Positions 1-64,000 of a stretch of 64,000 nucleotides of DNA are shown here, piece by piece; within the stretch, counting starts at the first letter, position 1, and each line of letters begins with the position of its first letter. The notes beneath the pieces are model-generated. The model had not been told where the DNA came from and made no database searches. It worked only from the letters and a program-made list of their open reading frames with translations. Source of the DNA: an uncultured Clostridia bacterium. GTDB lineage: Bacteria > Bacillota > Clostridia > TANB77 > CAG-508. The translations under genes and the position numbers were made by a program. The DNA is taken from positions 21,231-85,230 of the forward strand of contig CALXUS010000004.1 in assembly GCA_944391745.1 (NCBI GenBank). Direction: 5' to 3'.

Positions 1-17
1 AATATTTTATTTTTCAT
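1..17 (-). CDS. First few codons (MKNKI...) of a gene running off the window start, immediately downstream of the MBOAT gene
   Basis: ATG at 17..15 lies 22 nt after the MBOAT stop, with purine-rich AAGGAAG upstream. Only about 5 codons are visible. Confidence 0.3.
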
Positions 18-39
18 TTTTTGCTTCCTTTTCTTAATA

Positions 40-1567
40 TTAAAATCTAAAATACAAAAATGGATTAAAGCTATTATTTACTAAACTTGCTGTACTAATA
101 ATTAAAATTCCAACACATAAAATTCCTGTTAGTACACCAATTAATTTTTTATTTGTATTTCTAGTATCAATATGTTTTAATAAGATTTTTTTTATTGGTA
201 TTGAACAAATTATTCCAATAATAATTATGATAAAATAATTTTGCAAGTAATATATTGCTTCTGAATTAACAAATTTTACATTATTAAATCCAAACATTGA
301 GCTTAAATATAGTCCTACTTTACTTAAGTCTTCAAATGCAAATATAACCCATCCTATTAAAACTAATAACATAGCATATATGTGAGAAAATGCACTTAAA
401 ATAATGCTTAAAATTTTTCCTAGAGCTTTATTATTTTTTTCCAATTTTGAAATCTTTTCTTGTGCTTTAGCTATTATTTTAAGCAGAAATAATTTTTCTA
501 TAATTAGTATTATTCCAAAATACAATCCCCACAAAACGAAGTTCCATGAAGCTCCATGCCAGGCACCGTGTAAGTGCCCAAACTATTAGAATATTTCTAA
601 TTTGTTTAGCTAAACCTTTTCTATTTCCTCCAAGTGGTATATAGATGTAATCTCTAAACCAACTGCTTAAAGTTATATGCCATCTTCTCCAAAATTCTGT
701 AATAGTTTTACTTATATATGGATAATTAAAGTTCTCATCAAAATCCATACCAAAGATTTTAGAAAGTCCTATTGCCATATCTGAGTACCCACTAAAATCA
801 AAATATATTTGTAAAGCAAATGAGATTATTCCAAGCCATGCTAAAACGCTGCTCATCTCATTAAAATTTCCGTTTTCAATAACGTTCCACAAAACCCCTA
901 CATTATTAGCAATTAATACTTTTTTTCCAAGTCCAACTATAAATCTTCTCATCCCGCACGAGAAGTTGTCCATACTGATTTTTTTATCTACTAATTCTTC
1001 ATCTACTGTTTCATACCTTACAATTGGTCCAGCTATTATTTGTGGGAACAATGTTGTATATGTTAAATAATTGTAAAAACTTTTTTCACATTTTACTGTT
1101 CCTCTATACACATCAATAATATATGACAATGACTGAAATGTATTAAATGATACACCAATTGGTAGAGGTATATTAAGTAGTGGAATATTTATTCTAAATA
1201 ATCCATTAATGCTAGATATAATAAAGTCTGCATATTTAAAGAAAAACAGAATTAATAAATTTATGATTACATCTATCATCAAATATTTTCTTTTAATTTT
1301 TTTGCTTTTCCAATTTTGATTAATTTTATTTCCACACCAATAATCCATTACAGCAAGAAGTAGCATAATAGGAATATATCTAATCTCTCCCCATGCAAAA
1401 AATATGAAACTTGCTATTATCATTACTAAATTTTTGAACTTCTTTGGTACTATGAAATATATTAAAAGCATTACTGGCAGAAAAATATATAAAAATACTA
1501 TACTACTAAATACCATTTCTTTTGTATCTAATTTCTCCTTGTTATATTTGGATTTTGGGTTATCCAT
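40..1567 (-). pseudogene. MBOAT family O-acyltransferase (AlgI/PatA/DltB-like), split by a +1 frame break at CGG (566-568); disrupted or recoded
   Basis: ORFs 479..1567 and 40..534 together make one full-length MBOAT. The upstream frame reads ...FWRRWHITLSSWFRDYIYIPLGGNRKG...ILIVWALT. The +1 frame continues GAWHGASWNFVLWGLYFG, the conserved MBOAT His motif. Coding strand is CTT ACA CGG TGC. Confidence 0.85.
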
Positions 1568-1593
1568 AAACCTTAAGCTTTTTAAATATTAAA

Positions 1594-1702
1594 TTTTAAT
1601 TTTTAAATCAAAAAACAATTAATATTTTAATTTTCTAATCTAAAAGCAATTACTATTTTAATTTTAAAATCCAAAAGCAATTATTATTTTATATTTAAAT
1701 AA
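1594..1702. repeat. About 3.5 tandem copies of a 31-bp AT-rich unit (TTTTAATTTTnAAATCnAAAAGCAATTAnTA)
   Basis: Units start at 1594, 1625, 1656 and 1687 (partial), with an exact 31-bp period. The array lies between the anti-sigma stop and the MBOAT start. Confidence 0.8.
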
Positions 1703-2570
1703 TTAAATCATTAGGAATTTCAAAGTTCTGAATTCCCATATATCCAGGTGCAATTTCGTACTTTTGGAAAACAATTACTGCTTTTTTGTTTTCGTTTATA
1801 TAAAAGTCTTGATATTCATCTTTAATACCTGAAAATCCGCCTTCTTCTTTTGTAAAATATGAACTGTTTTCATCATTTTCCATTCTTTCTTTTATTTGCT
1901 TTTCAACGCTTTCATCTACTATTTGCTTATAATCTGCGCCTAAAACATCTTTCAAATTTAATTCTTTTCCATTTTGAATATCTATATTGTAAAAATATTG
2001 TTCTTGGTATGCTGAAGCTTGACTTTCACTCTTTGTTATTACAAAAGATATGAAATTATCGTCTTGATATGTTATTTTATAATCAATGTTTATTCTTGTA
2101 GGAATATAGTCATCCATTGTTCCACCTGTTGCAAGTACAGCGTTTTTATATTCCTCTGCTCTAGTTTTTGCTTCTTCAATAATATCATTTATTTTTGAAG
2201 AAATCTCATAATTTATTCTATTTTCCAAATCTGAATTTCCTGTATTTTGTATAGCAGGAACTTTAACATCTATTAAATCTGTCTCATTTTCTTCTTTATA
2301 TTCTCTAACTGTAAATACTTTTGCTAATCCAGATATACCAGGAATATCTTGCATAGCTTTTGCAAAGCTTTCATTTGTGTTAAGTAGTACTATAAATAAA
2401 GCAAAAGTAGTTGCTAAGGCCGCACTTGTACTTTTAAAAGCAATTAATATTTTATTTTTCTTTTTTCTTTTACTATTTTGTATTGCTTTATTTACGACAT
2501 AATTTAATTCTTGAGGAACTTCAATTGAATCATAAGCCTTTTTTGCTTTTTTCAATATACTCATATACAT
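1695..2570 (-). CDS. RsiV-like anti-sigma factor (DUF4163/DUF3298 extracytoplasmic domain)
   Basis: Short cytoplasmic N-terminus, one TM (ALATTFALFIVLL), and a C-terminal domain ending VIVFQKYEIAPGYMGIQNFEIP, typical of DUF3298. The start overlaps the sigma gene stop. Confidence 0.8.
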   Translation of the reverse strand: MYMSILKKAKKAYDSIEVPQELNYVVNKAIQNSKRKKKNKILIAFKSTSAALATTFALFIVLLNTNESFAKAMQDIPGISGLAKVFTVREYKEENETDLIDVKVPAIQNTGNSDLENRINYEISSKINDIIEEAKTRAEEYKNAVLATGGTMDDYIPTRINIDYKITYQDDNFISFVITKSESQASAYQEQYFYNIDIQNGKELNLKDVLGADYKQIVDESVEKQIKERMENDENSSYFTKEEGGFSGIKDEYQDFYINENKKAVIVFQKYEIAPGYMGIQNFEIPNDLII

Positions 2571-3058
2571 TCACTCCTTTCTAAATTCTTTTTTAATTCT
2601 TCGATTCCCTTATAAAGCCTTGACTTTACAGTATTTACATTTGTTTTTGTAATATATGCGATTTCTTCTATTTTTAAATTTTCAAAAAATCTAAGAATTA
2701 TAACTGTTTTTAATTTTTCATTTAGCTTTTGTATATTTTTATATATGTCAATGCTTTCAATTAATTCCTCATCATATTTTTTATTAGTTGAAATATTTTC
2801 TTTAAGCTCGCATTCCTCTATATTCTTATTTTTTCTTGATGCTCTTATTGATTCATTAATTAATATTCTATAAAACCATGTTTTAACATATTCTTCATGT
2901 TTTAATGATTCAATATGTTCTAATGCTTTAGTAATAGATTCTTGAACAACATCTAATGACAATTCTTTATCTTTGGTATATGTGTATGCTATTTTGTAAA
3001 ATTTGTTTTGGTTTTCTTTTATGTATTCAATTAGTATTTTTTGAGCTAATTGTGCCAT
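2561..3058 (-). CDS. ECF-type sigma-70 family RNA polymerase sigma factor (SigV-like by context)
   Basis: Region 2-like WFYRILINESIRASRK and region 4 HTH IEEIAYITKTNVNTVKSRLYKGIEELK. It is 165 aa and coupled to the anti-sigma gene. Confidence 0.85.
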   Translation of the reverse strand: MAQLAQKILIEYIKENQNKFYKIAYTYTKDKELSLDVVQESITKALEHIESLKHEEYVKTWFYRILINESIRASRKNKNIEECELKENISTNKKYDEELIESIDIYKNIQKLNEKLKTVIILRFFENLKIEEIAYITKTNVNTVKSRLYKGIEELKKNLERSECI

Positions 3059-3068
3059 TTTTATGCTC

Positions 3069-3548
3069 CTATCTTAAATAATCATTTATTATTTTATTTA
3101 CTGTATTATAATCATTACTTATACATAAGATTATATATTTTCCCTTTTCTTCTAAAATACGATTTTCAATTTTGCTTACCTCTTTTGGCAAATAACTTTC
3201 AAAAGCTTCTTTCTTCTCACTTAATCTGCTTTCTAGTATTTCTTTTATATTTCCTATATTTTTTGTGTCTTTTACTTTTAATATAAGTATTTCTTCACTT
3301 GAAGCACCACTGCCTTGATATGATACAATTTCTTCTATTGTATCAGCGTTTAAATCATAAAAATCTATTGCGAGCTCATCATCTATTTTTGATAGCTCAT
3401 CCTCAAAACTATTGCTTGTCGTTATTTTTTCTGCCAATTCATCTATATTTATTTCTATATTTTTATTTATTTCTTCCTTGATTATTCTTGCAACAATTAA
3501 TATTATAATAATTACTATTATCACTATTATTCTCGAATATTTTTTCAT
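3069..3548 (-). CDS. DUF4358-like membrane-anchored protein
   Basis: N-terminal TM, then ...DFYDLNADTIEEIVSYQGSGASSEEILILKVKD...YIILCISNDY, a pattern I associate with DUF4358. Confidence 0.6.
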   Translation of the reverse strand: MKKYSRIIVIIVIIIILIVARIIKEEINKNIEINIDELAEKITTSNSFEDELSKIDDELAIDFYDLNADTIEEIVSYQGSGASSEEILILKVKDTKNIGNIKEILESRLSEKKEAFESYLPKEVSKIENRILEEKGKYIILCISNDYNTVNKIINDYLR

Positions 3549-3602
3549 AATTTATTGCGTATATATTATATATACTTTCCTCCTTTAGTCAATACTTATT
3601 AT

Positions 3603-4547
3603 TTAAGAATTTTCTTCTAAATACTTAAGCCATTTCTGACAATATTTTTTTCCTACATGTATTCCATCAGTGCTTGCATTTTCTGGCAAGTTTCCTTCAC
3701 TATCAATTAAAGCAGATTTGACATCAAGATATTTAACATTTTTTTCCTTCGCTACTTCTTTAATATATTCATTAAATTTTGTTATATTTGTGTTATTATA
3801 TATGCTATCTGAGTTACTTTTACTTTTTGTAACAGGAATTATTGATTGTAAAAATATTTGGCAGTCAGGTTTGACTTTTCTGATTTCATCAATTAACCCT
3901 TCATATTTAACTTTAAAAACTTGCGGATAAGACCATCCAAGTTCATTAACACCAAGCATAATATATACTTTTTTTATATCTTTACTTTTCATATCTTCAA
4001 GTATTGTTATTTTATTTCCATTCTTTGTTTTTACAAACTTTTTAGTAACTGCTGTATCTACCATTAACCCAATATATGAATAGTCTTGCACGTTTTTTAA
4101 TCCATTGTACATTATTAATCCTTGTGTTCTAGAATCCCCTATAAAAGCTACTGTACTGTCAAATTTGCTAGTATTTACAGTTTCAGTATTCTCCTGATTT
4201 ATCTTATTAGTTTCTTTGGTATTTTGACTTGAAGTATTAACATTGCTTTCTTGACCTTTATTATTGTCTTGAATGCTTTGGTTACTATTTTCTTCTTGAC
4301 TTATATTTACCGGTTCTTCCGCTGTTGCAATTATATTTGAACTATTATTTAATGTTTCGTTTGTGAGCTCATTTTTTTGCTCATTTGTTTTTTCTTTAAC
4401 TTCTTCTATTTTATTTAGATTTTCCTGTTGTTTATAATTTATTTCTTTATTATTATTTGCTATAGAATACATTGTAAATAATAATATTGTTATAGCAACA
4501 GCTAATGTAATTATTACAATCGTTTTTTTAATCCTCTTTTTATACAT
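3603..4547 (-). CDS. SGNH/GDSL hydrolase-family protein (PatB-like O-acetyltransferase/esterase candidate) with N/S-rich linker
   Basis: TM anchor, GDS block (VAFIGDSRTQGL), and a C-terminal DGIH block (STDGIHVGKKY). Confidence 0.8.
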   Translation of the reverse strand: MYKKRIKKTIVIITLAVAITILLFTMYSIANNNKEINYKQQENLNKIEEVKEKTNEQKNELTNETLNNSSNIIATAEEPVNISQEENSNQSIQDNNKGQESNVNTSSQNTKETNKINQENTETVNTSKFDSTVAFIGDSRTQGLIMYNGLKNVQDYSYIGLMVDTAVTKKFVKTKNGNKITILEDMKSKDIKKVYIMLGVNELGWSYPQVFKVKYEGLIDEIRKVKPDCQIFLQSIIPVTKSKSNSDSIYNNTNITKFNEYIKEVAKEKNVKYLDVKSALIDSEGNLPENASTDGIHVGKKYCQKWLKYLEENS

Positions 4548-4696
4548 TGTTGCACCTCTTTATACTTTTGTTTTTGGTTTATACTTTATTAGATATTATT
4601 TTGTATAAAAAAGTTTAAAAAATATAAAATTTTTTAAATAAAAATAAGCTCTATATGTTAGAATTGTAAAATTCTTTTCATATTGAGCTTATTTAT

Positions 4697-5620
4697 TTAT
4701 TTTTCTATCCAATTTTCTACATCAGAATATATATTATCTTTATCTTTTTCATGAAGTATATCATGTCTATCCCCCGGATATAATTTCATTGTAACATTTT
4801 TTACTCCTGACTTTTTTAATGCTTTATATGTTTTTTCTACTCCTTTTCCGCAATCGCCAACTGGATCTTTTTCTCCCGAAAGTAACAATATAGGTATATC
4901 TTTACTCATTTTTTCTATATTTTTAATCTTTCCAGTATAAAGCATTCCGTTTAACAGTTCTCTAAATAACCCAGACGAAAAATCACTTCCTCTATTTTTA
5001 TCATTAATATATTCATCTAAAGCTTCATTATTAGCACAAAGCCAATCATATTCTGTACGGTTTGGTTTAAAAATCTTGTTGTATGTTCCAAATGTAAGGT
5101 TATGAATATTTGTGGTTGAATTTTCTTCTCCATATTTTTTTGCTTCGCTATTTGCCATCATTTTCGCAATTTTTATAGGAATGTCTGACATTTGACCTGT
5201 TCCAATTAAAATAACCTTATCTATTTTTTCATTTGGATAATCTATTAATAAAGTTCTTACTAAAAAAGAACCTAGTGAGAATCCTAAAAGTATATAAGGT
5301 AAATTTGGATATTTTTGTTTAGCTATGTCCATGCAAGACTTCACATCTTGAACGGCATAATTCCAACTTCCTTCTGGTCCAAAATACATTGGTTTACTAC
5401 CTTCTGCTATTGATTTTCCATGACCTAAATGATCATTACCTATTACTACAAAACCTTTATTTGTAAAATATTGAGCAAAAGACTCATATCTTTCTATATA
5501 TTCTGTAACACCATGAGCAATCTGAATTATCCCTCTTACTTCATTTTCTGGTGTCCATATAATTCCATGAATTTTTGTTTTCTTATCTGCAGACTCATAG
5601 TAAATTTCTTCTTTTTTCAT
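4697..5620 (-). CDS. Alpha/beta hydrolase (lysophospholipase / monoacylglycerol lipase-like)
   Basis: HG oxyanion motif (IAHGVTEY), nucleophile elbow GFSLGS, and C-terminal DRHDILHE. Confidence 0.85.
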   Translation of the reverse strand: MKKEEIYYESADKKTKIHGIIWTPENEVRGIIQIAHGVTEYIERYESFAQYFTNKGFVVIGNDHLGHGKSIAEGSKPMYFGPEGSWNYAVQDVKSCMDIAKQKYPNLPYILLGFSLGSFLVRTLLIDYPNEKIDKVILIGTGQMSDIPIKIAKMMANSEAKKYGEENSTTNIHNLTFGTYNKIFKPNRTEYDWLCANNEALDEYINDKNRGSDFSSGLFRELLNGMLYTGKIKNIEKMSKDIPILLLSGEKDPVGDCGKGVEKTYKALKKSGVKNVTMKLYPGDRHDILHEKDKDNIYSDVENWIEK

Positions 5621-5738
5621 AAATCTCCTCCCTACACTATAAGTTTTCTAAATTTAAATATATTGTAGCATATATTAATATAATAATACAAATTTTTTAA
5701 GAATTGAGAAACATAAAAATTTTGCTTATTTTTTACAC

Positions 5739-5774
5739 AAAAAAAATCAATCAGATTTTTTCTGATTGATTTTT
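5739..5774 (-). terminator. Rho-independent terminator after tRNA-Leu(TAG)
   Basis: 10-bp stem ATCAATCAGA/TCTGATTGAT with a 5-nt loop, followed by a T-run on the minus strand. Confidence 0.7.
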
Positions 5775-5808
5775 GTATCAATTCTGTTAGTTCTAACAGA
5801 AACGTCAT

Positions 5809-5892
5809 TGGTGCGGATGAAGGGACTTGAACCCCCACACCATTGGTACTGGTTCCTAAGACCAGCGCGTCTGCCAATTCCGCCACATCCGC
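5809..5892 (-). tRNA. tRNA-Leu (anticodon TAG)
   Basis: Reverse complement is GCGGATG...CTGGT-CTTAGGA-ACCAG...long variable arm...GGGGGTTCAAGTCCCTTCATCCGCACCA. The cloverleaf folds by hand and CCA is encoded. Confidence 0.9.
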
Positions 5893-5979
5893 ATAAATAT
5901 TGTTCATCTATGTGAACAATATTAACTATACACTTTTTTTTATATATTGTCAAGTGCTTTTCTAAAACTTTTTACTCAA

Positions 5980-6864
5980 TTACTCTCTTTCTAATACATC
6001 ATACATAGTTTTAAATTCATAACCATTATCTTTAAAATATTGAATTATATCTGGTAAGCATTCATAAGTTAATATTTTATCTGATGCATCATGCATTAGT
6101 AAAACAATACTTGTTTTATTTTTAATTGTATCATAGAAATTTTCCATTATTTTTTCTTTAGTATTAGCTCCAGCTGCATCATTTGTAAGTGCATTCCAAT
6201 CAACGCTAGCTATTCCATTTTGCTTTAATAATTCTTTTGCTTCTTGTTTTAAATCATTATATGGTCCACCTACTGAACCACCTGGAAATCTAAAAACTAA
6301 TGAATTATAATTTTGATTATTAAGTGCATTTTTTATTAATTCATTAGTCTTATTATATTCGTCTAAAACTGATTGTGCACTTGAATATATACTACTATAT
6401 TTATGTGAGTAACCATGATTAGCTATATAATGGCCTTCATCATATTCCCTTTTAACTAAGTCTGGATTAGCTTCTACTTTAGTACCTAATACGAAAAAAG
6501 TTGCTTTTATATTTTGTTCAGCTAATAAATCTAATATGTAAGGTGTAACCGAAGTAGATGGGCCATCATCAAATGTTAAGAAAACTCTCTTTAAATCTTG
6601 ATGCTTATATATATTATTAAAACGTTCTAATTCTTCTTCATTTAATGGTGCAAATCTTGCTTTTTCTAATTCTTCTTTTGCCGCTATCTGATTATTTATC
6701 TCGTTGACCCATAAATCATATTGATAAACATTTTTACTTACTTTATACATCTGAACAATTCTTACACTTGTAAATGTTATTAATGTGATTAAAATTATTA
6801 CTAATATAACCAGTGCAACTTTTAATTTATTCAGTTTTTTTGTTTTTAAAACTAAATCATACAT
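5980..6864 (-). CDS. Polysaccharide deacetylase family protein (peptidoglycan GlcNAc/MurNAc deacetylase-like), membrane anchored
   Basis: NodB motifs FLTFDDGPS and HGYSH, plus an N-terminal TM. Confidence 0.85.
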   Translation of the reverse strand: MYDLVLKTKKLNKLKVALVILVIILITLITFTSVRIVQMYKVSKNVYQYDLWVNEINNQIAAKEELEKARFAPLNEEELERFNNIYKHQDLKRVFLTFDDGPSTSVTPYILDLLAEQNIKATFFVLGTKVEANPDLVKREYDEGHYIANHGYSHKYSSIYSSAQSVLDEYNKTNELIKNALNNQNYNSLVFRFPGGSVGGPYNDLKQEAKELLKQNGIASVDWNALTNDAAGANTKEKIMENFYDTIKNKTSIVLLMHDASDKILTYECLPDIIQYFKDNGYEFKTMYDVLERE

Positions 6865-7011
6865 TTTTTGTTCCTCTTGTTTTTAGTATATTTATATTAT
6901 ATCTAAAAATATAAAATAAGCAATATTTTTTTCAAAAAAGTCATTTATTTTTTGATTTTTTTCTATTTATTTTGCTATATATTACAATTATTTTAAATTT
7001 AAATTTTATCA

Positions 7012-7041
7012 TTGACATCTAAACTATTAAATATGTATAAT
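7012..7041 (+). promoter_or_regulatory. Sigma-A-type promoter (TTGACA-18-TATAAT)
   Basis: TTGACA at 7012-7017 and TATAAT at 7036-7041, about 30 nt upstream of the ORF start at 7071. Confidence 0.55.
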
Positions 7042-7070
7042 TTTATTAGAAAAAACAAAAGAGGTTTATT

Positions 7071-8045
7071 ATGAAATTCGTTAATTTATTAACATATTTA
7101 AAATTAAAAAGTCTAGATAATCCGCAAACTTCTACTGATTTGGCTAATACAATGTTTGATTACAAATCAAAGAATAATTTGATAAATAATATCTTAAATA
7201 ATTCTAGGCCTTTATTAAATGCAAATGAATTTAAACAAATATATAGAAAACAAGAATTAGATAGCTATAATTTAACTTCTCAGCAAGCAGATCAATTACT
7301 TGCTAATTCAACGACTTTTATTACTTTAACGGGTTACTATAATTTTAGAAATGAAATTTTACAATTTAGAAGTTCAAGAACACTAAGTTTACCGAATGAA
7401 AATGTTAAAGTGTCAATTGCTGAGAAATTAATTCAAAATAGTATAATTTTACTTACCAAAGAAGAACTTTTTAATTTATTAGAAGAGGCTCAAAGAAAAG
7501 AAGTTGATTTTTATGCACCAAAAGTCAATGACCAAGTTCAGATGAAATTTACTCAAAATGCATTAATTTCTCAACAAATTTTAAGGTTTGCTAAAGTAAA
7601 AATTACAAAAGATGAATTAAAACAATTAATTATTGATTCAAATGAAGTTGCACCTAGCGAATTTCCTGATACTGATGGAAAGATAATTATGAAAACAACC
7701 CAAAAAGCAGAACACGCTAGATATATTTTAAATTATTCAATTGTTCAAATTTCTTCTTTAGAAGAATATAATTCTATTGCAAGTATGATAACAAGCTCTT
7801 CCCCTGTAACTCCAGCAATAGATATACATACAATAAATGATAATAACTTATTTGCTCAATATATCTTAAGTCGTGATTTAATTTTTGATTTTGGTTATTT
7901 GAAAAAAATCACAACAAATGAAATTTTTCTTGGTACTATGGATGCTCAAAATAATACAACTGCTAAAATCATAGAGGAAAAATGTCGTTATGATTATCAA
8001 TATGGTAGATATATGCAAATGTTAAATGATAAATTTATAGATTAA
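7071..8045 (+). CDS. Hypothetical protein
   Basis: Long ORF with RBS AGAGG upstream. I recognise no family motif. Confidence 0.65.
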   Translation: MKFVNLLTYLKLKSLDNPQTSTDLANTMFDYKSKNNLINNILNNSRPLLNANEFKQIYRKQELDSYNLTSQQADQLLANSTTFITLTGYYNFRNEILQFRSSRTLSLPNENVKVSIAEKLIQNSIILLTKEELFNLLEEAQRKEVDFYAPKVNDQVQMKFTQNALISQQILRFAKVKITKDELKQLIIDSNEVAPSEFPDTDGKIIMKTTQKAEHARYILNYSIVQISSLEEYNSIASMITSSSPVTPAIDIHTINDNNLFAQYILSRDLIFDFGYLKKITTNEIFLGTMDAQNNTTAKIIEEKCRYDYQYGRYMQMLNDKFID

Positions 8046-8064
8046 TTATAGTGAGGTTTATTTT

Positions 8065-8700
8065 ATGGATTTAACAAGAGAACAAAAGATGGCTTATACA
8101 GAAGTATGTGAAGTTTTAAAACATTTATCAAAGGATGATGTAAATAAAATTCCTAAAGATATTTTAGAATATTATACTGAAAATGCTGACTCAAATTATA
8201 AATTTATTTATGATGACACAAAAATTTTTAAAGAGCAGCCTTTATCTGATACTGCTAAAGTTGTTTTAGCAATATTATACAGAGATTATTGGGCAACTCC
8301 TCAACAGAGGGATCAAATTTATGCAAAAGAAAAGTCCGATATACAATTTGCTTATGATACAAATACTAAAAAATATAATATTAATTTAATTACGGGAAAT
8401 AATTCTTCAGCTAATATGCATAATAATAACAATAATAATACTTTTCAGAATGATTCTAATAATGTAAATTCTAATATCAATAATTTTACTGAAAACTATA
8501 ATCATACTCCTAGTACATTAAACAACCATGATTATTTTAATCAAAATATAAGCAATACAACTCAAGTGCAAAATCAAAATCAGATGCCTAATCCTTATTT
8601 TAATAATATTAATAATTCATTAATTAATGAACCTAAAAAAGAGAAATGGTATAATAAAATTTTAAATAAATTTAAAAATTTATTTAAAAAGAAAAAATAA
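8065..8700 (+). CDS. Hypothetical protein with N/Q-rich low-complexity C-terminal half
   Basis: ORF with RBS GTGAGG. The structured N-terminal half is followed by an Asn-rich tract. Confidence 0.6.
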   Translation: MDLTREQKMAYTEVCEVLKHLSKDDVNKIPKDILEYYTENADSNYKFIYDDTKIFKEQPLSDTAKVVLAILYRDYWATPQQRDQIYAKEKSDIQFAYDTNTKKYNINLITGNNSSANMHNNNNNNTFQNDSNNVNSNINNFTENYNHTPSTLNNHDYFNQNISNTTQVQNQNQMPNPYFNNINNSLINEPKKEKWYNKILNKFKNLFKKKK

Positions 8701-8733
8701 AGGACTATTCTTGTTAAATAGTCCTTTATTTTT

Positions 8734-11556
8734 TTACTCATCCTGTTTTCTATTTCCATTTAATTTTAGAAGTTTCATTATCTCAACTATTACTATTGGA
8801 GATAAAATTAATAAAATCATTTCTAATATGTCTTGTGCAGGTAATACAGGTATACTAAATATTGTTCTTAATTGTGGTATTGCTAAAATAACAATCATCA
8901 ATAAAGAAGATACTCCAAGTGCTAACAATAGCATTTTGTTTTTGAATGGATGTGTTTTAAATATTGATTTTTTCGAATTTCTTACATTAAATACATGAAC
9001 TAGTTCTGCAAATGCAAGTGTAACAAATGCCATTGTTTGACCAATTTCTACCTTAATTTCTGCGTTGCTTAGACCTTCTACTTGTGGAAGTATGCTGTCT
9101 GGTGTTGCTAATCCTATTATGAATGCGGCAAGTGTTATTAAACCTATCATTACACCTTGATATGCAACTCTCCAAAGTCTTGATTTAACAAATATGCCTT
9201 TTTCTTTATTTGGCTTTTTCTTCATTATATCATCTTCAGCTGGGTCTACTGCAAGTGCTAATGCTGGAAGTGAATCAGTTACTAAGTTAATCCATAATAT
9301 ATGCATTGGTAATAAAGGTTCAATTAAATTAATGTCTATTCCAAATGTGCTACTTAAAAATGGTGTTATTAGCATACATACGAATAACAAAACAATTTCG
9401 CCTATGTTACTTGAAATTAGGAATTCGATAGCTTTTAGAATATTTGCATATATTCTTCTTCCCTCTTCTACTGCTGAAACGATTGTTGCGAAGTTATCAT
9501 CTGTTAGGATTACATCAGCGGCCTCTTTTGCAACGTCTGTACCAACCATTCCCATTGCGCATCCAATATCTGCTTGTTTTAGTGCTGGTGCATCATTTAC
9601 ACCATCACCTGTCATTGCAACGATTTCTCCTGCTTTTTGCCATGCTTTTACTATTCTAACTTTATGTTCTGGTGCAACTCTTGCATATACACTATATTTT
9701 CTAATGTTTTTGTCTAATTCTTCATCAGACATCTTTGCAAGTTCTGCTCCTGTTATCGCTTCATCTTCGTTTTCTAATATTCCCAACCCTCTTGCTATTG
9801 CTGTTGCTGTAATTTTGTGGTCACCTGTAATCATTACAGTTTTTATACCTGCTTCTTTACATTTTTGAACAGCATGTTTTGCTTCTTCTCTAGGTGGGTC
9901 TATCATTCCACACATTCCAACGAATGTTAAGTCTCTTTCTAAATCTAAAACTTCATCTCCGACTGGTTCATGGTCCATATATTTATATGCCATTGCTAAA
10001 ACTCTAAGAGCATTTTTAGCTAAAGATTCATTTTGTTTTTCTATTTCTGGTATTCTGTCTTTTAAATTTGTTTTTATTTCTCCATTTTCAGAATAGCTGT
10101 TACATATTGATAATAATTCATCAAGACCACCTTTTGTACAAACTAAATATTTATCTCCAAATTTATTTACAGTTGTCATTAATTTTCTATCTGAATCAAA
10201 TGGTATTTCTGCTACTCTTGGATGATTATTTATTTCGTTTTCATCGTATTTTAAATTAAAAGCTAATTGTGTTAAAGCAATTTCTGTTGGGTCTCCTGTG
10301 AATGTAACATTCTTTAAATTGCTTCCTTCACTATTTGATGTACTATCATTAGAGTTATCGGTTTTTGCACTATCTGCTTCATTTGTAGTAGAATTGCCTA
10401 ATGCAATTTTTGTATCATTACATAGCATTCCAATTAAAATTGTTTTTTCTAATTCATCTGAGTTGTATTTATTTTCTTTATATAGTTCTTTTGCATCTAT
10501 TAATTGTCCATTAACATATACTTTTTGAACTTCCATTTTATTTTGAGTAAGTGTGCCTGTTTTATCTGAGCAAATTACTGAGGCACTTCCAAGTGTTTCA
10601 ACTGCTGGTAATTTCTTTACAATAGCATTTTTCTTAACCATTCTTTGAACACCTATTGCAAGAACAATTGTTGATACTGCTGCTAATCCTTCAGGTATTG
10701 CTGCAACAGCTAAACTTACTGCAGTCATAAACATATCAATTACATCTTTACCATAAGCTAATCCTATAATAAATATAACTATGCAAATAACTATTGCCAT
10801 TATGCCTAAACTTTTTCCTAGTTTATTTAATTTTTGCTGTAAAGGTGTTGCAGTTTCTTCAACACTATTTAACATTCCAGCAATATTACCCACTTCGGTA
10901 TTCATTCCTGTTTCAACAACAATGCCTTTTCCTCTACCATAAGTTATTAAACTAGAAGAAAATAACATATTTGTTCTATCTCCAAGTGATACTTCTTCAT
11001 TTTCTATTGTAGCTGCCTCTTTTTCTACTGGTACTGATTCTCCTGTAAGTGATGCCTCTTGTGCTTTAAGATTTACAGCATCAATAATTCTTATATCTGC
11101 CGGAACATAATCTCCTGTATCTAATATGACTATATCTCCAAGTACCAATTCTCTTGAAGGTATAACTGTTACTTTTCCGTCACGCATTACCTTTGCTGAG
11201 TAACTACTCATTTTCTTTAATGCCTCTAATGACTTTTCTGCCTTATTTTCTTGTATTACCCCTATAACAGCATTAAGAATAACAACTATTAGTATGATTA
11301 TTGAATCTGTAAATCCTTCGCCTTGCATTTGTCCTACAACGCCAGAAATTATTGCTGCTATTATAAGGATTATTATCATAAAATCTTTAAATTGCTCTAA
11401 AAATTTTACAAATAGGCTTTTCTTTTTCTTTTCTTGCAATTCATTATAGCCATTTTCTTTTTTCCTCTTTTTCGCTTCTTCTTCACTTAATCCTTTTTCT
11501 AAGTCTGTGTTTAAGGTTTTAGAAACTTCTTCTACGTCTTTGTTAAACCAGTTCAT
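8734..11556 (-). CDS. P-type cation-transporting ATPase (Ca2+/Mn2+ efflux type, P2A/PMCA-SERCA-like)
   Basis: ICSDKTGTLTQNKM phosphorylation motif, TGES, PEGLAAV, MITGDH, TGDGVNDAPALKQADIG. It is 940 aa. Confidence 0.95.
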   Translation of the reverse strand: MNWFNKDVEEVSKTLNTDLEKGLSEEEAKKRKKENGYNELQEKKKKSLFVKFLEQFKDFMIIILIIAAIISGVVGQMQGEGFTDSIIILIVVILNAVIGVIQENKAEKSLEALKKMSSYSAKVMRDGKVTVIPSRELVLGDIVILDTGDYVPADIRIIDAVNLKAQEASLTGESVPVEKEAATIENEEVSLGDRTNMLFSSSLITYGRGKGIVVETGMNTEVGNIAGMLNSVEETATPLQQKLNKLGKSLGIMAIVICIVIFIIGLAYGKDVIDMFMTAVSLAVAAIPEGLAAVSTIVLAIGVQRMVKKNAIVKKLPAVETLGSASVICSDKTGTLTQNKMEVQKVYVNGQLIDAKELYKENKYNSDELEKTILIGMLCNDTKIALGNSTTNEADSAKTDNSNDSTSNSEGSNLKNVTFTGDPTEIALTQLAFNLKYDENEINNHPRVAEIPFDSDRKLMTTVNKFGDKYLVCTKGGLDELLSICNSYSENGEIKTNLKDRIPEIEKQNESLAKNALRVLAMAYKYMDHEPVGDEVLDLERDLTFVGMCGMIDPPREEAKHAVQKCKEAGIKTVMITGDHKITATAIARGLGILENEDEAITGAELAKMSDEELDKNIRKYSVYARVAPEHKVRIVKAWQKAGEIVAMTGDGVNDAPALKQADIGCAMGMVGTDVAKEAADVILTDDNFATIVSAVEEGRRIYANILKAIEFLISSNIGEIVLLFVCMLITPFLSSTFGIDINLIEPLLPMHILWINLVTDSLPALALAVDPAEDDIMKKKPNKEKGIFVKSRLWRVAYQGVMIGLITLAAFIIGLATPDSILPQVEGLSNAEIKVEIGQTMAFVTLAFAELVHVFNVRNSKKSIFKTHPFKNKMLLLALGVSSLLMIVILAIPQLRTIFSIPVLPAQDILEMILLILSPIVIVEIMKLLKLNGNRKQDE

Positions 11557-11725
11557 TTTTTCCTCCTATCAGTATTATTTGCTGTTTAATTAATTTTAAA
11601 CAGTTAATTGAATAGCTTAATAACTAATATTATGTGTTTTTTTGTTATATTAGTCTTTTATTGAATAGGAAATTGTGTTCAATTGCTATTCTTGAATATT
11701 AAAATTTTGTTTTTTTCTATTCAAT

Positions 11726-11838
11726 AAAAAAAGCAAGACCCATTTAAGAATTTATTTCTTAAAAGTCTTGCTCACCATAAAGGTCACTAACCAGATTTCT
11801 CTTGTTGTTGATTAGTTATTTATGAGCTACTCCCTTTT
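11726..11838 (-). promoter_or_regulatory. yybP-ykoY (Mn2+) riboswitch-like leader with intrinsic terminator
   Basis: Minus-strand RNA is AAAAGGGAGUAGCUCAUAAA...UUUAUGGUGAGCAAGACUUUU. It matches the conserved GGGAGUAG and AGCAAGAC blocks with closing helix AAAAG/CUUUU. GCAAGAC is shared with a downstream hairpin GCAAGAC...GUCUUGC plus U7. Confidence 0.6.
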
Positions 11839-11895
11839 TGTTTTTATTATTTTATCAAACTGAATTTTAAAATTCAAGGGGTTATTTGTTTTTTA

Positions 11896-12537
11896 TTAAT
11901 AATATATAGAAATATCAATTCCATTAAAGAAAGTATTATCCGCTAGTAATTTCATACAACTATATTCTATAATTAGCATTACGCACACTATAGCACAACT
12001 CAAAGTTATGTATTTTTGTATTGTTGACAATTTCTTATATTTAATCTTTTGATAAATCATTATAATTCCTAGAATAATAAGGCAAATAAGTAAAATTAGT
12101 AAAAGTCCATAGCATGCTTCTACTGTAAAATAACTTATCGGTTCTCCTGACCCTCCTAAATATACAGACCTTGTTTTTCCAAATATCAAAGCAACCATAT
12201 TAGGCAAAATAATCGAAAATATCATTAATAATATGCATATTATCAAAATAATTTTTGAAACTTTGCTTACTTTATTATTTGTTTTCTTTTGATATACCAT
12301 TGCAATAAAATTTGTGACCATTACGTTTATAGTTATAAATAAAATTGTTATAGCAATATACACTGATGTATAATATTCTTCCGTGCTAGTATTTATTTCT
12401 CTCACATTTGCAGTAGGAATTTGCGGTTGATCGGTTGCTAATACAATTGCATTTTTCAAAATGCTTATTAAAAATGTTATGATAAATATTTTATATAGTA
12501 TTTTAAATATTTTTATGCTTTTTTTATAATTAAACAT
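11896..12537 (-). CDS. Hypothetical multi-pass membrane protein
   Basis: 213-aa ORF with several hydrophobic segments. Confidence 0.6.
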   Translation of the reverse strand: MFNYKKSIKIFKILYKIFIITFLISILKNAIVLATDQPQIPTANVREINTSTEEYYTSVYIAITILFITINVMVTNFIAMVYQKKTNNKVSKVSKIILIICILLMIFSIILPNMVALIFGKTRSVYLGGSGEPISYFTVEACYGLLLILLICLIILGIIMIYQKIKYKKLSTIQKYITLSCAIVCVMLIIEYSCMKLLADNTFFNGIDISIYY

Positions 12538-12619
12538 CTTGCATCTCCTTTATTTTTTATAATTATATACAATACGAATTATTTTTTCAATGTATCTAGA
12601 AATTTTTTTACTTTAATAC

Positions 12620-12645
12620 GCCCGGTAGTCAAAAGACTACCGGGC
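12620..12645 (-). terminator. GC-rich hairpin downstream of the HNH gene
   Basis: GCCCGGTAGTC-AAAA-GACTACCGGGC, an 11-bp perfect stem with a weak U-tract. Confidence 0.5.
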
Positions 12646-12660
12646 AAATAGTGAGAAAAA

Positions 12661-13386
12661 TCACTTACCTAACACGTGAGAAGTATAATCAACTATTCCG
12701 TCATAAATCACATTTTCCAACTTAATGACATCAATCTTTCTTACCCCTTCTATTTTCATAAAAAGTATAGAATTGAAACCATCAAGCAGGAATTTATTTG
12801 CACTTACAACTATTGGATATGGAATTCTTTTATATTTTCTATAGAATCTAGCAATTCTGTTGTATACTGTTCCTATCGGGTCCTCTAACCTAAAATTTAC
12901 ATACACGGATTTGTGATTTCCTTGTTCTAACCATTCCTCTGGAAGAGATGGCAATTCGCCAAATCTCCTTTTGGTTTGGGTTAAACTTAATTCTTCATTG
13001 AAATCTTTCACCTCTGCTTTTCTTTCTCGACCTTTTGTTGATTTTACAATATGTTGAAACTTTTCAAATTCGTTTGGATACATACTACCTTTTTTACGGT
13101 TGCAAACACTACAGCAAGGTCTTAAGTTGTTGGTAATACTAACACCACCAAATTCTCTAGGTATAAGGTGGTCTAAGGATTTCCATAGTACTCCGTCTTG
13201 TTTTTCTTTGTCTTCTATACCTGTAATAGGCTTTTGGCAATAATAGCAGACGTGGCCATGTAGGATGTACGTCAATTCAAACATCGTTTCTTCAAACATA
13301 TTCCGATGCAAGTAAAGAATTCCGTCTTTTACCTCTCCTTTCTCATCACTAAGAATAATGTGCTCTTTTGGTAATTCGATAATCAT
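12661..13386 (-). CDS. HNH endonuclease with C-terminal ParB/Srx-like segment
   Basis: CYYC...DHLIPREFGG...NLRPCCSVCNRKKG (HNH/Zn). The C-terminal PIVVSANKFLLDGFNSILFMKIEG resembles a ParB-like nuclease core. G+C looks richer than the neighbours, and there is one in-frame CGG. Confidence 0.75.
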   Translation of the reverse strand: MIIELPKEHIILSDEKGEVKDGILYLHRNMFEETMFELTYILHGHVCYYCQKPITGIEDKEKQDGVLWKSLDHLIPREFGGVSITNNLRPCCSVCNRKKGSMYPNEFEKFQHIVKSTKGRERKAEVKDFNEELSLTQTKRRFGELPSLPEEWLEQGNHKSVYVNFRLEDPIGTVYNRIARFYRKYKRIPYPIVVSANKFLLDGFNSILFMKIEGVRKIDVIKLENVIYDGIVDYTSHVLGK

Positions 13387-13593
13387 TGTCTCACCTCATA
13401 ACAAATTATTGTATTGATTGAAACAACATTGCTTAAATGAATTCTATCATAATAAATTTTTAGTTGTAAATAGTTTAAATACTTTTTATTTTTTCAATAT
13501 TTATATAGTCAAAGTAATTTACTTATATTTACTTTCATTTCAGTTTATAATATAATTAAACTGAAATTATAGGTGTTAAAGGAGAAATGCTCA

Positions 13594-14388
13594 ATGATTA
13601 TCAAAGATGAGATAGGAAAAATTCTTCCTATTAAGGATTTATCTAATTTATTTGTTGTAGCTGATTTTGATAGAACAATAACAAATGGCAGTAGTAAAAC
13701 TTCATGGTCTATTTTATCTGAAAGTCCACTTGTTCCAAAAGAATATAAAAAGGAAAGACAAGGATTTTATGACTATTACAGGCCTATTGAAGTTGATGAA
13801 TCATTAGATTATGAATACAAAGCTTCTAAGATGAAGGAATGGTACCAAAAGCATATTGGATTATTTGTTAAATACAAAATCACTGAAGAAATTTTTAATA
13901 ATGCTGCTACTGATTTACGAATAATGGAATTTAGACCAGGTGCTAAAGAATTTATTGAATTTTTACATGATAATAATATCCCATTAATTATTATTAGCGC
14001 AGGAATTGGAAATTTTATTGAGGCCTTTCTTACTTTGAATGGTTGCTACTATGATAATATTTATGTTAGTAGTAACAAAATTATTTTTAAAGACGGAATC
14101 GCTGTTGGTGTAGATACTAATATTATTCATAGCTTAAATAAAAATGAGGTTTCTTTGCCTGATAATATAAAAGAAAAATTAAGTAATAGGAAAAATGTTT
14201 TACTACTAGGTGACCAAATTAGTGATTTAAGAATGGTTGATAAATCTAAACATGACCATGTTTATACTAATTGCTTCTTATGTGATGAAAACAAGTCTGA
14301 ATTAGAAGCTATTAGAAAGCAATTTGATATTGTTTGTGAAATTGGAGATAATTATTTTGATTTGAAGAAAGTATTGTTTTCTGAATAA
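13594..14388 (+). CDS. Pyrimidine 5'-nucleotidase-like HAD hydrolase (UMPH-1 / cN-III family)
   Basis: DFDRTIT (DxDxT), YRPIEVDESL, KMKEWYQKH, IPLIIISAGIGNFIE, LLLGDQISDLRMVD. ATG at 13594 sits 9 nt after AAGGAG; the track ORF starts at GTG 13573. Confidence 0.7.
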   Translation: MIIKDEIGKILPIKDLSNLFVVADFDRTITNGSSKTSWSILSESPLVPKEYKKERQGFYDYYRPIEVDESLDYEYKASKMKEWYQKHIGLFVKYKITEEIFNNAATDLRIMEFRPGAKEFIEFLHDNNIPLIIISAGIGNFIEAFLTLNGCYYDNIYVSSNKIIFKDGIAVGVDTNIIHSLNKNEVSLPDNIKEKLSNRKNVLLLGDQISDLRMVDKSKHDHVYTNCFLCDENKSELEAIRKQFDIVCEIGDNYFDLKKVLFSE

Positions 14389-14432
14389 CAAGCGAAAGAG
14401 CTAATTGTAAATTACAATTAGTTCTTTTTTAG

Positions 14433-15386
14433 CTACAATTCCACCTTCCATTTTGGTGGATACATATATTCTATTTTAGATGTTTTAGGTATATACTTCT
14501 TTTTGATTTTTTTCCTATTAGATTTTAACTCTGGAAGTGCTTGCCTACAATATTTGTCTAATTCACAGAAAATATTTTGGCAATCTATTAGCTGAAGCTC
14601 TCGATTTCCTATTCTTTTAAAATTCAAATTTAATCTTTTAAATTCTTTGTCTTGGTTTTCATACATATATTTTATAATATCTTCATTACTCATATTTTCT
14701 TTGTCAATAAAACACTTATTTATTCCTCTTAATGAACCGGGTCCTGCTACTGTAAATTTATTTTCTTTCCAATCAACTACTTCACTATAATTAATATCTG
14801 TTACTAATTGATATGCCATAAAATCTCCAATTAGCGGATATGATTTTATAATTTCAAAAGCCTCATTCATATTTTTGCATTCTAAAATTTTATTTTGCAT
14901 TTTGTCTTCTAAGAACATTTTTTGTAGTAAAGCCAAATGATTATCATGTTTTCTATCAAAGCCAAATGCTTTATTGGCACATGATATATATGCATCATTA
15001 TATATTTTTATCCCATTGGATATAGCCTTTTCTAATACTTCTGAGTATGTTTTTATATTGAAAATTTTTAATGTAGGGTCTCCTATGTTTTCTAACAATA
15101 ATTCCCATGTTTGCTCTTTGTTAAATAATTTGAATAGTATTATTCTAAAAATGGTATCATTATTATCATAGCGTTTTCCGTTATATATTACATTTTTCAA
15201 TAAATATTGACTTACTCTATCATTCACTCTATAACTATTACAAAACTTGTATTCCTGCAAAATTTTATCTTTTGTCCATGGTGGTTCTTTACCTTCGAGT
15301 TTGCGCCAAAATATATTTTGTCTTTCACAAGCGAAATACCAATATAAGTCATAAACTTCTTGTCTTTTTTTCATTTTATACCTCAT
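14433..15386 (-). CDS. Protein resembling the helical domain family of phage thymidine-hypermodification enzymes (5-hmdU DNA kinase helical domain / aGPT-pyrophosphorylase-like)
   Basis: The N-terminal pattern VYDLYWYFACERQNIFWRKLEGKEPPWTKDKILQEYKFCNSYRVNDRVSQYL matches my recollection of that family. This is unverified. The start abuts the radical SAM stop. Confidence 0.5.
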   Translation of the reverse strand: MRYKMKKRQEVYDLYWYFACERQNIFWRKLEGKEPPWTKDKILQEYKFCNSYRVNDRVSQYLLKNVIYNGKRYDNNDTIFRIILFKLFNKEQTWELLLENIGDPTLKIFNIKTYSEVLEKAISNGIKIYNDAYISCANKAFGFDRKHDNHLALLQKMFLEDKMQNKILECKNMNEAFEIIKSYPLIGDFMAYQLVTDINYSEVVDWKENKFTVAGPGSLRGINKCFIDKENMSNEDIIKYMYENQDKEFKRLNLNFKRIGNRELQLIDCQNIFCELDKYCRQALPELKSNRKKIKKKYIPKTSKIEYMYPPKWKVEL

Positions 15387-16418
15387 TTAATTTGTTTTCA
15401 TACATTTAGGGTCTTTTGAATTAACGCATCTTTTTAAATTTGTGTATTTATCTTCATTTTTATTATATCCTGCAATTATTTTTTGACCAATACAACCACT
15501 CTTACAAATTTCATAGTCTTTGCATAATTTACAACTATTTTCTGTATTTAATTTTCTTAATAATTTAAAGTATTCTGAATTATATATTTCTTTTAGTGTA
15601 TTTTCTTTAATATTCCCACTAACACCTAATTTTGTGAAATATTTTATAGAATCACATGGATATGCAATACCATCAAATCCAATTATCATAATTTCATCCG
15701 CAATAATGCAAGGACTATTTTTTATATTTAATATATTCCAAGGACTTCCTAATCTTATTTTGTCTTTGTATTTTGATTCTAAGTAAAATTCTTTTATTTG
15801 ATTCAATTCTTCTTTTGTTAAGTCCATATTTTTACTGCCTTTACCGTGTGGAACAAATCTAAGTAAGCTAATTTTTTCAAAATATTTCCTGTAATAAAAT
15901 TCTTTCATTGTTGCATTTACTATTGTCTGCATTTGTGAAATTGAGTCTTTTGAAATTGTATAATGAAATCCTAATTTACAATTTGAAGTTTTTAATAATT
16001 TATCAAAAAATTCTATATGTGTGTATGTTGAAGAATCTTTTTGGTTTGATAAGCTGTCTGCTAGCGAATATATTATTTTATTTAATCCACTGTCAATAAG
16101 TTTTTTATATTTATTTAAGTTTTCATCATTCCTATAATCAAATGTATAAATTGCAGAATTGATTTTTAATTCTTTTGTTATTTTAATTAAATCATTTAAT
16201 TTTTCATATTTTAGTGGTTCTCCTCCTGTAAATACTACATCAGTAACATTTATTTGCTTCGCTTCTAGTATTATTTTCTTTACATCTTCATATTCTAACT
16301 CTTTAATATTTTTAGAATTACTAGTAGCACTACTTGAACAATGTATGCAGTTTCTTGAGCATCTATTAGTTAATTCTATTTTTAATTCTTTTAGCATAAT
16401 TATCTCCCTGATATTCAT
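15387..16418 (-). CDS. Radical SAM protein with C-terminal SPASM/twitch-like Cys cluster
   Basis: CSRNCIHC (CX3CX2C), GGEPL, and C-terminal CKLCKDYEICKSGCIG. Confidence 0.85.
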   Translation of the reverse strand: MNIREIIMLKELKIELTNRCSRNCIHCSSSATSNSKNIKELEYEDVKKIILEAKQINVTDVVFTGGEPLKYEKLNDLIKITKELKINSAIYTFDYRNDENLNKYKKLIDSGLNKIIYSLADSLSNQKDSSTYTHIEFFDKLLKTSNCKLGFHYTISKDSISQMQTIVNATMKEFYYRKYFEKISLLRFVPHGKGSKNMDLTKEELNQIKEFYLESKYKDKIRLGSPWNILNIKNSPCIIADEIMIIGFDGIAYPCDSIKYFTKLGVSGNIKENTLKEIYNSEYFKLLRKLNTENSCKLCKDYEICKSGCIGQKIIAGYNKNEDKYTNLKRCVNSKDPKCMKTN

Positions 16419-16527
16419 TTACAATAATTTTATATTATTTTATTTATAATTTCAACATAAATCTATTTTAAAAAGTAATAATATCTTGATTTAAAATATT
16501 TTTTATACTATAATATATTTGTTTTAT

Positions 16528-16603
16528 GCCACTATAGCTCAGTTGGTAGAGCAACAGATTCGTAACCTGTAGGTCGCGAGTTCGATTCTCGCTGGTGGCT
16601 CCA
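16528..16603 (+). tRNA. tRNA-Thr (anticodon CGT)
   Basis: GCCACTATAGCTCAGTTGGTAGAGCA-ACAGA-TTCGTAA-CCTGT-AGGTC-GCGAGTTCGATTCTCGC-TGGTGGCTCCA. Confidence 0.9.
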
Positions 16604-16624
16604 TTTGAATATTATTTTTTATGG

Positions 16625-16655
16625 GCTGTTTTTGGGGACACCTTCCAAAAACAGC
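16625..16655. repeat. 31-nt palindromic repeat element, copy 1 (GCTGTTTTTGGGGACACCTTCCAAAAACAGC)
   Basis: 11-bp arms GCTGTTTTTGG/CCAAAAACAGC around GGACACCTT. It probably also terminates tRNA-Thr transcription. Confidence 0.85.
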
Positions 16656-16731
16656 TTCGCATTATTAAAATAGTATTTTTGTTTATCTTTTATAGATATT
16701 AAAAATACTTCTATATTTGAGGAGTAATGCC

Positions 16732-17184
16732 ATGATATTTTTTTTTATAATTTTAATAGCAATATTTGTATTAGTATTACGTGCAGCAAAATCCAAAAAA
16801 AATATAAAAATTAGTTGTCTAATCATTGTATTAATAAACTTATTTTTTATTGTATTTTCTAGATTTTTATGGCCTGGAGTAACGCATTATGCTGAACTTA
16901 TATTTTCTTTTTGGATTATTCTAATTGTTAATTTTGTCTTACTATTAATTTTATTTATTTCAAAAATAAAATTAAATTTGAAATTAATGATTATCATACT
17001 TGCTGTCTTTTTCCTACTTATGCTTTTTACGCCAGTATATAAATTTGAAAATCATGAACATACAATTATAAATGGTCATGAAGCTATTAGATCTTATACT
17101 GAATATTATAATTGCTATGGGATAAAATTGAGAGAAATAAATAATTCACAGAATATATATAATTACAATATAATATTGAAATAA
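16732..17184 (+). CDS. Hypothetical small membrane protein
   Basis: ATG at 16732 lies 7 nt after GAGGAG. There are three or four hydrophobic segments. The ORF is bracketed by inverted repeat copies 1 and 2. Confidence 0.6.
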   Translation: MIFFFIILIAIFVLVLRAAKSKKNIKISCLIIVLINLFFIVFSRFLWPGVTHYAELIFSFWIILIVNFVLLLILFISKIKLNLKLMIIILAVFFLLMLFTPVYKFENHEHTIINGHEAIRSYTEYYNCYGIKLREINNSQNIYNYNIILK

Positions 17185-17204
17185 ATTCTATATATTTTAT
17201 TTAA

Positions 17205-17235
17205 GCTGTTTTTGGAAGGTGTCCCCAAAAACAGC
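17205..17235. repeat. 31-nt palindromic repeat element, copy 2 (exact reverse complement of copy 1)
   Basis: GCTGTTTTTGGAAGGTGTCCCCAAAAACAGC, located between the convergent ORF 16732..17184 and sufU. Confidence 0.85.
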
Positions 17236-17243
17236 TTTATAAA

Positions 17244-17669
17244 TTACTTCATCATTCTCCTCATTGTTTCCCATGCTAAACTAGCACACTTTATTCTTGC
17301 TGGCAACTTTGTAATATTTTTCAAGTACTTAGCATCACCTAACATCTTGAGCTCCGCTTCTTCTACATTTTCTCCATTTATCATTTTTAAAAAAATATCT
17401 ATTAATTTTATTGCTTCTTCTTTTGATTTTCCTTTTAACAAATCTATCATAATAGATGCTGAAGCCTGAGATATTGCACATCCATATCCTGAATATGATA
17501 AATTTTTTATTATATTTACGTCAAACTTTATTTCAAGCGTAATGTCATCTCCACAACTTGGATTGTGTCCATGCTCTTCTCTATCTTTTTCAAATAAGTT
17601 ATGTTTGTTTTTTGTGCTTATACTGTGTTCCATTATAATATTTGTATAGATTTCTTCTAAATCATCCAT
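17244..17669 (-). CDS. sufU: SUF system Fe-S cluster scaffold SufU/NifU-like
   Basis: NPSCGDDITL, GYGCAISQASASIM, PARIKCASLAWE. Confidence 0.9.
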   Translation of the reverse strand: MDDLEEIYTNIIMEHSISTKNKHNLFEKDREEHGHNPSCGDDITLEIKFDVNIIKNLSYSGYGCAISQASASIMIDLLKGKSKEEAIKLIDIFLKMINGENVEEAELKMLGDAKYLKNITKLPARIKCASLAWETMRRMMK

Positions 17670-17688
17670 TACGTTTCCCCCTATCCTT

Positions 17689-18900
17689 CTACCTTATCCA
17701 CTTTGCAAATAATTTTTTAGTTTTATACAAACCATCTATAAGTCTATCTACATCTTCTTTTGTATTATATATATAAAAGCTTACCCTACATGTTGATTCT
17801 ATTCCCATAAATCTAAGTAATGGTTGTGCACAATGATTTCCAGACCTAATACATACATTCTCACTATCTAATACACTTGCTACATCATGGGGATGTACGC
17901 CATTAACATTAAACGAGATAACGCCAGCATGTTTATTTGTTAAGCCATATATTGTAATAAAAGCTAGTTTTTGTAATTCTTGTAAAGTATATGATGTTAG
18001 TTCTTTTTCTAAGGTTTGTACTTTATCCATTCCAATATTATTCAAATAATCTATTGCGGCAGATAGACCAACAGCTCCTTCTACATTCTGGGTTCCTGCT
18101 TCGTATTTTGCAGGTATTTCAGCATAAGTGGCATTTTGTTCATAAACATATTCTATCATGTCTCCACCATATAAAAATGGGTTCATTTTTTCTAATAGCT
18201 CTCTTTTAGCATATAGTACACCTATACCTAATGGTGCTAACATCTTATGTCCTGAAAAAGCCAAAAAATCTGCATCTAATTTTTGAACATCTACTTTAAG
18301 ATGAGGAACACTTTGTGTTGCATCAACTATAACAATAGCCCCTACACTATGTGCTCTTTTTATTATTTTTTCTATTGGATTTATTGTTCCAAGTACATTT
18401 GATACATGTGTTATCCCAACGATTTTGGTTTCTGTGTCTATTTTTCTATTAATTTCTTCATCTGTTATCTCTCCTTCTTCATTTATATACATATATTCTA
18501 TTTTGCTACCTGTATTTTTAGAAACATATTGCCATGGAACTAAATTTGAATGATGTTCCATTATGGATAATACAATTTTATCTTTTTCACATAAATTATT
18601 TAATCCATAACTATATGCAACTATATTTAAACTTTCTGTAGCATTTTTTGTAAATATTATTTGTTTTTCACTTTTACTATTAATGAATTTCGCTACTTTT
18701 TTCCTTGCATCATCATACAATTTTGTAGATTCTAAGCTTAATTTGTATGCTCCCCTATGTGGATTTGCATTGTATTTTTTATAATAATTGTTAATGGCGT
18801 TTATTACTTGAAGTGGTTTCTGCGCCGTAGCTGCACTGTCCAAATAAGAGATATTATTTTCTAGTAATATTGGGAAATCTTTTTTATATAAATTATCCAT
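17689..18900 (-). CDS. sufS: Cysteine desulfurase SufS (class V aminotransferase)
   Basis: LDSAATAQKP, FSGHKM (PLP Lys), RSGNHCAQPL (active-site Cys). Confidence 0.92.
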   Translation of the reverse strand: MDNLYKKDFPILLENNISYLDSAATAQKPLQVINAINNYYKKYNANPHRGAYKLSLESTKLYDDARKKVAKFINSKSEKQIIFTKNATESLNIVAYSYGLNNLCEKDKIVLSIMEHHSNLVPWQYVSKNTGSKIEYMYINEEGEITDEEINRKIDTETKIVGITHVSNVLGTINPIEKIIKRAHSVGAIVIVDATQSVPHLKVDVQKLDADFLAFSGHKMLAPLGIGVLYAKRELLEKMNPFLYGGDMIEYVYEQNATYAEIPAKYEAGTQNVEGAVGLSAAIDYLNNIGMDKVQTLEKELTSYTLQELQKLAFITIYGLTNKHAGVISFNVNGVHPHDVASVLDSENVCIRSGNHCAQPLLRFMGIESTCRVSFYIYNTKEDVDRLIDGLYKTKKLFAKWIR

Positions 18901-19032
18901 TGAGATATCCTTTCTTTCTTACCATTTATATATTATATTTTATTTCTATTGAAAATGTTATTTTAATATACTTGAAATACTTAATATATTATGCTAAATT
19001 TTAATTGAAATAAAGAAAGGAGATTTGATTTT

Positions 19033-19797
19033 ATGGATAATAGTGTTGATAAGTTTACTGGAAAAGCTAAAATATACAACAAATATAGAAGTAGTTATCC
19101 AAGTCAATGTATTAATGACATTCTTTCTACTCATTCTATTAATAATGATTTAATTGTTGCAGATATTGGAGCCGGTACTGGTAAATTAACCGAGCTTTTT
19201 TTAAAAAAGAATATTAATGTAATTGCTGTTGAGCCTAATCATGATATGCTTAAAGAAGCAAAAGATAATTTATCTAAATATGGAAATCTTGTTAAATTCT
19301 ATGAAAATTCAGCGGAAAATACATCAATAAAAAATAATAGTGTTGATATTATAACTGTAGCTCAAGCTTTTCATTGGTTTAATAAAGATTTATTTAAAAA
19401 TGAATGTAAAAGAATTTTAAAACCTTATGGGACTATAGCTATAATATGGAATTTTTTAGATTATAAAAAAGATTTAGAAGGTAAAATTTTAGATATTCAA
19501 AAAAGATATACAAAAATTTCTTTTAATGCTTCAGATGAAAAAACACGTGATTATGATTTAGCACATTTTTTTGGTCAAAATGATTATAAATTGAAGATAC
19601 ATAAAAATGATTATAATGAAGATTATGAAAATTTTATTGGAAATCAATTGTCTATGTCTTATTCATTAAAACAATCTGACGATAATTATGAAGAATACGT
19701 TTCAGAATTTCAGAAATTATTTAACGAATATAGTAATAATAATGTTATTGAAATTCATAATAATACATACTGCTATATAGGTAATTTAATAAAATAA
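19033..19797 (+). CDS. Class I SAM-dependent methyltransferase
   Basis: Motif I VADIGAGTGKLT, then VDIITVAQAFHWF. Confidence 0.85.
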   Translation: MDNSVDKFTGKAKIYNKYRSSYPSQCINDILSTHSINNDLIVADIGAGTGKLTELFLKKNINVIAVEPNHDMLKEAKDNLSKYGNLVKFYENSAENTSIKNNSVDIITVAQAFHWFNKDLFKNECKRILKPYGTIAIIWNFLDYKKDLEGKILDIQKRYTKISFNASDEKTRDYDLAHFFGQNDYKLKIHKNDYNEDYENFIGNQLSMSYSLKQSDDNYEEYVSEFQKLFNEYSNNNVIEIHNNTYCYIGNLIK

Positions 19798-19859
19798 AAG
19801 ACTTATTCATTATATTAAAGTGATTCCACTCTAGTATAAAGATATAAGTCTTTTATTTA

Positions 19860-20774
19860 TTATTTTAAAAATCCTTCTATTATTTTGTCTTCTGCTTCTT
19901 TTTCAGTAAGTCCTAATGTCATTAATTTAATTAATTGATCTCCTGCTATTTTTCCGATAGCTGCTTCATGTATTAAATTTGCGTCTACATTATTAGCTAT
20001 TATTTCAGGTGTTGAAATAACTTTTGCGCTATCTTTAATAATTGCATCACATTCTACGTGTCCAAAGCATTCTGAATTGCCCACAACTTTTGATTTGAAT
20101 TCTTGTTTTGAATTTTCTGTAGCTACTGAACGTGATGTAACTTTTACACTAGCTCCTTTATCTTCTAAATCCACATCAAATATTGTTTTTGCACTTTGGT
20201 CTCCTGCAGTTAATATTTTTTCAGTAACTACAAAATTTGCATTTTTATATACTTTTCCTCTAGTTTCTCTTATTGTAGAATCTACACCTTTTATTTGAAC
20301 ACTTTCCATTTCTAAAGATGCTCCTTCTTTCAATTCCACTTCTGTTACTGGATTTAATATTCTTTTGCCATCTCCTTTACCTTCTCCATAATGTTTTTCG
20401 TAATATTTAACTTTTGCTCCTTCTTCTAAAAAGAATCTATGTATTCCATCATGTTGAGAGTCATTATGTTCATCATTATGAATTCCACATCCAGCAATAA
20501 TTACAACATTTGCATTTTTTCCTATATAGAAATCGTTATATACAACATCTTTAAGTCCACTTTGTGTTATTATAACAGGGATGTGTATAATATCAAATTT
20601 GGTATTTTCTTTAACATATATATCTATACCAGATTTATCTTTTTTAGTTTCAATTTTTACATTTTCAGTTATCTGCCTTTCAACTCCTTTTCCATTTTTT
20701 CTGATGTTATATGCACCTGTTCTGACATCTTCTCCTGAAATTGTTTCTAATAAATTTTCTTCAATCTTATCCAT
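19860..20774 (-). CDS. sufB: SufB/SufD family Fe-S assembly protein (short form)
   Basis: C-terminal HEAAIGKIAGDQLIKLMTLGLTEKEAEDKIIEGFL is typical of SufB/D. It lies next to sufC. Confidence 0.8.
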   Translation of the reverse strand: MDKIEENLLETISGEDVRTGAYNIRKNGKGVERQITENVKIETKKDKSGIDIYVKENTKFDIIHIPVIITQSGLKDVVYNDFYIGKNANVVIIAGCGIHNDEHNDSQHDGIHRFFLEEGAKVKYYEKHYGEGKGDGKRILNPVTEVELKEGASLEMESVQIKGVDSTIRETRGKVYKNANFVVTEKILTAGDQSAKTIFDVDLEDKGASVKVTSRSVATENSKQEFKSKVVGNSECFGHVECDAIIKDSAKVISTPEIIANNVDANLIHEAAIGKIAGDQLIKLMTLGLTEKEAEDKIIEGFLK

Positions 20775-20839
20775 TTATAAATTATCGTATAAATACGAAT
20801 CTCCTTTACTATATTTAGGTTTTAGGATACCTATAAACC

Positions 20840-21574
20840 TTATTCTTCATTAATATTTCTATTACATTGTTTTTTATTAATCTTACAACATTGATGACCT
20901 ATATTCATTTCATTTAAAACTTCATCTGCTTTTCCTTCCATTACAACTTTTCCGTTTTTCATTAAAATGATTTCATCTGCAATTTTTAATATTCTTTCTT
21001 GATGTGAAATAATTAAAGTTGTACCATTATTCATTTCTTGAATATGTTCAAATACTTGTATTAAATTTTGAAAACTCCATAAATCGATACCTGCTTCTGG
21101 TTCATCAAATATACTAAGTTTTGAGCCTCTAACTGCTAAAAGTGCAATTTCGATTCTTTTTAATTCTCCTCCTGATAGTGAATCATTTACTTCTCTATCA
21201 ATATATTCTTTAGCACATAATCCGACTTGTGATAATACTTCACAGGCTTCTTTTCTATTCATCTGTCTTTTTGCTGATAGTCTTATCAAATCTAAAACAG
21301 TAATTCCTTTAAATTTAACTGGTTGTTGAAATGCAAATCCTATTCCCATTCTTGCTCTTTCATCAATTGTTTTATTTGTAATATCTTGCCCTTCAAAAAT
21401 AACTTGTCCACTATCTGGTTTTTCAATTCCCATAATTATTTTTGCTAGTGTAGATTTTCCTGATCCATTTTGTCCAGTTATAGCAATAAATTTACCTGTA
21501 TCAATTTTTAAGTTTATATCATCTAATATTTTTTTATTATCTCTTTCAAATTTTATATGTTTTAATTCTAGCAT
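20840..21574 (-). CDS. sufC: Fe-S cluster assembly ATPase SufC
   Basis: Walker A GQNGSGKST, signature LSGGELKR, Walker B LSIFDEPEAGID, H-loop. It has an unusual Cys-rich tail (HQCCKINKKQCNRN). Confidence 0.9.
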   Translation of the reverse strand: MLELKHIKFERDNKKILDDINLKIDTGKFIAITGQNGSGKSTLAKIIMGIEKPDSGQVIFEGQDITNKTIDERARMGIGFAFQQPVKFKGITVLDLIRLSAKRQMNRKEACEVLSQVGLCAKEYIDREVNDSLSGGELKRIEIALLAVRGSKLSIFDEPEAGIDLWSFQNLIQVFEHIQEMNNGTTLIISHQERILKIADEIILMKNGKVVMEGKADEVLNEMNIGHQCCKINKKQCNRNINEE

Positions 21575-21678
21575 TTTAACCTCTTTTCCACTATATTAAT
21601 TTGTTTTGTTAGTCTCGTCTAACATTTTAATATTTTTTTTTATTTTTGTCAAGCTTTTTTTGTCAAAAAAAATGACCT

Positions 21679-22455
21679 TTACTTTAGGTCACTTTTTACT
21701 CTTTTTGTTAATGCATAATCTTCTGAATTCATTTCAAATAAAGGCTTATCAAAATTATATTCTATGCTACCAATATAGCCATCAAATTTTCTATAACAGG
21801 ACATTAAATGAATATCCGACATTTGATTATAAAATAATTGTATATACTCTTTTTCGTTATTAGTTAATTCTTTTTTTATATTTATTAATTTATAAATGTT
21901 TTCAAAATTTGTATTAGTAAAAACCTTAAAATTCATTTCAACACCATTAAGGTTCTTTGTTATATCAATATAATTAATAAAAGCTCTAATTCCTAATTTT
22001 GTGAAATACTCATACTTTCTCTTAGTAATAACAGTGATATGTTTCGGATTTTCATTTTCAGGATAAACTTTAAAATTATATTTATTTTCATTTAATGGAA
22101 TATAATTTAAATTTTTTATAATACCTGGTTCAATAATATTTGAATCTATAGGCAATTTTTTTGCATATTCTTCTTCTTTTACTAATTCATTGTTTTGATT
22201 TCTAACATTTTCATTGTTAATTAGTAAGTATAATTTATTTAATTCTGAAACTTCTGCATTCAACTTTTTATCTAAACTATCATTTTGTTTCATTCTTTTT
22301 TCAAAACTATTTTTTATATTTTTATAATTTTGCATTAATAATTCATTTAATTTTGTTTCATTTATTGTTCCATCTACATTTTTTGCTTTTGATAAGCATA
22401 AGTTATAATTAAAAATTCTTCTTGCACTCATATATTTTTCATAAGTATTTTCCAT
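21679..22455 (-). CDS. Hypothetical protein
   Basis: ATG at 22455 follows GAGAGGAAA. The track ORF extends to 22539. No motif recognised. Confidence 0.55.
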   Translation of the reverse strand: MENTYEKYMSARRIFNYNLCLSKAKNVDGTINETKLNELLMQNYKNIKNSFEKRMKQNDSLDKKLNAEVSELNKLYLLINNENVRNQNNELVKEEEYAKKLPIDSNIIEPGIIKNLNYIPLNENKYNFKVYPENENPKHITVITKRKYEYFTKLGIRAFINYIDITKNLNGVEMNFKVFTNTNFENIYKLINIKKELTNNEKEYIQLFYNQMSDIHLMSCYRKFDGYIGSIEYNFDKPLFEMNSEDYALTKRVKSDLK

Positions 22456-22628
22456 AATTTTTCCTCTCGTAAATTTAGTCTTAAGAATATTATAATAATA
22501 TCTTATTTTTGTGTCAATGAATATAATTGAATTCTTCACTTTTCATTGACTCCTTATACTTTTGGATATATAATTATACTAAGTTTTTATGTAGCATAAA
22601 CATCTTTGAAAAAAGAAGGAGGCTATTT

Positions 22629-23084
22629 ATGGCTATTGAACTAACCAAAGAACAAAAACAAAAAATTTGTAATTCTTCTTTTATTAATGTTCATAATTAT
22701 ATTAACGGAAAGGAAGTGTATTCTATTCCTGAAGATTATAATTGTCCGCAATATGATGAAATTTTTAACCATTTTGTATTTAAGTTATTTCTTTCTGGTT
22801 TTTCTTCATGCAAGATTCTCAAACGGAGTAGATATGCAAATTGTATTGTTCAATTAGTTCGCAATACTGGTTGTACTTCTGGTCAAAAGTTGTTTGACTA
22901 TTGGGAAGCTAAAGCTTTCGTTCGAGTAAATGATAGTTGGGTATTTTTATATAATGGTAAAATAGTCGAAAATATTAATTTAAATAAACTTGATACATTA
23001 TTTATTTTTGAAGATTCTGAAATTGGTTCTGAATATTTAATCAGATATGATACCCCGAAAAACATTTACCTTTCTATTAAATAG
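22629..23084 (+). CDS. Hypothetical protein
   Basis: ATG at 22629 follows AGAAGGAGG. It contains one in-frame CGG (AAA CGG AGT) read through for about 100 further codons. Confidence 0.6.
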   Translation: MAIELTKEQKQKICNSSFINVHNYINGKEVYSIPEDYNCPQYDEIFNHFVFKLFLSGFSSCKILKRSRYANCIVQLVRNTGCTSGQKLFDYWEAKAFVRVNDSWVFLYNGKIVENINLNKLDTLFIFEDSEIGSEYLIRYDTPKNIYLSIK

Positions 23085-23110
23085 CTTTTATTTTGTTTGA
23101 TAATTCAAAT

Positions 23111-23155
23111 AAAAACCAAAAACCTCTTACAAAAGTGAGAGGCTTTTGGTTTTTA
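23111..23155. terminator. Bidirectional terminator between convergent genes
   Basis: AAAAACCAAAAACCTCT...AGAGGCTTTTGGTTTTT, a 17-bp stem with one mismatch, flanked by A and T runs. Confidence 0.7.
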
Positions 23156-23167
23156 AATCTTAAATTT

Positions 23168-23725
23168 TCATTGTTTTATTTCTAATCCGCCCCATTCAAC
23201 AACAGTAAAACCTTCTCTATCTGGAGTTATCAATTCTTGCTCTTTAACATTTATGTATTCGTCAAGCGGTTTGTATTCCATTAAAACTCTTATAATAGTA
23301 TCAGGTTCAACAGAAAATTCTAAAGGCATAATGTTATTTATTTCATCTAATGATGCAAATCTTATAAAATTATATTTATTTTCTTGTAATCTAGGTAACC
23401 AATAAATTATAAATTCTTCAGCTTCAAATTCATTTAAACCTAATATTGATAATTTATTTTCTAAAAATTCTATTGTATCCTCACCCTTTACAACGAATCC
23501 TTCTGTAAGGTCACATTCTTCATTACTAATTCCTTCCCAATATAATCCATATAGCTTTCTTCCTGTTTCAATATTTATTAATGTTCCATCTGGATTAGCA
23601 ATAACATTCCAACCTTCTTTATATTCTGGATATGAATATCTAATATTTTCTTTTTTTCCTAGTTTAACGGTTAATTGTGTTTCTTCTTCAGGATATAAAT
23701 ATATAATTGGTTTTTCAGGTTCCAT
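23168..23725 (-). CDS. Hypothetical conserved protein (KPIIYLYPEE... family); N-terminal anchor apparently cut off
   Basis: 185-aa ORF. The in-frame upstream sequence encodes a TM-like segment but has no canonical start and an in-frame TAA. Confidence 0.6.
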   Translation of the reverse strand: MEPEKPIIYLYPEEETQLTVKLGKKENIRYSYPEYKEGWNVIANPDGTLINIETGRKLYGLYWEGISNEECDLTEGFVVKGEDTIEFLENKLSILGLNEFEAEEFIIYWLPRLQENKYNFIRFASLDEINNIMPLEFSVEPDTIIRVLMEYKPLDEYINVKEQELITPDREGFTVVEWGGLEIKQ

Positions 23726-23961
23726 TGCCGCTGGAATTTCATTTGAACGTGTTTGATTTGAATTTTTATTATTTAGACTTGAATTTTCAATGTTAGAAGC
23801 ATTATATTTGGAAATAATAATATATGTAATAGTTCCTATAATTGAAACTAAAATTATAATACATGTAATAATAAAAAATTTTTTATTATCCTTTTTTTAA
23901 TCCTTCTCTACTTTTTTCTTTTCCTCTATAATTCCCCTCCTAAATTAATAATGTTTTTTGG

Positions 23962-23992
23962 GATGTTTTTAGGGACACCTTCCAAAAACAGC
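23962..23992. repeat. 31-nt palindromic repeat element, degenerate copy 3
   Basis: GATGTTTTTAGGGACACCTTCCAAAAACAGC, with 2 mismatches to copy 1. Confidence 0.7.
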
Positions 23993-24074
23993 TTAAAGAA
24001 TAAACAATTAAAGCAAGATAAAACAACATATATAATGTATTTTTTATAGCTTTGTAGCTCTCTTGACGATTAAT

Positions 24075-24110
24075 AAAAAAATCAAGCAGATTTTATTTTC
24101 TGATTGATTT
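24075..24110 (-). terminator. Terminator after tRNA-Leu(CAA); homologous to the one after tRNA-Leu(TAG)
   Basis: ATCAAGCAGA...TCTGATTGAT stem with one mismatch, plus a T-run on the minus strand. Confidence 0.6.
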
Positions 24111-24149
24111 TGTATCTATCTGTTCAATTAGTTCGAACGGAAATATCAT

Positions 24150-24232
24150 TGGTGCCGTTGGTGGGACTCGAACCCACATGATTTCTCGCAGCATTTTGAG
24201 TGCTGTGCGTATACCAATTTCGCCACAACGGC
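24150..24232 (-). tRNA. tRNA-Leu (anticodon CAA)
   Basis: Reverse complement is GCCGTTG...CAGCA-CTCAAAA-TGCTG...long variable arm...GTGGGTTCGAGTCCCACCAACGGCACCA. Confidence 0.9.
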
Positions 24233-24375
24233 ATATATTTAATTATTAAGCATAATAATATATTAACATATTTTAATTTAGTTGTCTATAATAATTTAAT
24301 AAAAATCTAATTAAAAATTTGCTACTGTAATATTTTGAGCAGACTCATTATACTACAGTAGCAGTCTTAAGAAAG

Positions 24376-24807
24376 TTAAACAAATGTTTCAGTACGATCT
24401 TCAAACTTAATTTTTACATTGTCACTCAAGAAAACTTTTTTGATTTTTCCTCTATATTCTTCGTCATTCCTCTTTCCATTTTTCCAACTTACAATTTTAA
24501 AAGATTGTTTAGACGAGTCATACTTGCAAGTGTAATCTCTAAAAGAAATGAAAAAATCTTGCCCACTTGGTATAGTTGCTTGTACTAATCCATTAATGCC
24601 TTGAATCGTTCCCCAAAGAGTAAAATAAATTTCTTCCTTTCTGCTTTCATTGAGAATATGACTTTTATCAATATTATAATTAGATATAATTTCAAAAGTC
24701 ATCTTCCGCGTTTCCATAACTCTAATTACAAAAGGAAGCATACCTCCTGTAATTAAAATTTTCCTTTCATCAGAGTCTTCTAAAAAGCTAGAATACCGCA
24801 TTACCAT
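24376..24807 (-). CDS. Hypothetical protein
   Basis: 143-aa ORF with two in-frame CGG codons near the 5' end (ATG CGG TAT; ACG CGG AAG). Confidence 0.55.
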   Translation of the reverse strand: MVMRYSSFLEDSDERKILITGGMLPFVIRVMETRKMTFEIISNYNIDKSHILNESRKEEIYFTLWGTIQGINGLVQATIPSGQDFFISFRDYTCKYDSSKQSFKIVSWKNGKRNDEEYRGKIKKVFLSDNVKIKFEDRTETFV

Positions 24808-24905
24808 TGTTCATTCCTCCACTAAAGACATCTTCAAATAACGGTAATTTTAATTATACTCTCATTTTTTAAATTATTCAATTATATTTATAAATTTTTT
24901 TACTT

Positions 24906-26045
24906 TTATTTTTCTCCTAATTTATTAGCGAAATCTGCCATAGCTTCAGATATCTTAATTTGCTGTGGACATACTGCTTCACAACTCCTACATCCTATGC
25001 AAGCACTTGGTCTTTTGTCTTCTGGAAGAGCTGATATAGCCATTGGTGCAATAAATCCACCACCAGTAAAAGTATGTTCATTGTATAATGCTAAAAGTTT
25101 TGGTATGTCTAATTTCATTGGACAATGTGATGTACAATATCTGCAAGCTGTACAAGGTAATACTTTATTATTTACCATCTTATTTGCAATATGTAATAAA
25201 ATTTTCATTTCATTATCATTTAGAGGTTTCTCCTCATTAAAAGTTTCTATGTTTTCTTTTAATTGCTCCATAGATGACATTCCTGAAAGAACCATAGTAA
25301 CTCCTGGTATACTTTGTAAAAATCTAAATGCCAATGCAGGTATGGTCTCATTTGGTCTTAATTCTTTTAGTTCTTTTTCTTGTTCATCTGTCAATTTAGC
25401 AAGTTTTCCACCTCTTAATGGTTCCATTACCCAAATAGGAATATTTAATTCATTTAACAATTCAACTTTAGCCTTTGCATCTTGAAAATCATAGTCTAAA
25501 TAATTTAATTGTATTTGACAAAATTCCATATATTTTCCATAAGCATTTAAAAATTTTTTCATTACATCTAAACTACCATGGCAAGAAAATCCTAAATGTT
25601 TAATTCTTCCATTTTCTTTTTGTTTTAATAAATATTTTAAAATTCCATGCTTTTCATCTAAATATGGATCAACATTTTTTTCGTAAACATTATGAAATAA
25701 GTAAAAGTCAAAATAATCTACTTTACATTTTTCTAATTGTTTTTCAAAAATTTCCTCAACTTTATCCATATTAGATAAGTCATAACCTGGAAATTTTGTT
25801 GCTAGATAAAATTTATCTCTTGGATATTTACTTAATATTTTTCCTATAACAGTCTCAGATTCTCCATTATGATATCCCCATGCAGTATCAAAATAATTTA
25901 CGCCATTATTAATTGCATATTCTACCATTTTCGCTGTTTCTTCTTCATCAATTGGTGTATCTCCATTTATCCCTTTGTTAGGCAAACGCATTGTTCCTAA
26001 TCCTAAATTAGATAACTCTATGTTTTGAAATTTTTTGTAAATCAT
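24906..26045 (-). CDS. Aldo/keto reductase fused to a C-terminal 2x[4Fe-4S] ferredoxin-like domain
   Basis: AKR N-terminal pattern (LGLGTMRLP, FDTAWGYHNGESE), then CTACRYCTSHCP and CIGCRSCEAVCP. Confidence 0.88.
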   Translation of the reverse strand: MIYKKFQNIELSNLGLGTMRLPNKGINGDTPIDEEETAKMVEYAINNGVNYFDTAWGYHNGESETVIGKILSKYPRDKFYLATKFPGYDLSNMDKVEEIFEKQLEKCKVDYFDFYLFHNVYEKNVDPYLDEKHGILKYLLKQKENGRIKHLGFSCHGSLDVMKKFLNAYGKYMEFCQIQLNYLDYDFQDAKAKVELLNELNIPIWVMEPLRGGKLAKLTDEQEKELKELRPNETIPALAFRFLQSIPGVTMVLSGMSSMEQLKENIETFNEEKPLNDNEMKILLHIANKMVNNKVLPCTACRYCTSHCPMKLDIPKLLALYNEHTFTGGGFIAPMAISALPEDKRPSACIGCRSCEAVCPQQIKISEAMADFANKLGEK

Positions 26046-26110
26046 AATACTACCTCCATTTCTTCATTTAAAGAAATATATCATAAATATAAAAATTTTG
26101 CAATGTAAAA

Positions 26111-26140
26111 GGTGGCAAACCTCAAATAAGGTTTGCCACC
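26111..26140 (-). terminator. Rho-independent terminator
   Basis: GGTGGCAAACC-N8-GGTTTGCCACC followed by TTTT on the minus strand. Confidence 0.75.
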
Positions 26141-26150
26141 ATAATTGTTG

Positions 26151-27938
26151 TTAAATAACTGTTTTGGCAATTAATTTGCCATTACTCTCATAAATTTCTT
26201 CGGTATCTTTTTTTACAGCTCTAATAAGTGTAAGATTTTTGGAAGAAAATATATCTATAATTTTTTCACATTCAATAGGTATTATTTCTTTAAATCCACT
26301 AATACTTGTTTTAGTTTTCCTGTCAATGGTATATTGATACAAACCATAAAGTCCATTTTTCGAGAAAAGATACAGGTTGTCATAAATAAAACTTTCATAC
26401 TCTTCAATAGAAACAACCTGAGACTTTCCTGTCAGGCAATCATAAACAATATATCCATCCGGAATCTTTACCCATACAGTATCTTTTATATGGTGTGCAT
26501 TGTCAAGATCAAGCCATTGACTAAAGATTTTATTACCTTTGAAGTCATAAAACCACAAATTTTTTTTGGTATCGAGTGCCTCAATATAATTCTCATTTAT
26601 ATCAATTATTTTGTTGACCTTATTGAGAATTAAAATAAGCTTCCCAGACTTATCAAATATTGCAAAGAAATGATTTTGAAGGTTTTCATTTTCGAAACCC
26701 GGTTTATCACTTAAAATGTAGAAACCATTTTTGAAAACCAAACTCTTGAAAATCTTTCCTTCTAATTCTTTGACTCCAATAATCTTACAAACTTGAAAAC
26801 GATTCACCAATGACGGCATATTAGACCAACAGTCATTTCCTATAGCAATCCAATTATCCGTTACTACGATATTAGGATCTTCATAGCCATCATCGTCAGA
26901 AACGATTCCTACATTGCCGATAAGCGTTCCATCTGTTTTATAACAGATTTGCTTATGTCTTATATCTTCATGATAATTGTAAATAACAACATAATTACCA
27001 TAGAAGAATACCTTATCATCCTCCTCCACTTCAAATTTGTCAAAGAGCTTAATTGTAGTAGTTTTTTCTCTTTCTTCAACTTCCTCTTTGCTAAGTTCCA
27101 TATTTTCGAAGTACTCAGCATAGAGTGCATTTTGTGAAAGAGTTTTTATCCCTTCTTTTGTCCAAACTCTTATTTCATCTTTATTTTCCGGATTTTTTTC
27201 AATTTTAGAACACTCAATAGGAACAACTAATTTTTGTGTAAAATCATCGTTACACCAAGTTGACGCAATCAAGCCACATTTATTGTTTTTATACACAATA
27301 TCGAAAAAGACATTTATTCTATTGCCATCTTTTCTCTTTATGATGTAGTCGAACCCAAAAAATGCGTCTACACTGTATTGGATTTTTTCTGTTTCAATGT
27401 TATAAAACTTAAATCCGTTTGGAGTTTTAAGATACACTCCGTTTCCAAAAGCGCTTACTTTTTCGTACGTGCCTTCAATCAATTTTTTATGGTAGAGGTT
27501 ATATACCTTAAAGTCTTTGCCGTTCTTGCTGTAAATGATGATATTTTTCAGGAAATCAGTTATTTTATAATTATCAAAGTCTAATAGGCATTCTCCTTCA
27601 CAATCAAAAATTGCCATTTTGCCACTTTCGTCGTAAAGTTTAACAAGATTAATTCTGCAAGGGTTCCTTAAATAATCAAATTTTACCAGCTTTCTATCAG
27701 TTATTATCTCTTCTCCATTCTTTGTAAGAAATTTCACGTTTCTGCCGTCTCTCAAGATGAAACAACTTCCATCAAGTGGGTAAAAAGATTCGCTAGGTGA
27801 TTCTTCTTTTAGTAAAAGCTTACCTTTAAGAGTGTAATACCGAACATTTCTTGTTCCGTTCACCTTAATGTAGCTACCACAATGTTTAAGAGTTTCACCT
27901 TTCTGCAAGTCAAAATCGTTTTTCAGTTCTGCTTGCAC
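26151..27938 (-). CDS. Hypothetical repeat-rich protein (WG-like beta-repeat pattern)
   Basis: 595-aa ORF with recurring NGK/DG...Y/F...K segments (NNKCGLIAS, NGLYGLYQY). It has one in-frame CGG. Confidence 0.6.
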   Translation of the reverse strand: MQAELKNDFDLQKGETLKHCGSYIKVNGTRNVRYYTLKGKLLLKEESPSESFYPLDGSCFILRDGRNVKFLTKNGEEIITDRKLVKFDYLRNPCRINLVKLYDESGKMAIFDCEGECLLDFDNYKITDFLKNIIIYSKNGKDFKVYNLYHKKLIEGTYEKVSAFGNGVYLKTPNGFKFYNIETEKIQYSVDAFFGFDYIIKRKDGNRINVFFDIVYKNNKCGLIASTWCNDDFTQKLVVPIECSKIEKNPENKDEIRVWTKEGIKTLSQNALYAEYFENMELSKEEVEEREKTTTIKLFDKFEVEEDDKVFFYGNYVVIYNYHEDIRHKQICYKTDGTLIGNVGIVSDDDGYEDPNIVVTDNWIAIGNDCWSNMPSLVNRFQVCKIIGVKELEGKIFKSLVFKNGFYILSDKPGFENENLQNHFFAIFDKSGKLILILNKVNKIIDINENYIEALDTKKNLWFYDFKGNKIFSQWLDLDNAHHIKDTVWVKIPDGYIVYDCLTGKSQVVSIEEYESFIYDNLYLFSKNGLYGLYQYTIDRKTKTSISGFKEIIPIECEKIIDIFSSKNLTLIRAVKKDTEEIYESNGKLIAKTVI

Positions 27939-28137
27939 CTTACATTCTCCTTTCTATAAGAAATTGTTTTCGAACTGTAAAAAATTCACCTTCTTTCATG
28001 ATATTATTCTAATATAGCTTAAAGCTTTATGTTACACATTATATATCATTATTGTTTTTATGTCAATTCATTAGTAATTCGCTATTGAATTATTTTTTAA
28101 AAATGTTATAATTATAGTATTTAAGGAGATGTATAAT

Positions 28138-28560
28138 ATGAATAAAAATGATATTTTAAAATTATTAGAGAAACTAAATTTTCCAAAAGATGAATTTTAT
28201 GTTTTATCTGGTGCATCATTAGTACTTCGTGGGATACGAGAAAATTGTTCTGATTTAGATTTATGTGTTTCTAAGGAATTATTTGATAAGATTAAAGGCA
28301 AGTATGAATTAACTGATGATAAGAAAAATGAATGTGGCTTTTATCATATTAGTGATATTTTAGAAATTGTTGTAAATGAAAAATCTGATTTTAATATGGA
28401 AAAAGGTTCTAAATATAATTTAGAAGATTTGAATACGATACTACAATTTAAGATTAAACGAAATAAACCTAAAGACCAGGTTGATATAGAAAATATAAAA
28501 AAGTATTTATCTGATAATTTGAATTCTAAGAATTCTAAAGAAGATGAGAGAATTATATAA
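28138..28560 (+). CDS. Hypothetical protein, possible nucleotidyltransferase fold
   Basis: LSGASLVLRGI...CSDLDLCV resembles GS...DxD. ATG at 28138 is better spaced from AAGGAG than the track start at 28129. Confidence 0.55.
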   Translation: MNKNDILKLLEKLNFPKDEFYVLSGASLVLRGIRENCSDLDLCVSKELFDKIKGKYELTDDKKNECGFYHISDILEIVVNEKSDFNMEKGSKYNLEDLNTILQFKIKRNKPKDQVDIENIKKYLSDNLNSKNSKEDERII

Positions 28561-28586
28561 AAAAGACGGATTTCTCCGTCTTTTTT
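28561..28586. terminator. Bidirectional terminator
   Basis: AAAA-GACGGA-TTTC-TCCGTC-TTTTTT between convergent genes. Confidence 0.75.
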
Positions 28587-30423
28587 ATTCTTCTTCCTCA
28601 TCAAATTGTGAGTTATATAGTCTTGCATAAGCTCCATTTTTTGCTAAGAGCTCATCATGAGTTCCTTGCTCTACAATATCTCCATGCTCCATAACCAATA
28701 TTAGGTCGGCATTTTTTATTGTAGATAATCTATGAGCAATTATGAAACTTGTTCTGCCCTTCATTAAATTATCCATCGCTGATTGAATTTGTATTTCTGT
28801 TCTTGTATCTATACTTGATGTAGCTTCATCTAGTATTAAAATCTTTGGATTTGTTAATATAACACGAGCTATTGTTAGAAGTTGTTTTTGACCAGCAGAT
28901 ATATTTGAAGTTTCTTCATTTAATACCATATCATAAGAATTTGGTAATGTTTTTATAAAATGATGTACGTGTGCAGCTTTTGCTGCTTCAATTACTTCTG
29001 TATCAGTTGCATCTGGTTTTCCATAGCGTATATTATCTTTTATTGTTCCGCTAAATAGCCATGTATCTTGAAGTACCATTCCAAACATTTTTCTTAAATC
29101 ACCACGGTTGAAATCTTTTATATTGATTCCATCAACGTATATTCCTCCAGAATTTACGTCATAGAATCTCATTAAAAGTTTAACCATTGTTGTTTTTCCA
29201 GCTCCGGTTGGTCCAACAATTGCAATTTTTTGTCCATCATGAACATTTGCATTAAAGTCATGAATTATTATATTATCATCATCATATCCAAATTCTACAT
29301 GATCAAATTTAACATTACCTTTAAGTCCTTTAGTTGATTTTGGATTTGCAATTTCTTGTACTTCTTCTTTTTCCTCTAAAAATTCGAATACTCTTTCTGC
29401 TGCTGCAACCATTGTTTGAAGCATTCCAGATATTTGAGCAATTTGAGATATAGGTTGTGTAAATTGTCTCATGTACTGTATAAATGATTGAATATTACCA
29501 ACTGTAATTTGCCCCTGTGCTGCTAAATATCCACCAAGTATCGCTACCCCTACATAAGCAATATTGCCTATGAAGTTCATTATTGGATGCATTAAACCTG
29601 ATAAAAATTGAGATTTCCATCCTGAACGATATAAATTATTATTTTCTTCATCAAATGCTTTAGATACTTTTTCTTCTGCATTAAATGCTTTTACAATCAA
29701 ATGTCCACCATATATTTCTTCTACTTGACCATCTAAGTATCCTAAGTGGTCTTGTTGCGCTTTAAAGTATTTTTGTGATTTTTTTGCAATAATACTTACA
29801 ACTATAATTGTTAATGGAAGTATTAAGATTGCTAGTATTGTCATCCCCCAGCTAATTGATAACATCATAATAAGTATACCCACTACTGTGCATATAGCAG
29901 TAATTATTTGAGTTATACTTTGATTTAGGTTTTGTGAAAGCATATCGACATCATTTGAAATTACTGATAAGATTTCTCCATTTGTCTTTTTATCAAAAAA
30001 TCTCATTGGTAGTTTATTTATTTTAGCTACTAAGTCATTACGCACTTTATAGCTGACTTTTTGTGCAACATTTGTCATTACAAATCCTTGTATTGCTGAA
30101 AAAGCCATACTTACAGCATATAATACTAAAAGTGTTATTAGTATGTTGGCAATTGCTTCAAAGTTTATTCCGCTTCCACCTGATAATTTACTAATTAATC
30201 CATTATATATTTCAGTAGTAGCATTACCTAATATTTTAGGTCCAACTATTGAAAATATTGTACTTCCAATAGCAAATATTAATACAATTATTATTTGCCA
30301 TTTATATGGAGCTAAATAATTTTTTATTAATTTTTTTACAGTCCCTTTAAAATCTTTTGCTTTTTCTGGAGCTTTTCCGCCTCCTCTTCTCATTCCACCC
30401 ATTGGTCCTGGCATGCTACTCAC
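28585..30423 (-). CDS. ABC exporter permease/ATPase half-transporter (heterodimeric multidrug-type)
   Basis: Six-TM domain, Walker A GPTGAGKTT, signature ISAGQKQ, Walker B ILILDEATSSID. Confidence 0.92.
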   Translation of the reverse strand: MSSMPGPMGGMRRGGGKAPEKAKDFKGTVKKLIKNYLAPYKWQIIIVLIFAIGSTIFSIVGPKILGNATTEIYNGLISKLSGGSGINFEAIANILITLLVLYAVSMAFSAIQGFVMTNVAQKVSYKVRNDLVAKINKLPMRFFDKKTNGEILSVISNDVDMLSQNLNQSITQIITAICTVVGILIMMLSISWGMTILAILILPLTIIVVSIIAKKSQKYFKAQQDHLGYLDGQVEEIYGGHLIVKAFNAEEKVSKAFDEENNNLYRSGWKSQFLSGLMHPIMNFIGNIAYVGVAILGGYLAAQGQITVGNIQSFIQYMRQFTQPISQIAQISGMLQTMVAAAERVFEFLEEKEEVQEIANPKSTKGLKGNVKFDHVEFGYDDDNIIIHDFNANVHDGQKIAIVGPTGAGKTTMVKLLMRFYDVNSGGIYVDGINIKDFNRGDLRKMFGMVLQDTWLFSGTIKDNIRYGKPDATDTEVIEAAKAAHVHHFIKTLPNSYDMVLNEETSNISAGQKQLLTIARVILTNPKILILDEATSSIDTRTEIQIQSAMDNLMKGRTSFIIAHRLSTIKNADLILVMEHGDIVEQGTHDELLAKNGAYARLYNSQFDEEEE

Positions 30424-32752
30424 CTACCTTTCCTTGTTGATTTTTTGAGCTTTGCTCTTTTGAATCGTCCTTTTTATTTGTATCAAGAGATTCATCTTTC
30501 TTTTTTGATTCTTCTATATTTAATTCTTCTGCAGAAAGTTGTGATAAGGCTATTTGTCTATATGTTTCACAATTCTTTAATAGCTCTTCATGAGTACCTT
30601 TTCCTACTATTTTTCCTTCTTCAAGGACTATTATTTGATCAGCATTCATTATTGTACTAATTCTTTGAGCTACTATTATTACAGTTTTATTTTCTGTTTG
30701 CTCATTCAATGCTTCTCTTAATGCTTTATCAGTTTTTAAGTCTAATGCTGAAAAACTATCATCAAATACATATATCTCAGGATCTATTGCTAAAGCTCTA
30801 GCTATTGATAAACGTTGTTTTTGTCCACCTGATACGTTGTTTCCTCCTTGTGCTATTGGTGAATTATACTTTTCTTCTTTCTTTTCAATAAATTCTGTTG
30901 CCTGTGCAATAGATGCTACTTTCTTCATTTCTTCATCTGAAATGTTATCTTTACCATATTTAATATTTGACTCTATTGTTCCTGAGAATAATACTCCTTT
31001 TTGAGGAACAAATCCAATTTTGCTTCTTAATTCTTTTTGAGATACATTTTTAATATTTACACCATCTATTAGTAATTCTCCACCTGTTACATCATAAAAT
31101 CTAGGTATTAAATTTACTAATGTTGATTTTCCGCTGCCTGTACTTCCTATAATTGCAGTTGTTTTTCCTGATTCTGCTGTAAAGTCTATATCTTCAAGTA
31201 TCTCTGCATCAGCATCTGGATACCTAAATGAAACATTTTTAAATTCAACTAATCCTTTTTTACTTTCATCAAATTTAGATTGCTCATTTTCTGGTTTATC
31301 CTTTATTTGAGGCTCTGTATCTAATACTTCGTTTATACGATTAGCTGAAACAGATGCTCTTGGAAGCATTATAGATATTATTGAAATCATTAAGAATGAC
31401 ATTACTATTTGCATTGTGTATTGTAAGAATGCCATCATATCTCCAACTTGTATTATTCCTTGATCTACACTATGTCCACCAACCCAAATTATTAATATCA
31501 TTACGCCTTGCATTGTGAACATCATAGCAGGCATCATTAAGCTCATTGCTTTATTAACAAATATACTGTTTTTCATTAAATCAGTATTTGCTTTGTCAAA
31601 ACGTTTTTCTTCTCTCTTTTGAGTATTAAAAGCTCTGATAACCGGTATACCTGTTAAAATTTCTCTAGATACCAAGTTTAATCTATCAATTAAATCTTGC
31701 ATTTTTCTAAATTTAGGCATAGCAACTATGAATAATACTAAAACTATTGCTATTACTAAAATTACCGCAAGAGCAATAACCCATGCCATAGAAAGAGTTC
31801 CTGTTCTAATAACTCTTAAAACTCCTCCTATTCCCATTATAGGAGCATAAACAACAACTCTAAATAGCATTGTTATTAATTGTTGAATTTGCTGTACATC
31901 GTTTGTACTTCTTGTTATTAAAGATGCTGTTGAAAATTTATTAAATTCAGCGGTTGAGAAACTTAATACTTTTTTAAATAATTTTTCTCTTAATGTTTTT
32001 CCTAGTTTAGCCGCTACTCTTGATGACAAGAACATTATTGTTACTGCTGAAAGCATACTTATTAATGCTACTCCTGCCATTTGTAAACCAACTTTTAAAA
32101 TATACTTGTTTTGTAAACTATCTAAATCCATTCCAATAGAGCTATATTCATTTTTTACTGCTTGTATAGCTGCTTGCTCAATTATTGAATCAGACATTGA
32201 ACTTAAAGTAGAATTTACTTGTTCAAGTAGCGCACTTCTTTGTTCATCAGGCATTTGTTTAATCAAATCAATTATACTTGTTTGTTCAATAAATTTGTAT
32301 TGTTCATTTTCTTCAGGTATATTTGCTAGCATATTTTGTTTAATAGAATTTGATGTGTCCTCATTTTGTAATTGATAAATTACTGCTAATGGTTTTGCTA
32401 TTATGTTTTCTAAGTTTTCTTTTTCATCTTTAGATATATTTTTTAATTCATATATATCTTGATTTTGTAATTCAGGATATTCTTCTAAGTTATCCTCTGT
32501 TTTTTCCATTAATTCGTAATTACTTTGTATTTTCTCATCTTCATCTGTAAAAATCATTAAGTTTTCTAAGTCATTTGACGTAATTACATCTGGTACAGCA
32601 TATTCTATTCCACCCTGTTGGATTCCTGTATTTACAATTCTTGACGTAAAATCAGGTAAATTTAAATCACATGCTGCTTGAATACATAGTAAAATAAATA
32701 TTGCAATTACAATTAATGCTGATTCCTTTAGGTTTTTTAATACTTTTAGCAT
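30416..32752 (-). CDS. ABC exporter permease/ATPase half-transporter with a long insertion between TM1 and TM2
   Basis: GSTGSGKST, VSGGQKQRLSIARAL, IYVFDDSFSALD. About 190 acidic residues lie between the first two TM segments. Confidence 0.9.
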   Translation of the reverse strand: MLKVLKNLKESALIVIAIFILLCIQAACDLNLPDFTSRIVNTGIQQGGIEYAVPDVITSNDLENLMIFTDEDEKIQSNYELMEKTEDNLEEYPELQNQDIYELKNISKDEKENLENIIAKPLAVIYQLQNEDTSNSIKQNMLANIPEENEQYKFIEQTSIIDLIKQMPDEQRSALLEQVNSTLSSMSDSIIEQAAIQAVKNEYSSIGMDLDSLQNKYILKVGLQMAGVALISMLSAVTIMFLSSRVAAKLGKTLREKLFKKVLSFSTAEFNKFSTASLITRSTNDVQQIQQLITMLFRVVVYAPIMGIGGVLRVIRTGTLSMAWVIALAVILVIAIVLVLFIVAMPKFRKMQDLIDRLNLVSREILTGIPVIRAFNTQKREEKRFDKANTDLMKNSIFVNKAMSLMMPAMMFTMQGVMILIIWVGGHSVDQGIIQVGDMMAFLQYTMQIVMSFLMISIISIMLPRASVSANRINEVLDTEPQIKDKPENEQSKFDESKKGLVEFKNVSFRYPDADAEILEDIDFTAESGKTTAIIGSTGSGKSTLVNLIPRFYDVTGGELLIDGVNIKNVSQKELRSKIGFVPQKGVLFSGTIESNIKYGKDNISDEEMKKVASIAQATEFIEKKEEKYNSPIAQGGNNVSGGQKQRLSIARALAIDPEIYVFDDSFSALDLKTDKALREALNEQTENKTVIIVAQRISTIMNADQIIVLEEGKIVGKGTHEELLKNCETYRQIALSQLSAEELNIEESKKKDESLDTNKKDDSKEQSSKNQQGKVGE

Positions 32753-32831
32753 AATATTTTCATAATTTATTGGCTAATAGTCTTTATTTTTTTAATATTA
32801 TAGCCAAATATTATGTGCCTCCTTTCATTGT

Positions 32832-33425
32832 TTAATTTTTTAATATTCCATATTTAACGTAATTAATTTGTTTTATGTACTTGTCTCTCATACCTTCTAT
32901 GTTATTTGATGTTACTGTTTGAATTATTGCCCATCTTGTTATTGCATTTAACATTTCTATTAATACAGGTAAATCTTCTTTATTTTTGAAATTTGTTGTA
33001 TCAGTATTTTCTTGTAAAGAAGTATATATTTCTTCTTCAGCTTTTCCTAAAACTATATTGTCATTTGCTCTTAAATTTGCTAGCACAGTTTTATAAAATT
33101 TTTTGTCTTTGTTATCTTTGCATTTTTTTATTATTTTATCATAAAAGAAAATAAATGTTTCAAATATATCTCCATTTTCTTTTATTTTTTCTTCTACCTT
33201 TTCTTTGACTTTTTCATTTGCTTTACTAAGCATAAATCCAAATAAGTCTTGCTTATTTTCAAAGTATTGGTAGAAACTTCCTCTTGCAATATTAGCTTCT
33301 GTAATAATATTATTTATTGAAGCTTCAGTTACTGATACTCTAGAAAATTCATTCTTTGCAGCTTCTAATATTTTTTGCTTTTTACTTTCTGGAAGATTCA
33401 GAAATGTTTGCTTTGGCATTTTCAC
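32832..33425 (-). CDS. TetR/AcrR family transcriptional regulator
   Basis: N-terminal HTH (ILEAAKNEFSRVSVTEASINNIITEANIARGSFYQYFENKQDLF). It is the first gene of the ABC operon. Confidence 0.9.
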   Translation of the reverse strand: MKMPKQTFLNLPESKKQKILEAAKNEFSRVSVTEASINNIITEANIARGSFYQYFENKQDLFGFMLSKANEKVKEKVEEKIKENGDIFETFIFFYDKIIKKCKDNKDKKFYKTVLANLRANDNIVLGKAEEEIYTSLQENTDTTNFKNKEDLPVLIEMLNAITRWAIIQTVTSNNIEGMRDKYIKQINYVKYGILKN

Positions 33426-33468
33426 ACCTCCTCATCAAATAATTATTTTTACATAGTGATAAGCAATA

Positions 33469-33512
33469 TGACACTGTGTCATTTATTATATAAAATATAT
33501 TCTACTGTGTCA
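33469..33512. promoter_or_regulatory. Candidate TetR operator: palindrome TGACAC-T-GTGTCA plus a second ACTGTGTCA half-repeat
   Basis: TGACACTGTGTCA at 33469-33481, with ACTGTGTCA repeated at 33504-33512. Both lie in the divergent intergenic region upstream of the TetR gene. Confidence 0.5.
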
Positions 33513-33643
33513 ATTGATTTATGTGAAATTTGTGTGAAATTATTTACATATAATCTATATTATTTATAAGTATTGATTTATTCTTTTATTATGATATAAT
33601 CGAAATCAATTAAATGAACTTAAAACATAGAAAGGGTTTAAAT

Positions 33644-34561
33644 ATGAATAATTTAGTTAGTGTAATCGTAAGTATTTATAATAATGAAAAAAACCTAAGG
33701 GATTGTATTATTTCTATAATAAGTCAAACTTATAGAGATTTAGAAATTATTTTAATTGATGATGGATCTACAGATGGATCAGGGAAAATATGTGATGACT
33801 TAGTTTTAACTAGTTCAAAAATGAAAATTGTTCATAGAATGCACTCTGGTATTGGTGATAGCCGAAATATAGGACTAGATATGGCTACGGGTAAATATGT
33901 TACTTTTGTAAATGGTTCTGATATAATAAAAAATGACATGATTGAAAATCTATATAAAATGATGTCAAACTATCCTATCGATATGGCAATGTGCTCTTGT
34001 TACGACAACAATTCAAATATCAATAATTCTAATACAGTTATTACTCTTTCTCCTGAAGATGCCATAAGACAACTACTTATAGGGAAAAGCATTGGTAATA
34101 CTGTTTGTGGAAAGTTATTTAAAAAAGAGCTTTTTAATTCAGTTAAATTTTCAAATGATAATGCCGATATTGTTGTTAAATTAATAGAATTAAGTAAAAA
34201 AATTGGTTTTGTAAATGTTTCTGCTTATGAATGCAATGATATTGAAACTTATTCAAGTAGTTCTTTAATTAATAGAGACATTCGAACTATGAAACTTTAT
34301 CCTAACCTTGAAATTTATTGTCAATATGATATTATTAAAAATTTACAAAACGAATTTTATAATTCTTTTTGTAATAATATTCCATTAATTAATGCAGATA
34401 ATATGTATAAAATGTTTATGCAAATTGTAAAAGATAAAGAAGAAAAATTATCTCCCTTTTTAAATTATAATCGTAAAGCTCATTTATATTTGTTAGCTGA
34501 TGATTATTCAACTTATAAAAGGATATGCCCTGTATTACCTGAATTAAATTTCAATGATTAA
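33644..34561 (+). CDS. Glycosyltransferase family 2
   Basis: VSVIVSIYNNEKNLRDCIISIISQTYRDLEIILIDDGSTDGS is a classic GT2 N-terminus. ATG at 33644 follows AGAAAGGG. Confidence 0.88.
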   Translation: MNNLVSVIVSIYNNEKNLRDCIISIISQTYRDLEIILIDDGSTDGSGKICDDLVLTSSKMKIVHRMHSGIGDSRNIGLDMATGKYVTFVNGSDIIKNDMIENLYKMMSNYPIDMAMCSCYDNNSNINNSNTVITLSPEDAIRQLLIGKSIGNTVCGKLFKKELFNSVKFSNDNADIVVKLIELSKKIGFVNVSAYECNDIETYSSSSLINRDIRTMKLYPNLEIYCQYDIIKNLQNEFYNSFCNNIPLINADNMYKMFMQIVKDKEEKLSPFLNYNRKAHLYLLADDYSTYKRICPVLPELNFND

Positions 34562-34609
34562 TTGTATTCAAAGAGGCCCAGTTTTTTAAGTTCTGGGTCC
34601 CTTATTATT

Positions 34610-36277
34610 TTACTTTTTCTTATAATATATAATGTATTCCGTTTTCTTTGGATCTACTACAATATCATATTCTTGATTTATTTTTTCTTTATTGTTTTCT
34701 ATTGTCTTTTCTGTATTAACTTTTTCATAATCTTCATCTAGAATTTCATCAATTATATTTACTTTTTCTAAATTTTTATCATAAGATTTATTATTTTTTT
34801 CATCTTTTTTTCTATTGTTTTCTTTTTCAGTTTCAAAAGATTCGTCGTCTTCTTTTAAGGATATATTTTTTTCTTTGTTTTCCTCAATATTTTCATTAAA
34901 CGGAATATAGCCTTCAATATTTTTAGGTTTAATTTTAACTTTATCGCCTTCTAATACTTTAATATTTTCTTCTTCTATTATACTATTTGTATCTATATCA
35001 ATATGCCTTATTCCAATTTGCACAACTTTTTTGTAATAATATTGTATATTTTCATTTTCAGATTTAGTTATTCCTTCTTCATCACCTTCAACTTTTGTTA
35101 ATATATAACCTTTAAAGTCTTTTTTAGTTGAATTATAATTTTCTCCATATATAAAGTTTTGAATATAATCGGGTATTATTTTTTCTCCAGTATTCTCATC
35201 TATATAAGAAGTGATTACTTTACCAAGTTTATTATAGTATAAAGTTATTTCTTGATTTCCTGCTTTCATGACATCTACTACCTTTCCACTTTCATATTTA
35301 TATCCATTAATTGATTTTGGATTAGCAGTAAATTTCTTTCCTTCATATCCTTCAATTATTTGCTTATTACTTATCTCTTTTCCAGATAATTTGTCTATAT
35401 ATTTTATTGTAACAGTAGATTCTTTTGCATATTTAAATTTTATATTAATTCTTTCTTTTTTTAATTTTCCCGATGTTTCTCCATCTACATTTATTAATTT
35501 ATATCCACTTATATTTTTAGATAAATCACTAACATTGTATTCATCATTTACATTACCTTTTATTGTTTCTTCTGGTGAAATTGGTTTATTTGAAATCCAA
35601 TCAATATACTGCATTTTAATTCCATTTGATGGTAAATCAATTTTATAAGTTAAATTTTCAGAGGAATTTCCGCTATTGTCAATAGATTTTATGTGGATAT
35701 AGTAATCTTTATCCCATTGAATACCTGAAAAAAGTATAGGCTCGTTATCTTTTTTATTAATATTTTCATCAACTATTGTATTTTCAGAATTATCGATTAC
35801 ATAATTATATCCTGCTATACCTGAATTACTGGTTGCAATTCTATGATTATATTCTTTGTTCCCATTTTTATCACTTGATTCAACAATATATTCATAATTG
35901 GTAGCATTATCTTTAGCTGGTGTAAAGCTTATAATTATATAATCATCTGCTATAGTTGGTTTAATATTTGTGACATTTTCTGGATTTGTAATATCTTTTG
36001 TATCTAAAGTATAAGTATTAGTTTTTTTTATTAAATTATTTTTTTCTTCTTTAGCCTGTACTTCTTTAAATTCTTTTTCATCTTCTGTTTTTTCATAAAC
36101 TTTTATTTCACTTTTTTCTAAAGGTGCTGTCTCTATATTGATGTTAGTTCCTCCTGCCTCTACTCTTCTTTCAGTTATAGATATTTCATTTTTACTCATT
36201 TGTGTATAAATTACTACTATTGTGCATGACAATAGTACTAAGCATAGTATAATCTTTAGTTTACTTTTAATTTGCAT
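34610..36277 (-). CDS. Secreted/surface protein with repeated MucBP-like domains
   Basis: Signal/TM MQIKSKLKIILCLVLLSC. Repeats have the form ...IKYID...GKEI...GYEGKKFTANPKSINGYKY. The start at 36277 follows AAGGAGG. Confidence 0.7.
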   Translation of the reverse strand: MQIKSKLKIILCLVLLSCTIVVIYTQMSKNEISITERRVEAGGTNINIETAPLEKSEIKVYEKTEDEKEFKEVQAKEEKNNLIKKTNTYTLDTKDITNPENVTNIKPTIADDYIIISFTPAKDNATNYEYIVESSDKNGNKEYNHRIATSNSGIAGYNYVIDNSENTIVDENINKKDNEPILFSGIQWDKDYYIHIKSIDNSGNSSENLTYKIDLPSNGIKMQYIDWISNKPISPEETIKGNVNDEYNVSDLSKNISGYKLINVDGETSGKLKKERINIKFKYAKESTVTIKYIDKLSGKEISNKQIIEGYEGKKFTANPKSINGYKYESGKVVDVMKAGNQEITLYYNKLGKVITSYIDENTGEKIIPDYIQNFIYGENYNSTKKDFKGYILTKVEGDEEGITKSENENIQYYYKKVVQIGIRHIDIDTNSIIEEENIKVLEGDKVKIKPKNIEGYIPFNENIEENKEKNISLKEDDESFETEKENNRKKDEKNNKSYDKNLEKVNIIDEILDEDYEKVNTEKTIENNKEKINQEYDIVVDPKKTEYIIYYKKK

Positions 36278-36430
36278 AAAAAGCACCTCCTTTATTAAAA
36301 TAAATTTGTGGAAGATACAATAATCAGATTGATTATTGATAAATAGAAGAAATTGTAAAATCAAATTATAATCATATTATAATTGGTATTTTATGGTATG
36401 TCAAGAATAATCGTTCGACAAAATTTGACA

Positions 36431-36466
36431 CAAAAAAAGATACAGTAAAGTTGTTTACTGTATCTT
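36431..36466 (-). terminator. Rho-independent terminator of ppaC
   Basis: AAGATACAGTAAA-GTTG-TTTACTGTATCTT followed by T7 on the minus strand. Confidence 0.8.
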
Positions 36467-36474
36467 TCATTTTA

Positions 36475-37404
36475 TTAATCTATTACATCTAATAATGGTG
36501 GAGCTATTTGTTTTTTTCTTGAAACAACTCCATTTAACATCATTGAATCAAATTCATCAAGTTTATTATTAAAAGCTTTCTCAACTAGTGCTTTTTCATT
36601 TCCTAAGGCAATTATCTTAGAGTTTGTGTTAATTATATCAGTTATAACAAATATAAATAAATCTACTTTCTTATCAGATATTTCTTTTTCAATTGCGAAT
36701 TCTAATTCTTCTCTTCTTGAAAATACATCATCAATATCTGCAGTATTTACTTGTGAAATTATAATTTTCTTTCCATTTTTTTCGAATTCTTTAGCATCTA
36801 AATTAATTACTTCTTGGCTTGAATATGTACTTAAGTCTGTACCTGCTTTAAGCATTTCTAATCCATATTCATCAGCTTTTAATCCTGTAATTTTCTCTAA
36901 TTCATGTATTGCCTTTACATCATTTTCTGTACATGTAGGAGATTTCATTAATAAAGTATCTGATATAATAGCGCTTAGCATTAATGTACCATAAACTTTA
37001 TCTATTTCTAATCCTGCTTTTTTATATTCTTCAAATAATATAGTTGATGTACATCCATAAGGTTTTGCTAAATAATACAATGGTTCAGTTGTTTCAAAAT
37101 CAGCTATTCTATGATGATCAATTACTGCCATTATCTTTGCTTTATCTCTACCCTCAACACTTTGAGCTTTTTCATTATGATCTACTAAAATTAATTTTTG
37201 TCCTTCATCAACTTTTTCTATTAATTCAGGTTCTTCTATATTTAAATGTTTAAATACGTATTCAGTTTCTTTATTAATATTTCCTAATCTAGCTGGCTTT
37301 GCATTTACTCCATAATGTTCTGCTAATTTAGCCATTACTATGCATGAGCAAATAGAATCTGTATCAGGATTTTTATGACCTATTACTAAAACTTGACTTT
37401 CCAT
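36475..37404 (-). CDS. ppaC: Manganese-dependent inorganic pyrophosphatase (family II, DHH)
   Basis: VIGHKNPDTDSICS, VDHNE, IDHHRI, DHHA2-like C-terminus. It is 309 aa. Confidence 0.92.
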   Translation of the reverse strand: MESQVLVIGHKNPDTDSICSCIVMAKLAEHYGVNAKPARLGNINKETEYVFKHLNIEEPELIEKVDEGQKLILVDHNEKAQSVEGRDKAKIMAVIDHHRIADFETTEPLYYLAKPYGCTSTILFEEYKKAGLEIDKVYGTLMLSAIISDTLLMKSPTCTENDVKAIHELEKITGLKADEYGLEMLKAGTDLSTYSSQEVINLDAKEFEKNGKKIIISQVNTADIDDVFSRREELEFAIEKEISDKKVDLFIFVITDIINTNSKIIALGNEKALVEKAFNNKLDEFDSMMLNGVVSRKKQIAPPLLDVID

Positions 37405-37490
37405 TTTTTATTACTTTCCTTTCTTTGTAATTATTAAAATCTTTATGCAACTATTATATAATTATTAGTTTAAAAATGTCAAGACGCTTT

Positions 37491-37565
37491 GGCTGCTTTT
37501 GGGGACACCTTCCGAAAACAGCTTTTTGATTTAGCTGTTTTCGGAAGGTGTCCCCAAAAGCAGCC
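37491..37565. repeat. Two copies (4 and 5) of the 31-nt palindromic element in inverted orientation, forming a 32-bp perfect hairpin
   Basis: GGCTGCTTTTGGGGACACCTTCCGAAAACAGC-TTTTTGATTTA-GCTGTTTTCGGAAGGTGTCCCCAAAAGCAGCC. Confidence 0.85.
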
Positions 37566-37574
37566 CCAAAAGCT

Positions 37575-38195
37575 TTATCTAATAAAATTGGTTTTAATAG
37601 GCTTTTCATTTTCTGGATATTTTAGTCCTTCTTTTTTTGCTATATCTATACATTTTAATAGCCAAGCCATATTATTGGCTAAAGTTCTCATTATTTGCAT
37701 ACCCTCTTCATCTTTTCTTACTTCTTCAGGCGTGTTTCCGTGAACTTGGTTCCAATATTGAGATGAAACTATTGGCATATTACTTATAGAGAAATATTTA
37801 TTAATTTGATCAAAAGTAGCTGTTGCTCCTCCTCTTCTGCAGCTCACAACTCCACAAGCGGGCTTGTTTTTGAATAATTCTCCTCTACCATAAAATACTC
37901 TATCCATAAAAGAAGTTAAACTTCCAGACATTGATGCAAAATGTACTGGTGTTCCAAATACAAACCCATCACATTCTTTTGCTTTTTCTAAAAACTCATT
38001 TACTATGTCATTTCTAAAACATTTTCCTGTTTTTAAACATGCATTGCATCCTATACATCCAGCTATTGGATTTACTCCTAACCACATTATTTCTGTTTCT
38101 ATACCATTATTTTCTAAGGTTTTTGCTACTTCTTCTAGTGCAGTATAAGTACAACCCTTTTCGTGTGGTCCACCATTTACTAATAATACTTTCAT
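37575..38195 (-). CDS. Flavodoxin-family / iron-sulfur flavoprotein-like NADPH-dependent FMN reductase
   Basis: MKVLLVNGGPHEKGCTY, Cys cluster CIGCNACLKTGKC, and GTPVHFASMSG. Confidence 0.85.
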   Translation of the reverse strand: MKVLLVNGGPHEKGCTYTALEEVAKTLENNGIETEIMWLGVNPIAGCIGCNACLKTGKCFRNDIVNEFLEKAKECDGFVFGTPVHFASMSGSLTSFMDRVFYGRGELFKNKPACGVVSCRRGGATATFDQINKYFSISNMPIVSSQYWNQVHGNTPEEVRKDEEGMQIMRTLANNMAWLLKCIDIAKKEGLKYPENEKPIKTNFIR

Positions 38196-38220
38196 ATATT
38201 ACCTCCTATATTATTTTAAA

Positions 38221-38257
38221 CAAGTATGTAAATTACTATAAAGTAATTACATACTTG
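38221..38257. promoter_or_regulatory. 16-bp inverted repeat (one bulge) just upstream of the flavoprotein RBS; operator or attenuator candidate
   Basis: CAAGTATGTAAATTACT-ATAA-AGTAATTACATACTTG. Confidence 0.4.
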
Positions 38258-38504
38258 CCCTATTCTTTCATATTTTTAATTTAATATTTTACCATTTTGT
38301 ATATTCAATTTAATTATTGAATTAATTGTGATAAAAAATTGTAATTTTAAAATAAATTGTAAAAAAGAAATTTGCATATCATTTAACTTGATTTTGCTTA
38401 AAAGACCCATTATTTTAATTAATTTAATATAGTATGAAAGAATAGTTAGGCTGTAAAATTCTTTTTCATTTATCTTGCTGAATAGCTTTGCAAGCACCTA
38501 TTTT

Positions 38505-39011
38505 TTATAAGTCAATTTCAAATTCTATTGAATTCAATTTTGAAATTTCAAAATCTGTATCTTGAATTTTCTTTTCTAGTTCTTGGTATTCACTTTTTAT
38601 TTTATTTATATCATAATTAATAGTTTTACTTTCAAAATATGAATTATTTACTTCTGTAACTCTTTTTTTCGTACTTCTTTGTGTAATTAAATAATTATAT
38701 AATGTTTTCATTTTTCTTAAATTTGTATTATCTACTAGCGCTTCTTGTATTGTTCTTCCATCAGGTAATTTGTATGAATTATTTTTTTCATATATTACTG
38801 ATTTTATTTTTGTAATTCTTTTTTGAGTATTTTTGTATTCTTCAAACTCTTTTGTAAAATCTTCTTTATAGTCTTCTATAATGTTAATTTTGCCATCAAG
38901 TTCTTGAATTGATGTGTTGTATGCATGATCTTTAAGCTCATAGCCATAAGAAGAAAATTTTCTTTCTTCTTCTACTAAAATACTCATTAAATTTGATAAA
39001 TTAGTTTTCAT
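38505..39011 (-). CDS. Hypothetical helical protein (possibly DIP1984/septicolysin-like)
   Basis: 168-aa ORF. The layout and ...LPDGRTIQEALVDNTNLRKM... are reminiscent of that family. The family call is weak. Confidence 0.55.
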   Translation of the reverse strand: MKTNLSNLMSILVEEERKFSSYGYELKDHAYNTSIQELDGKINIIEDYKEDFTKEFEEYKNTQKRITKIKSVIYEKNNSYKLPDGRTIQEALVDNTNLRKMKTLYNYLITQRSTKKRVTEVNNSYFESKTINYDINKIKSEYQELEKKIQDTDFEISKLNSIEFEIDL

Positions 39012-39076
39012 ATCTTCTCTCCATTCATATATAATTTTAATTAATTATAGTATCTATCAAAATCTATGTCAATTAT

Positions 39077-39226
39077 TTATCTCATATAAAAGTAATTTGA
39101 AAATAATAAATTTAGAAATATTATAATTAAACCAATTATTATAGTAATTAATATACCTATAATAATTTTATCTTTTAAATTTGAGTATTGTAAAAAGGCT
39201 TTTTTCTTTTTATGTACTTTTTTCAT
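39077..39226 (-). CDS. Small (49 aa) membrane protein, below the ORF-track cutoff
   Basis: ATG lies 5 nt after GGAGGA. MKKVHKKKKAF... is followed by a hydrophobic helix IIIGILITIIIGLIIIFLNLLF. Confidence 0.4.
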   Translation of the reverse strand: MKKVHKKKKAFLQYSNLKDKIIIGILITIIIGLIIIFLNLLFSNYFYMR

Positions 39227-39330
39227 ATTTTCCTCCACTATTTTTATATATATTATGCTCTTTATTTTTTTAGGTTATTGTAACCACGATTATGTTAATT
39301 GCATAATTATATTAGTAAGGAGGTTTCAAT

Positions 39331-39657
39331 ATGTGTAGATGCAGAATGAATAGTTGTATGAATAATGATAACTCAAATATTATAGATACCAGAATGGTAA
39401 ACAATATTATTAATGAAAACGATTGTGACTGTGGATTTGATGAAGAATCAGTTTTTCCAGAGAATTATATGTTTGGTCAGAGTTATGTTCCAATTCAAAG
39501 AATGACTACCACTTTTAGACCTTGTACTGGATTAAAAATGGGTACTATCTTTCCAGAATTGGTTAGCCCTTATGTAACTGGTCAAAGCTTAGACGAAGAT
39601 CAATTTTTAAGATGTTCAAATGAAATTAAGGAGGGATGTAATAGTGGAATGCAATAA
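39331..39657 (+). CDS. cotJA: Spore coat-associated protein CotJA
   Basis: FGQSYVPIQRM...GLKMGTIFPELVSPY matches the CotJA signature. RBS is AAGGAGG. Confidence 0.85.
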   Translation: MCRCRMNSCMNNDNSNIIDTRMVNNIINENDCDCGFDEESVFPENYMFGQSYVPIQRMTTTFRPCTGLKMGTIFPELVSPYVTGQSLDEDQFLRCSNEIKEGCNSGMQ

Positions 39658-39946
39658 AACTTGTAATTGCAATTGTACTTGCAAAGAAAATGATAATTGT
39701 TCTTCTAGAGAAGAAATGATGAATAATATTAGAGGTTTTAATTTTGCAATTGTTGAATTAGGATTATATCTTGATACACATCCAGATGATGCAAAAGCTC
39801 TTGCTTTGCATAAAGAATACTGTAAATGCTATAAAGAAGCTTTAGAAAAGTATCAAAAGAAATATGGGCCACTTTCAATATTCTATCCATGTAATAAATG
39901 GAGATGGCTAGAACAACCTTGGCCATGGGAAGGAGGTAATTTCTAA
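39620..39946 (+). CDS. cotJB: Spore coat protein CotJB
   Basis: FNFAIVELGLYLDTHPDDAKAL...YGPLS. The exact start is uncertain. Confidence 0.85.
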   Translation: MKLRRDVIVECNKTCNCNCTCKENDNCSSREEMMNNIRGFNFAIVELGLYLDTHPDDAKALALHKEYCKCYKEALEKYQKKYGPLSIFYPCNKWRWLEQPWPWEGGNF

Positions 39947-40567
39947 TGTGGACTTATAATAAAACTCTTCAATATCCAATTAAAATAAAACAACAGAATC
40001 CACGTTTAGCTAAATTTATAATCTCTCAATATGGTGGTCCTGATGGTGAACTTGGTGCTTCACTAAGATATTTAAGTCAAAGATTTGGTATGCCTGATCA
40101 AAAAAGCAAGGCTATACTAAATGACGTTGGAACAGAGGAACTACGGACATCTTGAAATGGTAGGAACCATAGTTCATCAATTAACTAAAGGTATAACTGC
40201 AGAAGAAGCAGAAAAAGCAGGTTTAGGTGCATATTATACAGATCATGGATTAGACGTATATCCTCAATCTGCTGGTGGATTTCCATTTAGTGCTAATGCA
40301 ATAGCATGTAAAGGTGACCCTATAGCAAATTTGCAAGAAGATTTAGCAGCCGAGCAAAAAGCTCGAGCGACTTATGAAAAATTAATTGATTTATGTAAAG
40401 ATAATACTGATGTTGTAGATGTGTTACGATTTTTAAGACAAAGAGAAATTGTTCACTTCCAAAGATTTGGTGAAGCTCTTCGCGGTGTTCAAGATAAATT
40501 AGCTGAAAGAAGAATGTTTACAATGGGAAATTGTAATATGAATAATAATGATAATTGTCAATGTTAA
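39946..40567 (+). pseudogene. cotJC: Spore coat protein CotJC (Mn-catalase family), split by a +1 frame break at CGG 40144-40146; disrupted or recoded
   Basis: ORF 39946..40155 reads MWTYNKTLQYPIKIK...LRYLSQRF...VGTEEL, then R-T-S-stop. The +1 frame continues GHLEMVGTIVHQL...KGDPIANLQEDLAAEQKARATY. DNA is GAA CTA CGG ACA. Confidence 0.88.
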
Positions 40568-40583
40568 ATAGGAATATCAATAA

Positions 40584-40611
40584 AGGCAGACCATAGTCTG
40601 CCTAATTTTTT
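40584..40611. terminator. Bidirectional terminator between cotJC and the convergent operon
   Basis: AGGCAGAC-CATA-GTCTGCCT followed by a T-run. Confidence 0.75.
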
Positions 40612-42007
40612 ATTCTCTTCCACTATCAATTGAAATATCATTTGTCATTTTTGTTAAATTAATTTTCTTTATCCAATTAAATTTATCGCCATATTTTCCT
40701 AGTTTATTATTTAATATAAATGCATTATCATTTTCTATATCTATCTGCTCTTTACTTATGCCTTTTGCAGAACAATTTAATGCGAAATATACTCCATAGC
40801 CCAAATCATGATAATTATCATAATCTTTTGTTTTCAAAGTAATATGATATAGGCCATCTCCTTCACTAATAAATCTACAATTTTTTGTATCATGATGTTC
40901 TCTTTCACTATAAGTTAAACAATTTATTGAGCACCCTCTAGCATTGTTCTTTGGTTTAACTTCTCCTCCATCTAATAATAAAATAAAGTTTGATAAAGTT
41001 AAAAAATCGTGAATTGGTATAACTTTACTACTAGAAAATAAATTAATTACATTATAATAATTTTCTCCTGATTTAACTATAGTTCTAGCTCCAACTATAC
41101 TATTATGCGGACTTTGACTAATTAACAACCCATCACGACAAACTTGAAATTTATCAGATTTAGACAATAAAGCAAGTGATACTACATTAAAAATAGCTCT
41201 ATCATTAAACTTAAAATCTTGGTCTGAGTCGCTTTTCTCTAATATAATTTGTCCAAACTTATTCATATTACCATCTTCTGTATATTCAAAAATACTTTTA
41301 CCATTATTGGCTAGATTTATAGGTTGTATTCTTCCAATTGTTTTAATAAAATCAGGATCATCTATTACTTTTTGATAATCTGTCTTTTCAACTTTTTCAT
41401 TAGATTTATTAGTCATAAATGTTTCAATTTCTTCTTGACTAACTGGTCTTCCTAAAGTCTTTTCTAATACCATTCTGTATCCAGATAAAAGTTTTTCTAA
41501 TATAGAATTTTTCTCGATAGTTGCTGAATTTCTAGATTGAATTAAATTTAGTGATTTAATTATAATATTAGCTTCATTTATTTTTCTTTGAGCTTCATCT
41601 AATATTTCTTCTCTTTTCTTTTCCAAACTTTGTCTTTGCTCTTCAATTTCTATATTTACTTTATCTTGTTCTTGTTGTGCAGAATCACGTATTTTTCTTG
41701 CTTCATTTTCCGCAGTAGCTACTATTGTACGACTTTGTCGTCTTGCTTCTTTTAATAAATTATCTGCATCTTTTTGTGCTTGTGTGGTTTTGTCATATAC
41801 TTCTTTTTCTAATTCTTGTCTCCTACTTAATATTTCGTTTTCTAGTTGTGCTCTTTTATCTGCTATTTCTTTTTCAAGTTGACTTCTTTCTTCTGCGATT
41901 TCTGCTTCAGCAATTTTTTTGGCTTCAGAAACTAGTTGCTCCATTAATGATTGCTCTTTATTTTCTTCAGTTGTTTCTGCTTCTACTATAATTCTTCTTT
42001 TAGCCAA
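40610..42007 (-). CDS. Hypothetical protein: MAKRRI N-terminus, long E/K/Q coiled coil, unknown C-terminal domain
   Basis: 465-aa ORF and last gene of a four-gene operon. Confidence 0.7.
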   Translation of the reverse strand: MAKRRIIVEAETTEENKEQSLMEQLVSEAKKIAEAEIAEERSQLEKEIADKRAQLENEILSRRQELEKEVYDKTTQAQKDADNLLKEARRQSRTIVATAENEARKIRDSAQQEQDKVNIEIEEQRQSLEKKREEILDEAQRKINEANIIIKSLNLIQSRNSATIEKNSILEKLLSGYRMVLEKTLGRPVSQEEIETFMTNKSNEKVEKTDYQKVIDDPDFIKTIGRIQPINLANNGKSIFEYTEDGNMNKFGQIILEKSDSDQDFKFNDRAIFNVVSLALLSKSDKFQVCRDGLLISQSPHNSIVGARTIVKSGENYYNVINLFSSSKVIPIHDFLTLSNFILLLDGGEVKPKNNARGCSINCLTYSEREHHDTKNCRFISEGDGLYHITLKTKDYDNYHDLGYGVYFALNCSAKGISKEQIDIENDNAFILNNKLGKYGDKFNWIKKINLTKMTNDISIDSGRE

Positions 42008-42043
42008 TTTAGTATCCTCTCTTTCTGTTATTAATACTTTTCT

Positions 42044-42670
42044 TTACTCTAATTCACCAAATTCTGGATTTTTGTTCTTTTCATTTTCTAATAATTTTAC
42101 TTTTCTCGCTTCATCTCTCCAAAAAATACAATCATCTTTGTAATATTCTAAGATTTTATTCATAAGAAACCTGTTTGTACTATTATATTGAGCTTGATAA
42201 TTTTCAAATAAAGTTTTAAGTTCGTTTTCTGTAAGTTGTTGATATCTAGGAATATATTTTGTTACATATACTAATTTACCTAGGCAACCATAAACTCTTA
42301 TTAATTCTTTATTATATTGAAAATAATCATTGTAGTATATTGTTCCAAGTTCGCTTGCATCTTCTTGACAAAAATGTTTATAGAATACTTTTTCTTCTTC
42401 ATTTTCCAAAAAATCTTTGGGACTATACTCTGAATAATATATTTCGTCCAATTTTTCTTTTTCTTTTAAATATCTTTTTTTCTTGCTAATTTTAGTTTCA
42501 TATTTTCGCTTTTTATTTAAAAAGTCCATAACTATTTTTGATTGACCATCCTCAGTGGTACACATTATTGTATCAATAATTTTCTTAATTATTACTGAGT
42601 TTTCATGCTCTTTTCTTTTTTTGTTATTAATTATCTCTAGCCTCTCTTTTTCTGCATCACTCTGCTTCAT
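42044..42670 (-). CDS. Hypothetical protein, paralog of 43026..43859, ending ...PEFGELE
   Basis: The shared C-terminal block is NKILEYYKDDCIFWRDE...FGELE here and NKVLEYYSKELEYWDK...YGELE in the paralog. Confidence 0.7.
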   Translation of the reverse strand: MKQSDAEKERLEIINNKKRKEHENSVIIKKIIDTIMCTTEDGQSKIVMDFLNKKRKYETKISKKKRYLKEKEKLDEIYYSEYSPKDFLENEEEKVFYKHFCQEDASELGTIYYNDYFQYNKELIRVYGCLGKLVYVTKYIPRYQQLTENELKTLFENYQAQYNSTNRFLMNKILEYYKDDCIFWRDEARKVKLLENEKNKNPEFGELE

Positions 42671-42696
42671 TTTTCTTCCTCCTAGTGGCTATATAA

Positions 42697-43008
42697 TTAA
42701 ATAATATTTAAATATATATTTCTCCAACTATTTAGCTCATCATTTATTTTTCTATATACATTAATTACGCTAATTTCTGTACTTTTTAAATGATCTACTT
42801 CTAAATTTACTACTTCTTTTGTTTTTAGAGCATAGTCTAATTTACCTTTTTTACTCAATTCTATTTGAATGTTTTTTATTTCACTAAAATCTTCTTTTGC
42901 AAATTGAACAACTTCTTTATTTTGCAAATAAGGCTCCAATTTTTCAATATTATTTATATATTTTTTTATTTTTTTATAATTATTTATATTTAAAATTTTA
43001 TTATCCAT
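42697..43008 (-). CDS. Hypothetical small helical protein
   Basis: 103-aa ORF between the two paralogs. Confidence 0.6.
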   Translation of the reverse strand: MDNKILNINNYKKIKKYINNIEKLEPYLQNKEVVQFAKEDFSEIKNIQIELSKKGKLDYALKTKEVVNLEVDHLKSTEISVINVYRKINDELNSWRNIYLNII

Positions 43009-43025
43009 TTACTGACACCTATTTT

Positions 43026-43859
43026 TTATTCTAGTTCTCCATACTCTCTATCTGATTTTTTCTCTTTTTGACTTATTAATGTTTTATCCCAGTATTCTAA
43101 TTCTTTTGAATAATATTCTAATACCTTATTCATTCCCATTATATTTACTCTTCTTATGCAATCCTGTTCTTTTCTCTCTATATAAAGATCATCATAAACT
43201 CCATAATAATCTTTTTTTAACCTTTCTGTAACTATATCAGGATTAATATTTTCCAACTTTTCAGCTATTACTTTATAAGAAAGTGACTCACTATTAGGAG
43301 GACAATCTGTAATTTTATTTAAGAAATTTTTCCTATATCCACTATATTCTTTACTTTGTGATTTAATTTGTAAATAAATATAATTACTTTCGTTTTCATA
43401 ATAATTACCCTCATGTAGTAAACTAGCTGAATCATGGCAATCTTCTACCAATAATTCTGTTAAGGCTTGCATTGGATAAATTATTTTCTCAATAGCTCTA
43501 TTAAAAACTCTTTGTGGCATTTTATATCCATATATAAAATTTTTAACACTAAGTCCACTAAGAATTGTTCTACTATTTAACATCTCTAATGTTTGATCTG
43601 GTGTGTTTTTTTCTCTTTTCATATATGCTGAATTAATATCATTAACTCCTAATTTTGCCTTAAATATATTATTTCTATAATCTTTAATTTGTTTTGTAAA
43701 TTCTAAAAAAGATTTTTCATCTGTCATTGAACATGATATTTGATTAATAATATTTCTAATCATTCCTTCATTTTGAGTTTCAATTGATTTTTGTTTTGCA
43801 ACAATTTCTTCATAAGTTGAAAATTCAGTAACATTGTTTGGCATGACATTATTTTGCAT
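43026..43859 (-). CDS. Hypothetical protein ending ...REYGELE
   Basis: 277-aa ORF and first gene after the promoter at 43924-43952. Confidence 0.7.
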   Translation of the reverse strand: MQNNVMPNNVTEFSTYEEIVAKQKSIETQNEGMIRNIINQISCSMTDEKSFLEFTKQIKDYRNNIFKAKLGVNDINSAYMKREKNTPDQTLEMLNSRTILSGLSVKNFIYGYKMPQRVFNRAIEKIIYPMQALTELLVEDCHDSASLLHEGNYYENESNYIYLQIKSQSKEYSGYRKNFLNKITDCPPNSESLSYKVIAEKLENINPDIVTERLKKDYYGVYDDLYIERKEQDCIRRVNIMGMNKVLEYYSKELEYWDKTLISQKEKKSDREYGELE

Positions 43860-43923
43860 GGCTTTCCCCCTAATTATTAAATGTATTTTTATTAATATAT
43901 TAATTAATTTAATTGTAGGTAAA

Positions 43924-43952
43924 TTATATAACGTATTACATTCAATGTCAAT
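43924..43952 (-). promoter_or_regulatory. Perfect consensus sigma-A promoter (TTGACA-17-TATAAT)
   Basis: Minus strand reads TTGACAttgaatgtaatacgttaTATAAT, about 65 nt upstream of the ATG at 43859. Confidence 0.65.
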
Positions 43953-44006
43953 ATATTATGTTATTCAAATTGAATAATCCTTATTTTAAAGCTTTTTTTG
44001 CAATTT

Positions 44007-44048
44007 AAAAGAGGATGGTCATGCTTTTCAGCATGACCATCCTCTTTT
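44007..44048 (-). terminator. Strong rho-independent terminator ending the higher-GC operon
   Basis: GAGGATGGTCATGC-N6-GCATGACCATCCTC (14-bp perfect stem) followed by TTTT. Confidence 0.85.
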
Positions 44049-44070
44049 ATGAAAGAATGAAATCAATTAT

Positions 44071-44925
44071 TCAGCAGGAAAAAATGTTTTCGTAGCTAAT
44101 AAACTTTGACAACTCGGGTCCATAAGGATTTGCCATAGCATAAGGGCTGAATGTTTCTTCTCTTGAATTATTACCCATCATATTAGTAGGAATACTCGAA
44201 TGGATAATCAGAACTAAATGTGGATTAAGGATTTTGCTTAGTTCGTTCAATGTTACATAGTTAATGTTATCTCTAATATCGATAGGCATAACAATCTTTG
44301 TTGGATTGTCACACATTGCAACGATGTTGCTAATCACGTCCTTAATCTTTTCATATCTATTCTGATACGCACCCATTACACTAAGTCTTCTAAGAGCACT
44401 TTCACCCTCATAAAACCTGTCGTTATTAGCAGACCTTATGTTACCATAAATTGAATCAAGTTGTGCATAGATTTCCCTAAGCTTATAAGGAAAATTCCTA
44501 TTATAAAAAACATCAGAATCTTTTACAACATTTAATAATGCTGCGCATATATTCCCAAGTAAATCTTGGTTTTCATATCTGAACAGATTGGTTATTAAGG
44601 CATCGTTTCTCCTACGAATCCTTAAAATAGTATCAACAATGACCGCATCATGATTAATACCAAATACACCAATCATTCCATCTTCACAAGGATTACTTAG
44701 ATGTTGTTCAACACAGCTAGCTACAAGACAATATACTGCATGTAAATCGTGCGTGCCATTAGAGTTTCTGATATTTCCATTATAATCGGTATTATCCTCA
44801 TATTCAGGTTCATCGTAGTAGTCTATCTGAATTGGTCTATTCTGCCGACTTCTTGATTCTCTCCTTTCGTCTTCACCTCCTAGCCTTTGAGGAGGTGGAT
44901 CAAATAAAATTCTTCTTCTAGCCAT
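44071..44925 (-). CDS. Hypothetical protein with Arg/acidic disordered N-terminus (MARRRILFDPPPQRLGGEDERRESRSRQ...)
   Basis: 284-aa ORF, last gene of the AAA+ operon. It uses CGG in frame. Confidence 0.7.
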   Translation of the reverse strand: MARRRILFDPPPQRLGGEDERRESRSRQNRPIQIDYYDEPEYEDNTDYNGNIRNSNGTHDLHAVYCLVASCVEQHLSNPCEDGMIGVFGINHDAVIVDTILRIRRRNDALITNLFRYENQDLLGNICAALLNVVKDSDVFYNRNFPYKLREIYAQLDSIYGNIRSANNDRFYEGESALRRLSVMGAYQNRYEKIKDVISNIVAMCDNPTKIVMPIDIRDNINYVTLNELSKILNPHLVLIIHSSIPTNMMGNNSREETFSPYAMANPYGPELSKFISYENIFSC

Positions 44926-44956
44926 CTTTTGTACTCCTCCACATTAGTAAAGGATG

Positions 44957-46318
44957 TTATTCTATCAAAATATTTTTGGCTTTAGTTTTAAAGCCCTGTT
45001 TAAACGCCCCCATTTCAATAATTTCATTAACAAATTCTAAGACTTCATTAGTATACACACTAGCTAAATATTTTTTAGCCCTTGTGCAAGCCAAGTCATC
45101 TCTAGAATTACTAATAATTGTAACAATTTTTTCGAATTCTTTTTCAAACTCGAATTTTACTTTTGTATCCACTCCAGCTATATTGCTATATTTTTGAATG
45201 AATTCATCTGTTAATATTTTAGCTGGCATTTTCTTAAACATATAATATGCTTTAAGATAAGTGTCACTAATAGTTTCAGACTCTTCTTCAGCATTTGGAG
45301 CTGGATAACAGGTAGCATTAAATTCTTTCCGGATAACTTCCATGCGTCTGTTTGCAACTTCTTTTGGAACTTGGTTGCTCATTTTAGAGGCTGGAGTTCC
45401 ATCTACTTTTTCATAAGTTGCTACAGCAACATCATCAAAGTATCCTTGAGACAAGTATTTGACAAGATTTGTAAACTTTTCGTCAGTTTCTCCAGGGAAC
45501 CCAACAATTACTTCAGTAGAAATAATTAAATCAGGTCTGCATTTCCGAAGTAATAAGATATTATTAGTCAGTTCATCAATGTTATATTGACGGTTCATTG
45601 CTTTTAAGATTTCCCGGTCATTATGTTCAATATGAAGCATAATCTCACTGATGTTTTCATTTTCCTTTATTACTGAAATAATATCTTTCAAATAATTAGG
45701 ATGAAACCAACCAATGATAAATTGACTATTCGGAAATTTCTTTGCAATTATTTCCATCAGTTCTCCAAAAGCTCTATGATTATACAGGTCAATCCCATAT
45801 AAAGCTGTTTCTTGAGCTCCAGAAATACAAATTGTTGATTCTGTACTGTAAAGATCTTTTACTTCTTCAATAACTTGTTCCTTAGGTTTGCTCTTGTATT
45901 CACTTTTGCAAAGTTTCGGATAAACACAATAGCTACACTGTTGGAGACAACCTTCTGAGATAATGACGGTGTTTTGCTTAATAGATTTTTTGCGTGAATT
46001 ATTGTTCTCAAAGTATTTGATGACATTATTAAAGTCTACAACCTGAATTCCAGGAATATACTCGAGATCTTCACGATAAATCTTAGTTAAGCATCCTGTG
46101 ACAATAACTTTTGCATCAGGCTTAGCATGCATTTTTACATCAGCAATAACTCTGACAGAATATGCTCTATTGCTTCCAAAAGCACATGTATAAATAATTA
46201 TAACATCTGCTATTGTATAGTCAGTAGTTATATTGCTTTGTGGAATTTTGGCCAACAAAATGTTGGCTTTTTCTAAGTCTGCATGCATGTCATTACACAT
46301 AACTAATGCAATTTTCAT
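44957..46318 (-). CDS. Methylthiotransferase-family radical SAM enzyme (MiaB/RimO/MtaB-like) with a non-TRAM helical C-terminus
   Basis: N-terminal MTTase Cys triad (VMCND, YTCAF, TGCL), radical SAM CLQQCSYC, ...LHIEHNDREILKAMNRQY, IVGFPGETDEKF, and GTPASKMSNQVP. Confidence 0.85.
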   Translation of the reverse strand: MKIALVMCNDMHADLEKANILLAKIPQSNITTDYTIADVIIIYTCAFGSNRAYSVRVIADVKMHAKPDAKVIVTGCLTKIYREDLEYIPGIQVVDFNNVIKYFENNNSRKKSIKQNTVIISEGCLQQCSYCVYPKLCKSEYKSKPKEQVIEEVKDLYSTESTICISGAQETALYGIDLYNHRAFGELMEIIAKKFPNSQFIIGWFHPNYLKDIISVIKENENISEIMLHIEHNDREILKAMNRQYNIDELTNNILLLRKCRPDLIISTEVIVGFPGETDEKFTNLVKYLSQGYFDDVAVATYEKVDGTPASKMSNQVPKEVANRRMEVIRKEFNATCYPAPNAEEESETISDTYLKAYYMFKKMPAKILTDEFIQKYSNIAGVDTKVKFEFEKEFEKIVTIISNSRDDLACTRAKKYLASVYTNEVLEFVNEIIEMGAFKQGFKTKAKNILIE

Positions 46319-46320
46319 AA

Positions 46321-46896
46321 TTAGTACTCAGCCTTCAGCCGTTCCCTTTCAGCAACAGTTTCCATATCGGACTGCCGATACTCTGCAGTGAACTTCCTGC
46401 TTTTAACTTTTCCCAAAGCATCTTCAAGCTTAAGGAATTTGGCACAATTCTTGCCTTTAATGCCTTTAGGCTTAAAGTAAAGTTCACCTGCTTCGCCGAC
46501 GGTAACAATCATATACCCTCCATCAGGAGATTGAGGATCCCTGATACGGAAGGTGTTTTTGTCACCCTCAGGCATAATGCTGAAATGATTTTTGCGAGCC
46601 TGCTTTTTCAAATTTTCAATTGCATACTGTTCCAGGAAATAGGAGCCTTTAGGGCCAATAGCCCGTTCAACATCTCCTTCGAAAAAATCAGCCGTAATCT
46701 GATAGGTCCCATCTCCGCTTTCCTGCAAGGCCATATCATAATGTCCAGGCAGTTTTACGACATTTTCCATGGATTTGGAACCAAAGTAATACCGACAACT
46801 CCCATAAGGAAGCATTTCAAGCCCCATATTTTCAAAGGCTTTTTTTGCAACCTCAAGATCACGAATTTCAGTACTAATATTGCTAAAGTGACTCAT
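46321..46896 (-). CDS. DUF1257 (Ycf35-like) fused to a DUF2997-like C-terminal module
   Basis: MSHFSNISTEIRDLEVAKKAFENMGLEM is a DUF1257-type N-terminus. The C-terminal YMIVTVGEAGELYFKPKGIKGKNCAKFLKLEDALGKV resembles DUF2997. Confidence 0.65.
   Translation of the reverse strand: MSHFSNISTEIRDLEVAKKAFENMGLEMLPYGSCRYYFGSKSMENVVKLPGHYDMALQESGDGTYQITADFFEGDVERAIGPKGSYFLEQYAIENLKKQARKNHFSIMPEGDKNTFRIRDPQSPDGGYMIVTVGEAGELYFKPKGIKGKNCAKFLKLEDALGKVKSRKFTAEYRQSDMETVAERERLKAEY

Positions 46897-64000: not shown

Follow-up and report, generated by a model that had tools for sequence, protein, structure and literature searches.

Proteins of the Pfam family HMUDK_hel (PF18723), which appears to be the former "aGPT-Pplase clade 1", are found in phages within thymidine-hypermodification clusters. 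The family is represented there by PaMx11 gp50 and probably by M6 gp55 and ViI gp160; for M6 gp55, we infer membership from synteny with PaMx11 gp50. These phage proteins are without demonstrated activity, and M6 gp55 is dispensable for the reaction in vitro (PMC8989533). For the characterised ADDT paralogues and for the 5-HMUDK kinases, the substrate is DNA (PMC8989533). In bacteria, the Escherichia coli system NTTI (DS-4 of DefensePredictor), which includes a HMUDK_hel protein, has been experimentally validated as anti-phage (PMC13092281). Here we describe a HMUDK_hel gene that forms an operon with a radical SAM/SPASM gene (hereafter, rSAM) and is widely conserved with it in uncultured gut Bacilli.

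Organization of the locus

The window, that is, the whole 64-kb stretch of DNA analysed, contains all four ORFs and the tRNA-Thr(CGT) gene at the coordinates given in an earlier note on this DNA. The operon consists of two genes on the minus strand, the rSAM gene (ORF 15387..16418, 343 aa), followed by the gene for a standalone HMUDK_hel protein (ORF 14433..15386, 317 aa). The ORFs as listed abut directly, as had been described, but the translational abutment does not extend to the probable real starts. These are likely the second ATGs, M8 of rSAM at 16397 and M5 of HMUDK_hel at 15374, which are preferred because alignments of homologues place the starts there. With these starts, the genes span 15387..16397 and 14433..15374 and are separated by a 12-nt spacer with a GAGG Shine-Dalgarno sequence inside; rSAM is 336 aa long, with AGGGAG preceding its probable start, and HMUDK_hel is 313 aa long and begins MKKRQE.

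A candidate operon promoter, TTGAAA-17-TAAAAT (16427..16455, minus strand; 10/12 consensus match), precedes the probable start of rSAM by about 30 nt, although this is a pattern match only and such sites are not above shuffles in this AT-rich region. At the other end, between the convergent stops of the HMUDK_hel gene and a HAD gene, there is an AT-rich 14-bp hairpin (14395..14427; deltaG -12.1 kcal/mol; z=-3.4, with equal folding in just 1 of 200 shuffles) that was missed by a GC-based terminator scan and is a probable bidirectional terminator. The transcript probably spans the region from a promoter near 16430-16455 to this hairpin.

The HMUDK_hel protein

The ORF 14433..15386 matches Pfam HMUDK_hel with E=4.4e-107 (358 bits), and the alignment takes in positions 2-280 of the 281-position profile. 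The family named in the earlier note is thus the right one, but the likeness is not confined to the N-terminus: the match covers the entire protein, which is a full-length, single-domain member. The AF2 model (pLDDT 94.4) is all-alpha with a helix-hairpin-helix (HhH)-like element, and its sole Foldseek neighbours are HhH DNA glycosylases, at a weak, non-significant level (best E=0.4). The HhH-like motif, KSYPLIGDFMAYQLVTDINY (14787..14846, minus strand), corresponds to helices 173-181 and 188-199 of the model, contains G187, F189, Q193, D197 and Y200, all 97-99% conserved, and aligns in hhalign with the FGPWIGFK.AD motif of ADDT. Across the superfamily, in a set of 150 diverse representatives to which phage gp50 and NTTI were added, C274, Q193 and D197 are 99% conserved, and E275, K278, R22, R53 and D56 are 100% conserved. 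C274, E275 and K278 belong to the putative active-site motif FCELDKY (14550..14570, minus strand). In the hhalign comparison with ADDT (E=2.9e-4, probability 40%), C274 is aligned with the invariant ADDT Cys; M6 gp51 and ViI gp247 need this Cys and a neighbouring Glu for their activity (PMC8989533). Homology between HMUDK_hel and ADDT is only moderately supported by these alignments. HMUDK_hel probably has a catalytic function of its own and is not just a passive helical domain.

The gene is under purifying selection (dN/dS 0.09 at dS ~1). In one lineage it occurs in at least 285 species genomes, and it is syntenic within the genus. Its products are 81-90% identical where the co-located genes are mostly 30-70% identical. 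A close relative was detected in 1 of 2.9 million viral contigs.

The radical SAM/SPASM protein

The predicted identity of the upstream gene product was borne out by Pfam matches to Radical_SAM (2.4e-14) and SPASM (8e-10) and by the CX3CX2C cluster motif CSRNCIHC (residues 20-27; 16338..16361, minus strand), whose Cys residues are invariant in both rSAM alignments. The SPASM auxiliary-cluster region (15492..15710, minus strand), defined by Pfam and by alignment, includes C237, C255, C296, C299, C305 and C309; the first four are invariant, distant cassette-type rSAMs included, and C305 and C309 are kept within the gut clade. Further Cys residues occur at positions 331 and 339. The homologues are 334-336 aa long and share the N-terminus MLKE(V/L)KIEL. 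None of the NCBIfam equivalogs matched rSAM above its own cutoff, and the nearest structures detected by Foldseek are SuiB, PqqE, BlsE and BtrN. The dN/dS of rSAM is 0.21.

Conservation of the pair and its neighbours

In the neighbourhood survey, which the earlier note had proposed, rSAM directly preceded HMUDK_hel in 39 of the 72 informative species-level loci and in 11 of the 23 metagenome loci, and this adjacency is the only association above chance. The gap between the genes is 1-4 nt in 29 of these 39 loci, with the Shine-Dalgarno sequence inside the last rSAM codons. Distant HMUDK_hel homologues, in cassettes from soil and freshwater, are likewise flanked by a related rSAM subfamily, which has the motifs LLRFVP(H/Q)G(K/R)G and PC...PC(D/E)..K in common with the window type, but there the gene order is different. 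Paired and solo HMUDK_hel proteins interleave in the tree, and remnants of rSAM are present upstream of some solo genes. Judging from the genes beside HMUDK_hel, we prefer to consider rSAM an accessory component that is dispensable in many lineages.

Elsewhere, the family occurs in cassettes that are regulated by XRE/ImmA and also encode TS-like hydroxymethylases, kinases and MazG. In cassettes of the ancestral type, XRE, ImmA, a TS-like hydroxymethylase and HMUDK_hel, in some cases accompanied by a kinase, are followed by rSAM, MazG or TS; the profile of the TS-superfamily partners (cluster0) matches CMP 5-hydroxymethylase with E=8e-6. From these comparisons, the pair appears to descend from such inducible cassettes by vertical inheritance and in stripped-down form. 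Genes for TS-like, MazG, dCTP-deaminase-like and Nmad2 proteins were all absent from the 64-kb window, in agreement with the earlier report of no kinase or hmU-forming enzyme. Given this lack of a kinase or hydroxymethylase and the near absence from viral contigs, the description of the locus as chromosomal and stripped-down, with unknown substrate, was a fair one.

The remaining genes had been assigned to the same system, so that rSAM, HMUDK_hel, HAD, HNH and tRNA-Thr would constitute one neighbourhood for nucleotide, DNA or tRNA modification. In the window, these genes do lie side by side, each is nucleic-acid- or nucleotide-flavoured by Pfam, and synteny is kept in the near relatives L002, L003 and L005. 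Nevertheless, the survey largely refutes this reading, to which we assign hardly any probability: the HAD, HNH and tRNA genes are local neighbours outside the module. The HAD gene (13573..14388, plus strand) encodes a putative HAD-IE/UMPH-1-like pyrimidine 5'-nucleotidase, and its noted likeness to UMPH-1 was confirmed (Pfam UMPH-1, E=4.3e-47). HAD and HNH are missing from 75 of the 80 species loci and from all 30 metagenome loci; the arrangement of four genes plus tRNA is confined to the window's own group of loci (L001-L005), where HMUDK_hel is ~95% identical, and is itself polymorphic there. HAD is present only in L002, L003 and L005: L001 shows a clean 948-bp absence of HAD and is without the hairpin as well, and in L005 an unrelated 1.1-kb insertion separates the module from HAD. 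The hairpin lies between the two convergent units. The HNH endonuclease gene (12661..13386, minus strand; HNH_5, 34 bits) diverges at a different level from its surroundings, being 98.5-98.8% identical to relatives at the nucleotide level vs 84-96% for the flanks, which suggests a segment that was probably recently exchanged or is mobile. Its GC content (0.32-0.34) is higher than that of the immediate flanks (0.25-0.27), as had been pointed out, but is not unusual among the genes of the window, where the P-type ATPase, for example, has 0.35-0.38. The C-terminal half of the HNH protein is unassigned, and the ParB-like tail ascribed to it found no match in a search against ParB families, even at E<=10. 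The tRNA-Thr(CGT) gene (16528..16603, plus strand) is divergent from the operon, and the tRNA near the module changes by lineage (Gly-TCC, Thr-CGT, Thr-GGT, Arg, His or none). Altogether, the earlier observation largely holds, HMUDK_hel belonging to the expected family and the pair being conserved, and its interpretation is partly supported.

Possible functions of the pair

Tentatively, and at somewhat under an even chance, we favour a constitutive, housekeeping-type role in which HMUDK_hel is the core enzyme acting on a pyrimidine base in DNA and rSAM is accessory. The all-alpha, HhH-glycosylase-like HMUDK_hel protein would extrude the base from DNA, and Cys274, together with Glu275 and Lys278, would attack C6, leading to chemistry at C5 or at the C5 substituent; this mechanism is modelled on the paralogous amino-acid:DNA transferases, where it has been shown. 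The co-translated rSAM/SPASM protein would carry out a radical reaction on that base or its substituent, and in the gut lineage the pair would behave like a constitutive housekeeping-type gene. DNA is the predicted substrate because HMUDK_hel-family proteins elsewhere are fused to MT-A70, GT1, Chromo, NADAR and P-loop kinase domains and because the phage members belong to hypermodification clusters. Several points weigh against this reading. We know of no HMUDK_hel protein ever shown to be active; the window encodes neither a source of 5-hydroxymethyl-pyrimidine nor a kinase; SPASM enzymes mostly modify peptides or proteins; the TS-like and dNMP-kinase cassette partners suit a free-nucleotide substrate equally well; and strong conservation does not exclude a role in defence.

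In a defence role, which we consider rather unlikely, HMUDK_hel, aided by rSAM, would recognise invading phage DNA containing 5-hydroxymethyl or hypermodified pyrimidines and damage or de-modify it, or else would produce a toxic nucleotide analogue, like a minimal relative of systems of the NTTI type. The validated activity of NTTI, the presence of distant homologues in XRE/ImmA cassettes with ThsB-TIR, MazG and Nmad2, the weak pVip (viperin) matches of rSAM and the indel hotspot with the mobile-looking HNH downstream of the module are all consistent with defence. However, HMUDK_hel combines old divergence with a low dN/dS and is widespread and syntenic as described above, the regulators, the effectors (TIR, MazG, Nmad2), TS and the kinase are all absent, PADLOC gave no HMUDK_hel match, defence genes do not recur as neighbours, and repeated loss of rSAM leaves HMUDK_hel unchanged. 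Less probable still is a salvage or pool function in salvage-dependent organisms, with pyrimidine mononucleotides or nucleosides as substrates instead of polymeric DNA. The family partners (TS-superfamily hydroxymethylases, Thymidylate_kin-like kinases, MazG and dCTP-deaminase-like proteins), the inclusion of BlsE, viperin and MoaA among the structural neighbours of rSAM, and the UMPH-1-like nucleotidase adjoining the pair in the window's lineage would fit such a function, but the pair is not consistently accompanied by the HAD gene, the HhH-like architecture and the MT-A70, Chromo and GT1 fusions indicate polymeric substrates, and the characterised ADDT paralogues and 5-HMUDK kinases use DNA (PMC8989533). 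Finally, the SPASM enzyme could mature a small precursor peptide or HMUDK_hel itself, given its tight translational coupling to the downstream gene and its best NCBIfam and Foldseek likenesses, which include PqqE, mycofactocin maturase, SuiB, SkfB, EpeE and anSME. We regard this as very improbable: a conserved small ORF was not found beside the pair (the best candidate, in 5 of 39 loci, looks spurious), rSAM is without an N-terminal RRE because its cluster motif begins at residue 20, all curated maturase families score below cutoff, and no residue separates paired from solo HMUDK_hel proteins.

Comparison with known systems

To our knowledge, the only radical SAM enzyme shown to install a DNA modification is the glycinyl-thymine isomerase of the M6 gp53 type. 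Like the window rSAM, M6 gp53 is encoded beside HMUDK_hel/ADDT-family genes, but it is spore-photoproduct-lyase-like (PMC8989533), whereas the window protein is of the SPASM/twitch type; this is an independent recruitment of radical chemistry.

PaMx11 gp50, from a thymidine-hypermodifying phage, matches the same Pfam family (5.6e-41 vs 4e-107 for the window protein). Both gp50-type phage proteins and the window protein are standalone, ~300 aa long, and agree in their invariant motifs, the C-E dyad among them, although they are just 25-30% identical. The phage genes adjoin those for a P-loop 5-hmdU DNA kinase, a dUMP hydroxymethylase and an ADDT transferase, none of which is present in the window. 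For ADDT (PF18724; aGPT-Pplase clade 2; PaMx11 gp46/PUGT, M6 gp51, YuA Pplase2), remote homology with HMUDK_hel is suggested, and the aligned Cys makes a shared thiolate attack on pyrimidine C6 plausible. However, the window protein has no ADDT Pfam match, its similarity to the single gp46 sequence is insignificant, PUGT is not among the best 50 Foldseek matches listed for it, and ADDT requires 5-phosphomethyl-dU made by a kinase of which the window has no counterpart.

The HMUDK_hel protein of NTTI (WP_087900470.1, 340 aa, standalone) and that of the window share 31% identity (E=1e-32), and NTTI is the same type of cassette as those of the outgroup relatives of the window protein. NTTI also needs or contains a TS-like protein, a kinase, TIR and Nmad2, and has no rSAM; in the window, by contrast, rSAM and HMUDK_hel stand alone, and their evolution resembles that of a core gene.

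A conserved two-gene operon

The window is AT-rich (GC ~26%), and the loci nearest to it belong to MAGs of uncultured gut bacteria that carry the labels Bacilli, Tenericutes or 'Clostridium sp. CAG'. ORF and tRNA calls bore out the four ORFs and the tRNA-Thr(CGT) gene (16528..16603, forward strand) previously described from the sequence alone: on the reverse strand, a radical SAM (rSAM)/SPASM enzyme (15387..16418; Pfam), an HMUDK_hel protein (14433..15386; Pfam PF18723, E=4.4e-107) and an HNH endonuclease (12661..13386; Pfam HNH_5); on the forward strand, a UMPH-1-like HAD hydrolase (13573..14388; Pfam UMPH-1, E=4e-47). Homologue alignments indicate that the rSAM and HMUDK_hel genes both start at their second ATG (16397 and 15374, respectively), and each of these putative starts is preceded by a Shine-Dalgarno sequence. 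A 14-bp hairpin (14395..14427, z=-3.4) lies between the convergent HMUDK_hel and HAD genes.

The gene neighborhood was surveyed in 80 species-representative genomes encoding a close homologue, out of at least 285 found. The adjacency of the rSAM and HMUDK_hel genes is conserved: HMUDK_hel is directly preceded by the rSAM gene in 39 of 72 informative species loci and, in an independent collection of contigs from gut metagenomes, in 11 of 23 loci; several additional loci hold truncated rSAM remnants. The spacing between the two genes is 1-4 nt in 29 of the 39 paired loci, and the ribosome-binding GAGG sits within the final rSAM codons. No other conserved neighbors of this module were detected in the surveyed loci. 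The HAD and HNH genes are confined to the window's own group of five loci (L001-L005, with HMUDK_hel proteins ~95% identical), and this group is polymorphic: what L001 lacks is precisely the HAD segment, L005 carries an unrelated 1.1-kb insertion, and L002 and L003 lack the neighboring membrane-protein gene. The tRNAs adjoining the module vary between lineages, and a specific link to tRNA-Thr was rejected because the tRNA identities differ across lineages. Given that only the rSAM gene is conserved beside HMUDK_hel, whereas the HAD, HNH and tRNA genes are variable, what remains of the finding is an operon of two genes, and the four-gene neighborhood proposed in the earlier note is a local accident rather than a unit. 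The original observation is thus real with respect to the pair and the HMUDK_hel family, but narrower than stated.

About a quarter of 60 related loci (counted by eye) contain a tRNA gene within ~1.5 kb of the module, most commonly tRNA-Gly(TCC) a short way downstream of the HMUDK_hel gene, in paired loci as well as in solo loci that lack an adjoining rSAM gene. This recurrent proximity could be the trace of an ancestral position or mark a recombination hotspot. One MAG, CALXCA01, carries two separate rSAM-HMUDK_hel pairs, on contigs 4 and 2 (L033 and L045), either a genuine duplication or the product of a mixed-strain bin.

Variable genes flanking the operon

The HAD protein matches Pfam UMPH-1 (161 bits against a cutoff of 23.7), and the sequence carries a DxDxT motif (DFDRT); its score against the HAD-IE equivalog TIGR01544 is below the cutoff (141.9 vs 256.95). 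The HNH assignment stood (34 bits against a cutoff of 27.5), but the ParB-like tail ascribed to this protein did not, residues 105-241 having no ParB-family match at E<=10. The HNH gene is indeed GC-richer (0.32-0.34) than its immediate flanks, but falls inside the range of the other genes in the window. The segment encompassing the HNH gene and a 213-aa membrane ORF (11896-12537; the entire segment, 11728-13476) is 98.5-98.8% identical to L001 and L005 at the nucleotide level, compared with 95-96% for the adjacent module and 84-90% for the IscU/SufS genes. The higher identity than in the flanks, together with the slightly higher GC content, suggests that this segment was recently exchanged or is mobile, in the manner of a homing-endonuclease-like element.

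The flanks of the module form an indel hotspot (13477-14424, 11899-12616 and 16622-17244 in the window; 6954-6958 in L001; 6951-8070 in L005). The HAD gene is cleanly absent from L001, the L005 insertion contains a 338-aa ORF resembling Gfo/Idh/MocA-type oxidoreductases (by eye), and the stretch with a 155-aa TTG-start ORF (16717-17184) is unmatched in L001 and L005. IscU-like (17244-17669) and SufS-like (17689-18900) genes, named by eye, are located ~0.8 kb from the rSAM gene, the product of which is expected to bind three [4Fe-4S] clusters. Because this arrangement recurs only in L001 and L005, the proximity is probably coincidental.

The HMUDK_hel protein

The family that the earlier note had named for 14433..15386 proved correct: residues 10-288 match positions 2-280 of the 281 in the HMUDK_hel profile with 358.1 bits (cutoff, 25), and Pfam detects no further domain. 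In depositors' annotations, 'clade 1' is the label of a homologue of this protein, and 'clade 2' that of a homologue of the characterized phage PaMx11 transferase gp46, which indicates that HMUDK_hel is apparently the old aGPT-Pplase clade 1. The family is large, with 4,271 clusters at 50% identity matching at E<=1e-3. Searches of NCBIfam, and of PDB sequences at E<=1, returned no match.

Conservation was assessed in an alignment of 150 diverse representatives, PaMx11 gp50 and the HMUDK_hel protein of the E. coli NTTI/DS-4 defence system. The window protein has every one of the family-invariant residues (R22, R53, D56, Q193, D197, Y200, G215/G217/G221, D268, C274-E275, K278 and P310), each of which is 99-100% conserved in the 130-150 representatives with coverage at that site; R22, R53, D56, E275 and K278 are 100% conserved, and Q193, D197, Y200 and C274 are 99% conserved.

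The AF2 model (pLDDT 94.4) is all-alpha, with a helix-hairpin-helix (HhH) at residues 173-199. A Foldseek search of the PDB with this model yielded nothing significant (best E=0.4, TM 0.3-0.5); the weak top matches are almost all HhH DNA glycosylases (Ogg, AlkA, Mag). The profile of the amino-acid:DNA transferases (ADDT, PF18724; aGPT-Pplase clade 2) does not match the window protein at E<=0.1, whereas PaMx11 gp46 matches it at 1.6e-27. The hhalign probability was 4% for a comparison with a single ADDT sequence and rose to 40% (E=2.9e-4) only when the HMUDK_hel alignment was compared with an ADDT family alignment. This 40%-probability alignment superposes HhH-like motifs of the two families and places C274, which adjoins E275, opposite the invariant ADDT cysteine (C247 in the ADDT alignment); the position of ADDT E243 is occupied by Q270. 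Mutation of the conserved cysteine or of a nearby glutamate abolishes activity in M6 gp51 and ViI gp247 (PMC8989533). By this analogy, HMUDK_hel is a probable Cys-dependent pyrimidine enzyme, not a passive domain, and the Cys-Glu dyad, aligned with the reported catalytic cysteine, makes for a directly testable hypothesis.

The radical SAM/SPASM enzyme

The rSAM protein contains the CX3CX2C motif (C20/C24/C27), the GGE motif (G65-G66-E67) and a full SPASM pattern (C237...G-x4-C255, C296-x2-C299-x5-C305-x3-C309, with further cysteines downstream). As the CX3CX2C motif is reached already at residues 20-27, there is no N-terminal RRE domain. None of the curated NCBIfam rSAM subfamilies (PqqE, MftC, anSME, AhbD, NirJ, sactisynthases and others) reaches its cutoff, the best match being PqqE (68 bits vs 381); the best PDB sequence match has E=5e-9. 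Neither sequence nor fold is informative with regard to substrate class: the structural neighbors are a mixture of peptide modifiers (SuiB, PqqE, SkfB, EpeE and anSME) and enzymes acting on nucleosides or nucleotides (BlsE, BtrN, DesII, viperin and MoaA).

Relatives in fusions and defence-like cassettes

In other members of the family, HMUDK_hel is fused to P-loop kinases (Thymidylate_kin-like), MazG/MazG_C, MT-A70, GT1, Chromo or NADAR domains. Among the representatives in one alignment of the family (A6), two proteins are fused to Chromo and single ones to NADAR, MT-A70, GT1 and DUF4326. Chromo domains read eukaryotic chromatin, which hints at eukaryotic or chromatin-linked members.

The closest relatives outside the gut (42-55% identity) are encoded in soil, peat and freshwater contigs, within cassettes that comprise, in order, an XRE-HTH regulator, an ImmA/IrrE protease, a 272-aa protein and HMUDK_hel with or without a kinase, followed by one of MazG/MazG_C, a thymidylate-synthase (TS)-like protein, rSAM/SPASM, a dCTP-deaminase-like protein, ThsB-TIR or Nmad2. 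A profile of the 272-aa protein matches CMP 5-hydroxymethylase (E=8e-6), which makes it a member of the TS superfamily. Full NTTI/DS-4-type cassettes are present among these distant loci (L119-L161). Five of these metagenome loci (L126, L129, L141, L121 and L152) combine XRE-HTH, ImmA/IrrE protease, a MilA-like TS-superfamily protein, HMUDK_hel and rSAM/SPASM, some of the rSAMs being twitch-like, with only 4 auxiliary cysteines; this cassette is a radical-SAM version of NTTI-like systems, of which we found no description. Nor did we find published work on the rSAM-HMUDK_hel pairing; for standalone members in bacteria, only the NTTI entry was found.

Specific motifs of the gut-clade rSAM recur in the rSAMs of four distant cassettes. 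On these sequence motifs, a single rSAM subfamily has accompanied HMUDK_hel across very distant bacteria, in either gene order, which is good evidence of functional coupling.

Evolution of the pair

Within the gut clade, HMUDK_hel proteins are 81-90% identical where the other common neighbors are mostly 30-70% identical. The median dN/dS of HMUDK_hel is 0.09 at a median dS of ~1, compared with 0.21 (dS 0.67) for the rSAM and 0.25-0.29 (dS 0.8) for two neighboring housekeeping-type genes. With dN/dS this low at dS ~1, the high identity stems from strong purifying selection on proteins that diverged long ago, and recent horizontal transfer was rejected as its source. Paired and solo HMUDK_hel are interleaved in the tree, and comparison of the two sets, meant to detect rSAM-dependent sites, identified no residues that distinguish them. 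Together with the rSAM remnants, these observations show that the rSAM was evidently lost repeatedly while HMUDK_hel was kept.

Functional interpretation

The reading we favor, with somewhat less than even confidence, is a self-contained module that modifies or processes pyrimidine bases, with HMUDK_hel as the core and the rSAM as an accessory. HMUDK_hel would extrude the base and attack it at C6 through Cys274, and the rSAM/SPASM protein would act as a radical tailoring enzyme. The module would derive from inducible nucleotide-modification cassettes and, in this gut lineage, would have become fixed and constitutive.

A minimal anti-phage module, as the kinship with NTTI-like cassettes might suggest, is possible but doubtful: the protein has no match in PADLOC, and its evolutionary pattern is core-gene-like, unlike that of typical defence genes. 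It is unlikely that the two proteins form a free-nucleotide enzyme pair, a role compatible with the MazG fusions and the nucleotide-acting neighbors of the rSAM; the predicted HhH-like architecture and the MT-A70, Chromo and GT1 fusions of the family point instead to polymers as substrates. Still less probable is a more specific reading, in which the oxygen-independent pair would introduce or process an unusual pyrimidine, one option being a radical-generated C5-substituted thymine or uracil, in the DNA of its own host, a large lineage of uncultured gut Bacilli. HMUDK_hel would then be the first 'clade 1' enzyme with an assigned activity (base flipping and Cys-C6 chemistry), and the rSAM would replace the phage hydroxymethylase and kinase. 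Peptide or protein maturation would fit the peptide-modifying relatives of the rSAM, but a search for RiPP precursors beside the rSAM gene found no conserved small ORF, and we consider this role improbable. A functional assembly of all five components of the earlier note, contiguous as they are in the window, is very improbable given the restricted distribution of the HAD and HNH genes.

The HMUDK_hel family comprises ~4,300 clusters (at 50% identity), and its members are known from phage thymidine-hypermodification clusters, from a validated E. coli defence system and, as a near-core gene, from a widespread lineage of uncultured Bacilli of the human and animal gut. The two-gene form, without kinase, hydroxymethylase or regulators, is the simplest context in which to learn the role of the domain. 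If the pair modifies DNA, its rSAM would be a second, independently recruited radical SAM enzyme that takes part in the modification of DNA bases, and the genomes of gut bacteria might hold a base not seen before; if HMUDK_hel serves in defence, it would define a minimal effector core of NTTI-like systems.

Comparison with phage hypermodification clusters and NTTI

In phage PaMx11, the HMUDK_hel member is gp50, which has the P-loop kinase gp49 on one side and the TS-like gp51 on the other in the thymidine-hypermodification cluster, whereas the characterized transferase, gp46, belongs to the other Pfam family, ADDT. Published reconstitutions needed no more than the kinase and the clade-2 enzyme and worked without M6 gp55 (PMC8989533). 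Synteny with PaMx11 gp50 makes gp55 a probable clade-1 gene; if so, this is a family without known activity, the Pfam name of which reflects position rather than function. The PaMx11 gp49 (L081 3348-3917), a probable 5-hmdU DNA kinase, is annotated as 'terminase small subunit', and so is PHROG phrog_800, although its C-terminal half matches HMUDK_hel; this label is likely a propagated misannotation.

The phage clusters combine a dUMP hydroxymethylase, 5-HMUDK, ADDT and a tailoring enzyme, whereas the window encodes HMUDK_hel and an rSAM of an unrelated type. The fused relatives carry a Thymidylate_kin-like domain that the single-domain window protein lacks; neither this protein nor its rSAM and HAD neighbors contain a P-loop kinase, and tblastn across the 64-kb window found no TS-like sequence (dUMP hydroxymethylase, the source of 5-hmdU; best E=0.4). 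The reported absence of a kinase and an hmU-forming enzyme thus holds within the window. A prophage origin was rejected; the context is chromosomal (P-type ATPase, IscU/SufS), and a close HMUDK_hel relative occurs in only 1 of 2.9 million viral contigs.

In the experimentally validated NTTI/DS-4 system of E. coli, which belongs with the cassettes described above, a standalone HMUDK_hel is combined with a TS-like protein, a kinase, a TIR protein and Nmad2 (PMC13092281). Its HMUDK_hel is 31% identical to the window protein, and among the NTTI-type parts (TS-like protein, kinase, TIR/Nmad2/MazG, XRE-HTH and ImmA/IrrE), HMUDK_hel is the only one that the window retains. As it stands, the pair does not constitute evidence of a novel modification of DNA; it is a minimal form of a known kind of system.
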